Source: an uncultured Alphaproteobacteria bacterium
GTDB lineage: Bacteria; Pseudomonadota; Alphaproteobacteria; HIMB59; GCA-002718135
DNA: 50,293 nt
Direction of reading: 5' to 3'
NCBI GenBank assembly: GCA_902538155.1
Contig: CACBDX010000004.1
Location: forward strand, 1-50,293
The position numbers and the translations under genes are program-made. The number at the start of each line of letters is the position of its first letter. Positions within the stretch are counted from its first letter, which is position 1. This document shows, piece after piece, positions 1 through 50,293 of the stretch. The notes under the pieces were generated by a model. That model saw only the letters and a program-made list of their open reading frames with translations. It was not told the origin of the DNA and searched no databases.

Positions 1-393
1 AGTGCAGCCATATTGCGCGATAGAGCCTGTAATTTTATAAATTTCATCAAATATTTTTTTATTTGTGAAAATTTTTTGACTTCTTGTGTCATTCCACAGA
101 ATTGCATTTCTTACTGGTTTATTTGTATTATTAATAGACCAAAATCCAACCATATTTCCAGTTATGCCTAAACCAACAATTGAATGTGACTGAATTTTAG
201 ATTTTTTTATTAAAAGTTTAATACACCTTGCTGTAAGTAACCAAAATTTTTCCATTTCAATTTCAGATTTACCAAATTTATCAGTTACTACTGGATTTTT
301 TACACTATAAGAATTTATTTGTTTGAAATTTGTATTGAAAATTACAGTCTTTATTACTGAGGTCCCAGCATCAATTGCAATATAATATTTCAA
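1..393 (-). CDS. FGGY-family carbohydrate kinase, N-terminal part (runs off the window edge)
   Basis: Not in the ORF track. Manual translation from TTG at 393 gives MKYYIAIDAGTSVIKTVIF...GITGNMVG...PVRNAILWNDTR, with the FGGY DxGT and AIxWxDxR motifs. Confidence 0.9.
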   Translation of the reverse strand, partial: MKYYIAIDAGTSVIKTVIFNTNFKQINSYSVKNPVVTDKFGKSEIEMEKFWLLTARCIKLLIKKSKIQSHSIVGLGITGNMVGFWSINNTNKPVRNAILWNDTRSQKIFTNKKIFDEIYKITGSIAQYGCT

Positions 394-409
394 AAGTTAT
401 CTCTTAAAT

Positions 410-589
410 TTACAACCACGAGTAACCAACACAAACTAAAGCTATAATTAAAAAAAAATTCATAACTCTTTTTCTGTTTTTAATCTGTTGATCATTTAGT
501 TCTTTATTTCTAGAAAGATAATATACGTAACATCCAATTGCAAAAGCGACAAATCCTCCTAAATAAGCATACCATTGCAAGTCAGTCAT
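410..589 (-). CDS. 59-aa small membrane protein with two hydrophobic segments
   Basis: Manual translation MTDLQWYAYLGGFVAFAIGCYVYYLSRNKELNDQQIKNRKRVMNFFLIIALVCVGYSWL*. It fills the gap and ends 16 nt before the kinase start. Confidence 0.7.
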   Translation of the reverse strand: MTDLQWYAYLGGFVAFAIGCYVYYLSRNKELNDQQIKNRKRVMNFFLIIALVCVGYSWL

Positions 590-638
590 TTATTTATTTT
601 ATATATTATTATATAAAATTTTATAATTATTTTTAAGT

Positions 639-1676
639 ATGCCGTACAATGCTGATAAAAAAAGATACGATAAATTAACGTACAGAAGATGTGGTAACAG
701 TGGATTATTGCTACCGCCAATAACTTTGGGGCTTTGGCATAATTTTGGTAATGATAAGTCAAAAAAATCAATGTCTATTGAGGCAAAAAAAATGCTTTTT
801 AGAGCTTTTGATAGAGGTGTAACTCATTTTGATTTAGCAAATAATTATGGTCCACCAGCAGGATCTGCAGAAGAAAATTTTGGTAAAGTTATAAAGTCTG
901 ATTTTAAAAAATACAGAGATGAAATGATAATATCAACAAAGGCTGGATATCATATGTGGGATGGTCCATATGGTGAATGGGGCTCAAAAAAATACTTAAC
1001 TGCAAGCCTTGATCAAAGTTTAAAAAGAATGAATCTAGAATATGTAGATATTTTTTATTCTCATCGTTTTGATCCGTTAACACCATTAGAAGAGACAGCA
1101 GATGCATTGGTTCAATCAATTAAAAGTGGCAAGGCTTTATATGTGGGAATTTCATCCTACAGTTCAAAACAAACAATTAAAATGAATAAGTTATTAAAAG
1201 AAAGAGGAGTTAGTTGTTTAATTCATCAACCTTCTTACTCCATGATTAATAGATGGGTGGAAAAAGATTTATTATCTACATTAAAAAAATTAGGCATAGG
1301 ATGTATTGCATTCTCTCCTCTCGCACAAGGAATGTTATCAGGAAAATATTTAAAAAAAATACCTAAAGTATCAAGGATTTCAGATAATTCATCTCTTGAT
1401 AAAAACATGATTACAAAAAGTTATTTATTTAAAATTAAAGAGTTAACAAAAATTGCAAATAAAAGAGGACAAACTTTACCTCAAATGGCTCTTTCTTGGA
1501 TACTTCGTCACCCGACTATGACATCAGCTCTAATTGGTGCAAGAACAGTAAAGCAATTAGACGAGTGTTTAGATAGTCAAAATAACCTAACTTTTAGTAA
1601 TTCTGAATTAAAAGAAATAGATAAATACGCGAAAGAAGAAAAAATTAATCTGTGGGTTAAATCAAGTACAGATTAA
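639..1676 (+). CDS. Aldo/keto reductase (YghZ/Gpr-like L-glyceraldehyde-3-phosphate reductase family)
   Basis: Motifs LGLWHNFG, HFDLANNYGPP, STKAGY and FSPLAQG. Confidence 0.92.
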   Translation: MPYNADKKRYDKLTYRRCGNSGLLLPPITLGLWHNFGNDKSKKSMSIEAKKMLFRAFDRGVTHFDLANNYGPPAGSAEENFGKVIKSDFKKYRDEMIISTKAGYHMWDGPYGEWGSKKYLTASLDQSLKRMNLEYVDIFYSHRFDPLTPLEETADALVQSIKSGKALYVGISSYSSKQTIKMNKLLKERGVSCLIHQPSYSMINRWVEKDLLSTLKKLGIGCIAFSPLAQGMLSGKYLKKIPKVSRISDNSSLDKNMITKSYLFKIKELTKIANKRGQTLPQMALSWILRHPTMTSALIGARTVKQLDECLDSQNNLTFSNSELKEIDKYAKEEKINLWVKSSTD

Positions 1677-1682
1677 TATTTA

Positions 1683-2606
1683 ATGAAATACAATATTTTA
1701 ATCACTGACATTTTACTAAAAGCTTTTGTGCATGTTTATAAAAAAGATTTCAGTGTTGATTGTTTATGGAAATTAGAGAGTAAAATTGATTTTAATAAAT
1801 ACCAAGGAATAGTTGTCACCGGTAGTTTTAAAACTGATAAAAAATTTCTTAAAAAATTTAAAAATCTAAAAATAGTTTCAGTATTTGGTGTTGGTTATGA
1901 TGGTGTTGATCTGAATTATTGTAAAAACAATAAAATATTTATAACAAATACACCTAAAGTTCTTACTAACGATGTTGCTGATTTAGCACTGGGCCTCATG
2001 ATGTCTTTATTAAGAAGAATAAATGAAGCTCATAATTTTATTTTGAAAAAAAAATGGAATAAAAAATCATTTGATCTAACAACTAGCCTTACTAACAAAA
2101 CAGTAGGAATTGTTGGTATGGGAGAAATAGGTAAAGCATTTTCTAAACGAGTAAAATCTCTTTCCATGAAAATTGTTTATTATGGCCCAAATAAAAAAAA
2201 TTTGAAGTATAAATATTTCAAAAATTTAAAAGATATGGCTGGTTTAATTGATGTAATGGTAATTACATGTGTTGGTGGTAGTAAGACAAAACACTTAATA
2301 GATAAAAGTATATTAAATCTAATGAAACCTTCTTGTATAATAGTAAATATATCTAGAGGATCTGTAATTAATGAAATTGATTTATTAGATGTTTTGAAAA
2401 AAAAATTAATAGCTGGGGCAGCATTAGATGTTTTTAAAACAGAACCAAAAATAAATAATAAATTTTTAAAATTAAATAATGTTTTACTATCCCCTCATAA
2501 TGGAAGTGGTACTTTTGAGACAAGAGAGAAAATGGCTAAGATTAGCTCACAAAATATATCAAATTATCTTTATTCAAAAAAATTAAAAAATAGAGTTAGA
2601 TACTAA
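1683..2606 (+). CDS. D-2-hydroxyacid dehydrogenase (glyoxylate/hydroxypyruvate reductase-like)
   Basis: Motifs GVGYD, GIVGMGEIG, NISRG, LDVFxxEP and SPHxGS. Confidence 0.9.
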   Translation: MKYNILITDILLKAFVHVYKKDFSVDCLWKLESKIDFNKYQGIVVTGSFKTDKKFLKKFKNLKIVSVFGVGYDGVDLNYCKNNKIFITNTPKVLTNDVADLALGLMMSLLRRINEAHNFILKKKWNKKSFDLTTSLTNKTVGIVGMGEIGKAFSKRVKSLSMKIVYYGPNKKNLKYKYFKNLKDMAGLIDVMVITCVGGSKTKHLIDKSILNLMKPSCIIVNISRGSVINEIDLLDVLKKKLIAGAALDVFKTEPKINNKFLKLNNVLLSPHNGSGTFETREKMAKISSQNISNYLYSKKLKNRVRY

Positions 2607-2647
2607 AACATATTGTAATTAGTTTTCTTTTTTGATAATTTTTTTTA

Positions 2648-4195
2648 ATGAAAATTTTTAGAAATTTTATTGTAGTTTTGATATTTGCTTTTCTTTCATT
2701 CAATTTTTTATTTGATTTCACATATATAAATAAGAAAATTAACAATAATTTAAATGAATTTGTACATAAGTATATTTTATTTCATAAAAATACTAATAAT
2801 TTAAAAACACAAATAAAAGACCTCAAAAAAGAACGTAATCAATTTGAGGCACAAAAAGAATTATTTGAGAAAGCATATAAGGATTTATATGATGATGGTA
2901 ATGAAACTGAATATGATTCTCAAATATTAGCAAAGATACTTGAGCAATTTGATCCTTACGAATTTGATTTGGATATCAAAAAAAATAATAAAAATTTAGA
3001 ATATGCAATTAATGCTGAGCACAGTTTTTCAAATAGTAAAATCAAGACAAGAATTTATAGCCCTCAAAAAAATATATTATTATATGGTATAGCTAATCAA
3101 TTTCCAGCAAGTGGGTATTTAGAAAAATATAATAATAATTTAATTTTAATTTCAGCAAGTGGTGTATTAGCGTATTCTAATGAAATTAAAAACAATACTA
3201 ATCATTTAGATTTTAAACAAATTAAAACAAATATTAGTAAGTTCATAGGGGAAGAACAGTTTAGAAAATCAAGAATACATAATTTTGATTGGCTAGAAGG
3301 TGGTTGGTTCTCAATAAAAGATGTAAATATTTACAAAGATCAAATTTATGTATCTTATACAAGAGAAGTGGAAGATAATTGTTGGAATACAAGTTTATTA
3401 CATGGGAAAATGAATTTAAAGCTTATTATATTTGAAAATCTTTTCACGTCAGATGAATGTGTTCATTTTTATGATAACATTGACGGTGAGTTTAATGCAC
3501 ATCAATCTGGAGGACGAATAATTAACGTAGATGATCAAAATCTATTTTTTTCTACTGGTGATTTTAGAAGTAGATTTAGAGCACAAAAAGAAGATAGTAT
3601 ATTTAGTAAAATAATTGAAATTAATAAAAAAACAAAAGATTACAAAGTTGTAAGTATGGGTCATAGAAACCCTCAAGGATTATATTACAATAAAAAAAAT
3701 AATTTCCTATTAGAGGCGGAACATGGTCCTGAAGGTGGTGATGAAATTAATTTAATAGAATTGAATAATAATAAAATACCTAATTATGGATGGGCTATTT
3801 CTTCGTATGGAGAGCATTATGGTGGAAAAAATGCACCCTATAACAAAAAAAAGTATGTAAAATACCCACTACATAAATCTCACTCTGAATATAATTTTAT
3901 CGAACCTCTAATTTACTTTAATCCATCTATTGGGATCTCTCAAATAATTGGTTTAGATAAAAATAATAGTTATGTAGTAGCATCGATGAAGGATGAATCT
4001 CTCTATTTTTTTGAATATGACTTTAATGATGAAAAAATCTCAACCCCAAATAAAGTTAGCAACGGAAATAGTGATAATATTAAAATTGAAAGAGTTCATA
4101 TTGGAGAAAGAATAAGAGATATGATTTATTACAATAATAAATTATATTTATACTTGGAAGATACTGCTTCTTTAGCAGAAATCTCTTTTAATTAA
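2648..4195 (+). CDS. Membrane-anchored PQQ-dependent glucose/sorbosone dehydrogenase family protein
   Basis: N-terminal TM and coiled coil; motifs HQSGGRI, GHRNPQG, EHGPxGGDEIN, NYGW and RIRD. Confidence 0.82.
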   Translation: MKIFRNFIVVLIFAFLSFNFLFDFTYINKKINNNLNEFVHKYILFHKNTNNLKTQIKDLKKERNQFEAQKELFEKAYKDLYDDGNETEYDSQILAKILEQFDPYEFDLDIKKNNKNLEYAINAEHSFSNSKIKTRIYSPQKNILLYGIANQFPASGYLEKYNNNLILISASGVLAYSNEIKNNTNHLDFKQIKTNISKFIGEEQFRKSRIHNFDWLEGGWFSIKDVNIYKDQIYVSYTREVEDNCWNTSLLHGKMNLKLIIFENLFTSDECVHFYDNIDGEFNAHQSGGRIINVDDQNLFFSTGDFRSRFRAQKEDSIFSKIIEINKKTKDYKVVSMGHRNPQGLYYNKKNNFLLEAEHGPEGGDEINLIELNNNKIPNYGWAISSYGEHYGGKNAPYNKKKYVKYPLHKSHSEYNFIEPLIYFNPSIGISQIIGLDKNNSYVVASMKDESLYFFEYDFNDEKISTPNKVSNGNSDNIKIERVHIGERIRDMIYYNNKLYLYLEDTASLAEISFN

Positions 4196-4196
4196 A

Positions 4197-5159
4197 TTGA
4201 TAAAACTTAAAGAAAAATGGCTTTGGGATTTTTGGATAAGTAATGATAATGAGATTTGGTATTGTTATTTTCTTCAAGCTGATAAATCTTTAAAAGATCC
4301 TGATCTAAGACATAATAATGTTACTCATGGATTAGCTACCTCAAAAGATTTAATTAATTGGGAATATCATGGTACAGTTTTTACTCCTTCTAAAAATGAA
4401 AATTTTGATGATTATACAACTTGGACAGGATCAATTATTAAAAATAAAAATAAATGGCACTACTTTTATACAGGTAGAAATAAAAAGGAAAATGGCAGTA
4501 AACAAAGAATTGGTCATGCAATAGGTGACACACCCTATTCTTTTAATAGATATAGAAATGGATTAGCTCTCGATTTAGATAAAAATATTTACCAAGAATT
4601 AGAGAGTGATAATTATTGGCAAGATCGTGCTATGCGTGATCCATGGGTAATGAAACATCCTCATGAAAATAAATTTATTATGGCTTACACAGCTAGAGCA
4701 TCAATCCACAATGATCCTTATCAGTGTGGGGTAATTGGAATGGCTGAATCACATGACCTTTATGAATGGAAATCTATTCAACCTTTATTTGGAGGATTAT
4801 TTAGTCAGTTAGAAGTTCCTCAAATATTTACAGTTAAAAATAAATGGTATTGTTTATTTTGTAACCATCCTGAAGATTGGTCCAATAAATTTAGAGAAAA
4901 CTACAATGCTCCAGAAAGGAGAGGAACACATTATTTAATTGCAGATAATTTTGAAGGCCCATGGGATTTAGCACCAGGGCCCTACTTAACAACAAGTTCT
5001 GAAATAGAACTTTATGCAGGTAGAGTTATTGAAAAAGATAATAAATTTTTCTTTATGGCTTTTTTGCATGATGATCATAATGGTAATTTTATTGGAGAAA
5101 TATCAAATCCAATTCCAATTAGTTTTGATAAAAATGGTTTAATGAGTTTGGAAATTTAA
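4197..5159 (+). CDS. GH32/GH68-like five-bladed beta-propeller glycoside hydrolase (invertase/levansucrase-like)
   Basis: Clan GH-J motifs WLWDFW, WTGS, MRDP and QLEVP; no signal peptide. Confidence 0.82.
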   Translation: MIKLKEKWLWDFWISNDNEIWYCYFLQADKSLKDPDLRHNNVTHGLATSKDLINWEYHGTVFTPSKNENFDDYTTWTGSIIKNKNKWHYFYTGRNKKENGSKQRIGHAIGDTPYSFNRYRNGLALDLDKNIYQELESDNYWQDRAMRDPWVMKHPHENKFIMAYTARASIHNDPYQCGVIGMAESHDLYEWKSIQPLFGGLFSQLEVPQIFTVKNKWYCLFCNHPEDWSNKFRENYNAPERRGTHYLIADNFEGPWDLAPGPYLTTSSEIELYAGRVIEKDNKFFFMAFLHDDHNGNFIGEISNPIPISFDKNGLMSLEI

Positions 5160-6010
5160 TTAATATTTTTCCAAGAATATTCTGGTTTAAATCCTAAAAT
5201 TTTTTTTGCTTTCTCATTACTTAATAATGTTTTATTTTTTCCAATTTCACCTTTAATTTGAATATTTGGAAATACTTTATCAAGAAGAGATTTATTATCT
5301 TCTTCCATAACAGTATCATCTGCAGCTATAATAAAATTCTCAGCACCTTTTAATTTACTTTCCATTGCTAGTAGACAAGCTTGAGCTACATCTCTTGCAT
5401 CAATATATCCCCAAAAATTCCATTTTCTTAAAAATGGATCTTTTTGAAATGATTGAAATTGTTTGTAATCATGTTCTTCCATTATATTTGAGTAGCGAAG
5501 TCCAAATATTTTCATTTCAGGATTTCTCCTACAATATTGTCTAGCCATTTCTTCACCCATTACTTTTGATAAGGAATAGCTAGATTCAGGACGAGGATAA
5601 TATTCTTCATCAACTGGGACATATGGCGGATATGTGTCAAAAGGTAAACCAAGAACAGTTTCACTTGATGCCCATACAATATTATTAATTTTTAAAACTT
5701 TAGCAGCCTGGAAAATATTGTAAGTACTCAGAGTATTCATTCTAAAAGTTTTATGATTGGTTTCTAAACCTGGGGCAGGAATAGCTGCTTGATGAATAAT
5801 TGCATCAATTCCATTAATGCGGTCATCTATTTCAGATACAGACTCCATTGCATCACCAAAATTTTCTAAATTAACTTTAGAAAAAGGGACATCCAGTTCT
5901 GTATGATTAGCTAAATCTACATTAAACACATTATAGTTATTTTTTAACAGTAAATTTATTGTTGCCCTTCCCGCTTTACCCGAACCACCTGTGACTAATA
6001 TATTTTTCAT
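5156..6010 (-). CDS. NAD-dependent epimerase/dehydratase (extended SDR)
   Basis: Motifs VTGGSGKAG, ASSE and YSLSK (YxxxK). Confidence 0.9.
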   Translation of the reverse strand: MKNILVTGGSGKAGRATINLLLKNNYNVFNVDLANHTELDVPFSKVNLENFGDAMESVSEIDDRINGIDAIIHQAAIPAPGLETNHKTFRMNTLSTYNIFQAAKVLKINNIVWASSETVLGLPFDTYPPYVPVDEEYYPRPESSYSLSKVMGEEMARQYCRRNPEMKIFGLRYSNIMEEHDYKQFQSFQKDPFLRKWNFWGYIDARDVAQACLLAMESKLKGAENFIIAADDTVMEEDNKSLLDKVFPNIQIKGEIGKNKTLLSNEKAKKILGFKPEYSWKNIN

Positions 6011-6083
6011 TTTAAATTACTTTAATAATTTTTTTATAAAGAATCATTAATAATTTGATAATTATTTTTATAAAGGAGATTTT

Positions 6084-6515
6084 ATGGCTGAATATATTCT
6101 AGAAGCTGGAGGTACAATGGCGTTTACATTCCATGTTTTATTCATGCTTTTTAACTTATTTATTATTTATCAGTTTTATTTTAATGATAAATTTTTTAAT
6201 GAATTAGGCTTTTCTAATGAGGAACCAAAATTGGTATTTAGAGGTCCTTTAGGTGCAGTTTTTTTAACAATGTTATTTATGTCTATATTGTTAACATTTG
6301 ATGTTACTGGGAACACCTATGAAGAAAATGTAGTACAATATAAATTCTGGTATTCATTTCTGTTTATACTTATGGCAATAGCTTTAATTAGCTCTGTTGT
6401 TAGATATTTTAATCTTGTGAATAACTACGGCATTACTCCTAATATTAGAGGAGTTATGTTTCCATTAATTGGATTGATTTTAATTATCCTTCGAACAATG
6501 TTTGAGGCTTATTAA
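6084..6515 (+). CDS. Hypothetical 4-TM membrane protein
   Basis: AAGGAG SD before the ATG, hydrophobic segments, and a terminator directly downstream. Confidence 0.75.
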   Translation: MAEYILEAGGTMAFTFHVLFMLFNLFIIYQFYFNDKFFNELGFSNEEPKLVFRGPLGAVFLTMLFMSILLTFDVTGNTYEENVVQYKFWYSFLFILMAIALISSVVRYFNLVNNYGITPNIRGVMFPLIGLILIILRTMFEAY

Positions 6516-6525
6516 TATAGATTTG

Positions 6526-6551
6526 CAAGCGGTATAATAGCCGCTTGTTTT
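6526..6551 (+). terminator. Rho-independent terminator between convergent genes
   Basis: CAAGCGG-N8-CCGCTTG stem followed by TTTT. Confidence 0.75.
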
Positions 6552-6942
6552 AATTAAAATAACTTCTCATTTTTTTTCTTGATGCAAAATGTAAGATTAT
6601 AGAAACTATAAATAAGAAAAAAACAAAATAGTATTCTCTAAATTCGACTTGACTAGTATAAAAAACAAACAAACAACAAATTGTAAATGATTTGATATAA
6701 ATTTCTAAAAACTGAATAGGATAAAGTTTTTCTGATTGAAGGAAAAGATATCTAAACCCAAAGTAAGCAAAAGTAAGAAAAACAGCTAATCTGACTGAAG
6801 TAATTCTATGATATGGTATTTCTTGTTTTTCAACAATAGTGAAGGGAAAATAGATAGTTACACCCATAATCTCTGCAATTATAAATGCTACTGCCCATAA
6901 ACTTAATAAACCAATTATAAATTTAGCTAATGTTCTTACCAT
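6550..6942 (-). CDS. Hypothetical 4-TM membrane protein
   Basis: Track ORF 6550..6948; ATG at 6942 preferred over TTG. Four hydrophobic segments. Confidence 0.72.
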   Translation of the reverse strand: MVRTLAKFIIGLLSLWAVAFIIAEIMGVTIYFPFTIVEKQEIPYHRITSVRLAVFLTFAYFGFRYLFLQSEKLYPIQFLEIYIKSFTICCLFVFYTSQVEFREYYFVFFLFIVSIILHFASRKKMRSYFN

Positions 6943-7061
6943 AATCAAATTTATGGTCTTTTTTTTACAAGGGTTTTGACCGTACCTACTTGTATATTTT
7001 AACTAAATTTTAATAAAAAATACATAAATATTGATTTCATTGCAGAAAACTAAGTTATTTT

Positions 7062-7457
7062 TTATTTAAAATTATCTTTAATTGGGGAAAAATATAAAAG
7101 AATCAAAATTGCTCCACTAATTAATCCACCAATTTGATCAAGCATACCACTAAAGGCAGTATAAATAACAGAACCACTAAAATAATTTAGAACTATGCCA
7201 GCTACTACTAAAAATAAATACAGTGATTTTCCATAAGAGATAAATCGATAAAGTAGATTTAAAGTTAATAGGTATAAAAAAAATAAACTAATCGATACTA
7301 TTCGGGCAAAATTTTCAAAATTAGATAATAGTCCATCATTTAAATCCTCATAAAGATTGGAAATTTCTGATGGTTGATACACAGAAGATATGACCATTAA
7401 TATAATGACAATAAAGTCAGCTAAAATTAAATTTTTAAAAATTTTTTCAATTTCCAT
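7062..7457 (-). CDS. Hypothetical 4-TM membrane protein
   Basis: 131-aa ORF with hydrophobic helices. Confidence 0.72.
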   Translation of the reverse strand: MEIEKIFKNLILADFIVIILMVISSVYQPSEISNLYEDLNDGLLSNFENFARIVSISLFFLYLLTLNLLYRFISYGKSLYLFLVVAGIVLNYFSGSVIYTAFSGMLDQIGGLISGAILILLYFSPIKDNFK

Positions 7458-7567
7458 AATAGCTATAAATTAAATAAATATGGTTTTTAACTTAGATATG
7501 TAGTTTGAATATTACAATAAGATTATTAAAATCTATTTAAAAATAAATTAGATATTAAAAATTATAT

Positions 7568-7930
7568 TTACCACATTGAATGGATAATATCGGAACTGTT
7601 AATTTTTACTAAATTCTCACATTTACTTTCAAAATCACTAAAATCATCTCTAAAAGATGCGCCATTGTTTTGTGCTTGCTCAAAATGATTATCTATTCCT
7701 GCTTGACTTTCATAAAGCTCTGTTAAGATTAGAGACATATTCCCTGTTTTATTTCCATCTTTAAATTCAGGGCCTATAGACCAATTTAACATTAGGAGTG
7801 CTTTATCACCTTCCTTTGTATGTGTTTCCTTCATCCATTTTGTATGATCTTCTGCAATTCTTTTTGCAATATCATTAAGTTCAGGTTTAAAAATCCATAA
7901 ATACTGAAGTTGTTTTTTATTTTGAAACAT
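7568..7930 (-). CDS. Hypothetical soluble protein, possibly dimeric alpha/beta-barrel (ABM-like) fold
   Basis: Strong SD (AGGAGG). The LTELYESQAGIDNHF segment resembles the ABM E-x-Y...H pattern; the fold is inference. Confidence 0.65.
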   Translation of the reverse strand: MFQNKKQLQYLWIFKPELNDIAKRIAEDHTKWMKETHTKEGDKALLMLNWSIGPEFKDGNKTGNMSLILTELYESQAGIDNHFEQAQNNGASFRDDFSDFESKCENLVKINSSDIIHSMW

Positions 7931-7985
7931 ATTTCCTCCTTTTTTTAAAATAATACTAGTAAGTTAAGAAAATATTTCAAACAAA

Positions 7986-8825
7986 TTATTGTTGAGAATT
8001 ATTTTCCAATGTTTGTACATGAATATCTAGGTTTTCTATCAAAGAATCATTATTAATATTTCCATAAAAAACACCTTTAATAGGTGATGCGTAACTTGCA
8101 TCAAGTCCACAAGAAACACGTACGTATCTTTCATCTGGACTGCACTTATTTGTAGGATCAAATCCCACCCAACCTAAGTCATTTATATAAAATTCTGCCC
8201 AGGCATGTGTAGATTGAAATTCTGAAGAATGGGAATTGTTATGCATATAACCATTTACGTATCTAGCAGGTATTCCTAAAGTTTTTGCTGCAGCAATCAT
8301 AATATGTGCTTGATCCTGACAGACTCCCTTTTTCTGATTAAATGCTTCAATGGCTGTAGTTTGATTATTTGTCGTTAAAGGTTTGTATTCAATTTTATCA
8401 GCTACTAAATTCATAAGATTATGAGATGTTTCTAAATTTTCATTTTCATTAAAACCATTTTTAGCTTCAATAGCTAGATTTTTTATATCCGCATTTGCTT
8501 TTGTTAAATTTGATTCTCTTAAGTAAACTAATGGATCTATTTTATCAGAAGCACTCTGGTAAATTCCTTTTGTATCAAATGTTTCAACTTTTCCAAGAAC
8601 TGTAAATTGAATTTTTTTCACCTTGTTTGTATTTGTAAAACTTTGAATATTATTAGCCTCACCATCCTTATAAATTTTTGATTTTTTGGCTGAGTCGTTA
8701 TGGACATTCCACTCTAAAATTTTAAGACCATTATATTCTGAAGGATGCAGTTTAGTAGTTTGTATCAATCCAGCAACTGGATTTTTATACTCATACTTAG
8801 TTGTGTGTTCGATGATTAGTTCCAT
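7986..8825 (-). CDS. Transglutaminase-like cysteine protease/transamidase (bacterial transglutaminase N-domain plus core)
   Basis: Triad motifs GVCQD, HAW and FDPTN; N-terminal IEHTTxYxY. ATG at 8825 has an AAGGAG SD and is preferred over the track start at 8864. Confidence 0.92.
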   Translation of the reverse strand: MELIIEHTTKYEYKNPVAGLIQTTKLHPSEYNGLKILEWNVHNDSAKKSKIYKDGEANNIQSFTNTNKVKKIQFTVLGKVETFDTKGIYQSASDKIDPLVYLRESNLTKANADIKNLAIEAKNGFNENENLETSHNLMNLVADKIEYKPLTTNNQTTAIEAFNQKKGVCQDQAHIMIAAAKTLGIPARYVNGYMHNNSHSSEFQSTHAWAEFYINDLGWVGFDPTNKCSPDERYVRVSCGLDASYASPIKGVFYGNINNDSLIENLDIHVQTLENNSQQ

Positions 8826-8826
8826 A

Positions 8827-9762
8827 TTAATTAAAAAACTCCTTATGTATTTCGTTATCAACACTAGATATTTTTCTAATAAATTGTGTTACAAATTGAT
8901 GAAGTCCATATTCAACAATAGTTTCTATTTTTTCTTCCTGAATTTTAGTATTTAGATCTTTTAAATTATCATAAATTCTTCCAACCTTTAATGGACTACA
9001 TGTTAGGTTAGTTAAATGTTTAACAATATTCTGAATACAAAAACTTAAAGATCTAGGGCAATTATTATTTAAAACTAAAAAGTCAGCGATTTTAGTTGCG
9101 GTAATATTACCATCGTATGCCCATCTAAAAGCTCTAAAGGAAGATAAAGAGCGAAGCAATATACTCCATTGCATATTATCGATATTACCACCTACATATT
9201 GAGGCTTAGGTAATAAAACAAAATACTTTACATCTAACAATCTGGCAGAATTATCAGCCCTCTCAATAAATAAACCAAGAAAAATAAAATTATAACCATC
9301 ATTTCTAAGCAAAGAACTTAATGATCCTCTAAATAAGTTTACTTGTTCTATTGTCCACTCAGTCAGATCAGGTAAATCAGATTTTGTAAATTTTTTTTCT
9401 TTTAAGTTTAGTATCTCTTGATAAGTTTTATTAATTGCTAACCAAGACTCAGGGGTAAAGGAAGTTCTAACTACTAATGCGTTATTTCGTGCATTAAGAA
9501 TACAATTATAAACAGATGAAGGATTACTTTCATCAAAAAATAAATAATCTTCCACATTTTTCTGTTCAATTGTATCATATTTATTTTTATATCCCTCAAT
9601 TGCTCCAGCAGCAGATAAAACTGATTCCCATTCATTATTATAACCACTTGGATTTGGAAAAAGAGACATTCTATAACCAACATCCAAAAGCCTGGCTGTA
9701 GTTTCAGCTCTTTCCATATAGCGACTGATCCAATATAGATATTCAGCAGTTCTACTTAACAT
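8827..9762 (-). CDS. Alpha-E domain protein (DUF403/COG2307)
   Basis: MLSRTAExLYWxxRYxERAE and a second ERAD..ARLLD motif, plus PRSL. Confidence 0.93.
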   Translation of the reverse strand: MLSRTAEYLYWISRYMERAETTARLLDVGYRMSLFPNPSGYNNEWESVLSAAGAIEGYKNKYDTIEQKNVEDYLFFDESNPSSVYNCILNARNNALVVRTSFTPESWLAINKTYQEILNLKEKKFTKSDLPDLTEWTIEQVNLFRGSLSSLLRNDGYNFIFLGLFIERADNSARLLDVKYFVLLPKPQYVGGNIDNMQWSILLRSLSSFRAFRWAYDGNITATKIADFLVLNNNCPRSLSFCIQNIVKHLTNLTCSPLKVGRIYDNLKDLNTKIQEEKIETIVEYGLHQFVTQFIRKISSVDNEIHKEFFN

Positions 9763-9771
9763 TTTTATTCC

Positions 9772-11178
9772 TCATTCAGCCAAAACCCATGTGTCTTTCA
9801 CACCACCTCCTTGGCTAGAATTTACAACAAACGAACCTTCATTCATTGCAACTCTAGTTAAACCACCAGAACTTAATTGAGCCTGCTCTCCAATTAAACA
9901 AAATGGACGTAAATCTACCCTTCTTCCCTCAACTTGATTTTTGATTAGTGTTGGTGAAAATGAAAGATCAAGTAAAGGTTGAGCTATATATCCTTTTGGA
10001 TTTGTGGAAAGTTTTGTTTTAAATTCATCTATATAGGATTTAGAAGATTTTGGACCTATTAACATCCCATAACCTCCAGATCCATCAACCTCTTTTACGA
10101 CAAGTTCATTTATATTATCTAAAACATATTTTAATTCTTGTTCCTTTTCGCAATTCCATGTTTCAACATTATCTAAGATTGGTTGTTCACCTAAATAAAA
10201 TTTGATCATCTCAGGCACATATATATAAATTGCTTTATCATCGGCTATACCTGCTCCAGGAGCTGAACAAATATTGACACCTCCGGTTCTATAAACATCC
10301 ATAATTCCTGGAATGCCAATTACAGATTGAGGATTAAAACAGAGAGGATCTAAAAAATCATCATCTATTCTTCTATAAACAACATCTACTCTCTTTGGAC
10401 CATCTACTGTTTTCATATAAAGGTATTTACCTTCGACAAATAGATCGGTTGATTCAACCATTTCAATACCCATTTGATCTGATAAAAAACTATGTTCGTA
10501 ATAAGCACTATTCAATGGACCAGGTGTAAGTAATACGCATACGGGTTCTGGATTTTCGCATTTAATAGGAGCCAAGCTCATCAAAGTTTGTAAAAGTCTT
10601 GTAGGATAATCATCTATTGGCGTTACTCTATTGTTATGGAATAGATCAGGAAACATTCGCATCATTATTTCTCTATTTTCTAGCATGTAGGAAACACCAC
10701 TTGGCGTTCGACAATTATCTTCCAAAACAAAATACTCGTTTGGACCTGTTCTAACTAAATCAATACCAATTATAGGACTATAAATGTCTCTAGGAGGTGA
10801 AAAACCAAACATTGAAGGTTCAAAAGATTTTTTTTTGTAAATAATTTCTTTAGGAATTATATTTGCTTTTATTATTTCACCTTGATTATAAATATCAGCA
10901 AGAAACGCATTAAGTGCTTTAGCTCTTTGAATTACTCCTCTTTCTAGCCTTAACCATTCTGTATAAGTAAATATTCTTGGAATTAAATCAAACGGAATAA
11001 TTCTTTCTCTTGCAGTTTCGTTATTTGTAGAAAATGTAATTCCAATATTTCTAAAATGAGATTCAGCTTCAGCGTTCTTTTCAAGAATAACTTTTGAAGT
11101 CATTTGATCCAACCAATCATTAATATTGTTATAATGATTTCTTATAACTGACTCAGATTGATACATTTCATTAAACAT
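9772..11178 (-). CDS. Circularly permuted type 2 ATP-grasp ligase (COG2308)
   Basis: Motifs PFDLIPR, VLEDNxRTPSGVSY, YRRIDD, ADDK, GSGGYG and VNSSQGGGxKDTWV. ATG at 11178 (track uses TTG at 11181). Confidence 0.95.
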   Translation of the reverse strand: MFNEMYQSESVIRNHYNNINDWLDQMTSKVILEKNAEAESHFRNIGITFSTNNETARERIIPFDLIPRIFTYTEWLRLERGVIQRAKALNAFLADIYNQGEIIKANIIPKEIIYKKKSFEPSMFGFSPPRDIYSPIIGIDLVRTGPNEYFVLEDNCRTPSGVSYMLENREIMMRMFPDLFHNNRVTPIDDYPTRLLQTLMSLAPIKCENPEPVCVLLTPGPLNSAYYEHSFLSDQMGIEMVESTDLFVEGKYLYMKTVDGPKRVDVVYRRIDDDFLDPLCFNPQSVIGIPGIMDVYRTGGVNICSAPGAGIADDKAIYIYVPEMIKFYLGEQPILDNVETWNCEKEQELKYVLDNINELVVKEVDGSGGYGMLIGPKSSKSYIDEFKTKLSTNPKGYIAQPLLDLSFSPTLIKNQVEGRRVDLRPFCLIGEQAQLSSGGLTRVAMNEGSFVVNSSQGGGVKDTWVLAE

Positions 11179-11240
11179 CAATTAGTAAACCTCTTGAGAT
11201 TTGAATAGAATAATTTTTTATTATCTAACTTTTTAACCAT
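11178..11240 (-). CDS. Putative 20-aa leader peptide MVKKLDNKKLFYSNLKRFTN
   Basis: ATG at 11240 preceded by AGGAAAGG; its TGA overlaps the ATP-grasp ATG (TGATG). Confidence 0.45.
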   Translation of the reverse strand: MVKKLDNKKLFYSNLKRFTN

Positions 11241-11306
11241 AGTTATAACAAACCTTTCCTATCCGTTATAATTCATGCTTAGCTATGGAAATTAATTATA
11301 AGATCC

Positions 11307-11358
11307 GCGTTCCTTCAGCTTTAGCTTACTTCCGATCTGTTAGTACAGATTGAACGAT
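11307..11358 (-). ncRNA. Glutamine-I riboswitch aptamer (glnA RNA motif), downstream copy
   Basis: Minus strand reads CGTTC-A-ATCTGT-ACTA-ACAGAT-CGGAAGTA-AGC-TAAA-GCT-GAAG-GAACG-C. This gives P1/P2/P3 and the AGUA/GAA E-loop core of the glnA motif. Confidence 0.92.
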
Positions 11359-11372
11359 TTAATAACTTGCAT

Positions 11373-11425
11373 GCGTTCCTTCAACTTTCGTTTACTTCCG
11401 TTTTGAATTATTCAAAATGAACGAA
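11373..11425 (-). ncRNA. Glutamine-I riboswitch aptamer (glnA RNA motif), upstream copy
   Basis: Minus strand reads CGTTC-A-TTTTGAA-TAA-TTCAAAA-CGGAAGTA-AAC-GAAA-GTT-GAAG-GAACG-C. The core is identical to the other copy, with different but still paired P2 and P3. Confidence 0.92.
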
Positions 11426-11527
11426 GAATTTTTATTAATAAAATTTATTTATTTTTAAAAATGAATTTCATACTTATTTGATATGCGTTTTTTGCATATA
11501 CAAAAAAATATTGAATTACTTACGCTT

Positions 11528-12235
11528 TTAATAGTCTTTTATCGATCTAAGAAAACAAATATAAATAAAATAGCCCGTACAAATTAACCATATTAAAAGA
11601 ACAATTGTATCATTTATAATTAAGTTTATTTCTGATTTTGTGACTAATCGTAGAGTTGTTGCTGCCCAAACAACAGTAAAAAAAATCGTTAAATTTCTAA
11701 ATGATTTTACTCTTAGTGGATGAACAAACTTCCATGGAACGAATGTCAATACTGATAGAATAATTATCACAATTAGGTTTATCCATTCATTCGTATTTAA
11801 TATAAAGAAATATAAAACCACAACATTCCAGAGTGCAGGAAAACCTTGGAAATAATAATCATCCGTTTTCATATTAACGTTAATAAAAGTATACAAAGAA
11901 ACTCCAAATATAAGAGCAGGCATAATCATTTCAAAACCTGATGGTACCATTTGAAACCAGTAAATCATTAGAGCTGGATTGATAACGTAATTTAGATAAT
12001 CAATAATTGAATCTAAAATAATTCCATCTAGATTTGGGGCTTTTTCCTCAACACCAACCTTCCTGGCTAAAGTTCCATCAACTCCATCTACAAGTAACGC
12101 CATACCAAGCCATAAAAAACTACCGACTTGATCATCATTTAATATTGATATTAAGGCAAGAAACCCAAGTATAGCGCCAGAACCAGTGAAGGCATGAACA
12201 CCCCATGCGGATATTTGATCTTTATCAACTTTCAT
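11528..12235 (-). CDS. pcs: Phosphatidylcholine synthase (CDP-alcohol phosphatidyltransferase)
   Basis: Motifs VHAFTxSG, DGVDGTLAR, LDxIIDY and YFxGFPALWN. Confidence 0.88.
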   Translation of the reverse strand: MKVDKDQISAWGVHAFTGSGAILGFLALISILNDDQVGSFLWLGMALLVDGVDGTLARKVGVEEKAPNLDGIILDSIIDYLNYVINPALMIYWFQMVPSGFEMIMPALIFGVSLYTFINVNMKTDDYYFQGFPALWNVVVLYFFILNTNEWINLIVIIILSVLTFVPWKFVHPLRVKSFRNLTIFFTVVWAATTLRLVTKSEINLIINDTIVLLIWLICTGYFIYICFLRSIKDY

Positions 12236-12330
12236 AAATGGAGCTGGTCTTTATCATTAAAATAAAAGAAAATAAAATTTTTGAAAAAAGAGTAGAAAAA
12301 TTAGGGTTTTAAAGGATTTTAAAATTAGAT

Positions 12331-12708
12331 TTATAATAAGTTTATAATATCACTATCTCCTTCAGCAAAATTATAATTTTTAAAGTCTTTTTTTGTAACC
12401 CAAGCCGAATTCTCATGTTCACTCAAAATAATTTCACCATTAGCATGAGAGCATATAAAATAATGTAATTTCACATTTATTTTGTCATCTTGATAATTTT
12501 CTTCACCTAATTTATTTTTAATATTTATTTCTATATTAAGTTCTTCTTTTATTTCTCTTTTTAATGCCATGTCAAAAGTTTCCCCTTTTTCCACTTTTCC
12601 ACCTGGAAACTCCCAACTTAATCCCATATGTTTATTTCTATTTCTTTGAGCAATAAAATATTTGTCGTCTTTTATTATTATTGCTGCAACTACATCGAAT
12701 TTATCCAT
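12331..12708 (-). CDS. MutT/NudG-type Nudix (d)NTP pyrophosphohydrolase
   Basis: Nudix box WEFPGGKVEKGE...ALKREIKEEL. Confidence 0.92.
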   Translation of the reverse strand: MDKFDVVAAIIIKDDKYFIAQRNRNKHMGLSWEFPGGKVEKGETFDMALKREIKEELNIEINIKNKLGEENYQDDKINVKLHYFICSHANGEIILSEHENSAWVTKKDFKNYNFAEGDSDIINLL

Positions 12709-14189
12709 TAATTAGTATTATCACGAATAAACTGATTTGCTTTCTTTATTATATGATTTTTCCTCTCTGTATTCATTTTATCATAAATATTAACCATCAT
12801 ATTTAAACGTGGATTAGATTGAAAAAATTTTCTATTTTTATTAATAAAACGCCAATACAAACCATCCATAATATCATTCCAATTGCCTCTTTTAAAATTC
12901 ATCATTTTCATAAAATAACTTGAACCACAAATATAAGGTTTGGTACTAAATATACCTCCATCACTAAATAATCCCATACCATAAACATTAGGTGACATTA
13001 CCCAATCAGAACTATCTACAAACATTTCCATGAACCAATTATAAACTTCATTAGGTTTAATTTCACATAAGTTCATAATGTTACATAAAACCATTAGTCT
13101 TTCAATATGATGGGTGTACCCATATTTTTGAGCATTTTTAATTGAGTGATCTAAAGGATCTAATCCAGTTGTACCGTCATACCATTTTTTAGTAAGAGAA
13201 TTTTTATGTTGAAAGAAATTATTTTCTTCTAATTGTTGATCATAATTTTGGTAAATGCCCCTAATGAATTCTCTCCATCCAATAATTTGCCTAATATAAC
13301 CTTCATAAGAATTAATTTTAATTTTATTTTCGACTTTTCTTATTCTCTTAATTATTAGTTCTGGTGTCAATAAACCTAAATTAATCATGGGGCTTAGAAC
13401 ACTGTGAAATAAAAAGTTATTATTAGTATCAACTGCATCTTCGTAATCACCAAATAAATTAAATTTTTTAATAATAAAATAATCTAACCATTTAACTGCA
13501 TCATCATAGGTTGTAGGTAGCCAAAAATTATCAACTTGGCCTGGATGGTTTTTAAAAATTTTATTTATTTCTTGTTTTAAAACTTTTGTATGATTTGTTT
13601 CTTTTGCTTTAATCATTTCTGGTATTTTAATATCTTTAGGGAGTTTTTTTCTGTTATCTTCATCAAAACTCCATTTCCCACCTTTAGGTTTATTATTTTC
13701 TATCAAAATATCTGTTTTTGCACGGGCAATTTTATAAAAATTTGCCATAAAAGGTTTTTTTGTTTTACTTAAATAATTTTTAAATTCATCTCTTGAATTT
13801 AAAAACATGGGTGATTGAATAAAAGTTAATTTAATTTTATTTTTTTTACATAATGTGCTTATTTTTTTTTCAAAAAATTTATCTTCAATTTCAAAAGAAA
13901 TTAATTCTTCGAATTTATTTTTTTTTATAAAATTTTCTAATTTTTTTTCGTAGGATATTTTAAAATCTTTTTTTAAATCAATATAATTTAATTTAAATTT
14001 ATTTTTTTTTAATTCATCAGCATAAGATCTCATTGAGGACAGAAAAAGAATGAGTTTTAATTTATGATGTTTTTTAAAAGTACAAAGATCAAAACTTTCA
14101 CACATAAAAATAGTTAAATCTTTATATTTTGTTAAGTGTTTATGTGGGAATAGTTGATTTCCAAGAATTAAAAATAAACTTTTCATCAA
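12708..14189 (-). CDS. Cryptochrome/photolyase-related protein (COG3046, bacterial (6-4) photolyase PhrB/CryB group)
   Basis: Motifs LILGNQL, HHKxKL, GGKWSFDxxNRK, FGDYEDA, RQIIGWREF, HHIERLM and KPY. Confidence 0.9.
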   Translation of the reverse strand: MMKSLFLILGNQLFPHKHLTKYKDLTIFMCESFDLCTFKKHHKLKLILFLSSMRSYADELKKNKFKLNYIDLKKDFKISYEKKLENFIKKNKFEELISFEIEDKFFEKKISTLCKKNKIKLTFIQSPMFLNSRDEFKNYLSKTKKPFMANFYKIARAKTDILIENNKPKGGKWSFDEDNRKKLPKDIKIPEMIKAKETNHTKVLKQEINKIFKNHPGQVDNFWLPTTYDDAVKWLDYFIIKKFNLFGDYEDAVDTNNNFLFHSVLSPMINLGLLTPELIIKRIRKVENKIKINSYEGYIRQIIGWREFIRGIYQNYDQQLEENNFFQHKNSLTKKWYDGTTGLDPLDHSIKNAQKYGYTHHIERLMVLCNIMNLCEIKPNEVYNWFMEMFVDSSDWVMSPNVYGMGLFSDGGIFSTKPYICGSSYFMKMMNFKRGNWNDIMDGLYWRFINKNRKFFQSNPRLNMMVNIYDKMNTERKNHIIKKANQFIRDNTN

Positions 14190-14282
14190 TATTTAAATAG
14201 TAAGTTATTAGAAAATTTATATGATTTATTAAAATTAATTTCTTATTTTAGACAATTTTTAACTATAATAAGTTATAAATTA

Positions 14283-14792
14283 ATGACTAAATTAGTAAAA
14301 TTATTGGTAATTCCCCTTATAATTAGTTTTGCACTATTCTCTTGTAATACCACATCTCCAAACAAAGTAAAAAAATCTGATGCACAAAAAGTAACTAATA
14401 TTGAATATGGAACAATCAAAACCTCTCTTCCAGTAAAGATTGAAGGTGAAAGTGATTGGATTGGAGCAACTGCTGGAGCAATGATAGGAGGTCTTTTAGC
14501 ATCTCAAATATGTGGAGAAGAAGAAATATTAGGAACAAAGTGTCAAGACATAGCGATAGTATATGGAACTATTGGAGGAGCTGCTATGGGCTCAGTAATA
14601 CAAGCTAAAATTGGTAATCATGATGGCTTTCAATATATAGTGAATATTGATGAATGTGGTAATGACATTTCTAATTGCCAAAATAATCAAGAAAAAGCTT
14701 TTGTACAAGGAGATGATAATGCTCTTCCAAATGGTCAAAGAGTTGTAATTATCTACGGAGATGTAATAAGAGTTATGCCCTATGAAGAATAA
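14283..14792 (+). CDS. Outer-membrane lipoprotein with glycine zipper (SlyB/17-kDa antigen-like)
   Basis: Lipobox LFSC; two GxxxGxxxG segments. Confidence 0.8.
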   Translation: MTKLVKLLVIPLIISFALFSCNTTSPNKVKKSDAQKVTNIEYGTIKTSLPVKIEGESDWIGATAGAMIGGLLASQICGEEEILGTKCQDIAIVYGTIGGAAMGSVIQAKIGNHDGFQYIVNIDECGNDISNCQNNQEKAFVQGDDNALPNGQRVVIIYGDVIRVMPYEE

Positions 14793-14883
14793 TTTAGTAA
14801 AATTCATTATTAGTATTCTTTTATTATTTCCATTTCACCTCAATGCTGAATTAATATTTAAAGATAATTTTCCAAAATGTTAA
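14782..14883 (+). pseudogene. Possible truncated secreted-protein remnant (33 aa)
   Basis: MKNNLVKFIISILLLFPFHLNA|ELIFKDNFPKC*: a complete Sec signal peptide followed by only 11 residues; overlaps the upstream stop. Confidence 0.4.
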
Positions 14884-14897
14884 ATTAAATTAGTATC

Positions 14898-14927
14898 TTG
14901 ACTTTTAAGTATAATTTTTACTATAAA
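14898..14927 (+). promoter_or_regulatory. Putative sigma70 promoter
   Basis: TTGACT-18 nt-TATAAA, ending 5 nt before the ATG at 14933. The AT-rich background weakens the call. Confidence 0.4.
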
Positions 14928-14932
14928 TACAT

Positions 14933-15016
14933 ATGAACAAGAGAAATTTATACGCAGCTATTGCGATAGTGTTTATCTTTGCTGCTTTAAATTTAACTAT
15001 ATATTTTTTCTATTAA
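14933..15016 (+). CDS. Putative 27-aa single-TM small protein
   Basis: MNKRNLYAAIAIVFIFAALNLTIYFFY*: basic N-terminus plus an Ala-rich hydrophobic helix; ends 3 nt before the next ATG. Confidence 0.55.
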   Translation: MNKRNLYAAIAIVFIFAALNLTIYFFY

Positions 15017-15019
15017 ATC

Positions 15020-15223
15020 ATGGTTATCAGAAGAAAATCTAGTATTTATAAAAAATTATATGAAATTAATGGTCAGAAAATGATGTTCGGTCACGATAAT
15101 ATACATTTTAAAACAATTAACTTACCATCAAAACAAAGATACAAAAATCTATGCAATAAATTTGGTTTAAAAAAAGTTAAATCTTCAGGAAAAAAAAATT
15201 TTCAAATAATTAACATTAATTAA
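15020..15223 (+). CDS. Small basic hypothetical protein
   Basis: 67-aa ORF abutting the next gene. Confidence 0.55.
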   Translation: MVIRRKSSIYKKLYEINGQKMMFGHDNIHFKTINLPSKQRYKNLCNKFGLKKVKSSGKKNFQIININ

Positions 15224-16201
15224 GTGAAAAATATTGCAATAATTGGGGCTGGGATGACTGGTTTGTCTCTTGCTTATAATCTTCAAGAACATAATATTAC
15301 AATTTTTGATAAATCATGGAGACCAGGAGGAAGGGTATCTACTAGAAAGCATGATAATTACCTTTTTGATCATGGCGCACATTATCTATCAACAAATCAT
15401 TCTGTAAATCAATTAAACGAAGTAATAAGTAGATATAACTTAGGACAAGTAATAGAAATAGATTTTGCAACAGATTATTTAAAAAATAAAAAGACTAGAA
15501 AAAAAATTATTATTGGTCAAAATGGAATTAATTCTATTCCAAATTCTATTTTTGATAATATTGAAATAAAAAGTTATTTAAATTCTAAAATAATTAAAAT
15601 TTCAAAAAATAGTAATAATCTCTTCTCGCTATTTTCTGAAAAGGAAGAATTTAAAGATTTTGATTATATTTTAATTTGTATACCTTATTTACAATCAAAA
15701 GAACTTTCAAAAGAATTAATTGATTTTACTCAAATTGTTAACGAGCCTTCTTATGATCCCATACATACTGTAATGTTAAGTTATAAAGATAATAATAATA
15801 TTAAAATTAAAGCTGGATTAAATCTTCATAAAGATATTAGTTTCTTTATGAATCAAAATATAAAATTTAATGAATTATCCAATGATTGTTGGGTATTAAA
15901 TATGAGTTCTGAATATACAAAAAATAATATTGATATAGACAAGACTGAACTAGAAAAATATGCCCAATCAATATTTGAAGAAACATTTGATATAAAGAAT
16001 GAAATAAGTTTTATTAAATCACACAGGTGGTTATATGCGCAAACAAAATTGAGTTATAATACTATATCAAAAAAAAATTGGATTAATTCTAAGGATAATA
16101 AAATATTTTTAAGTGGAGACTGGGTTTTAGGAAAAAGTCTAAGCGATGCCTGGGATGCAGGTGAAAAATTATCACATTATATTAAGATTTTATCAGTTTG
16201 A
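15224..16201 (+). CDS. NAD(P)/FAD-dependent oxidoreductase (renalase-like)
   Basis: Motifs IIGAGMTG, GGRxxTR, FDHGA, HRWLYA and GDW. Confidence 0.88.
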   Translation: MKNIAIIGAGMTGLSLAYNLQEHNITIFDKSWRPGGRVSTRKHDNYLFDHGAHYLSTNHSVNQLNEVISRYNLGQVIEIDFATDYLKNKKTRKKIIIGQNGINSIPNSIFDNIEIKSYLNSKIIKISKNSNNLFSLFSEKEEFKDFDYILICIPYLQSKELSKELIDFTQIVNEPSYDPIHTVMLSYKDNNNIKIKAGLNLHKDISFFMNQNIKFNELSNDCWVLNMSSEYTKNNIDIDKTELEKYAQSIFEETFDIKNEISFIKSHRWLYAQTKLSYNTISKKNWINSKDNKIFLSGDWVLGKSLSDAWDAGEKLSHYIKILSV

Positions 16202-16203
16202 TA

Positions 16204-17394
16204 TTAAGTATTAAAATATTTTTTAATATTTTTAGCTGCTTGTCTTATTCTTTGAGTATTTTCTACTAGACCAATACGAACAAACCCCTCGCCTCCTTTT
16301 CCAAAAGCTAAACCAGGAGCTACTGCAACGTCGGCATTTATCATTAAATTCTTGGCAAACTTCATAGAACCCATTTTTTTATATTTTTTTGGTAAAGGAG
16401 CCCACACAAACATTGATGCTTCAGGCTCTGGAATTTTATCCCAACCAGCCCTTTCAAAAGATTCTATTAAAACATCTCTTCTTTTTTTATAAGTCTCTCT
16501 TATTTCTTCTACACATCTTTGAGATCCATTTAAAGCAGCAGTGGCTGCTACTTGCACAGGAGTAAAAGCACCATAGTCTACATAAGATTTAATTTTTGTT
16601 AATGCTTCAATTAATGTTTTGTTTCCAACAGCAAAACCTATTCTCCATCCTGCCATTGCATAAGTTTTAGATAAAGTCGTAAATTCAACAGCTATATTCT
16701 TAGCGCCATTAACTTCTAATATTGATGGAGGTGGATATTTACCAAAATAAATTTCAGAATAAGCTAAATCAGATAATATATAAACTTGATATTTTTTTGC
16801 AATTTTTACTAATTCCTTATAAAAATCTAAATTAACTATCTGAGCTGTTGGATTAGAAGGAAAAGAAACAATAATAACTTTTATTGAAGAGTATTTTTTT
16901 AAATTATTAACAATATTTGATAAAAATTTGTTTCTATCGAACTGTCCATTATAAAATGTTCTTAAAGGTGTTAATTTTGCTCCAGCAATCATAAAACCAT
17001 ATGGATGAACAGGGTATGATGGATCAGGGCATAATATCCTGTCTCCTCTTGAAGTTATAGCTTGTGCTAAATTTGCTAAACCTTCCTTTGAACCAATTGT
17101 TACTATAATTTCACTTGATGGATTTAAATCAACATTAAATCGTTTTTTATAATATTTAGCTTGAGCTTTTCTTAATCCATTAATGCCTTTTGAAACTGAA
17201 TAACGTCCAACACCTGGTTTATCTACAACTTCTTTTAATTTCTGTCTTATGTGAAGAGGTGTTGGCATATCAGGATTGCCCATGCCAAAATCAATAATAT
17301 CCCTACCTTCTGATCTCAGTTTCATTTTTAATGAATTTATCTCCCCAAATATATATGGGGGAAGTCTATTAATTCTTTCAAATTTAGATTTCAC
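16204..17394 (-). CDS. Class I/II PLP aminotransferase (AlaC / LL-DAP aminotransferase-like)
   Basis: Motifs RLPPYIF, DFGMGNPD, GSKEG, PSNPT, DLAY and SKTYxMAGWRIG. Confidence 0.9.
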   Translation of the reverse strand: MKSKFERINRLPPYIFGEINSLKMKLRSEGRDIIDFGMGNPDMPTPLHIRQKLKEVVDKPGVGRYSVSKGINGLRKAQAKYYKKRFNVDLNPSSEIIVTIGSKEGLANLAQAITSRGDRILCPDPSYPVHPYGFMIAGAKLTPLRTFYNGQFDRNKFLSNIVNNLKKYSSIKVIIVSFPSNPTAQIVNLDFYKELVKIAKKYQVYILSDLAYSEIYFGKYPPPSILEVNGAKNIAVEFTTLSKTYAMAGWRIGFAVGNKTLIEALTKIKSYVDYGAFTPVQVAATAALNGSQRCVEEIRETYKKRRDVLIESFERAGWDKIPEPEASMFVWAPLPKKYKKMGSMKFAKNLMINADVAVAPGLAFGKGGEGFVRIGLVENTQRIRQAAKNIKKYFNT

Positions 17395-17477
17395 TTTTTA
17401 AGCAATAATTAATTATTGATGATAATACTAGTTTAAATAAAATTGATTTTTAATAATATTATTCCTATTTTTATATT

Positions 17478-18182
17478 GTGATTAAATTATTTTACTATTT
17501 TTTGCCATTTATTGTAATGTTTCTACCAAGTTTATGGGTAAATTATATTTTAAAAAAATATAATAAAATTTTACCTGATATGCCTTTCACTGGTAGAGAA
17601 CTTGGAAAAAAAATCCTTGAAGAAGAAAAAATTACCAATGTATCAATTAATCCTATTCAGCAATTAGATCATTACAATCCTAAAGAAAAAAAAATACATA
17701 TCGCTACAGATAAACTTGATAAAAAAAGTATAACAAGCATTGCTGTTGTTGCACACGAAATTGGTCATGCAATTCAAGATAAAGAAAAATACAAACCACT
17801 TATTCTTAGACAATCATTAATTGAAAAAACAATGATCTTTCAAAGAATTGGCTCGTTTTTATTAATTATAGGACTACCGTCAATATTTGCCTTCACTAAA
17901 AGTCCATTTATCACCCTTATTGCTGCGATAATAATAATGGGATGTTTATCTACAAATGTGCTAATCCATTTGATTACTCTTCCTGTAGAATTTGATGCAA
18001 GTTTTAAGAGAGCCTTACCAATACTCAAAAGATTTGTTCCTAGAGAGAATATGTACCAATGCAAATCCGTTTTAAGAGCTGCTGCATTGACATATTTAGC
18101 TCAATCCATTGTAAGTATATTTAGATTAAAAATAATACTGTTATCTTTTATCAATATTTTTAAGTCAATTATAAGAAGATAA
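17478..18182 (+). CDS. Membrane zinc metallopeptidase (YugP / Zn_peptidase_2)
   Basis: Motifs DHYNP, AHEIGHAIQ, TLPVEFDAS and AAALTY. Confidence 0.9.
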   Translation: MIKLFYYFLPFIVMFLPSLWVNYILKKYNKILPDMPFTGRELGKKILEEEKITNVSINPIQQLDHYNPKEKKIHIATDKLDKKSITSIAVVAHEIGHAIQDKEKYKPLILRQSLIEKTMIFQRIGSFLLIIGLPSIFAFTKSPFITLIAAIIIMGCLSTNVLIHLITLPVEFDASFKRALPILKRFVPRENMYQCKSVLRAAALTYLAQSIVSIFRLKIILLSFINIFKSIIRR

Positions 18183-18230
18183 TATTTTTCTCTTTAAATA
18201 AAATGGGAAATTTATTAAGTTAGATAATTA

Positions 18231-20843
18231 ATGAATTTAAGTGAAAAAATATCTTTAATATTAGTAGATAAAGGTTTTTCTTTGTCTCCAAAAAAAAATA
18301 CTGAAGATTTAATCAATTCTGGCACAGAATTTCACAAAAGTAATGAAGACATCAAAATTGCAGAACAGCATGGTATCGCAGATCAAATTTTTATTCTTTT
18401 AAAAGGTGAGGCTGAATATGTAAAATATCATAATAATGTTTTTTATAAGTTAGCAACATTAAAGAATGCAGGGTCACCTCTTGGTATTTCAGGCTTAAAT
18501 GCGCCAGGTAGATATATGTCAGATATATTTATTAAAGGTAATTCAGAATATATTTCTATCAAAATAGAAAAGTTAAAAGAATTGGAAGAAGTAGATCCGG
18601 ATTATGCAAGTTTTTTTTATTCTTTTTTATTATTTGAATCAATTAATTTAATATGGTCATCTCGCAATTTAGAAAAACCCATTGAACACAAAAACATTAA
18701 TTTAGCTGATGGTGTTAAAACTGGTGGAGATATTGTAAATACCAAAAGAATTAAAAATTCAGCATTTTTAGCTTTTCTTGATGATAACGATTTAGATGAA
18801 TTAATACATTACGCAAACGTTAGATTATTTTCATCTGGTGAATTTATAACATTAGAGGGTAAAAATTCTGATGGAATAAATATTTTGTTAAAAGGTAAGG
18901 TTGAAGCCTCTTTTACAAATTTAAAAGATGACCAAATAGAAAAAAATTCAAGATCAATAGCTAGACCAGGAGTAGCATTGTCCTTATCTTCAGGATTACA
19001 TGAAATTGAATCACCCTACTCCTTAAAAGCAACAAGAGATACAACGATATTAAAATTCTCAAATGAATTTATTGATAATTTAATTAAAACCAATCCAGAA
19101 TTGGCAATCAAATTTTTTAAAAGACAATTATGGCAATTAGGACGGTATATTCAAAGTTCAACAGGCTTAACAACTTATCCCGCTAAAAATGAAAAAGAGT
19201 TTTTTCAATATTTATTAAATGATAATTCTGCAACAATTCCAAGTAATTCCAAACTTTATACAATACCTCATTTATTAGAAAATCATTTAACTCATTCTTT
19301 AGCATTCGATACAATTTATGATTTAATTATCACAGGTAATGATGATGAAAAATCTATAGCTAGTTTAATGATTGATGCATTGAGTGGTATAGAAAGAAAA
19401 AATAGATTTTTCAAACAACTAAACAAAATATACAACAGAGTTGCAAATTCATATGATTCAATAAATAAACAAGCATTACAAAAATTAACAAATTCAGATT
19501 TTATAAAAGCTTTTGATCAAGTACCTTATGTTATTAAAGGTATGGAGAATTTACCTGATGAAGCCACAAACATATTTTTTTATAATCATTTGGCAAGCAT
19601 TGAAGAAAATGGTTTAGCCAATGGACATCAATTTAGTATAGATAGTCACTTTATAAGTGCAAAAATTTTATTTCCAAAATATGGTGATGGTGGTCAAAGA
19701 ATTGCCCGATATTCTAGAAATAATGAATTCTGGAGATATAATTATTATGAGAATTTAGATTATATTTTCGTCCATACACCAGAATCAGATTATTTAAATG
19801 AAACTCAAGAACAAAAAAAGAAAAGAAAAAGTAAATTATTTATCGAAACTCAAAATATTTTTGATCAAAACAGACCTTTAGTTATAGCACCAGAAGGTAC
19901 ATCTGAAACTGAAGATAATTTAACTCCAAATTCCCCAGGTCCATTAAAACCAGGTGCATTTTTATTAGCAGACCAATTAAAACCAGAGCCCCTTCTTGTT
20001 CCAATTGCATTAGCAAATTTTGATTATTCAATTTCTGATACTATTTATTCAGCAGTTATTAAAGAACCAATAAAAATAAAAGATTTTGTAAATGATATGA
20101 AAAATAAAAAAGAGTTAGAAAATTTTTTATCTAAATATAGAAAAACTTTTAGAACATATGTTGAGGAAGCAATTGAATTAGCAAAATCTGCTTCAAAAAA
20201 TAAAATTAATTATGAAGATGTGGTTAGTAACTTAAATTTAGTAAGCCCTATTGAAGAAGAATTTGAAGCAGATGTGAGAGAATTAGAAATTAAATTACAT
20301 TCAGATCAATATAAAAATAACAAAATAGTCTTATTTGGAAGTTCAACATTTAGAGATTGGGAAAATGCAAAAACTGATCTGTCATTTGATAGTTTATTAA
20401 ATTTAGGATTTGGTGGTTCCACATTAGTATCATGCCGAACCTATTTTAATAGAATAGTAGTACCAAATAATCCTGATAAGATGATTTTTTATGCAGGTGA
20501 TAATGATATAGGCAGCGGAATGAGTGCTGAAGATTTAGAAAATGAATTTTTATTATTTACTTCTGAAGTTAATGAAAAATTACCTCATACCTTATGTTTT
20601 TTTGTTTCTATTAAGCCAAGTGTATTTAGGAATAATTATTTAAATACAATATTAGATGCAAATGAACGAATTAAAAACAAAATTGAGAATTTTAGTCAAT
20701 GGCGCTATATTGATCTTTGTTCTCCTATGCTTGATGCTGGATTTGAAAAATTTTATTCAGAAGATCCATTACACATGAATGTACTTGGTTACAGTCTCTT
20801 AAGTAAATTAATTAGAGATGAAATCTCGAAATTTACAATTTAA
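18231..20843 (+). CDS. Fusion protein: two cNMP-binding-like domains, a PlsC-like acyltransferase and an SGNH/GDSL hydrolase
   Basis: Two CNB beta-roll signatures (FILLKGEAE; NILLKGKVE); acyltransferase YNH, APEGT and KPGAF..LVPIA; SGNH blocks FGSS, GFGGS, AGDND and DPLH. Confidence 0.8.
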   Translation: MNLSEKISLILVDKGFSLSPKKNTEDLINSGTEFHKSNEDIKIAEQHGIADQIFILLKGEAEYVKYHNNVFYKLATLKNAGSPLGISGLNAPGRYMSDIFIKGNSEYISIKIEKLKELEEVDPDYASFFYSFLLFESINLIWSSRNLEKPIEHKNINLADGVKTGGDIVNTKRIKNSAFLAFLDDNDLDELIHYANVRLFSSGEFITLEGKNSDGINILLKGKVEASFTNLKDDQIEKNSRSIARPGVALSLSSGLHEIESPYSLKATRDTTILKFSNEFIDNLIKTNPELAIKFFKRQLWQLGRYIQSSTGLTTYPAKNEKEFFQYLLNDNSATIPSNSKLYTIPHLLENHLTHSLAFDTIYDLIITGNDDEKSIASLMIDALSGIERKNRFFKQLNKIYNRVANSYDSINKQALQKLTNSDFIKAFDQVPYVIKGMENLPDEATNIFFYNHLASIEENGLANGHQFSIDSHFISAKILFPKYGDGGQRIARYSRNNEFWRYNYYENLDYIFVHTPESDYLNETQEQKKKRKSKLFIETQNIFDQNRPLVIAPEGTSETEDNLTPNSPGPLKPGAFLLADQLKPEPLLVPIALANFDYSISDTIYSAVIKEPIKIKDFVNDMKNKKELENFLSKYRKTFRTYVEEAIELAKSASKNKINYEDVVSNLNLVSPIEEEFEADVRELEIKLHSDQYKNNKIVLFGSSTFRDWENAKTDLSFDSLLNLGFGGSTLVSCRTYFNRIVVPNNPDKMIFYAGDNDIGSGMSAEDLENEFLLFTSEVNEKLPHTLCFFVSIKPSVFRNNYLNTILDANERIKNKIENFSQWRYIDLCSPMLDAGFEKFYSEDPLHMNVLGYSLLSKLIRDEISKFTI

Positions 20844-20857
20844 ACTTAAATAAAAAA

Positions 20858-21880
20858 TTAAATTTTAATTTCTTTTCTTAGTTTATCAGATTTATATGAA
20901 TTGAAGACTAATGATAAACTCTTTATGTTATCTTCACCACTGGTGTCGTGTTCAATATTATTTATTAGTGAATCAATGAAATGTTTGTGCGTATTGATTA
21001 CACTTTCTTGAATTTGATCCCAAGGTTTTGAAATCCATTTATATTTCTTTGGTTTTCCATCATAAATCTTCTTTTTATTATTTTTGTGAAGAATAATTTT
21101 GTAATTGTAGTCCAAATCAATTGAGCCGTTAGAGAATTCTAAATTAACTAGTGTTTGAGCGAATCTGTCTGGTTTTTTTATTGAAGAAATAGATGCATCA
21201 ACAATAGTAATACTATTATTTTTATTTCTTATCAGGGATATAAAATCGGTTTCACCTTTAAATTTATTATTTGTATTTTGATTTACTGTATAAATACTTT
21301 TTGCTTCTCCCATAAAAAATCTACTTAAATCAAATAAATGGATTCCTACGTCTAGGGTTAAATACTCTTTTAAATCGTATAAATATTTTTGATTGGTATA
21401 TCCAACAGGATTTGCATGTCTAAAAGATATCTTGGCATAATGTGGTCTCGTTAATTGCTCTTTATTTATAATTTCTTTTAATTTTAATAGAGGGCTTTGC
21501 CATCTAAAATTCTCATGAACCATAAGTGGTGTTTTATTTTTTTTATATAAAGAAACAATTTTTTTTGCATTAGATAAATTTTCAGCAAATGGCTTTTGTA
21601 TAGAAGTTGGAATTTTATACTTAGATAAAATTTTGCCAATATTTAAGTGTGTCTCCATTGTTGTTACAACATCAACAAAGTCAATTTTATGTTTTTTTAA
21701 CATTAATTCTATAGATGAATAAGAATGTAAAATGTTAAATTTAGATTTAAATTTATTAGCTTTTTTAATATCTAAATCACAAACACATATTATTTCAATA
21801 TTTTTTAATTCTTTCCAAGCTAAAATATGATTTTCAGCAAAGAAACCACAACCAATTAATGCTCCTTTTAATTTTTTCAT
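20858..21880 (-). CDS. apsD: Gfo/Idh/MocA oxidoreductase, D-apiose dehydrogenase-like
   Basis: LKGALIGCGFF, QKPFA, PLMVHENFRWQ, PWxxIQESV and TSGxDN match my recollection of rhizobial ApsD; adjacent to an apnL-like gene. Confidence 0.72.
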   Translation of the reverse strand: MKKLKGALIGCGFFAENHILAWKELKNIEIICVCDLDIKKANKFKSKFNILHSYSSIELMLKKHKIDFVDVVTTMETHLNIGKILSKYKIPTSIQKPFAENLSNAKKIVSLYKKNKTPLMVHENFRWQSPLLKLKEIINKEQLTRPHYAKISFRHANPVGYTNQKYLYDLKEYLTLDVGIHLFDLSRFFMGEAKSIYTVNQNTNNKFKGETDFISLIRNKNNSITIVDASISSIKKPDRFAQTLVNLEFSNGSIDLDYNYKIILHKNNKKKIYDGKPKKYKWISKPWDQIQESVINTHKHFIDSLINNIEHDTSGEDNIKSLSLVFNSYKSDKLRKEIKI

Positions 21881-23691
21881 TTATCTTCTATAAATTTAAT
21901 TTCTAAGGGCTCAAACGTATATGGACTTGTATCATTTTTAAAGTTAAAAAAAGAAAAATCATTATTAAAAATATCAGTATAATTGTTTAAATTAAGCTTA
22001 TATTGATTACTAAAATTTATTTCAGGAATAATAATTTCCTTTTTTTGTTTTGAGGAATTAACAAATAAATAATACTTTTTATCATTTAGTACGATTTTTA
22101 ATCCATACACTTCGTTAACTGGATTAAATTTAAAAATTTCTGAATTTGTTAGTGAAATAAGAAAATTATTTAAATGATACAATGGTCTTTTGGTATTATC
22201 TTTATTTAATATTCCATGATGCCCATAAATAGAATTAAAAGTAAAAAATTTTGATTCTTTATTTATTGATTGAATAAAAATTGCCAGTGTCCAAGTTAGT
22301 GAAAATAATTGATCATGCCTTGGATCGCTATCAGCCATTTCTAATCTTATTTTGTTTTTATTACTTACAAGACTTTCACCATACGGATTGAAATGCATAC
22401 CAATAGAAATTGGACCAATATGAACATTAGTACTATTAGAAAAATTTTTTAGAGTTTTAAGGATATAAGGTATAGTTTCAGGTGTATTTAATACACCAAA
22501 ATCACTAGAATCATGAACAATTGGAGTGAAGGAAAAACTAACCAAATCATAAAACATTTTTGGTCTTTTTCTATTTAATTCTGTAAAATTAGTGACCATT
22601 CCAGAAACAATTTCACTATTAGAAAATATCTTTTTCGCAATTTTATAGTATTCATTTAATTCCGGAGCTTTAGGCCATTCACCAGCTGGTTGAAAACTAT
22701 TCAAATATATTTTTGGACAAATTAAAATTTTATCTAAATTAATAGTATTTTCAGTTACAAAATTGTAAATTTTTTTTAACTCATCATCAGGATCATTAGT
22801 ATGATCAACCAAAGCTACAAGGAATACTTTGTTCTGAGATCTTGAAGTTACATTCGTAAAATCTTCAGTAAAATCAATAAGATAGTAATAATAATCAAAG
22901 TTATTTATTAAATTATCATTAGGAATAATTAAAGAATCAATTTTTATACCAATTTTAGGAAATTTATAAGGAGTAGTATGATCAATTTTTACAATATTCT
23001 TAGACGGGAAAGATATTTGTTTTTTATTTACTACATCTATTTTAACAGTTTGAGAGAAATTAGACCCTCCTTTTTCTAGATATGGAAAAGGATTTAATAA
23101 AGAACCACTATATATTTTGTAAGAAGCATCACCCCAATTTCTTTGATCCTCCATTTCAAATAAAATACCCTCAAAATTAATATTAACCAACAAACTATCG
23201 TCTAAAGTATAGGCAAGGTTTTTAAATTTAAAAAATGGTTGGTCGGGTTTTATGTTTTCTGGAAATTTTTTTTCCTCTTTTAAATCGTTCCCCTTTGTTA
23301 CAATGATGTTTGAACCAACATGATTTTGTAATGGAATTAATAAATTAAAACCTATTCTATTAGTCCAAAAATCAGTTAAAAATTCTCCTTCAGAGGATAG
23401 AGTGATAGAATTATCAGAAAATAATATAACATTTCTTGTTTTAAGAATTTCATCTATACCATATTCTAAATCGAATATATATTCTAAGGATGAATCAAAG
23501 TTCTCTTCATAATTTAGAATTTTAGGATCATAGTTATTCCAATTTTTGTCTCTTACCAAAAATGATATCATCTTTAAAATTTGAAAATTTTGAAAAGTTA
23601 TATTTCGAAAAAAAAGATTATCTTTTAATAAGGTAAAATTATTATTTGAATTTTTTATAAATTTTTCTTCCAACAATTTAGAGTTATACAT
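21877..23691 (-). CDS. apnL: D-apionate lactonase-like protein
   Basis: Motifs FLVRDxNW, TNRxGF, FEMEDQRNWxDASYK, FTELNR and PIVH. ATG at 23691 preferred (track gives 23718). Confidence 0.72.
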   Translation of the reverse strand: MYNSKLLEEKFIKNSNNNFTLLKDNLFFRNITFQNFQILKMISFLVRDKNWNNYDPKILNYEENFDSSLEYIFDLEYGIDEILKTRNVILFSDNSITLSSEGEFLTDFWTNRIGFNLLIPLQNHVGSNIIVTKGNDLKEEKKFPENIKPDQPFFKFKNLAYTLDDSLLVNINFEGILFEMEDQRNWGDASYKIYSGSLLNPFPYLEKGGSNFSQTVKIDVVNKKQISFPSKNIVKIDHTTPYKFPKIGIKIDSLIIPNDNLINNFDYYYYLIDFTEDFTNVTSRSQNKVFLVALVDHTNDPDDELKKIYNFVTENTINLDKILICPKIYLNSFQPAGEWPKAPELNEYYKIAKKIFSNSEIVSGMVTNFTELNRKRPKMFYDLVSFSFTPIVHDSSDFGVLNTPETIPYILKTLKNFSNSTNVHIGPISIGMHFNPYGESLVSNKNKIRLEMADSDPRHDQLFSLTWTLAIFIQSINKESKFFTFNSIYGHHGILNKDNTKRPLYHLNNFLISLTNSEIFKFNPVNEVYGLKIVLNDKKYYLFVNSSKQKKEIIIPEINFSNQYKLNLNNYTDIFNNDFSFFNFKNDTSPYTFEPLEIKFIEDK

Positions 23692-24931
23692 ATAATTTTG
23701 ATACTGATTTATAATCATTATATTCTGATATTAAATCTGATTTATTTTTTTCATATTTTGTATTTTGGATTAAACTTAAAAAAATAAGTTCTCGTTGAGC
23801 AAAACTACCTCCAAGGTATTTAAATTGTGATTTAATTATATTTTCGTTTAATAATTCTTTTGTTTTCATACTTTGAATGATTGGCTTTAAGTAATTAATA
23901 TAATTTTCTTTAAAAGAATTTTCTAAATAATTTTCTTCCATTCTCTCTTCAAGTTCCTGAAAATAATCTTGGTCATTATAGTATAAGTAATAAAAAATAA
24001 GATGATAATCAATGAATGGAAGTATGTGTTGTTTTTTAAAATATTCAGCATAATCTTTTAATTTATCCATTCTTTCTTTAACATCCACTCCTTTGTAATG
24101 AAGTCTTAATAAAAAAGAACAAGCATTACAAAAATCTAAATAAAAAATTTCAGAAGAAGAGAAATAATTATCAAATAGTTTTAAACTTTTCTCATATTCT
24201 TGATTGTAGAATAATATTAATGATTGGTGCCACCATATATGTCTTTTTATTGGCCCGTAAATTGACCAATTAATTTTATTAAAATTATCATTGTTGTTAA
24301 TTGAGTTGTTATTCTCATTATCGTGTACATGCAAAAGGGCATGCCAACTCCATAAATCATTTGATGATTGTTTTAGTGAATTTAAAGCTAAAAGCTTAGC
24401 TTTATCAATAATATTATTTTCTTCAAAAGCATAGCTGGTCATCCCTAATAGTAAATTATAATGCTGATCATTTTCAGACCACTTACTTAATATTTCCTCA
24501 TGTTTATTTAAAAAATTACTATCAATACCCAAGAAAATATTATTAAAATGAAATAATCTGATTGCAAAAATATCTTTGGGATTATCTTTTATAATTAATT
24601 CCAATTTATTTAATAAATTTTTTAAATCATTTTTAATCCAGAGATTTACTATCTCTAAATATTGATGAAAATAATCATTTACTTCATCAGTGGAAATTGA
24701 TTTGAATGTTTCTCTAGCTAATGAAATTTTTTGTACATCTCTAGAAAAAAGCAATAAAACTATTTTTAATAATTTTGGAGCATTAAATTCTGGTTTTTTT
24801 TTAATTAATTTGTTAGTTTTATAAAAAGCATCTTTCTTAAAATAAATATATGAATCAATACATTCTTTGAAACTATTTATTTCATCATCTTTATTACTAT
24901 CTATCCATTTATAAAAATAATTATTTTGCAT
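23684..24931 (-). CDS. TTC38-like tetratricopeptide repeat protein
   Basis: Motifs WxWHALxHV, HIWWH and GGSxAQR. Confidence 0.72.
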   Translation of the reverse strand: MQNNYFYKWIDSNKDDEINSFKECIDSYIYFKKDAFYKTNKLIKKKPEFNAPKLLKIVLLLFSRDVQKISLARETFKSISTDEVNDYFHQYLEIVNLWIKNDLKNLLNKLELIIKDNPKDIFAIRLFHFNNIFLGIDSNFLNKHEEILSKWSENDQHYNLLLGMTSYAFEENNIIDKAKLLALNSLKQSSNDLWSWHALLHVHDNENNNSINNNDNFNKINWSIYGPIKRHIWWHQSLILFYNQEYEKSLKLFDNYFSSSEIFYLDFCNACSFLLRLHYKGVDVKERMDKLKDYAEYFKKQHILPFIDYHLIFYYLYYNDQDYFQELEERMEENYLENSFKENYINYLKPIIQSMKTKELLNENIIKSQFKYLGGSFAQRELIFLSLIQNTKYEKNKSDLISEYNDYKSVSKLYV

Positions 24932-24973
24932 TTACTAATAATACACATAATCTAACGATGTTAAATATTAATA

Positions 24974-25864
24974 TTATGAATTAATATTTAATCTCTTTCT
25001 TGTAATTTCTTTATTTAATTGAAGTTCTCTGTAAGAAATTAGAAGCACACCACAAAAAATTACAGAGGCACCTAACCAGGTATAATAATCAGGTTTATCA
25101 CTAAAGACAAAATATCCAATTATTGATGAAACTACTAATCCTAAAAATGAATAAGGTTGAGTCATAGTTACATCAACTAATTTATATGCATGATTTAATG
25201 CAATATGTAATATAGTTCCTGACATTGCAGCACATAATATAAAAATAATTGTTTTTAAGCTTGGCTGATCCCAAAAATATATAACTAATGGAAATGAAAA
25301 AAGACTCATATAAACATACTGATGTGATAATATTGTTATAGCACTATCATCCTTAGATACTTTTTTAGTTAAAATTATAACTACTGACCAAATTAGCGAT
25401 GAAATAAGCGCCATATATATTCCAATAGAAATATCTATAATACCGGGTCGCAATATTATTAACATTCCTAGAAAACCCATCACTAATGCAATTGACCTAT
25501 ATAAATAGATTTTTTCTTTTAAAAATATCACAGCTAAGATTGTAACAATGATAGGAACTATAAAATGAATGGCTGTCATTTTCTCTAATGGAAGCATAGC
25601 TAAAGCTGCAAAACCAAGTAGCATTGCAGGTAAGTTTAGTGCTGACCGTAAAATATGAATTTTTAAATTTTTTGTACTAAATACTTCAAATTTTGTTTTT
25701 AGAATGTAAGGGGTGATGATTAAAAATCCAAAGAAAAAACGTAAAAAACCAGTTGTAAATACATTTAATTCTTCTTGAGCTAATTTTATAAATGTACCCA
25801 TAAGAGTACCAAAAATAATTGATATAATAATTAAAAAAATTGCAAATTGATTATTGTTTAACAA
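24974..25864 (-). CDS. DMT/EamA transporter
   Basis: About 10 TM; motifs FLKEK and GxLIILRPG. Confidence 0.9.
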   Translation of the reverse strand: MLNNNQFAIFLIIISIIFGTLMGTFIKLAQEELNVFTTGFLRFFFGFLIITPYILKTKFEVFSTKNLKIHILRSALNLPAMLLGFAALAMLPLEKMTAIHFIVPIIVTILAVIFLKEKIYLYRSIALVMGFLGMLIILRPGIIDISIGIYMALISSLIWSVVIILTKKVSKDDSAITILSHQYVYMSLFSFPLVIYFWDQPSLKTIIFILCAAMSGTILHIALNHAYKLVDVTMTQPYSFLGLVVSSIIGYFVFSDKPDYYTWLGASVIFCGVLLISYRELQLNKEITRKRLNINS

Positions 25865-25959
25865 ATAATATTCCTAGCTAAAAAGAATTAGGATAATCAT
25901 AACACAATTTTTCCTTATTTATATCTCTATTAAAACAAAATTTGATTATATTTTAAAAA

Positions 25960-26037
25960 TTGTGGCACTTATCAAAAGAATAGTTCTTTTATTCATAACA
26001 TTAATTTTCATTATAATTCTCCTTGTAGGTGCCACAA
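25960..26037. repeat. Inverted-repeat element copy 1 (TTGTGGCAC...GTGCCACAA)
   Basis: 12-bp arms with one imperfect pair, in a divergent intergenic region; related to 30730-30798. Confidence 0.75.
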
Positions 26038-26057
26038 CTTCATTTTAAGATTATAAA

Positions 26058-26477
26058 ATGATAAATTTACAAGATGAATTGATAATTTCTAATAATGGAC
26101 AAGGAATGTATGAAATTACAAATAATATTCATGACTGGATTGTTAAAAATAATATTATTAAAGGTCAACTAAATTTATTTATACAGCATACTTCTGCTTC
26201 TTTAACAATAATGGAAAATGCTAGTACTGATGTTTTAGAAGATATTAATTCTTTTTTTCAAAAAATAGTTCCTGAAGATTCTTCATTATATAAACACGGT
26301 TATGAAGGAGATGATGATATGCCTGCCCACATAAAATCTATGCTTACTCAAACTTCCTTAACAGTTCCTATAAACAACAAAGAAATGATATTAGGTACAT
26401 GGCAAGGTATATATCTAATAGAGCACAGATATAGTAAATTTAGAAGAAAAATAATTTTAAGTTTTATAGGAAATTAA
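26058..26477 (+). CDS. yjbQ: YjbQ/UPF0047 family protein
   Basis: Motifs HTSASLTIxEN, HxxEGxDDMPAHIKS and LGTWQGI. Confidence 0.92.
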   Translation: MINLQDELIISNNGQGMYEITNNIHDWIVKNNIIKGQLNLFIQHTSASLTIMENASTDVLEDINSFFQKIVPEDSSLYKHGYEGDDDMPAHIKSMLTQTSLTVPINNKEMILGTWQGIYLIEHRYSKFRRKIILSFIGN

Positions 26478-26479
26478 TT

Positions 26480-27634
26480 TTACTGATTTCTAACAGTAAC
26501 CAGGAATAATGCAGTATTAATAAACCAGATAAAACATAAAAGTTGCACATTAAATGTTAATCCAAAATAATCTGCTGAAAAACCAACCAATGCGGGGCCG
26601 ATTAAAAAACCGCCCATTGCTAAAGTACTTAAATTAGCTGCAGTAGTATTTATATTTTGTTTTGTTTGCCTTAGGGCATATCTTATAACAACAGGATAGA
26701 AATTAGATGAACAAATACCTATAATGAATATACCAATTAAAATAATATAAGGATTAAATGTTAAAATAGAAATAAAAAAAATAATACATCCTATTAAACC
26801 CAAATATCCCCCAACAAATTTTTCATTGATCAATTTTATTAAAAATGATCCTGAAAATCTTCCTAATGACTCTCCACAACCCCAAGAAACAACAGCCAAA
26901 GTTGCAAGAAAAACTGTTGTCTTTAATTCTTTTTCAAACCAAACTGCTGACCAATCACCTACTATTCCAACTGATGCATAAAATATAAATAAATAAATTC
27001 CAAAAATTAATATTTTAACTTCAGGTAATTTAAATTTTTCTGATTTATTAATATTATCTTTATTTTTAGGAAAAGCATATATGCGAATAAGAAAGAAACC
27101 AAGTATTCCAAATAAAGAAAGTAAAAAAAATAAATAAGAGGTATCGATATTGTAATATTGCCAAATAGATGAAAATATTGCTCCACATAAAAATCCAAAA
27201 CTTAAAAATCCACCCCATAGAGGTTGTAAGATTTTACCTGTCTCTCTTTCAGCTATTCCAGTTACTGCAGTGCATGTTGTATAAAATAATCCTACACCAA
27301 AACCACAAGGAATTGATGCTAATATAAAGTGAAACGAATTTTGTGAAAAAATAAGAATAATTGGAAATATTGAGAATATTAAAATTCCTAATGATAAGGT
27401 ATTTTTTGAACCTATTTTTGGTATTATAATTCTACCAGCAAATTGACTAAAAATAATTTGAATTGCTGAAAATAGCATAAAGAAAAAACCTAATGACGTG
27501 TTAGCCATTTCAATTTTATTGATAAAATATGGTAAATGGGCAATCGTGTTACCCCAAATAAATAAAGGAACGAAAATTGATATACAAGCGCTAATAAAGC
27601 CTCTTAAATAAACATCTTTAAAGTATTCGTTCAT
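26480..27634 (-). CDS. MFS transporter
   Basis: About 12 TM; motifs DWSA, GRFxG and GFLIGP. Confidence 0.85.
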   Translation of the reverse strand: MNEYFKDVYLRGFISACISIFVPLFIWGNTIAHLPYFINKIEMANTSLGFFFMLFSAIQIIFSQFAGRIIIPKIGSKNTLSLGILIFSIFPIILIFSQNSFHFILASIPCGFGVGLFYTTCTAVTGIAERETGKILQPLWGGFLSFGFLCGAIFSSIWQYYNIDTSYLFFLLSLFGILGFFLIRIYAFPKNKDNINKSEKFKLPEVKILIFGIYLFIFYASVGIVGDWSAVWFEKELKTTVFLATLAVVSWGCGESLGRFSGSFLIKLINEKFVGGYLGLIGCIIFFISILTFNPYIILIGIFIIGICSSNFYPVVIRYALRQTKQNINTTAANLSTLAMGGFLIGPALVGFSADYFGLTFNVQLLCFIWFINTALFLVTVRNQ

Positions 27635-27683
27635 TTTATTTTATATGAATTAATTGATTTATAAACTAAACTAAAATTATTAA

Positions 27684-28865
27684 ATGAAACTATCAATTAA
27701 TAACAATTCTCCGATCAATTTATTAATTTTGTCATCAATAGCTATGCCTATCGCTTTTAGTACTTGGATGGTTTTGTTAAATAATTTTTCCGTTGAGAGA
27801 GCAAACTTTACTGGAGTAGAAATTGGTATACTGCAAAGTATAAGAGAGATACCTGGTTTTTTAGCTTTTACTATTATTTTTTTATTATTTTATTTTAAGG
27901 AACAATATTTTGCTATTTTTTCTTTAGCATTAACTGGTTTCGGTGTTGCAATAACTGGCTTTTTACCAACTATATATGGTTTGTACTTTACAACAATAAT
28001 TATGAGTACTGGCTTTCACTATTGTGAAACAGCAAAAAATTCTTTGAGTCTGCAGTGGCTATCTAAAGAAGAGGCTCCTCCAGTTTTGGGAAAGTTAATA
28101 GCTGTTAGCTCAATTACATCTTTAATTTTATATTGTATTATTTGGAGTTTATTAGAAATCTTTAATCTAGATTATAAATTTATTTTTTTAATTGCAGGAT
28201 TAATATGTATTTTTATATCTTTGTACCTTTTTATTTATTTTCCCTTTTTTGAAATTAAGAATAAGCAACACAAAAAAATAATACTTAAAAAAGAATATTC
28301 TCTTTACTACATTCTAATTTTTTTATCAGGTGCGAGAAGACAAATTTTTGTTGTTTTTGCAGCTTTTTTAATGGTTGAAAAATTTGGTTATTCAGCATCA
28401 CAAGTTACTTTATTATTTTTAGTTAATTATATTTTTAATTGGTTTTTTGCAGAAAAAATTGGGAAATTAATAAACATTTTCGGTGAAAAAAAGTGTCTTA
28501 TATTTGAATATATAGGCCTTGTTATAGTATTTACATCATATGCATTTGTTACAAATGCTTATGTTGCAGCTGGTTTATATATTATTGATCATATGTTTTT
28601 TGCTTTAGCAATAGCAATAAACACATATTTTCAAAAAATAGCTGATCCGAAAGATATTTCAAGCACTGCTGGAGTTTCATTTACTATAAATCACATTGCA
28701 GCTGTATTTATACCTGTGATTTTAGGATTTATCTGGATTAACTCTCACTCATTAGTATTTCTAATTGGATCTTTTTTTGCATTTCTTTCATTAATTGCAT
28801 CTTTTTTTATTCCTAATTCATTGCATAAAATTAAAAAAGAGTTAGTAGAATTTACAAGTTATTAA
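27684..28865 (+). CDS. MFS transporter
   Basis: About 12 TM; motifs QSIREIPG, GARRQIF and FTINHIAAV. Confidence 0.88.
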   Translation: MKLSINNNSPINLLILSSIAMPIAFSTWMVLLNNFSVERANFTGVEIGILQSIREIPGFLAFTIIFLLFYFKEQYFAIFSLALTGFGVAITGFLPTIYGLYFTTIIMSTGFHYCETAKNSLSLQWLSKEEAPPVLGKLIAVSSITSLILYCIIWSLLEIFNLDYKFIFLIAGLICIFISLYLFIYFPFFEIKNKQHKKIILKKEYSLYYILIFLSGARRQIFVVFAAFLMVEKFGYSASQVTLLFLVNYIFNWFFAEKIGKLINIFGEKKCLIFEYIGLVIVFTSYAFVTNAYVAAGLYIIDHMFFALAIAINTYFQKIADPKDISSTAGVSFTINHIAAVFIPVILGFIWINSHSLVFLIGSFFAFLSLIASFFIPNSLHKIKKELVEFTSY

Positions 28866-28866
28866 A

Positions 28867-29778
28867 TTAGTGACCTCTATTAAATTGGTCACGAAATCTT
28901 GAATCTTCTTTAATATATGGCCTAACCCCTATTTTTGTTTCTCTAATTATTATATAAATTCCACTACCAACAATAATTAATGATCCTATAATTTCATAAA
29001 TATCTGGAATATCAGCAAAAAATAAATAACCTAAAATTGCTCCAGAAATTAGTTGTGTATATTGAATAGGAGCAAAAACACTAGACTCTAAAAATTTGGA
29101 GGCGATTGTTAAACAATTACCCCCTATTCCACAAATAATACCACAAAAAACAAGTATCATTAGATCATTAAAAGATAATGCGATGTGGCTATTAAAACTA
29201 AGTAATCCATTTAAAATAGTTGCAGATAAAAAAGCATAAAAAGTAAATGCTATTGATGATTGATTATTTGAATACTTTCTTACTAAAGTAATATTAATCG
29301 CCATTAGTAATGCGGAAAAAAATAAACCAAATAGACTTAATGAAAAATGAATAGTGCCAGGTCTACTAACTATTAATACACCAATAAATCCAACTGTTAC
29401 CGCTGACCATCTTCTAATACCAACTTTTTCTTCTAAAAAAAAATGGGATAACATTGTTATCATTAATGGAGCACTAAATAATATTGGGTAAATTTCACTA
29501 AAAGCATGTTTTCTAAATGAATAAACTACTAAAGCCCCTGAAATTAATCCAAATAATCCTCTAAGAAGCTGTATATGAATAATATCATTTTTTAGTGAGC
29601 TCCATTTGTTTAGAAAATAAAGAGTTAATAGTGTTGGTATAAAACTAAAAAGACAAATATAAAAATTTATTTGAAAAACAGAATATTCATTAACTAGGTA
29701 TTTTTTAATTATTGTATCTAAAATGACAAATATTGTGTAACCAATAAATCCAATACTAATTCCAGATAAAACATTCAT
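28867..29778 (-). CDS. DMT/EamA transporter
   Basis: Motif LEEKVGIRRWSAVxVGFIGVLIVxRPG. Confidence 0.9.
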   Translation of the reverse strand: MNVLSGISIGFIGYTIFVILDTIIKKYLVNEYSVFQINFYICLFSFIPTLLTLYFLNKWSSLKNDIIHIQLLRGLFGLISGALVVYSFRKHAFSEIYPILFSAPLMITMLSHFFLEEKVGIRRWSAVTVGFIGVLIVSRPGTIHFSLSLFGLFFSALLMAINITLVRKYSNNQSSIAFTFYAFLSATILNGLLSFNSHIALSFNDLMILVFCGIICGIGGNCLTIASKFLESSVFAPIQYTQLISGAILGYLFFADIPDIYEIIGSLIIVGSGIYIIIRETKIGVRPYIKEDSRFRDQFNRGH

Positions 29779-29840
29779 ATGATTTGATTAAATAGAAGTT
29801 AATTTTTAGTTTTCTTATTTCAGATTCTAATAAATAAATA

Positions 29841-30620
29841 TTAATTTTTTCTTATTGTTTCATTATAATGATTATTTAATACTAAAAGATGTTGATAAGC
29901 CTCATGATCAAAGTCATCTTTAGCTATTTGATCTGTCTTAAAATTTTTATACTTATCTTCTCCTCTTACACAAATAGCGCTATCATTTTTGCTTTTTAGT
30001 TGTTTCATATCAGTAGAAATAAATTGAAAATTTAATCCTATTCTTCTGTCATTGCTAGAATTAGGTTGAGATGCGTGTAATGTTAGACCATGATGAAAGG
30101 AAACTTCACCGGGTTCTAACGGACATGATACTGCTTTATTTATATCAATATCTTTTACAGTTTGACCTCTAGATAAAACATTATTTTTATCTTCAGTTGA
30201 ATGATGTTCAAAAAATCCATTTTTATGGGAACCTGGAATCATTTTCATACAACCACTTTGATCATTAGCTTTGGATAAAGCTAACCATGCACTTACTTGT
30301 TTTTCATTATTATCAAAGCCCCAATAGGTAAGATCTTGATGCCAACTTACGTGTGTTTTAGTGTTTGGTTCTTTTATTATAAAAGTTGCATTATATAATA
30401 ATATATTTTTACCAATTATTTCTTCAACAAAATCAAGCAATATTTTATTAGTTGCTATTTCATACACCCATTTCATTATTGTATAAGTTTTCACAATATA
30501 ATGAAGTTTACCTAATTTTTTTTCTGAGTCTTCTAATTTATTTCTAAAAAAATTTGCTTCTTTTGCATTATAAATTTTTAATGGTGAAAAATAGCCATTT
30601 AGATCATAAAAATCTTTCAT
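29841..30620 (-). CDS. Phytanoyl-CoA dioxygenase (PhyH) family Fe(II)/2OG oxygenase
   Basis: Motifs WHQD, PGSH, LHAS and RRIG. ATG at 30620 preferred (track uses TTG at 30680). Confidence 0.9.
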   Translation of the reverse strand: MKDFYDLNGYFSPLKIYNAKEANFFRNKLEDSEKKLGKLHYIVKTYTIMKWVYEIATNKILLDFVEEIIGKNILLYNATFIIKEPNTKTHVSWHQDLTYWGFDNNEKQVSAWLALSKANDQSGCMKMIPGSHKNGFFEHHSTEDKNNVLSRGQTVKDIDINKAVSCPLEPGEVSFHHGLTLHASQPNSSNDRRIGLNFQFISTDMKQLKSKNDSAICVRGEDKYKNFKTDQIAKDDFDHEAYQHLLVLNNHYNETIRKN

Positions 30621-30729
30621 TCTTAAAATATTATTTAAATTGATTATTAATTCAATAAAAATTAACAATAAAAAAACCAATTAAACAAATAATTAATAAA
30701 TCAAATATTAAAACAAATTCCATATTGGT

Positions 30730-30798
30730 TGTGACACTAATTCTTTATGGATAGAATACATTTACTCACTAAATATATATTGGTAGATTAGTGCCACA
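30730..30798. repeat. Inverted-repeat element copy 2 (TGTGACACTAAT...ATTAGTGCCACA)
   Basis: 12-bp arms, fully paired with one G-U on the minus strand, in a divergent intergenic region. Confidence 0.75.
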
Positions 30799-30852
30799 TA
30801 AACTATGTACAAATTAATTTAGGCATAAATTGAGTTAAAAAGAGGCAAATTT

Positions 30853-31761
30853 ATGAAAAAAATCAGTTGGGTAACACACGAAGATTATGACATTCCTCTG
30901 CCTGAAAATCATAAATTTACTGCCAGTAAGTTTTCAGATTTATATAATGAATTAAAAACTTCAGATTTTTATCATCGTGCAAAAATTCTAAGTCCTCAAA
31001 AATCAAGTGTTGATGAAGTTTCTATATGTCATGATTTAGATTACGTATTAAAAATTAAAAATGGTACTTTGTCCGATAAAGAAATAAGGAGATTGGGTTT
31101 TAAATGGTCAGAAGCACTTTCTAATCGCTCCTTTTTAGCAGTTAATGGAACTCTATTAACATGCAAAGAAGCAATCAAGAATGGTATAGCAAATCATTTA
31201 GCAGGTGGAACACACCATAGTCATAGAGATTTTGGTTCAGGATACTGTGTTTTTAATGATTTGGCTTATGCTTCATTACATTTAATAAGAACCCATCAAG
31301 TAAAAAAAATATTAATCTTTGATACTGATGTACATCAAGGAGATGGTACAGCCTCAATCCTTAAAGATAATGATAAAATTTTTACATGTTCTATTCATTG
31401 TAAAAATAATTTTCCATTTAGAAAATCAATAAGTGACATGGATGTTGAATTAGATGATAATTTAGAAGATAATGAATATTTAGATATATTATATCAAACT
31501 CTTAATAGTTGTATAAAAAATTTTAATCCTGATTTAGTAATTTTTGATACTGGAGTTGATATTCATGTGAATGATAAATTAGGAAATTTAAAAATAACAA
31601 CTGAAGGATTATTAAAAAGAGATATTACAGTGTTAGAATTTTTTAAAAATAAATCAATTCCTATTGCGACAGTAATAGGTGGTGGATATTCAAATGATAA
31701 ATTAGAATTAGCTAAAAGACATAGTTTAATTTTTAAAGCTACATCAATGGTTTTTAATTAA
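30853..31761 (+). CDS. Histone deacetylase-family (Zn-dependent) amidohydrolase
   Basis: Motifs GGTHH, GYCVFND, DVHQGDGT and GGGY. Confidence 0.93.
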   Translation: MKKISWVTHEDYDIPLPENHKFTASKFSDLYNELKTSDFYHRAKILSPQKSSVDEVSICHDLDYVLKIKNGTLSDKEIRRLGFKWSEALSNRSFLAVNGTLLTCKEAIKNGIANHLAGGTHHSHRDFGSGYCVFNDLAYASLHLIRTHQVKKILIFDTDVHQGDGTASILKDNDKIFTCSIHCKNNFPFRKSISDMDVELDDNLEDNEYLDILYQTLNSCIKNFNPDLVIFDTGVDIHVNDKLGNLKITTEGLLKRDITVLEFFKNKSIPIATVIGGGYSNDKLELAKRHSLIFKATSMVFN

Positions 31762-32165
31762 TTACATTTAGTAATAACTACTCGTATAGACATGTCATTA
31801 TAGAGATATTCAAAACAAAAATTTTTAAACGAATTAAAATGATTATTTATAATTTTTAAACTTTTTTTATTGTGATCTAAAAAAATATATTCAAATATAA
31901 TTTTTTCAACAATATCCTTAGAAAAAATTGGCATTGTAATTATTTCGCCATCATTAAATATTGATTTTAAATAAAATACATCTGAGTCATTATCTACTTT
32001 AGAAAATGAATTCTTTTTTATGAGAAAAAGAACATTTTCGTTCCAATCATTCTTTTGAAGATCAAAAAGTATTTTTAAATCATCGAGGTTTATTAATTTA
32101 TTTGAATCTAAGGCGTAAGTATTTAGTGATAAAAAAATAAAACATAAAAAAAGTAATTTTTTCAT
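31758..32165 (-). CDS. Hypothetical secreted protein
   Basis: Signal peptide MKKLLFL...TYA. Confidence 0.65.
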   Translation of the reverse strand: MKKLLFLCFIFLSLNTYALDSNKLINLDDLKILFDLQKNDWNENVLFLIKKNSFSKVDNDSDVFYLKSIFNDGEIITMPIFSKDIVEKIIFEYIFLDHNKKSLKIINNHFNSFKNFCFEYLYNDMSIRVVITKCN

Positions 32166-32233
32166 AAAAACAAGTGTGAATTAAAGAACGATACTGATAG
32201 ATATATTAATAATCTATTTATTTTCAAATATTT

Positions 32234-33088
32234 ATGAAAACAAGAAATAAGGGGCTTATACTATCATTTGTAGGGGTTTTAATACTTAGCCCTGATAGTT
32301 TATTTATTAGATTAGTAAATTTAGATGATTTTAGTTTAATATTTTATAGAAGCGCTCTACCAATTGTTACGATACTAATTTTTCTCATTTATACTTACAA
32401 AAGATCTTTTCTTAAATCATTTTATCTAATTGGTGTGCCAGGGATAATCTACGCTATTCTCTATGCTATAACTCATATTTGTTTTGTATATTCAATTCAA
32501 AATACTGCTGTAGCTAATACATTAGTTCTAATTGCATCAGCTCCTATTTTTGCTGCATTATTTTCAGTTTTTATACTTAAAGAAATACCAAGTCTTTTTA
32601 CATGGATAGTGATTTTAATTGCTATGCTTGCAATGATAATAATTGGAATAGGAAGCTTTACAACTACAGGATTATATGGAGATATTATGGCTCTAATTGT
32701 AGCAATAGGAATGGGTTTTAGTATGGTTCTTGTTAGATTATTTAAAAATAAAGATTTGGTACCTGCATGTTTATTAGGATGTTTAATATCAGCTCTTTAC
32801 GCTATACCATTTGGAATTAACTTTGATTTAAATAATGATCAAATTTTATTTCTTTTCATAATGTGCTTATTAATACTTCCTATTCCATTTATGATTTTAA
32901 CAATTTCTCCTAAATTTGCTCCAGCACACGAAGTAGCTCTAATATTTTTATTAGAAAGTGTTTTAGGTACTGCTTGGGTTTGGTTTGTTATAAATGAAAT
33001 TCCTCCTCTAAATACAATTATAGGAGGAGCCCTACTGCTTGGATCTGTTACAATATTTATTTATCAAACAACTAGAAAAACTAATTAG
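32234..33088 (+). CDS. DMT/EamA transporter
   Basis: About 10 TM; motifs ILKE and LLESVLG. Confidence 0.88.
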   Translation: MKTRNKGLILSFVGVLILSPDSLFIRLVNLDDFSLIFYRSALPIVTILIFLIYTYKRSFLKSFYLIGVPGIIYAILYAITHICFVYSIQNTAVANTLVLIASAPIFAALFSVFILKEIPSLFTWIVILIAMLAMIIIGIGSFTTTGLYGDIMALIVAIGMGFSMVLVRLFKNKDLVPACLLGCLISALYAIPFGINFDLNNDQILFLFIMCLLILPIPFMILTISPKFAPAHEVALIFLLESVLGTAWVWFVINEIPPLNTIIGGALLLGSVTIFIYQTTRKTN

Positions 33089-33935
33089 TTTTTTTAATCT
33101 CTCTTCTTTCTCTAATAAAAATATAAATACCGCTAAAAACAATTAAAGATAATCCTAAATAAATCCAAATATCAGGCAAATCACCGAAGAAGGCATATCC
33201 AACAAGTATATTTGTGGAGATCTCAAAATAACCCAAAGGAGCTAGTTTAGAAGCTTCTCCAAGTCTTAAAGAAAGAATTATTAAAAAATGTCCTAAAGTT
33301 CCAATTGAAGCTAATAAAATAAGCAATAATAATTGTCTTAAATCTAAATTTATCCAGTAAAAAGGAACAATAAGAGATATAAAAATACAACCTACGATAC
33401 CTGTAAAAAGCAAAGTAACAACAGCACTATCTGTAAAAGATAATTTTCGAGTATAAATTATGTATAAAGCGTATGAAATTCCTGCTGCAATAGCTGAGAA
33501 AGATGCTAAATTTATTTCTATAAAACCTGGTCTTATAATGATCATAACACCAAAAAACCCAATCAAAACTGCAGTCCATCGATGAATTCCAACTTTTTCT
33601 TTTAAATAAAAAATTGATAATATTGTCACTATTATTGGAGAGATAAATGCAAGCGTTAAAGCTTCCGCTAAAGTTATTACTGAAATTGCATAAAAGAAAA
33701 AAACGGTAGATAAAAATAAAAAAAAACTTCTAAATAACTGTACTGAAATTGTTTTAGGAAAACTAATTTCTTTTCTAAAAAATATAAATGCTAGTGGAAA
33801 ACTGACTAAAAGCATAAAAAAATATCTACCCCAAACAACTTGTATGAAATGTATTTCTGAAGATAGATATTTTGCAATACCATCCATGAAAGGTAATAAC
33901 AGCCAACCTGATATATTAAGAATATATGCTAACAT
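33081..33935 (-). CDS. DMT/EamA transporter
   Basis: Motif LKEKVGIHRWxAVxIGFxGVxIIIRPG. Confidence 0.9.
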   Translation of the reverse strand: MLAYILNISGWLLLPFMDGIAKYLSSEIHFIQVVWGRYFFMLLVSFPLAFIFFRKEISFPKTISVQLFRSFFLFLSTVFFFYAISVITLAEALTLAFISPIIVTILSIFYLKEKVGIHRWTAVLIGFFGVMIIIRPGFIEINLASFSAIAAGISYALYIIYTRKLSFTDSAVVTLLFTGIVGCIFISLIVPFYWINLDLRQLLLLILLASIGTLGHFLIILSLRLGEASKLAPLGYFEISTNILVGYAFFGDLPDIWIYLGLSLIVFSGIYIFIRERREIKKTN

Positions 33936-33940
33936 TAATT

Positions 33941-34342
33941 TTATTTAAAAGATGATGGATCACAAATCTTACAAATTAAATCTCCAATTGATTTTTTAGG
34001 ATTGTAAGTTTGATAGAAAATATCTTTTGCAGAAATATTATTTTCAGATAAATATTTTTCTATTTCCCAATAATACCTAAAACATTTTGAACATTGTGCA
34101 GCATTTTCTTTATGTGATGGTTTGTATATTTCATTCCAAAGTTTGGACATTTCATTTTGCTTATCAAGAGAAATATTTTCTGAAATAATTGATGGAATAT
34201 CCATAAAACACTTAGCGCATTGTATTTCAGATGTTACATTTTTATATGGTTCATCTTTATAGTTTTTTCCTATTGTAGTTTTACCAATATATTTATCTGA
34301 ACTACAATTTGGACAAAAAAAATTGATTTTATTGCTAAGCAT
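33941..34342 (-). CDS. Hypothetical protein with four CxxC motifs (double zinc-ribbon-like)
   Basis: CPNC, CAKC, CSKC and CKIC. Confidence 0.7.
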   Translation of the reverse strand: MLSNKINFFCPNCSSDKYIGKTTIGKNYKDEPYKNVTSEIQCAKCFMDIPSIISENISLDKQNEMSKLWNEIYKPSHKENAAQCSKCFRYYWEIEKYLSENNISAKDIFYQTYNPKKSIGDLICKICDPSSFK

Positions 34343-34402
34343 TTTATTCTATGAATAAATTTTCATAACATTTATAAATAAAGAATAGAATTATTATTTA
34401 TA

Positions 34403-35278
34403 ATGAACCTATATCTTTCATATCTATTTATTTTTTTTTGGAGTAGTGCTTTTATAAGTGGTCAATTTATTGTGCAATCAGCAAGCCCTTTTGCAGCACT
34501 ATGTTTTAGGTTTTGTATTGTAAGTGCATTTTTTTTAATTTTTTCTATTATTTTTAGGGAAAGAATAAGAATAAATCGAAATTTAATCTTTCAAGCTATG
34601 ATTACGGGAATTCTTTTTCATGGATTTTATTTAGGTGGAGTTTTTTTTTCTTATTCTATGGGACTTACTGCAACATTATCTGCGTTAATTGTATGCCTTC
34701 AACCTATTTTAACAAATATTCTAAGTGGACCTATTTTAAAAGAAAAAGTTACTGTTACGCAATGGATAGGAATATTTTTTGGTTTTTTAGGCACTATATT
34801 AGTTATAGGTTATGATATTGGAACAGAAATCCCAACAATAGGTGTTATTGCTTCTATTGTTGCACTTTTAGGAGCAACTTCAGCTACTATTTGGCAAAAA
34901 AAATTTACTCATGAAATCAGTCTTTCAGTTAATAATTTTTATCAAGCATTAAGTGCTGGAATATTTTTATTTATAATTTCATTTTTTTTTGAAATATCAT
35001 TTATTAATTTTGATACACGTTTTATTTTATCAATTTCTTGGCAAATCATTATGGTATCCTTTGGAGCTTACGCAATTCTAATGTACTTGATAAAAAATGG
35101 AACAGCTTCTAAAACATCAAGTCTCTTCTTTCTAGTACCTCCAACTACAGCTGTAATGGCTTGGTTTGTATTAGGTGAAAAATTATTATTAATAGATATT
35201 ATAGGGTTGTTAATTTGTACTTTTGGTGTTTATATAGCAACTCGAACCAATGTGAGTAAAAATGTACATAATTCTTAA
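34403..35278 (+). CDS. DMT/EamA transporter
   Basis: Motifs WSSAF, LQPIL, LKEKV and LVPP. Confidence 0.9.
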   Translation: MNLYLSYLFIFFWSSAFISGQFIVQSASPFAALCFRFCIVSAFFLIFSIIFRERIRINRNLIFQAMITGILFHGFYLGGVFFSYSMGLTATLSALIVCLQPILTNILSGPILKEKVTVTQWIGIFFGFLGTILVIGYDIGTEIPTIGVIASIVALLGATSATIWQKKFTHEISLSVNNFYQALSAGIFLFIISFFFEISFINFDTRFILSISWQIIMVSFGAYAILMYLIKNGTASKTSSLFFLVPPTTAVMAWFVLGEKLLLIDIIGLLICTFGVYIATRTNVSKNVHNS

Positions 35279-35609
35279 AACACTAATCAGTGCAATTATA
35301 ATTGTTGCTGTTTCAGAAATAGCTAAAAAATATACTTGGACTGCCGCAATTATTGTTTCTTTACCATTGACTTCACTATTGGCATTTGTTTGGTTGTATT
35401 GGGATACAAAAGACTATCAAAAAGTTATAGATCTCTCTTATAGCACAATTGTAATGACTGTACCTTCAATAGTATTTTTTATTGTTTTACCAATACTTTT
35501 AAAATTTAAACAAAACTTTTTTTTCTCTTTGATAGTTTCAATAATTAGCACTGCAATAGCTTATGCTATTTTTATGTTTATAATTAAAAAATTGAATTTT
35601 AATTTTTAA
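35262..35609 (+). CDS. DUF3147-like small membrane protein
   Basis: Motifs IIxAVSEIAK and SLPLTSLLA. Confidence 0.75.
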   Translation: MYIILKTLISAIIIVAVSEIAKKYTWTAAIIVSLPLTSLLAFVWLYWDTKDYQKVIDLSYSTIVMTVPSIVFFIVLPILLKFKQNFFFSLIVSIISTAIAYAIFMFIIKKLNFNF

Positions 35610-35784
35610 TTATATTATCTTTATTCATTAAAATTGGCCTTCCATCATGTGCAGTATTTAATGGATAATAATCACCATTATATTTAACACATAATGTTAA
35701 ACCATTTCTTTTTTCTTTACCTAAATTTACCTCTAAATCTACTATTACTAGTTCAGTTTTTTCTAAAACTTTAATAATTTTCAT
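35599..35784 (-). CDS. Small hypothetical protein
   Basis: 61-aa ORF with a GAAAGGA SD; PLNTxxDGRPILM-type motif. Confidence 0.7.
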   Translation of the reverse strand: MKIIKVLEKTELVIVDLEVNLGKEKRNGLTLCVKYNGDYYPLNTAHDGRPILMNKDNIIKN

Positions 35785-35844
35785 AACTATCCTTTCAAAA
35801 TATATAAATATATTTAGTAAGTACTATAAGATGTATCAAGTTTT

Positions 35845-36639
35845 ATGATTAGAGTTTTACTTATATTTATTTTATTATTCTTGATTAAGAATGCTCTAGC
35901 TGATGATGAACATATAACCATAGCAAGCACAACTTCTACACACGATACGGGTTTATTAGAATATATTAACAAAGAATTTGAAAAAAAATATAAAATAAAA
36001 GTCAGAGCATTATCTCTTGGAACAGGTCAGGCAATTAAAGTTGCAATGGATGGAAATGTTGAAATTTTATTAGTTCATCATAAAAAATCAGAACTAGAAT
36101 TTATGAATAAGGGATATGGCACCCTAAGATATGATTTGATGTATAATGATTTTGTCTTGATAGGGCCAAAAAAAGATAACAAAACATGCTCTTCAATTGA
36201 AAATAAAATGATTGAAATAAAAAAATCAAAATTATTATTTGTATCAAGAGGTGATGAGAGTGGAACACACAAAAAGGAGAAAGAGCTTTGGGAATTATCA
36301 AATATAAATATACCATTTAAAGAAAATTGGTATCTCAGTGTTGGTCAGGGAATGGGCTCAACATTATTAATAGCTAATCAAAAGAATGCGTACACTCTTA
36401 GTGATCGTAGCACTTGGATAGCTTTTAATAAAAAAGAAAATCTACAAATTGTCTGTGAAAATTTACCACCATTATTTAATCAATATGGGATAATTTTAGT
36501 AAGCAATAAGATAAATAATAATTTAAATATTGAAGAGGCTAAAAAATATATTGATTGGATTACTTCAGAAGAAGCAAAAAAATTGATTAATAATTATCGG
36601 GTAAATGGAAAACAATTATTTTTCTTTAATCATAGTTAG
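35845..36639 (+). CDS. tupA: Tungstate ABC transporter substrate-binding protein
   Basis: Motifs TTS, GTGQA, YNDF, SRGDxSGT, GQGMG and YTLSDR; signal peptide. Confidence 0.88.
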   Translation: MIRVLLIFILLFLIKNALADDEHITIASTTSTHDTGLLEYINKEFEKKYKIKVRALSLGTGQAIKVAMDGNVEILLVHHKKSELEFMNKGYGTLRYDLMYNDFVLIGPKKDNKTCSSIENKMIEIKKSKLLFVSRGDESGTHKKEKELWELSNINIPFKENWYLSVGQGMGSTLLIANQKNAYTLSDRSTWIAFNKKENLQIVCENLPPLFNQYGIILVSNKINNNLNIEEAKKYIDWITSEEAKKLINNYRVNGKQLFFFNHS

Positions 36640-37418
36640 TTAATTCTACCAAAAAATGTTAATCTTGCATTTTCAGAGAGCATTGTGCCCTCTTCTTCAT
36701 TATAATTAAGTGTTATTAATATTCTTGGTTTTTCAGACTCTACTGGTGTTACACGATGCAAATAATTTCTACCATAAAATAATATAAGAGTACCGGCATC
36801 AACATCTGCTTTTTGTGGTAGAATTTTTCTATCTAAAATATCTTTAATATATGATTTATCGATATAGTTTTCAGAAAAATTTCTACCTTTACTAACATAT
36901 TCAAATTCACCACCTTTATCTGATGATTGTATCATTAAAGTGATAGCAAATGATGCATTATCAAAATGCCATCCTAGCTGTTGTGATTTTTGATAATAAT
37001 TATAATTTATGGAAGATAAGGTATCACTGTATGGATAAATATCTTTTAAATTTAAGACACCTTTTAAAAAATTTTTAAAAATATTTGATTGATATAAAAT
37101 ATTTAATTTTGATTGCTGATCTAACAGATCATGAGGGACACAACCTTTATCACTAACGACCTCTCTATTTAAAGGATCATTCAAGTCACTTAATTTATCT
37201 TGTTTATTAAGTAAGATAGTATGATTTTGAGAACAATAGAAAGCTTGATCTTGTAATCCATGTGCTTCAGTAATTAATTCACTTAAGCAGTCATTTGTTA
37301 AAAAATTATTTAATATTAGTATAGAATTTTTTTTAATTTCATCATTGCAATATTGTATATATTCATCGCTATCTATTGGATGTTTTGACTGATTAACTAT
37401 ATCAATTATGGTATTCAT
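36636..37418 (-). CDS. Fe(II)/2OG oxygenase (BesD/HalD-related fold, hydroxylase-type)
   Basis: Motifs GWHFD, GGEFEY and LHRVTPV...R. Confidence 0.75.
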   Translation of the reverse strand: MNTIIDIVNQSKHPIDSDEYIQYCNDEIKKNSILILNNFLTNDCLSELITEAHGLQDQAFYCSQNHTILLNKQDKLSDLNDPLNREVVSDKGCVPHDLLDQQSKLNILYQSNIFKNFLKGVLNLKDIYPYSDTLSSINYNYYQKSQQLGWHFDNASFAITLMIQSSDKGGEFEYVSKGRNFSENYIDKSYIKDILDRKILPQKADVDAGTLILFYGRNYLHRVTPVESEKPRILITLNYNEEEGTMLSENARLTFFGRIN

Positions 37419-37488
37419 TACTGACTTAATACTTATATACTAAAGTTGTAGATGTTAAATTTAAAAAATTTATATATATTTATTCAAT

Positions 37489-38877
37489 ATGGTTTGGAAT
37501 TTTCAAGATAGTTATACGAAACTACCTAGTATTTTTTATAGTAAAGTTAATCCTGAAAACTTTAGAAACAAAAAATTAGTTTTGTTTAATAATGATCTTG
37601 CAAGGGACTTAAATTTAGATTTTAGTAAATATAATGATGATGAGAAGTGTAATATTCTTTTGGGAAAAAATAAATTAAATAAAAATTACTTTTCTCAAGC
37701 TTATGCTGGACATCAATTTGGAAATTTTACAATTTTAGGGGATGGTAGAGCTGTAATTATTGGTGAACATATTACTAATAATAAACAAAGGGTAGATATA
37801 CAGTTAAAAGGATCAGGGCAGACACCCTACTCTAGAAATGGAGACGGAAAGGCTGCATTAGGTCCAATGATAAGGGAATACATATTGAGTGAAGCTATGC
37901 ATAATCTTGGCATATCATCAACCAGAGCGCTAGCTGTTATTACTACAGGTGAAAATGTATTGCGTGATAGATTAGAGCCTGGCGCAATTTTAATTAGAGT
38001 TGCAAATTCGCATATTAGAGTGGGAACTTTTCAATTTGGAAGCCTTTTAAAAAATAGAGAGGAATTTCAAAACTTTATATCTTATACAATTTCAAGGCTT
38101 TATCCTGATATAGATAATAATGATGATAAATATTTAAAATTTTATGAGACAATCTGTGATTTACAAATTAAGTTAGTCGTAGATTGGATGAGAGTTGGTT
38201 TTATTCATGGTGTTATGAATACCGATAATATGTCTTTATCTGGTGAAACTATAGATTATGGTCCAGCAGCATATTTGGATGAATATAATCCAAAAAAAGT
38301 TTTTAGCTCAATTGATAAAATGGGAAGATATTCTTTTGAAAATCAATCAAAAATAACGTTGTGGAATTTAGCAAGATTTGCTGAAACTTTTCTTCATTTA
38401 ATTGATTCAAATGAAAAAACAGCAATTAAAAAAATCGAAGATATATTAAATAAATATAAAAAATTGTTTGATCAATCTTGGTTAATAATGATGTCTATGA
38501 AATTAAATTTAGATACTAATAATAATAACGAAGAAATTGTTAAAGAATTTTTAGATTTGATGCATATTTATAAACTTGATTATACAAATACATTTTTAAA
38601 TTTAGAAAATAATACTCTTGATAAAAAGATTTTTAAAAATTGGGAAGAAAAATATAAAAATAATAAAATAAGAAAATTTAAAAATGTTAATCCTCAAATT
38701 ATACCTAGGAATCATATTATTGAAGAAATAATTAATGAAGTGTACAGCAATAATTACAATCAATTATATGAATTCGAAAAATTACTAAAAAATCCTTATG
38801 AGAAAATAGAAAATAAAAAATATATTACCCCACCTCTTGAAAGTGAAAAAGTATTTGAAACTTTTTGTGGTACTTAA
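37489..38877 (+). CDS. selO: Protein adenylyltransferase SelO/YdiU
   Basis: Motifs YAGHQFG, LGDGRA, LKGSGxTPYSR, HGVMNTDN, IDYGP and C-terminal TFCGT. Confidence 0.95.
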   Translation: MVWNFQDSYTKLPSIFYSKVNPENFRNKKLVLFNNDLARDLNLDFSKYNDDEKCNILLGKNKLNKNYFSQAYAGHQFGNFTILGDGRAVIIGEHITNNKQRVDIQLKGSGQTPYSRNGDGKAALGPMIREYILSEAMHNLGISSTRALAVITTGENVLRDRLEPGAILIRVANSHIRVGTFQFGSLLKNREEFQNFISYTISRLYPDIDNNDDKYLKFYETICDLQIKLVVDWMRVGFIHGVMNTDNMSLSGETIDYGPAAYLDEYNPKKVFSSIDKMGRYSFENQSKITLWNLARFAETFLHLIDSNEKTAIKKIEDILNKYKKLFDQSWLIMMSMKLNLDTNNNNEEIVKEFLDLMHIYKLDYTNTFLNLENNTLDKKIFKNWEEKYKNNKIRKFKNVNPQIIPRNHIIEEIINEVYSNNYNQLYEFEKLLKNPYEKIENKKYITPPLESEKVFETFCGT

Positions 38878-40254
38878 TTAAATAGCTATATTATATCTAA
38901 AATTTTTTTGAAAAGGATAAATTGGTTTTTCCCTAAATAAATTTTTAATTCTTTTAAAATCTTGGGTAACAAATCCATCTGTTAAAATCATAAAATTATC
39001 TGCTTTAAGTTTTTTAAGTTCTGGTGAAAGATATCCTGATTTTACAATCAATATTTTATATTTTTTTAAATTTATATTTAATTCCCTAAAATCACTTAGA
39101 TAATGAAAAGGTTTTCTGTATTTAGTAAAAATTACTGTATTATTATTAGAGATTACAATCGCATTATCATTTTTTAGATAAAATTTATCAATTGAAATAG
39201 AAATTTTCTTTTTTGAGATACTATCTTTTATGACAATTTTGTTTTTTTTATTTTTTAACTCTCTAAAAATTTCTTCATTATAAATTCCTGCAAATAGTGT
39301 GTTCTCTATCTTGTTTTTAAATACGTGCTCTAATACATCTATTCTACTACCTACTCCTCCAGCTGTTGGATTGTCTCCGCTATCGGCTAAAATTGTAAAT
39401 CTTTTTTTATTAACTACATGAAAAATCTTATTTAACTTGTAAGATTTCATATCATAAACTAAATTAAACCTATTATTCCAATAACTTAGTGCTATTTTCT
39501 TACAAATTCTTTTACCGATATTAATATCTGTACAATTTACAATTGCAGAAGCTGTTGCCCTCTTAGTATCAGCCCAAACATATCCTATAAGTAAATTACA
39601 ATCATTAATCCCATTCAATTTATTAAAAATATTAAGATTTTTATAAATTTTTTTACATGGCTCAACCATTGTAGATGACATTTCGCCTGAAACTAAAACT
39701 GGTATTTTTTCCCAAATAATATGATTTTTTTTATTTTTTAATATTCCATCTATTAACATTTTCAATGCCCTTGAATAAGTTTGCTTAACGTCAATATGTG
39801 GGGCTGTTTTATATGCTGCAAAATAATCGATATTTTTTATAATTGAATCAGTCATCTGCCCGTGAAGATCATAAGATAATGATATTTTACAGTTTTTAGA
39901 TACTTTAGAGCGAATTTGTTTAATAAAAAAACCTTCAGGATCACTAATACCTTTAACATACATAGCACCATGCATGATTAGTAAAATACCATCAATAGGT
40001 TTTGATTTTATTAAATCATTTATGATATTGTTAATTGTTTTTAAAAAAAATTTTTTATCTACAGGCCCACCAGGTAAACTTCTATAAAATTTATTTGGTA
40101 CAAACGTTATATTATTATGTTTGGAAAATGAAAAATTTATATATTTTAAAAGTTTTTTTCCACTTAAAACCTCAAAATCTTTTTTATTTTGTATTAATGT
40201 TGAATAAGAGCAGCATTCAGTACTAATACCGCAAATAAAAATTTTTTTTTTCAT
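38878..40254 (-). CDS. M81 family metallopeptidase (MlrC-like)
   Basis: Motifs HGAM, DLHG, PHID, DSGDNPTAGG and VKSGYL. Confidence 0.88.
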   Translation of the reverse strand: MKKKIFICGISTECCSYSTLIQNKKDFEVLSGKKLLKYINFSFSKHNNITFVPNKFYRSLPGGPVDKKFFLKTINNIINDLIKSKPIDGILLIMHGAMYVKGISDPEGFFIKQIRSKVSKNCKISLSYDLHGQMTDSIIKNIDYFAAYKTAPHIDVKQTYSRALKMLIDGILKNKKNHIIWEKIPVLVSGEMSSTMVEPCKKIYKNLNIFNKLNGINDCNLLIGYVWADTKRATASAIVNCTDINIGKRICKKIALSYWNNRFNLVYDMKSYKLNKIFHVVNKKRFTILADSGDNPTAGGVGSRIDVLEHVFKNKIENTLFAGIYNEEIFRELKNKKNKIVIKDSISKKKISISIDKFYLKNDNAIVISNNNTVIFTKYRKPFHYLSDFRELNINLKKYKILIVKSGYLSPELKKLKADNFMILTDGFVTQDFKRIKNLFREKPIYPFQKNFRYNIAI

Positions 40255-40258
40255 TAAA

Positions 40259-40606
40259 TTAACTTTTAATTAAATCAATTTTGGAAGCTAATATAAAATC
40301 ATTAACTGATAATCCCTCTATTGCGTGAGTATGGACCATAACTAAACAATAACCCCATCCTATTGATATGTCGGGATGATGGCCTTCTTTTTCTGCTACT
40401 TCTCCTACCTCATTTGCAAATGATATCGCTTTTTTAAAATTGCTAAATTTAAATTTTTTGAAAATCATTTCTTGATTGTCATTGACTGACCATTCATTAA
40501 GTTCAGATAAAAATTTACTAATTTCTTGATAATCTAATTTAGGAGTGTTTCCATTGCATGGTTCGCACTTTCCTGAAGATAAAGGTTTATTCATAAAATC
40601 TGGCAC
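40259..40606 (-). CDS. phhB: Pterin-4-alpha-carbinolamine dehydratase
   Basis: Motifs AEKEGHHPDI, THAIxGL and NDF. The start may be ATG at 40594. Confidence 0.92.
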   Translation of the reverse strand: MPDFMNKPLSSGKCEPCNGNTPKLDYQEISKFLSELNEWSVNDNQEMIFKKFKFSNFKKAISFANEVGEVAEKEGHHPDISIGWGYCLVMVHTHAIEGLSVNDFILASKIDLIKS

Positions 40607-41540
40607 CTTGTTGATTTAATTCAATTGAATATAAACTAGTTGTAGCTGTTATGAACAAGATATTTCCTTCCACTCCTCCAAATTCTAAATTTGATACTAA
40701 TTCAGGGATTATAAGTTGCCCAATTAATTCGTTTTGAGGATTAAAACATTTAATTGCTTTTCCTGCACTTGTCCAAACATTACCATCTTTATCACATCTA
40801 AAACCATCGGAGAAAAAGGGTTTAAAATCATAAATTAATTTTCTGTTAATGGGTAATCCGTCTACCATATCATAAACATACAAATGTTTGATATTTTCTC
40901 CAGTATCTGCAACATATAGTTTTTTTTCGTCTGGAGAAATGGCAATTCCATTTGGTCTATCAAGGTCGTCAATCATAACTTTTAAAGTATTTAGTTTAGG
41001 ATCAAAAGAAAACACATTACAGCCACCATATTCTTGCTCACCAGGATATCCCTCATAATCTGATAGAATACCATAAGGCGGATCTGTAAACCAAATTGTA
41101 TCATCCGATTTAACAAATAGGTCATTTGGCGAGTTAAGTTTCTTACCATTATAATTATGAACTAAGACTTCCACTTCTAAATTATCATTAGTTTTATAGA
41201 TACATCTTCCTCCATGTGAACAAGAAATAACATTCTCTTCTTTATCAATAGTATTTCCATTACAATAGTTGGAGGGATTTTTATATTCAGATACTATATC
41301 ATTTGATAACTTTAACATCCTGTTATTTGGTATATCGCTCCAGACTAATGTATCTAAATGAGGAATATAAGCAGGACCTTCTCCCCATAACATTCCAGAA
41401 GTAATTTTTTTAACTTCAGCAGACTTTACATAGTTATTGAATTGATCAGTATTTTCTACATGTTCATTATATTTATTTTTGTAAGCATAACTTGGATTTC
41501 TTGGATCTAAATCGGCAGGTAACAATTTTTTATCTGACAT
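40587..41540 (-). CDS. SMP-30/gluconolactonase family protein
   Basis: Motifs EGP, SDIP, LNSPND, FTDP, PNG and DG. Confidence 0.92.
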   Translation of the reverse strand: MSDKKLLPADLDPRNPSYAYKNKYNEHVENTDQFNNYVKSAEVKKITSGMLWGEGPAYIPHLDTLVWSDIPNNRMLKLSNDIVSEYKNPSNYCNGNTIDKEENVISCSHGGRCIYKTNDNLEVEVLVHNYNGKKLNSPNDLFVKSDDTIWFTDPPYGILSDYEGYPGEQEYGGCNVFSFDPKLNTLKVMIDDLDRPNGIAISPDEKKLYVADTGENIKHLYVYDMVDGLPINRKLIYDFKPFFSDGFRCDKDGNVWTSAGKAIKCFNPQNELIGQLIIPELVSNLEFGGVEGNILFITATTSLYSIELNQQGARFYE

Positions 41541-41541
41541 A

Positions 41542-42477
41542 TTATACTTCTACACCTTTTTGCTTTTTTTGTTTATCAATTAATTGTTTTGGGAAATTTT
41601 TTGCTCTTAATTTAATTTTTGCATCTTTTTCAATTAATTTAATAATACTAGTACTAAATGATCTTTCACCTAAAATTTTGATACCAAGTTTAAATTTTTT
41701 ACTTAGATAATTTCCCAGTTCTAATTTTATATTTTTTCCAAGTTTATTAAAAAGATTTATATCTTTATTGACTAGATCCATTGTAAATCCAACATCATAA
41801 CTGCCTCCAAGTATGACCTTTGTTTCAGTTTCATTTACAAAACTATTCCCAGAGCTTATTTTTATAGCTTTATACGTTAACCCTAAGTCAATTTTATTTT
41901 TTTTTGCAACACTCAAAGCCTCACCTATACCTACTAAATGTAATGATGCTAAATAATTTGTAATCACTTTTAATATTGAGGCATTTCCAATTTTTCCACA
42001 ATATAAAATTTCATGACCAAGCAATGATAAAATTGGGAAACATTTTTTGAAAGTTGATTTTTTGCCTGCAGCTAAAATAGATATATTCCCTGATTTAGCT
42101 CTATGTTCTCCTCCGGTAATAGGACATTCTAATACTTTTCCACCTTTACTAGTTACTTTTTTGGATAGACTTATCATATCGTTTTTATCTGTAGTACTCA
42201 TCTCAATCCAGATATGTTTTTTAGTTAAATATTTTAATATAGTTTTTAAAACTTTGCTTACCGCTTTTGGTGAAGGTAAACAGGTTATTATAATATCACT
42301 CTTTTCAGTTAATTCTTTTAAGGTTTTACAAGGCTTATTTTTTAGATTTTTTAATCTTGAATAAGATTGATTATTTTTATCATACACAAAAACATTATTA
42401 TTTGATTTTAATAAATTATTTGCAAGGTTTGAACCAACGTTTCCTACACCTATGAAACCAATAGATTCTGATTTCAT
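41542..42477 (-). CDS. 3-hydroxyisobutyrate dehydrogenase-family NAD(P) oxidoreductase
   Basis: Motifs GFIGVGNVG, EMST, PITGG and KVITN. Confidence 0.88.
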   Translation of the reverse strand: MKSESIGFIGVGNVGSNLANNLLKSNNNVFVYDKNNQSYSRLKNLKNKPCKTLKELTEKSDIIITCLPSPKAVSKVLKTILKYLTKKHIWIEMSTTDKNDMISLSKKVTSKGGKVLECPITGGEHRAKSGNISILAAGKKSTFKKCFPILSLLGHEILYCGKIGNASILKVITNYLASLHLVGIGEALSVAKKNKIDLGLTYKAIKISSGNSFVNETETKVILGGSYDVGFTMDLVNKDINLFNKLGKNIKLELGNYLSKKFKLGIKILGERSFSTSIIKLIEKDAKIKLRAKNFPKQLIDKQKKQKGVEV

Positions 42478-43226
42478 AAATCAATAATCATTCCATCATA
42501 TCCAGGTTTAACATTTGTTGGGCACTTAGTTATTAATTGTTTTTCATCTAGTAAAGCTGTCATATGAGTAAAAATAGTTTGTTTTGGTTTAATATAAGAA
42601 ATGAACTCCATTATTTGATCAAATCCAGCATGTGAAGGATGCGAATCCTCTCTTAACAAACCAACTATCCATAGATCTAGATTTTTTAATTTATCAATAT
42701 CTTTGTTATAAAATTTTTTTAAATCTGTAGAATAAGCAAAATTTCCAATCTTGTAAGTTTGAACATCAATTGACCCATGATTATGTTTAAATGTTTCAAT
42801 ATTTATATTCTGAAAATTTATACTAGAATCTAATTCTTTAATTTCCATAAATGGTAAATAATCTTTTTCTCCTTTAAAAATATATTTATAATTTGTTTCC
42901 ATCTCTGTAATCATTTCTTTAGGCATATATGCAGGGATAATTTTTTTATTTATTAATGACATTGCTCTCATATCTGGCACACCTGATGTATGATCAGAAT
43001 GAATATGGGTATAAAGAACCGCATCAATATTAGTACATTTAGCATTATAAAGTTGCTGTCTAAGGTCTGGACTAGTATCAATTAGAATATTTGTATTTTT
43101 ATATTCAATTAATACAGATGATCTTGTTCTAAAATTTCTTTTATTATTAAGATCAATATTACCATGTCTATTCCATGCTAAAGGTGATCCGAAAGATCCT
43201 CCACAGCCTAAAATTGTTATTTTCAT
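42474..43226 (-). CDS. MBL-fold hydrolase (PhnP/YycJ-like)
   Basis: Motifs LGCGxS, DTSPDLRQQ and THxHSDH; conserved position after tatD. Confidence 0.92.
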   Translation of the reverse strand: MKITILGCGGSFGSPLAWNRHGNIDLNNKRNFRTRSSVLIEYKNTNILIDTSPDLRQQLYNAKCTNIDAVLYTHIHSDHTSGVPDMRAMSLINKKIIPAYMPKEMITEMETNYKYIFKGEKDYLPFMEIKELDSSINFQNINIETFKHNHGSIDVQTYKIGNFAYSTDLKKFYNKDIDKLKNLDLWIVGLLREDSHPSHAGFDQIMEFISYIKPKQTIFTHMTALLDEKQLITKCPTNVKPGYDGMIIDL

Positions 43227-44008
43227 TACAGATAATTATCTCTTTTAGCTTTCGTAAACAAATTAAAAAAATTATTATCAGTTATTTTTTCAAATTCTTC
43301 TAAGGATAATTTAAAAAATTTTGCCAAATATTCAGCTGTGTACTTTACAAAAGATGGTTCATTAACTTTACCCCTCATTGGTTCAGGTGCTAAAAAAGGA
43401 CTGTCAGTTTCTATAAGTATAGAATCTAAAGGAGCATCCTTAATTATATCTCTTAAATTTGATGCATTTTTAAATGTTATTATTCCAGAAATAGAAATGT
43501 AGTAGTTATTCTCTAAACAAAAATTTAATAGCTGATTTGAACCGGTGAAACAGTGAAAAATTAGTTTTAAATTATTTAATTTATAATTTTTTAAAATATC
43601 TACAATTTCTTTTTCAGAATTTCTTTGATGAATGATAATTGGTAACGAATGCTTTATTGAAGCTTCAATATGGGTTTCAAAGACTTTTGTTTGTTCTTTG
43701 AGAAATTGATCATCATGATACAAGTCAATGCCTGTTTCGCCTATTCCTATTACTTTTTCGTTATTACAGTATTGATCAAAGTTTTGTAATTCAATTTGGT
43801 TCATTGATTGAACATCACTTGGATGAAGTCCATATGAGAGATAAATAGAATTATAATTTTTTATTAAATTTAAATGATCCTGGAAATCTTCAGGTTTGGT
43901 ATTGATTGATAATATTGAGCGAATATTATTTTTTTTGGAATTATTAATGATATTTTCAAAATTTTCTGATAATTTTTTAAAATTTAAATGACAATGTGAA
44001 TCAATCAT
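43226..44008 (-). CDS. tatD: TatD family nuclease
   Basis: Motifs DSHCHL, GETGID, HCFT and ETDSPFLAP. Confidence 0.95.
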   Translation of the reverse strand: MIDSHCHLNFKKLSENFENIINNSKKNNIRSILSINTKPEDFQDHLNLIKNYNSIYLSYGLHPSDVQSMNQIELQNFDQYCNNEKVIGIGETGIDLYHDDQFLKEQTKVFETHIEASIKHSLPIIIHQRNSEKEIVDILKNYKLNNLKLIFHCFTGSNQLLNFCLENNYYISISGIITFKNASNLRDIIKDAPLDSILIETDSPFLAPEPMRGKVNEPSFVKYTAEYLAKFFKLSLEEFEKITDNNFFNLFTKAKRDNYL

Positions 44009-45521
44009 TCAATATTCTTGGAAATATTGGTTCTGGGTTATTTATTTTTATATTTTGATTTATTAGTTTAGTGAAGCTGTTAAATTTATTATTTTCCATA
44101 TTATAGTTAAAAATACTAAGAATTTTCTTAGAACTAGTTGGGATTATTGGATAAAGCATAATAGCAGATTTAATAATTATATTTGTGACAATATATAAAA
44201 CTTCTTCCATTCTAATTTTATTTGTTTTTTTCAGTGTCCATGGTGCTTGAGTGTCAACATATGCATTACCGGCAGATATTAACTCCAAGACAGATCTAAT
44301 TGCTCTATCAATCTGTTGATTATCCATAAATTTACAATATTCATCAAATTTATTCTGAAGAATATTAATTAAATCCTGATCGTCATTAGTTAAATTTTCT
44401 GCTGGCTTTAGTAAAGAATCATTATTTTTAACTACAAATGATGAAATCCTTTGTACTAAATTACCAAAATTATTCGATAAATCCGCATTAATTCTATTTG
44501 CAATTGCTTTTTTTGAAAAATCCCCATCATTCCCAAAGGGTACTTCTCTAAATAAAAAAAATCTTATTTGATCTAAACCATACTCATCAATTATTTCATA
44601 AGGGTCAATGACATTACCAAGTGATTTAGAAATTTTTTGTCCTTCATTTGTCCACCAACCGTGTGCAAATATTCTTTTAGGCGGCTCAATGCCTGCAGCC
44701 ATTAAAAAAGCTGGCCAATACACTGCATGAAATCTTAATATGTCTTTCCCCACAATGTGTGTTGCAGGCCAAAATTGTTTATAATTTTTATTATTTATAT
44801 CTGGATAACCAATTGCAGTTAGGTAGTTGCATAATGCATCAATCCAAACATACATCACATGCTTCGAATTATTTGGAACTGGCACTCCCCAATTAAATGT
44901 TGTTCTTGAAATAGACAGATCTTTTAATCCACCTTTAATAAAACTTAATACTTCATTATATCGCGTTTTAGGTAAGATTGATTCTGGATTTTTTTCATAA
45001 TAATTGATTAACTTATCTTGCCATTCTGAAAGCTTAAAAAAATAACTCTCCTCCTTAACCCATTCTACAGGTGATCCATTATCCGTAACATATTTTCCAT
45101 CAATCTTTTTTAATTCATTTTCTAAATAAAATGCTTCATCTCTAACTGAGTACCAACCTTCATAATTTGAAAGATATATTTGATTATTTTTTTCTAATTG
45201 CCTCCAAAGTTCTTGTGAAGCTTTAATATGTCTTTCTTCAGTAGTTCGTATAAAATCATCTATTTCACATCCTAAAAAAGGTATTAAATTAATAAAATTA
45301 ACTGAAAGTTTATCGACGAATTCTTTAGGTTTTAAGTTTGAATTAATAGCAGCTTTTTCTACTTTTTGCCCATGTTCGTCTGTACCTGTTAAAAAGAATA
45401 CATTCTTTCCTAATAATTTATTATATCGCGCAATAATATCGCAAGCTATACTTGTATAAGCATGACCTATATGAGGTATGTCATTAGTGTAGTAAATTGG
45501 AGTAGTTATATAAAAATTCAT
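44001..45521 (-). CDS. metG: Methionyl-tRNA synthetase (short form)
   Basis: Motifs ITTPIYY, HIGH, GTDEHG and KISKS. Confidence 0.97.
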   Translation of the reverse strand: MNFYITTPIYYTNDIPHIGHAYTSIACDIIARYNKLLGKNVFFLTGTDEHGQKVEKAAINSNLKPKEFVDKLSVNFINLIPFLGCEIDDFIRTTEERHIKASQELWRQLEKNNQIYLSNYEGWYSVRDEAFYLENELKKIDGKYVTDNGSPVEWVKEESYFFKLSEWQDKLINYYEKNPESILPKTRYNEVLSFIKGGLKDLSISRTTFNWGVPVPNNSKHVMYVWIDALCNYLTAIGYPDINNKNYKQFWPATHIVGKDILRFHAVYWPAFLMAAGIEPPKRIFAHGWWTNEGQKISKSLGNVIDPYEIIDEYGLDQIRFFLFREVPFGNDGDFSKKAIANRINADLSNNFGNLVQRISSFVVKNNDSLLKPAENLTNDDQDLINILQNKFDEYCKFMDNQQIDRAIRSVLELISAGNAYVDTQAPWTLKKTNKIRMEEVLYIVTNIIIKSAIMLYPIIPTSSKKILSIFNYNMENNKFNSFTKLINQNIKINNPEPIFPRILND

Positions 45522-45522
45522 T

Positions 45523-46506
45523 TTATTGAGTTAAAAAATTTAATATAAATATTTTTTTATCAAGATTTAAACTAAATAATTCTTTTTGGTTATTAGTTAA
45601 ATAATCAAATCTATCAATAAGATTTTTTTTGCTAAGATTTACAGATAAAGACTCTAACTCTAGATAATTTGGCATATTAACTAAGCTTTTATCATCTCTG
45701 TTTACTTTTAGCTTATTAGCAACAATTAGGATAAACTTTAGCATTGATAAATAATTATTAAATTCATCATTAGTAAGTTTTGATAAGATATTAGATAAAT
45801 TTATTTTATCATCATCTAGATCATTTGATAAAAGACATTTAATTGATAATTGGAAAATATCCAAGAAATCATTATTATAATAAAGAATAGTGTTTCCAGG
45901 TGATCCATAAGTTAATTCAAAGTAAAAATTTATTTCTTCATTAGATATTTCATCAATTTTATTTTTAATAATTTTAGTAAAATTTGTTAAATTATGAGTA
46001 TTAAATTTAATTTTCAAACATCTTGATCTAATTGTTGGCAGAAGTAATGAAATCTGGTTTGATATTAAAAAAATATAGTTATTTTCTTTCGGTTCTTCTA
46101 GAATTTTAAGCATACTATTTGCAGAACTAATGTTTAAATAATCAGCAGAATCAATGATAACTATTTTAGAAGAATTTTGAATTATTGATGTTGAATTTAA
46201 AAATGTTTTTAATCTTCTAATTTGATCAATAGTTATATTAGTTTTAATTTTTCCAGTTTTGTTATCAATTTCTTTTTCAATTATTTTTATATTTGGATGT
46301 GTATTATTTTTAAATAAATTTAAATGATGATCAACATTATTATCTTTAAATTCTATATTTATAATATTTTTAACTAATTTGTTAAGAAAAGTTCTTTTAC
46401 CTATGCCACTCAATCCATGAACTAAAATTGAATTTGGAAGATTATTTGATTCGTATCTGTTGAGAAGATCATTATACTCTTTTTCAAAACCTATTAATTC
46501 AATCAT
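45523..46506 (-). CDS. holB: DNA polymerase III delta' subunit
   Basis: Motifs GxxGIGK, ANxxLKxLEEP and LPTIRSRC; lies between tmk and metG. Confidence 0.92.
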   Translation of the reverse strand: MIELIGFEKEYNDLLNRYESNNLPNSILVHGLSGIGKRTFLNKLVKNIINIEFKDNNVDHHLNLFKNNTHPNIKIIEKEIDNKTGKIKTNITIDQIRRLKTFLNSTSIIQNSSKIVIIDSADYLNISSANSMLKILEEPKENNYIFLISNQISLLLPTIRSRCLKIKFNTHNLTNFTKIIKNKIDEISNEEINFYFELTYGSPGNTILYYNNDFLDIFQLSIKCLLSNDLDDDKINLSNILSKLTNDEFNNYLSMLKFILIVANKLKVNRDDKSLVNMPNYLELESLSVNLSKKNLIDRFDYLTNNQKELFSLNLDKKIFILNFLTQ

Positions 46507-46509
46507 TAA

Positions 46510-47121
46510 TTACAACTTTAATTTTTCAATAATATTTTTATGAATTATATCTCTAGATAAAGAAGCATCTATAGTTATATATCTTTTTGGATTTGCTATT
46601 TTTTTATATCCTTGAATTACTTTTTGATGAAATAATAAATTAGATTTATCATATTTGTTTTTAACTTTTCTTTGTTTTAATCTTTTGATTATTTCTTTTG
46701 GATTGATTTTAAAAATAAAAGTATAGTCAGGAAAGAAATTATTTAGAAGTTCATTATGAAGTTTTTGAGCTCTTTTAATACCAAACTTATTCACATATCC
46801 TTGATAAACAAATGAAGAATCTGCATATCGATCTGAAATGACAATCTTACCTTTTTTAAGATTAGGTATAATTACTTCATTAATATGGTTTGACCTAGCA
46901 GCCATAAGAAGAAGTAATTCTTCTAAATTATTAATTGTGGATTTATTATCTAAAATTAATTTTCTTAATTTTTCTGCAAAATTGGTTCCTCCTGGTTCTC
47001 TGGATATAATAAAAGGAATTTTCTTTTTTTTTAAATATTTTGATAAAAGTAATATTTGAGATGACTTTCCACTAGCTTCGGGTCCTTCAAAAGTAATGAA
47101 CAAACCTTTATTTAATTTCAT
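46510..47121 (-). CDS. tmk: Thymidylate kinase
   Basis: Motifs FITFEGxExSGKS, REPGG and DRYxDSSxxYQG. Confidence 0.96.
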   Translation of the reverse strand: MKLNKGLFITFEGPEASGKSSQILLLSKYLKKKKIPFIISREPGGTNFAEKLRKLILDNKSTINNLEELLLLMAARSNHINEVIIPNLKKGKIVISDRYADSSFVYQGYVNKFGIKRAQKLHNELLNNFFPDYTFIFKINPKEIIKRLKQRKVKNKYDKSNLLFHQKVIQGYKKIANPKRYITIDASLSRDIIHKNIIEKLKL

Positions 47122-48241
47122 CTAAACTTCTTCCAAAAATTAAGTATTTTGCTGCAGCAAAAATTTTAAATAAAGGATTAATTTCAGATACATCTTTTTC
47201 AGCAATAAGGGGTATTTCTATTTTTGGCTTTCCATCAATACCAATTATTAATTTTCCCAATTCATCACCTTTTTTTATTGGGGCAGAAATTGGTTTGGTA
47301 TATTCAATAGATGAATTCATTAATTGAATTTGATCAAATGATAATGTTGATACTACTTTTTGTTCACTTATTAAATTAATACTACTCTCACTACCCAGCC
47401 ATACATCTACTTCTTTAATAAATTGATCTTTTTCAACTAATGTTTGTTGCGATGTTTGATTAAATGCCCAATTTATTAAGTTAGATGACTCATTTAATCT
47501 TGATCTAGAACTATTTGTGCCATTTATAACAACTGTAATTCTTCTATCATTCCTCAATGCTGTAGCCGCTATCCCCCAACCAGACTCTTTAGTGAAGCCT
47601 GTTTTTAATCCATCAGCTCCTTGAACTTGATATAAAAGCTTATTTCTATTGGGTTGACTAATATCGTTATAAGTAAATTCTTCCATTTTGAAGTATGAAT
47701 AGAGCTGAGGGAAATCTTTAATAAGAGCATTTGAAAGAATTCCAAGATCATAAACAGTGGAATAGTGATTATCATCTGGCCACCCAGATGAATTAATAAA
47801 GTTTGTATTTTTCATTCCTAAGCGCTCTGCATAAACATTCATAAGTTTAGCAAAGTCATCTTCCGTACCACCTAAGCATTCTGCCAAGGCTATAGAAGCA
47901 TCATTACCAGATTGAACAATAATACCCTTTAATAAATCATCAACTGTTACATTATCATCTATCTCTAAAAATGTTCTAGAACCACCCATTTTATATGCTT
48001 TAGGAGAAACTTTACATTCATTAGAAATTGCAAAATTAGTATTCTTTATTCTATCAAATGCAACATAAACAGTCATGATCTTAGTCATTGAAGCAGGTAT
48101 AACTTTTGTATTAGAATTTTTTTCAAAAAGAACTTCGTTGGTATCAAAATCAATAACAACCGCTTGCTCTGCTTTCGTATCAATAGCGTAAAGTTTAAAA
48201 GAAATTATAAAAAATAAAAAAAAGCTAAAAATTTTTACCAT
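47108..48241 (-). CDS. D-alanyl-D-alanine carboxypeptidase (PBP5/6 family)
   Basis: SMTK (SxxK), SGN and KTG motifs; signal peptide. Confidence 0.95.
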   Translation of the reverse strand: MVKIFSFFLFFIISFKLYAIDTKAEQAVVIDFDTNEVLFEKNSNTKVIPASMTKIMTVYVAFDRIKNTNFAISNECKVSPKAYKMGGSRTFLEIDDNVTVDDLLKGIIVQSGNDASIALAECLGGTEDDFAKLMNVYAERLGMKNTNFINSSGWPDDNHYSTVYDLGILSNALIKDFPQLYSYFKMEEFTYNDISQPNRNKLLYQVQGADGLKTGFTKESGWGIAATALRNDRRITVVINGTNSSRSRLNESSNLINWAFNQTSQQTLVEKDQFIKEVDVWLGSESSINLISEQKVVSTLSFDQIQLMNSSIEYTKPISAPIKKGDELGKLIIGIDGKPKIEIPLIAEKDVSEINPLFKIFAAAKYLIFGRSLDEIK

Positions 48242-48276
48242 AAATATTAATAATTCTTAATTATGACCTTTATTTG

Positions 48277-49212
48277 TTATTCAATAAGAATTTCAGTTTC
48301 CTTATAACCTTTTGAGATAAAGTATGAAACCAAATTATTTGCTTCTATTTTTTCTAAAGGACCAATAATTACGTCATATTTGGAATTATTTTTTTCTGAA
48401 GTATATTTTAAATTATTATCATAATTATCTAATACTGATCGAATACTCTCATAATTTTCAAATCCTATTACTCTTAAATATAATTTAAAATAAGTTATTT
48501 TTTCTGATTTTAACTCAATTGGCTCATCTATAATTGTATTAGTTTCATCTTTAGTTTCTGAAATTTCATCAATTTCTTCAATAGATACAATATCTGTTGG
48601 AGCAGATGAGATAGTTACATCAAAATTTTCTTCATTTAACGAATTTGCAACACTTTTCCATTGCTTGCTAGCATCAGAAAGTATTTCTACTTTTACAGTA
48701 GCTAATTTAGATTTATAAAAACCAAGAAGTTGAGCTACTTTTCTTGATACTTGAATAATAACTGCATTATCATCATGTCTATCTATAATTTTTACATTTA
48801 TAGATAAGCCATTATCCAAGTTAGTGACCTTAACCATACTTGGAATAGGTAGAGTTTTATGCCTACCAAGTAATTCTGTAACTTTATTGTAATCATTATT
48901 TACGGTTTTAATATTATGTAATTCCTTACCATAAAAAGAAGAAAGTCCAATTTCTGAATAATTATAATTTTCCTCTGGAGTATAACTAACTCCTTCAATA
49001 AAATAAGGCTCACCAACATAATAAAAAATATTATCTTTTATTTGTTTATTTTTTGATAGATTTTTTTCTTTTTTATCTTCTTTTTTATTTTCAATTATTT
49101 CTTCTATTTTGTTTGTGCTATTTTCTACAACTTCAGAAACATTATTAAGATCTAGTTCATTACAAGAAAATATAAATAAAATAAGTATTAAACTAATTAG
49201 ATATTTTATCAC
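48277..49212 (-). CDS. rlpA: RlpA-like lipoprotein (DPBB domain plus degenerate SPOR domain)
   Basis: Lipobox IFSC; motifs VGxPY, SFYG and HKTLPxPSxVKVTNL; synteny with mltB and dac. Confidence 0.85.
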   Translation of the reverse strand: MIKYLISLILILFIFSCNELDLNNVSEVVENSTNKIEEIIENKKEDKKEKNLSKNKQIKDNIFYYVGEPYFIEGVSYTPEENYNYSEIGLSSFYGKELHNIKTVNNDYNKVTELLGRHKTLPIPSMVKVTNLDNGLSINVKIIDRHDDNAVIIQVSRKVAQLLGFYKSKLATVKVEILSDASKQWKSVANSLNEENFDVTISSAPTDIVSIEEIDEISETKDETNTIIDEPIELKSEKITYFKLYLRVIGFENYESIRSVLDNYDNNLKYTSEKNNSKYDVIIGPLEKIEANNLVSYFISKGYKETEILIE

Positions 49213-50230
49213 TTAGGAGACCTACTGATACAGCATAATATGATGAACAATTATAATAAAGAATATTTTTGTAATTTGGATAAACTATGAACATTCTTCC
49301 GTTTATCCCATCTGGCATTATTAATCTAGCCTCTAAATTATCTCTTATTGGTAAAGGATCTCCATTGATTTTTGTAAATCCTAACTTTGACCATTCCGAT
49401 AATGTTTTTGGGATTGATCTACGTTTAACTGCGCCACAGCCTTTGGGGTTAACTTGCTTTATAGAATCAAAGAAAGATGAGGAAATATTTTTTGGAGGAA
49501 GCACTTCTCTTCCCCAGGTGCTATCATTAGACCATGGATTTTTATCTAATGAAGTTAAATAATTTGCAGTACTAGCAAACGCATCTGCATAACTGCTCCA
49601 TATATCTATACCATCACCATCCCAGTCGTATGCTGTTTCTAAAAAAGTTGTCGGTATCATTTGAGTCATACCTACTGCCCCACCCCAACTTCCTTTTAAT
49701 TCTCCACTAGGAACAAGATTTTTGTCTAAAATTTCAAGAGCGGCAAATAATTGTTTTTTGTAAAAATCACTTCTTCTTCTATCAAATGCAAGAGTTGTTA
49801 TTGCAATTATGGAATTAATTTTTCCTTGATTTCTTCCATAATAACTTTCCATACCTAATACAGCTACTATAAACCTAGGTTGTATTTTAAAATGTTCTCC
49901 AATTTCTTTTAATAAATCCTCGTGTTTTTTTAAAAAATTTTTTCCCACAAATATTTTATCTTTTGTAATTGTATAAAATAAATACTCATCTAGAGTCATT
50001 GTTGATGCTGGTTGGCATCGATCACGCATAATAATTTTACTTTGTGGCTTAACGTTATTTAATTGTTTTGAAATAGTATTTTGACTTATGCCTATTTCTA
50101 AGGCTTCTTTTTTTATATTTGAAAGCCAACTATTCCATTCTTCATCAGATGGCATTTTTGGTTTTTCACAATCTGCTGAGTAGAGATTAAATGATATGAA
50201 TAAAAATAATATTACAAATCTAAAAATCAT
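49193..50230 (-). CDS. Lytic murein transglycosylase (MltB/Slt35 family)
   Basis: Motifs GMESxYG, GSWxGAxGxxQ, DWDGDG, STANYL and YNxSxYYA. Confidence 0.92.
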   Translation of the reverse strand: MIFRFVILFLFISFNLYSADCEKPKMPSDEEWNSWLSNIKKEALEIGISQNTISKQLNNVKPQSKIIMRDRCQPASTMTLDEYLFYTITKDKIFVGKNFLKKHEDLLKEIGEHFKIQPRFIVAVLGMESYYGRNQGKINSIIAITTLAFDRRRSDFYKKQLFAALEILDKNLVPSGELKGSWGGAVGMTQMIPTTFLETAYDWDGDGIDIWSSYADAFASTANYLTSLDKNPWSNDSTWGREVLPPKNISSSFFDSIKQVNPKGCGAVKRRSIPKTLSEWSKLGFTKINGDPLPIRDNLEARLIMPDGINGRMFIVYPNYKNILYYNCSSYYAVSVGLLSDKISN

Positions 50231-50293
50231 TATATAAAAATACCAAAACTATCGTTAATTAGGAAATGATATATACTTAATATTTTGACATTT

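Follow-up and report, generated by a model that had tools for sequence, protein, structure and literature searches.

In the analysed window, a 50,293-nt stretch of DNA from a small marine alphaproteobacterium, two tandem glutamine riboswitch aptamers precede an operon for a circularly permuted (CP) ATP-grasp ligase, an Alpha-E protein and a transglutaminase-like cysteine enzyme. The favoured reading, with a probability of roughly 0.6, is that the riboswitch represses translation of the operon in response to glutamine, with a short leader ORF coupled to the first gene. The operon, the fourth member of a nitrogen-acquisition regulon, would then be made under nitrogen scarcity as a nitrogen-scavenging or recycling module. 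Among comparative clues to the function of a gene, a metabolite-sensing RNA ahead of it is one of the cleanest, and in this case the same operon has a glutamine sensor in two separate lineages and in three leader designs. Because the sensor occurs in both lineages and, in one of them, has a design in common with the leaders of glutamine synthetase and ammonium transporter genes, the system can be placed in nitrogen metabolism, independently of Pseudomonas transcriptome data. These genes, widespread and long puzzling, are thus linked to the nitrogen status of the cell.

All three genes lie on the minus strand. The ATP-grasp ligase (9772..11178) comprises 468 aa from its ATG, with a TTG at 11181, and matches PF14403 (E 7e-153) and PF04174 (E 4e-138). 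Its nearest solved structure, PDB 3n6x (E 3.5e-174), is labelled just "putative glutathionylspermidine synthase". For the 311-aa Alpha-E protein (8827..9762; PF04168, E 8e-86), no solved relative was found by sequence. The transglutaminase-like protein (7986..8825; PF01841, E 1e-24; PF08379, E 1e-11) has 279 aa from its ATG; an alternative GTG is located at 8864, and the L094 ortholog begins at the Met equivalent to ATG 8825. It aligns with PDB 3isr (E 6.9e-14) at GVCQD, HAWAE and GFDPT, the putative sites of the catalytic Cys-His-Asp residues of the transglutaminase fold. The ATP-grasp stop and the Alpha-E ATG are separated by 9 nt, the Alpha-E stop and ATG 8825 by 1 nt. Side by side on one strand, the three protein families constitute a CP-ATP-grasp/Alpha-E/transglutaminase system, presumably the COG2308/2307/1305 trio. 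Most likely, the products combine an ATP-dependent amide ligase with a cysteine hydrolase/transamidase in a module for nitrogen scavenging or recycling. An Anbu gene is absent as a fourth operon member, the next gene downstream being a 120-aa ORF without a Pfam match. In five of five same-genus genomes, PF00227 (Proteasome family) has one match per genome, of about 185 aa and away from the operon. Passages of PMC6376114 still call the role of the three genes, with or without Anbu, unconfirmed.

A Rfam cmscan of the whole window returned two RF01739 matches above the gathering threshold and no other family, RF01704 (glutamine-II) included. Aptamer 1 (11370..11425, minus strand; 64.3 bits, E 4.9e-12) and aptamer 2 (11304..11358, minus strand; 63.9 bits, E 6.2e-12) both span model positions 1-53 of 53, each about 29 bits above the cut-off of 35 bits. 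In the covariance-model alignment, both copies have the three-helix junction, with P1 CGUUC/GAACG and two hairpins, and both contain the junction strands CGGAAGUA and GAAGGAACGC, including the C after P1. P1 is invariant in 17 related leaders, in which the inner hairpins covary, with four pairs changed on both sides. By score, predicted junction and sense position in a putative 5' leader, both aptamers belong to the RF01739 family. Measured back from the ATP-grasp start, the end of aptamer 2 is 123-126 nt away and the beginning of aptamer 1 is 244-247 nt away. The original prediction of two sense-strand glnA-motif aptamers before an ATP-grasp/Alpha-E/transglutaminase operon is thereby borne out by Rfam cmscan and Pfam, and its distance of 130-250 nt agrees with the measured 123-247 nt.

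Aptamers and operon would belong to a single mRNA, as its 5' leader and its coding part respectively. A consensus scan between the aptamers and the ATP-grasp start found no terminator-like site. A 573-nt RNA-library contig corresponds to positions 10787-11356, from aptamer 2 through 390 nt into the ATP-grasp gene; as DNA carry-over is possible in such contigs and their strand and ends are not given, it is weak evidence for a bridging transcript. About 57 nt upstream of aptamer 1 lies an imperfect palindrome, TATGCA-N5-CGCATA (11482..11498, minus strand), a candidate operator or promoter element. It is kept in an alignment of 27 leaders, relatives reading TATGCA-N5-TGCATA, and also occurs upstream of the amt1 leader of the same genome (C22:15446) and in the metagenome loci L143 and L176.

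The leader contains several further elements, all on the minus strand. The conserved linker CATGC-A-AGTTAT (11362..11373) begins at the C after P1 of aptamer 1 and is the predicted 5' strand of a long-range helix, helix L. The 3' strand is predicted to be the 3' part of a conserved pyrimidine-rich block, TTTCCATAGCTAAGCATGA (11273..11291), and the 5' part of this block is the predicted anti-RBS element. Helix L has 11 pairs that are 100% paired in 17 sequences, 10 of them invariant and one changed on one side only, with no compensatory changes among these sequences; unconstrained RNAfold minimum-free-energy structures contain the linker-block pairing in 5 of 12 leaders. Within a single genome, the ATP-grasp, amt1 and amt2 leaders all have the block, and a variant form occurs in glnA leaders. 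The 5' part of the block could base-pair with the ribosome-binding sites in amt and glnA leaders, and the best duplex of the block falls on the SD or AUG in 14/14 of them, although the individual duplexes are modest (z -0.2 to -3.7). The corresponding duplex is weak in ATP-grasp leaders (z +0.6 to -2.0). The block is followed by a predicted hairpin, hairpin T (TTATAAC/GTTATAA, with GAAAGG in the loop; 11243..11271). By-eye reading of the alignment indicates that its stem varies among leader subgroups yet remains complementary; the formal count on the MAFFT alignment is 71% paired, a low figure because registers differ in that alignment. Last comes a leader ORF of 20 codons (MVKKLDNKKLFYSNLKRFTN; 11178..11240), the TGA stop of which overlaps the ATP-grasp ATG by one base. 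Such an ORF of 16-20 codons, starting 36-38 nt after the block and ending -8 to +6 nt from the ATP-grasp ATG, is present in 27/27 distinct leaders.

Within the genus of the window, the same leader design, consisting of two aptamers, linker, pyrimidine-rich block and hairpin, is common to glnA, two amt genes and the ATP-grasp operon, which makes the operon the fourth member of a nitrogen-acquisition glutamine-riboswitch regulon. The genome of the window has three tandem RF01739 pairs, and the two besides that of the ATP-grasp operon precede amt genes. Five same-genus genomes have four pairs each, the fourth lying before glnA in the three genomes in which the loci were checked. The aptamers are present at 26/26 related loci with ATP-grasp proteins 86-99% identical, counting one locus that ends at a contig edge with one aptamer visible. 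Of 41 other genomes of the genus that carry the operon, at least 36 have, by coordinates, RF01739 in the same orientation within 250 nt upstream, a count that overstates the number of events since kin among these genomes are not independent. The operon itself is accessory, occurring in 41/64 same-genus genomes and in 0/9 genomes of the other genera of the family, and its ATP-grasp groups with Pelagibacteraceae rather than with the sister family.

A second lineage, the alphaproteobacterial family f10, carries RF01739 in 24 of its 31 genomes. Of the 28 matches in total, 24, one per genome, are located 3-50 nt upstream of a CP ATP-grasp gene; the ATP-grasp/Alpha-E/transglutaminase order was verified at four loci, with Pfam run on one. 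These leaders have a single aptamer, usually the sole glutamine riboswitch of the genome, and no leader ORF. In unconstrained folds, the pyrimidine tail pairs with the purine core of the aptamer and leaves the SD free; when P1 is enforced, UCUCUUUC pairs with GAAAGAG. Enforcing P1 lowers RBS accessibility in 15/22 leaders but not in the other 7/22. In two leaders, the AUG lies 3 nt past the aptamer, the aptamer's own GAAGGA being 6 nt upstream of the AUG. As modelled, the single-aptamer f10 leaders look like OFF switches.

Since the pairing of aptamers and operon is both conserved and recurrent, the ligase system is truly tied to glutamine sensing, as had been proposed. The alphaproteobacterial context was likewise read correctly, the nearest loci being alphaproteobacterial. 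The further idea of an RNA acting in place of a protein regulator went too far: a P-II gene is present in 5/5 near-complete genomes of both lineages, and of three g1 genomes checked, two (G054 and G110) have it, by coordinates, immediately ahead of the glnA riboswitch.

The proposed mechanism of the tandem leader starts from helix L, in which the linker after aptamer 1 would hold the block. Parts of PMC11477058 place the linchpin C60 of the glutamine riboswitch at the base of P1, and by analogy its counterpart in the window leader would be the first linker base. Glutamine binding may recruit this base and thereby loosen helix L, much as Klahn et al. (PMC6212724, in part) propose that glutamine melts a duplex of the bases just 3' of the gifB aptamer. 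The released block would then mask a ribosome-binding site, which in the ATP-grasp leader would be that at the start of the leader ORF. Termination of the leader ORF at the ATP-grasp ATG would couple both translations. The net effect would be that glutamine turns the operon off, with expression when nitrogen is scarce.

The opposite sign, with glutamine turning the operon on and the ligase working under nitrogen sufficiency, for example on a Glu/Gln polymer or tag or in the disposal of excess glutamine, is rather unlikely. The cyanobacterial gifB riboswitches, the sole RF01739 switches tested experimentally according to the relevant part of PMC6212724, are ON switches, and detection of one P. 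ubique Amt, whose leader is riboswitch-like, was confined to N-replete cells (PMC3870248); both count against an OFF switch. Enforcing both P1 helices in model folds of tandem leaders opens the RBS in 5/6 amt and ATP-grasp leaders (0.27 to 0.55 for amt2), since the anti-RBS block is then kept in helix L, and leaves the RBS slightly less open in 6/6 glnA leaders. The P1 strands are identical in the two aptamers, which can mis-pair across the linker when glnA leaders are folded without constraint; this would hide the linker without ligand and so also suit an ON switch. Naive thermodynamics of the tandem leaders, as modelled, thus points in the opposite direction to OFF or in none. Against an ON switch, the same platform serves glnA and amt, where activation by the product would be physiologically odd, and Klahn et al. 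call negative control "reasonable" (PMC6212724, in part). The f10 leaders fold as OFF switches in the models, and nitrogen starvation reportedly induces the homologous Anbu operon of P. putida (PMC5666114 and PMC6376114, in part), which the glutamine-OFF reading matches by analogy. The design shared with nitrogen-acquisition genes and the OFF-like f10 leaders together point to expression at low glutamine; on the same two grounds, the Glu/Gln-rich nitrogen store suggested originally is disfavoured.

It is quite improbable that the riboswitch governs the leader ORF or the upstream region only, the operon being expressed from an internal start or promoter and the pairing being positional. The peptide-coding frame is indeed kept in 27/27 leaders, glutamine-II ("Downstream-peptide") aptamers precede short ORFs (PMC2864571), and in the window subgroup AAGAGG, 11 nt before the ATP-grasp ATG, could permit independent initiation. 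However, subgroups differ in peptide sequence but agree in ending the ORF at the ATP-grasp ATG, an SD is missing ahead of that ATG in several of them, the f10 aptamers lie close to the ATP-grasp start with no ORF between, and the RNA-library contig bridges aptamer 2 and the ATP-grasp gene. That a duplicated amt-type leader landed before a laterally acquired operon as a neutral passenger, without regulatory value, would fit the palindrome and exact block common to the ATP-grasp and amt1 leaders, the accessory distribution and the Pelagibacteraceae grouping, but is scarcely credible given near-consensus aptamer scores across subgroups with ATP-grasp proteins just 86-90% identical, subgroup-specific hairpins and leader ORFs, and the independent architecture by which f10 reaches the same pairing.

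With glutamine repression as the preferred reading, the window leader is a candidate OFF-type glutamine riboswitch, and the findings invite concrete experiments on a short leader RNA and three soluble proteins. A wider proposal is offered tentatively, as somewhat doubtful: in streamlined marine Alphaproteobacteria, ATP-grasp/Alpha-E/transglutaminase may be a core pathway for nitrogen scavenging, repressed by glutamine. It would be the main, usually only, riboswitch target in one family; in the window lineage it would be served by an undescribed logic-inverting tandem platform, in which the 3' tail of each aptamer holds back a portion of an anti-RBS element, with output passing through the translationally coupled leader ORF.

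Several known systems invite comparison. The window leader shares its aptamer family with the cyanobacterial type 1 glutamine riboswitch (glnA RNA motif, RF01739; Synechocystis gifB); both are 5' leaders of nitrogen-related transcripts, with control probably at translation. Unlike the single gifB aptamer, it is tandem and alphaproteobacterial, and its target is the ATP-grasp/Alpha-E/transglutaminase operon instead of a DUF4278 GS-inactivating factor. It is also probably an OFF rather than an ON switch, with an additional linker/block layer and a coupled leader ORF. The Anbu operon of Pseudomonas, Yersinia and others (ATP-grasp, Alpha-E, transglutaminase, Anbu) has the same three Pfam families in the same order and a link to nitrogen status, but the window operon lacks the Anbu gene and is under an RNA sensor of glutamine; the Pseudomonas Anbu operon is probably under NtrC/sigma-54. 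As in the glutamine-II riboswitch (Downstream-peptide motif, RF01704), a glutamine aptamer is followed by a short ORF; in glutamine-II this encodes a conserved small protein, in the window a non-conserved leader peptide with its stop abutting the next gene.

Also closely related are the tandem glnA RNAs of marine metagenomes, which precede genes for glutamine synthetase and for ammonium transporters (Weinberg et al. 2010; PMC2864571). Klahn et al. 2018 note them again without knowing their taxonomic affiliation, and leave this and the sign of the glnA/amt riboswitches open in the part of PMC6212724 concerned. The ATP-grasp operon is absent from the glnA-RNA associations named in the main texts of both papers, and literature searches of main texts found no description, in line with the original impression that the pairing had not been characterised. 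The marine glnA/amt riboswitches now gain a taxonomic home in two families of small-genome marine Alphaproteobacteria. Leaders of glnA and amt in the window genus and family are exactly of this tandem kind; the ATP-grasp leader is built of the same modules and differs in the genes it regulates.

Two full-length glutamine aptamers are the only Rfam matches in the 50-kb window at the gathering threshold, which is 35 bits for RF01739. Both lie on the minus strand: aptamer 1 at 11425-11370 (64.3 bits) and aptamer 2 at 11358-11304 (63.9 bits). ORF calling and Pfam place three genes on the same strand 3' of them, encoding a CP-ATP-grasp protein (CP_ATPgrasp_2/1, E 7e-153 and 4e-138), an Alpha-E protein (E 8e-86) and a transglutaminase-like protein (Transglut_core, 1e-24; Bact_transglu_N, 1e-11). 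With the transglutaminase start at ATG 8825, the position used by an ortholog, the intergenic gaps in the operon are 9 nt and 1 nt. The window scan found no terminator-like site between the aptamers and the ATP-grasp gene. The original prediction, which had placed tandem sense-orientated aptamers before these tightly coupled genes, is correct in every particular according to Rfam, Pfam and the ORF positions.

The transglutaminase gene is followed by a 120-aa ORF (7568-7930, minus strand) without a Pfam or NCBIfam match; it probably lies outside the operon, because it is present at one related locus (L088) and absent from the same place at another (L091). On the other side, the gene 5' of the leader (11528-12235, minus strand) resembles phosphatidylcholine synthase models, at 233.8 bits and thus below their cut-off of 300. 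It stops 102 nt before aptamer 1, and since no terminator is predicted there, read-through into the leader may occur.

The leader, on the minus strand, has several further elements. The aptamers are separated by a conserved 12-nt linker, CAUGC-A-AGUUAU. Aptamer 2 is followed by a U-rich spacer, the invariant block UUUCCAUAGCUAAGCAUGA (11291-11273), a hairpin, T, with GAAAGG in its loop (11271-11243), and a leader ORF of 20 codons (11240-11178), the UGA of which overlaps the ATP-grasp AUG. Linker and block recur in the genome's own amt leaders, and throughout the family the glnA leaders have both in variant form. Upstream of the aptamers lies an imperfect palindrome, TATGCA-N5-CGCATA (11498-11482). 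Its 17-bp form, TATGCA-N5-TGCATA, precedes the ATP-grasp and amt1 riboswitch leaders by 55-70 nt, is absent before the glnA and amt2 leaders, and also occurs in the metagenome loci L143 and L176. This candidate transcription-factor site could add transcriptional control. As a regulon marker it is uninformative, the strict form having three sites in the genome: at amt1 (C22:15446), at an intergenic position (C14:20673) and at C42:3718, upstream of a 59-aa ORF.

Six RF01739 matches, arranged as three tandem pairs, occur in the 1.07-Mb assembly to which the window belongs (61% complete, 29% G+C); both pairs outside the window precede an ammonium transporter gene, as identified by Pfam. Five genomes of the genus with higher completeness each contain four pairs (eight matches). 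Three of these genomes were fetched, and there the pairs precede the gene for glutamine synthetase, two genes for ammonium transporters (amt) and the ATP-grasp operon; from these positions the glutamine-riboswitch regulon of the genus consists of glnA, amt, amt and the ATP-grasp operon. Two genera share a conserved ORF of 119-124 aa without a Pfam match, placed between their riboswitch-controlled amt genes or behind them (L007:5117-5491, contig C22 of the window's genome; L101:1928-2287); it might encode a small regulator.

RF01739 is present in 59 of 60 other genomes of the genus and, counting genomes at least 70% complete, in 71/73 of the family versus 0/49 of the only other family in the order. 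Seven loci were fetched from six further genera of this family: five have the tandem pair in front of glnA and one has it in front of amt; the contig of the seventh (L100) ends before any gene. The ATP-grasp gene is found in 41/64 genomes of the genus versus 0/9 of the family's other genera. The sister family has it in 34/49 genomes, solely as a 47-50% identical gene, and the Alpha-E partner (PF04168) was found in 0/5 of its genomes, one of them 99% complete. By coordinates, RF01739 lies on the same strand no more than 250 nt upstream of the operon in 36 of the 41 other same-genus genomes that have it, the remaining five (G021, G038, G108, G119, G125) being undecidable owing to contig ends or matches beyond those listed.

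A scan of ATP-grasp loci with one genome per species gave 80 loci. Aptamers precede the operon in all 26 with an ATP-grasp protein 86-99% identical to that of the window, one cut locus showing a single aptamer. At the 17 loci from Pelagibacteraceae (73-77% identical) neither regex nor Rfam found aptamers, and no other Rfam family reached its gathering score; the 37 more distant loci have no aptamers by regex. Four Pelagibacteraceae loci (L036, L039, L044, L045) share the motif GTCAATTTGGCA, inverted in L045, within the spacer of about 330 nt that precedes this operon; it lies some 60-70 nt before the ATP-grasp start and is a possible protein operator that would take the place of the riboswitch.

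Further afield, RF01739 was found in 0/150 other genomes of a phylum sample and in 1/150 other alphaproteobacterial families of a class sample with one genome per family. A loose pattern for tandem aptamers returned at least 119 metagenome stretches, and among those stored, regex identified genuine tandem aptamers in three (L143, L176, L205), two of which end right after the aptamers, leaving the downstream genes unreadable. L205 (2107-2214, plus strand; contig of 34% G+C) differs in design from the window leader, with a much shorter linker and with GGGAGG and a 38-codon ORF after the aptamers.

The sole class-sample match, in a second family designated f10, lies 42 nt upstream of a CP-ATP-grasp gene. 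Within f10, RF01739 occurs in 24/31 genomes and 9/11 genera, mostly as a single copy. In each of the 24 genomes one match, hence 24 of 28 in all, precedes the ATP-grasp gene by 3-50 nt; the f10 operon matches that of the window gene for gene, with identities of 59-61%, 47-53% and 38-44%. As to the other four matches, one (L226) precedes a gene for a 211-aa protein with a signal-like N-terminus, and the remaining three are identical, shorter matches on three contigs of a different, 2.0-Mb genome (L250, L251 and L252 of G299), in each case with the same 77-aa ORF starting 18 nt further downstream.

How the aptamers might act on translation is suggested by predicted helices. In unconstrained RNAfold predictions, the linker pairs with the 3' part of the block in 5/12 leaders, forming a helix, L, that encloses aptamer 2; with the aptamers enforced, helix L forms in 6/6 amt and ATP-grasp leaders. 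In a MAFFT alignment of 17 ATP-grasp leaders it is 100% paired and nearly invariant, so that covariation is uninformative and the helix is compatible with the data but unproven. Hairpin T is 71% paired in the MAFFT alignment, a count that is no test of it because the subgroups are misaligned. It may be an intrinsic terminator, having a U-run behind it in some glnA and amt leaders; the ATP-grasp leader lacks such a run. The block's 5' portion has complementarity to the ribosome-binding site. Its target is UAUGGAG in amt leaders, UUAUGAAAU, comprising the start codon, in most glnA leaders, and UAUGGAGG in the one glnA leader with a 'CC' form of the block. The best block duplex falls on the Shine-Dalgarno (SD) sequence or the AUG in 14/14 amt and glnA leaders, with modest z values of -0.2 to -3.7. 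In ATP-grasp leaders the target is less clear (z +0.6 to -2.0), being CUAUGG at the leader-ORF start in the window's subgroup and lying inside the leader ORF in the others. Helix L and the masking helix overlap and are mutually exclusive.

According to a proposal of Klahn et al., the bases immediately 3' of the aptamer form a duplex that glutamine melts (PMC6212724). In the window leader this duplex would be helix L, the melting of which would free the anti-RBS block. That glutamine turns the operon OFF has a probability of about two in three, and four lines point to it. The ATP-grasp operon shares its leader platform with glnA and amt. In unconstrained folds of f10 leaders, a pyrimidine tail pairs with the purine core of the aptamer and the SD is open; with P1 enforced, UCUCUUUC of the tail pairs with the SD GAAAGAG, and accessibility of the ribosome-binding site drops in 15/22 leaders. 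In two f10 leaders the AUG follows the aptamer after 3 nt, and the only SD-like element is the aptamer's own GAAGGA. Finally, the C that follows P1 is described as entering a 'linchpin' pair when glutamine binds (PMC11477058), which together with the melting proposed by Klahn et al. makes up the fourth line.

The opposite sign, activation by glutamine, is a less probable alternative. The cyanobacterial switches that have been tested are ON switches, and one Pelagibacter Amt whose leader is riboswitch-like was detected in nitrogen-replete cells only (PMC3870248). A simple thermodynamic test also favours it, the ribosome-binding site being more open with the aptamers enforced in 5/6 tandem amt and ATP-grasp leaders. 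Metatranscriptome contigs from four runs match the operon with a likeness of at least 90%; one of 573 nt (10787-11356) reaches from aptamer 2 into the ATP-grasp gene, and a second crosses the ATP-grasp/Alpha-E junction. They argue weakly for a single transcript, because such libraries can hold DNA and the contigs show no ends.

A maximum-likelihood tree of 26 ATP-grasp proteins groups the window's genus with the Pelagibacteraceae (support 100/99) and places f10 on the next branch (89/86), the sister-family homologs being very distant. Since the Pelagibacteraceae group with the window's genus, the two riboswitch-linked clades are not sisters. Because of this and the different build of their leaders, two recruitments of the riboswitch seem likelier than a single gain with subsequent loss in the Pelagibacteraceae.

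The leader ORF is present in 27/27 distinct leaders. Its start lies 36-38 nt beyond the block, and its end falls within -8 to +6 nt of the ATP-grasp AUG. The ORF encodes five unrelated peptide sequences among the subgroups and is read as a device for translational coupling rather than a functional peptide. A role of the peptide as ribosomal precursor and substrate of the ATP-grasp ligase is unlikely, because it is wholly different between subgroups and absent in f10.

For the ATP-grasp protein the nearest solved structure is PDB 3n6x (E 3.5e-174), annotated as 'putative glutathionylspermidine synthase'. The transglutaminase-like protein aligns with 3isr and has its Cys, His and Asp motifs in place; a sequence search found no solved relative of Alpha-E. 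A complex prediction for ATP-grasp and Alpha-E, with alignments of 27 rows each, scored 0.02 against a mark of 0.32, which speaks neither for nor against binding.

P-II is encoded in 5/5 near-complete genomes from both lineages. The RNA is thus an addition to a protein regulator, contrary to the earlier suggestion that it stands in place of one. In G054 (C1:45516-46021) and G110 (C1:376581-377084) the P-II gene, by its coordinates, immediately precedes the tandem riboswitch and glnA, so that the classical glnB-glnA pair is, judging by gene order, split by an RNA sensor. The riboswitch at glnA leader loci is closely preceded by a terminator-like hairpin, GACAG...CUGUC, with a U-run behind it.

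Sequence analysis could hardly make the cis-regulatory link between riboswitch and operon any firmer, and the operon belongs to nitrogen metabolism. The text of Weinberg et al. (2010) names P-II, GS, GOGAT, ammonium transporters and PMT1479 as targets of glnA RNAs and notes tandem copies (PMC2864571), and that of Klahn et al. (2018) confirms the glnA and transporter links in environmental DNA only, leaving taxon and sign open (PMC6212724). The full-text literature searched does not describe a glutamine riboswitch with a transglutaminase/ATP-grasp operon, a pairing that supplementary gene lists may hold. On a link between operon and nitrogen, that literature offers nothing beyond papers on the Anbu operon, which is reported to be induced by nitrogen starvation in P. 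putida and the role of which is called unconfirmed (PMC5666114, PMC6376114); ORFs and Pfam reveal no Anbu gene at the window operon. The operon's domains correlate with urea-metabolism domains in metagenomes (PMC3597751). Most likely, the operon is made when glutamine is low, and the nitrogen store envisaged in the original prediction is a less good fit to such timing. Expression at low glutamine would fit an ATP-dependent amide ligase and a cysteine hydrolase or transamidase that capture or recycle nitrogen, a chemistry that we would liken, by analogy, to transient gamma-glutamylation pathways.
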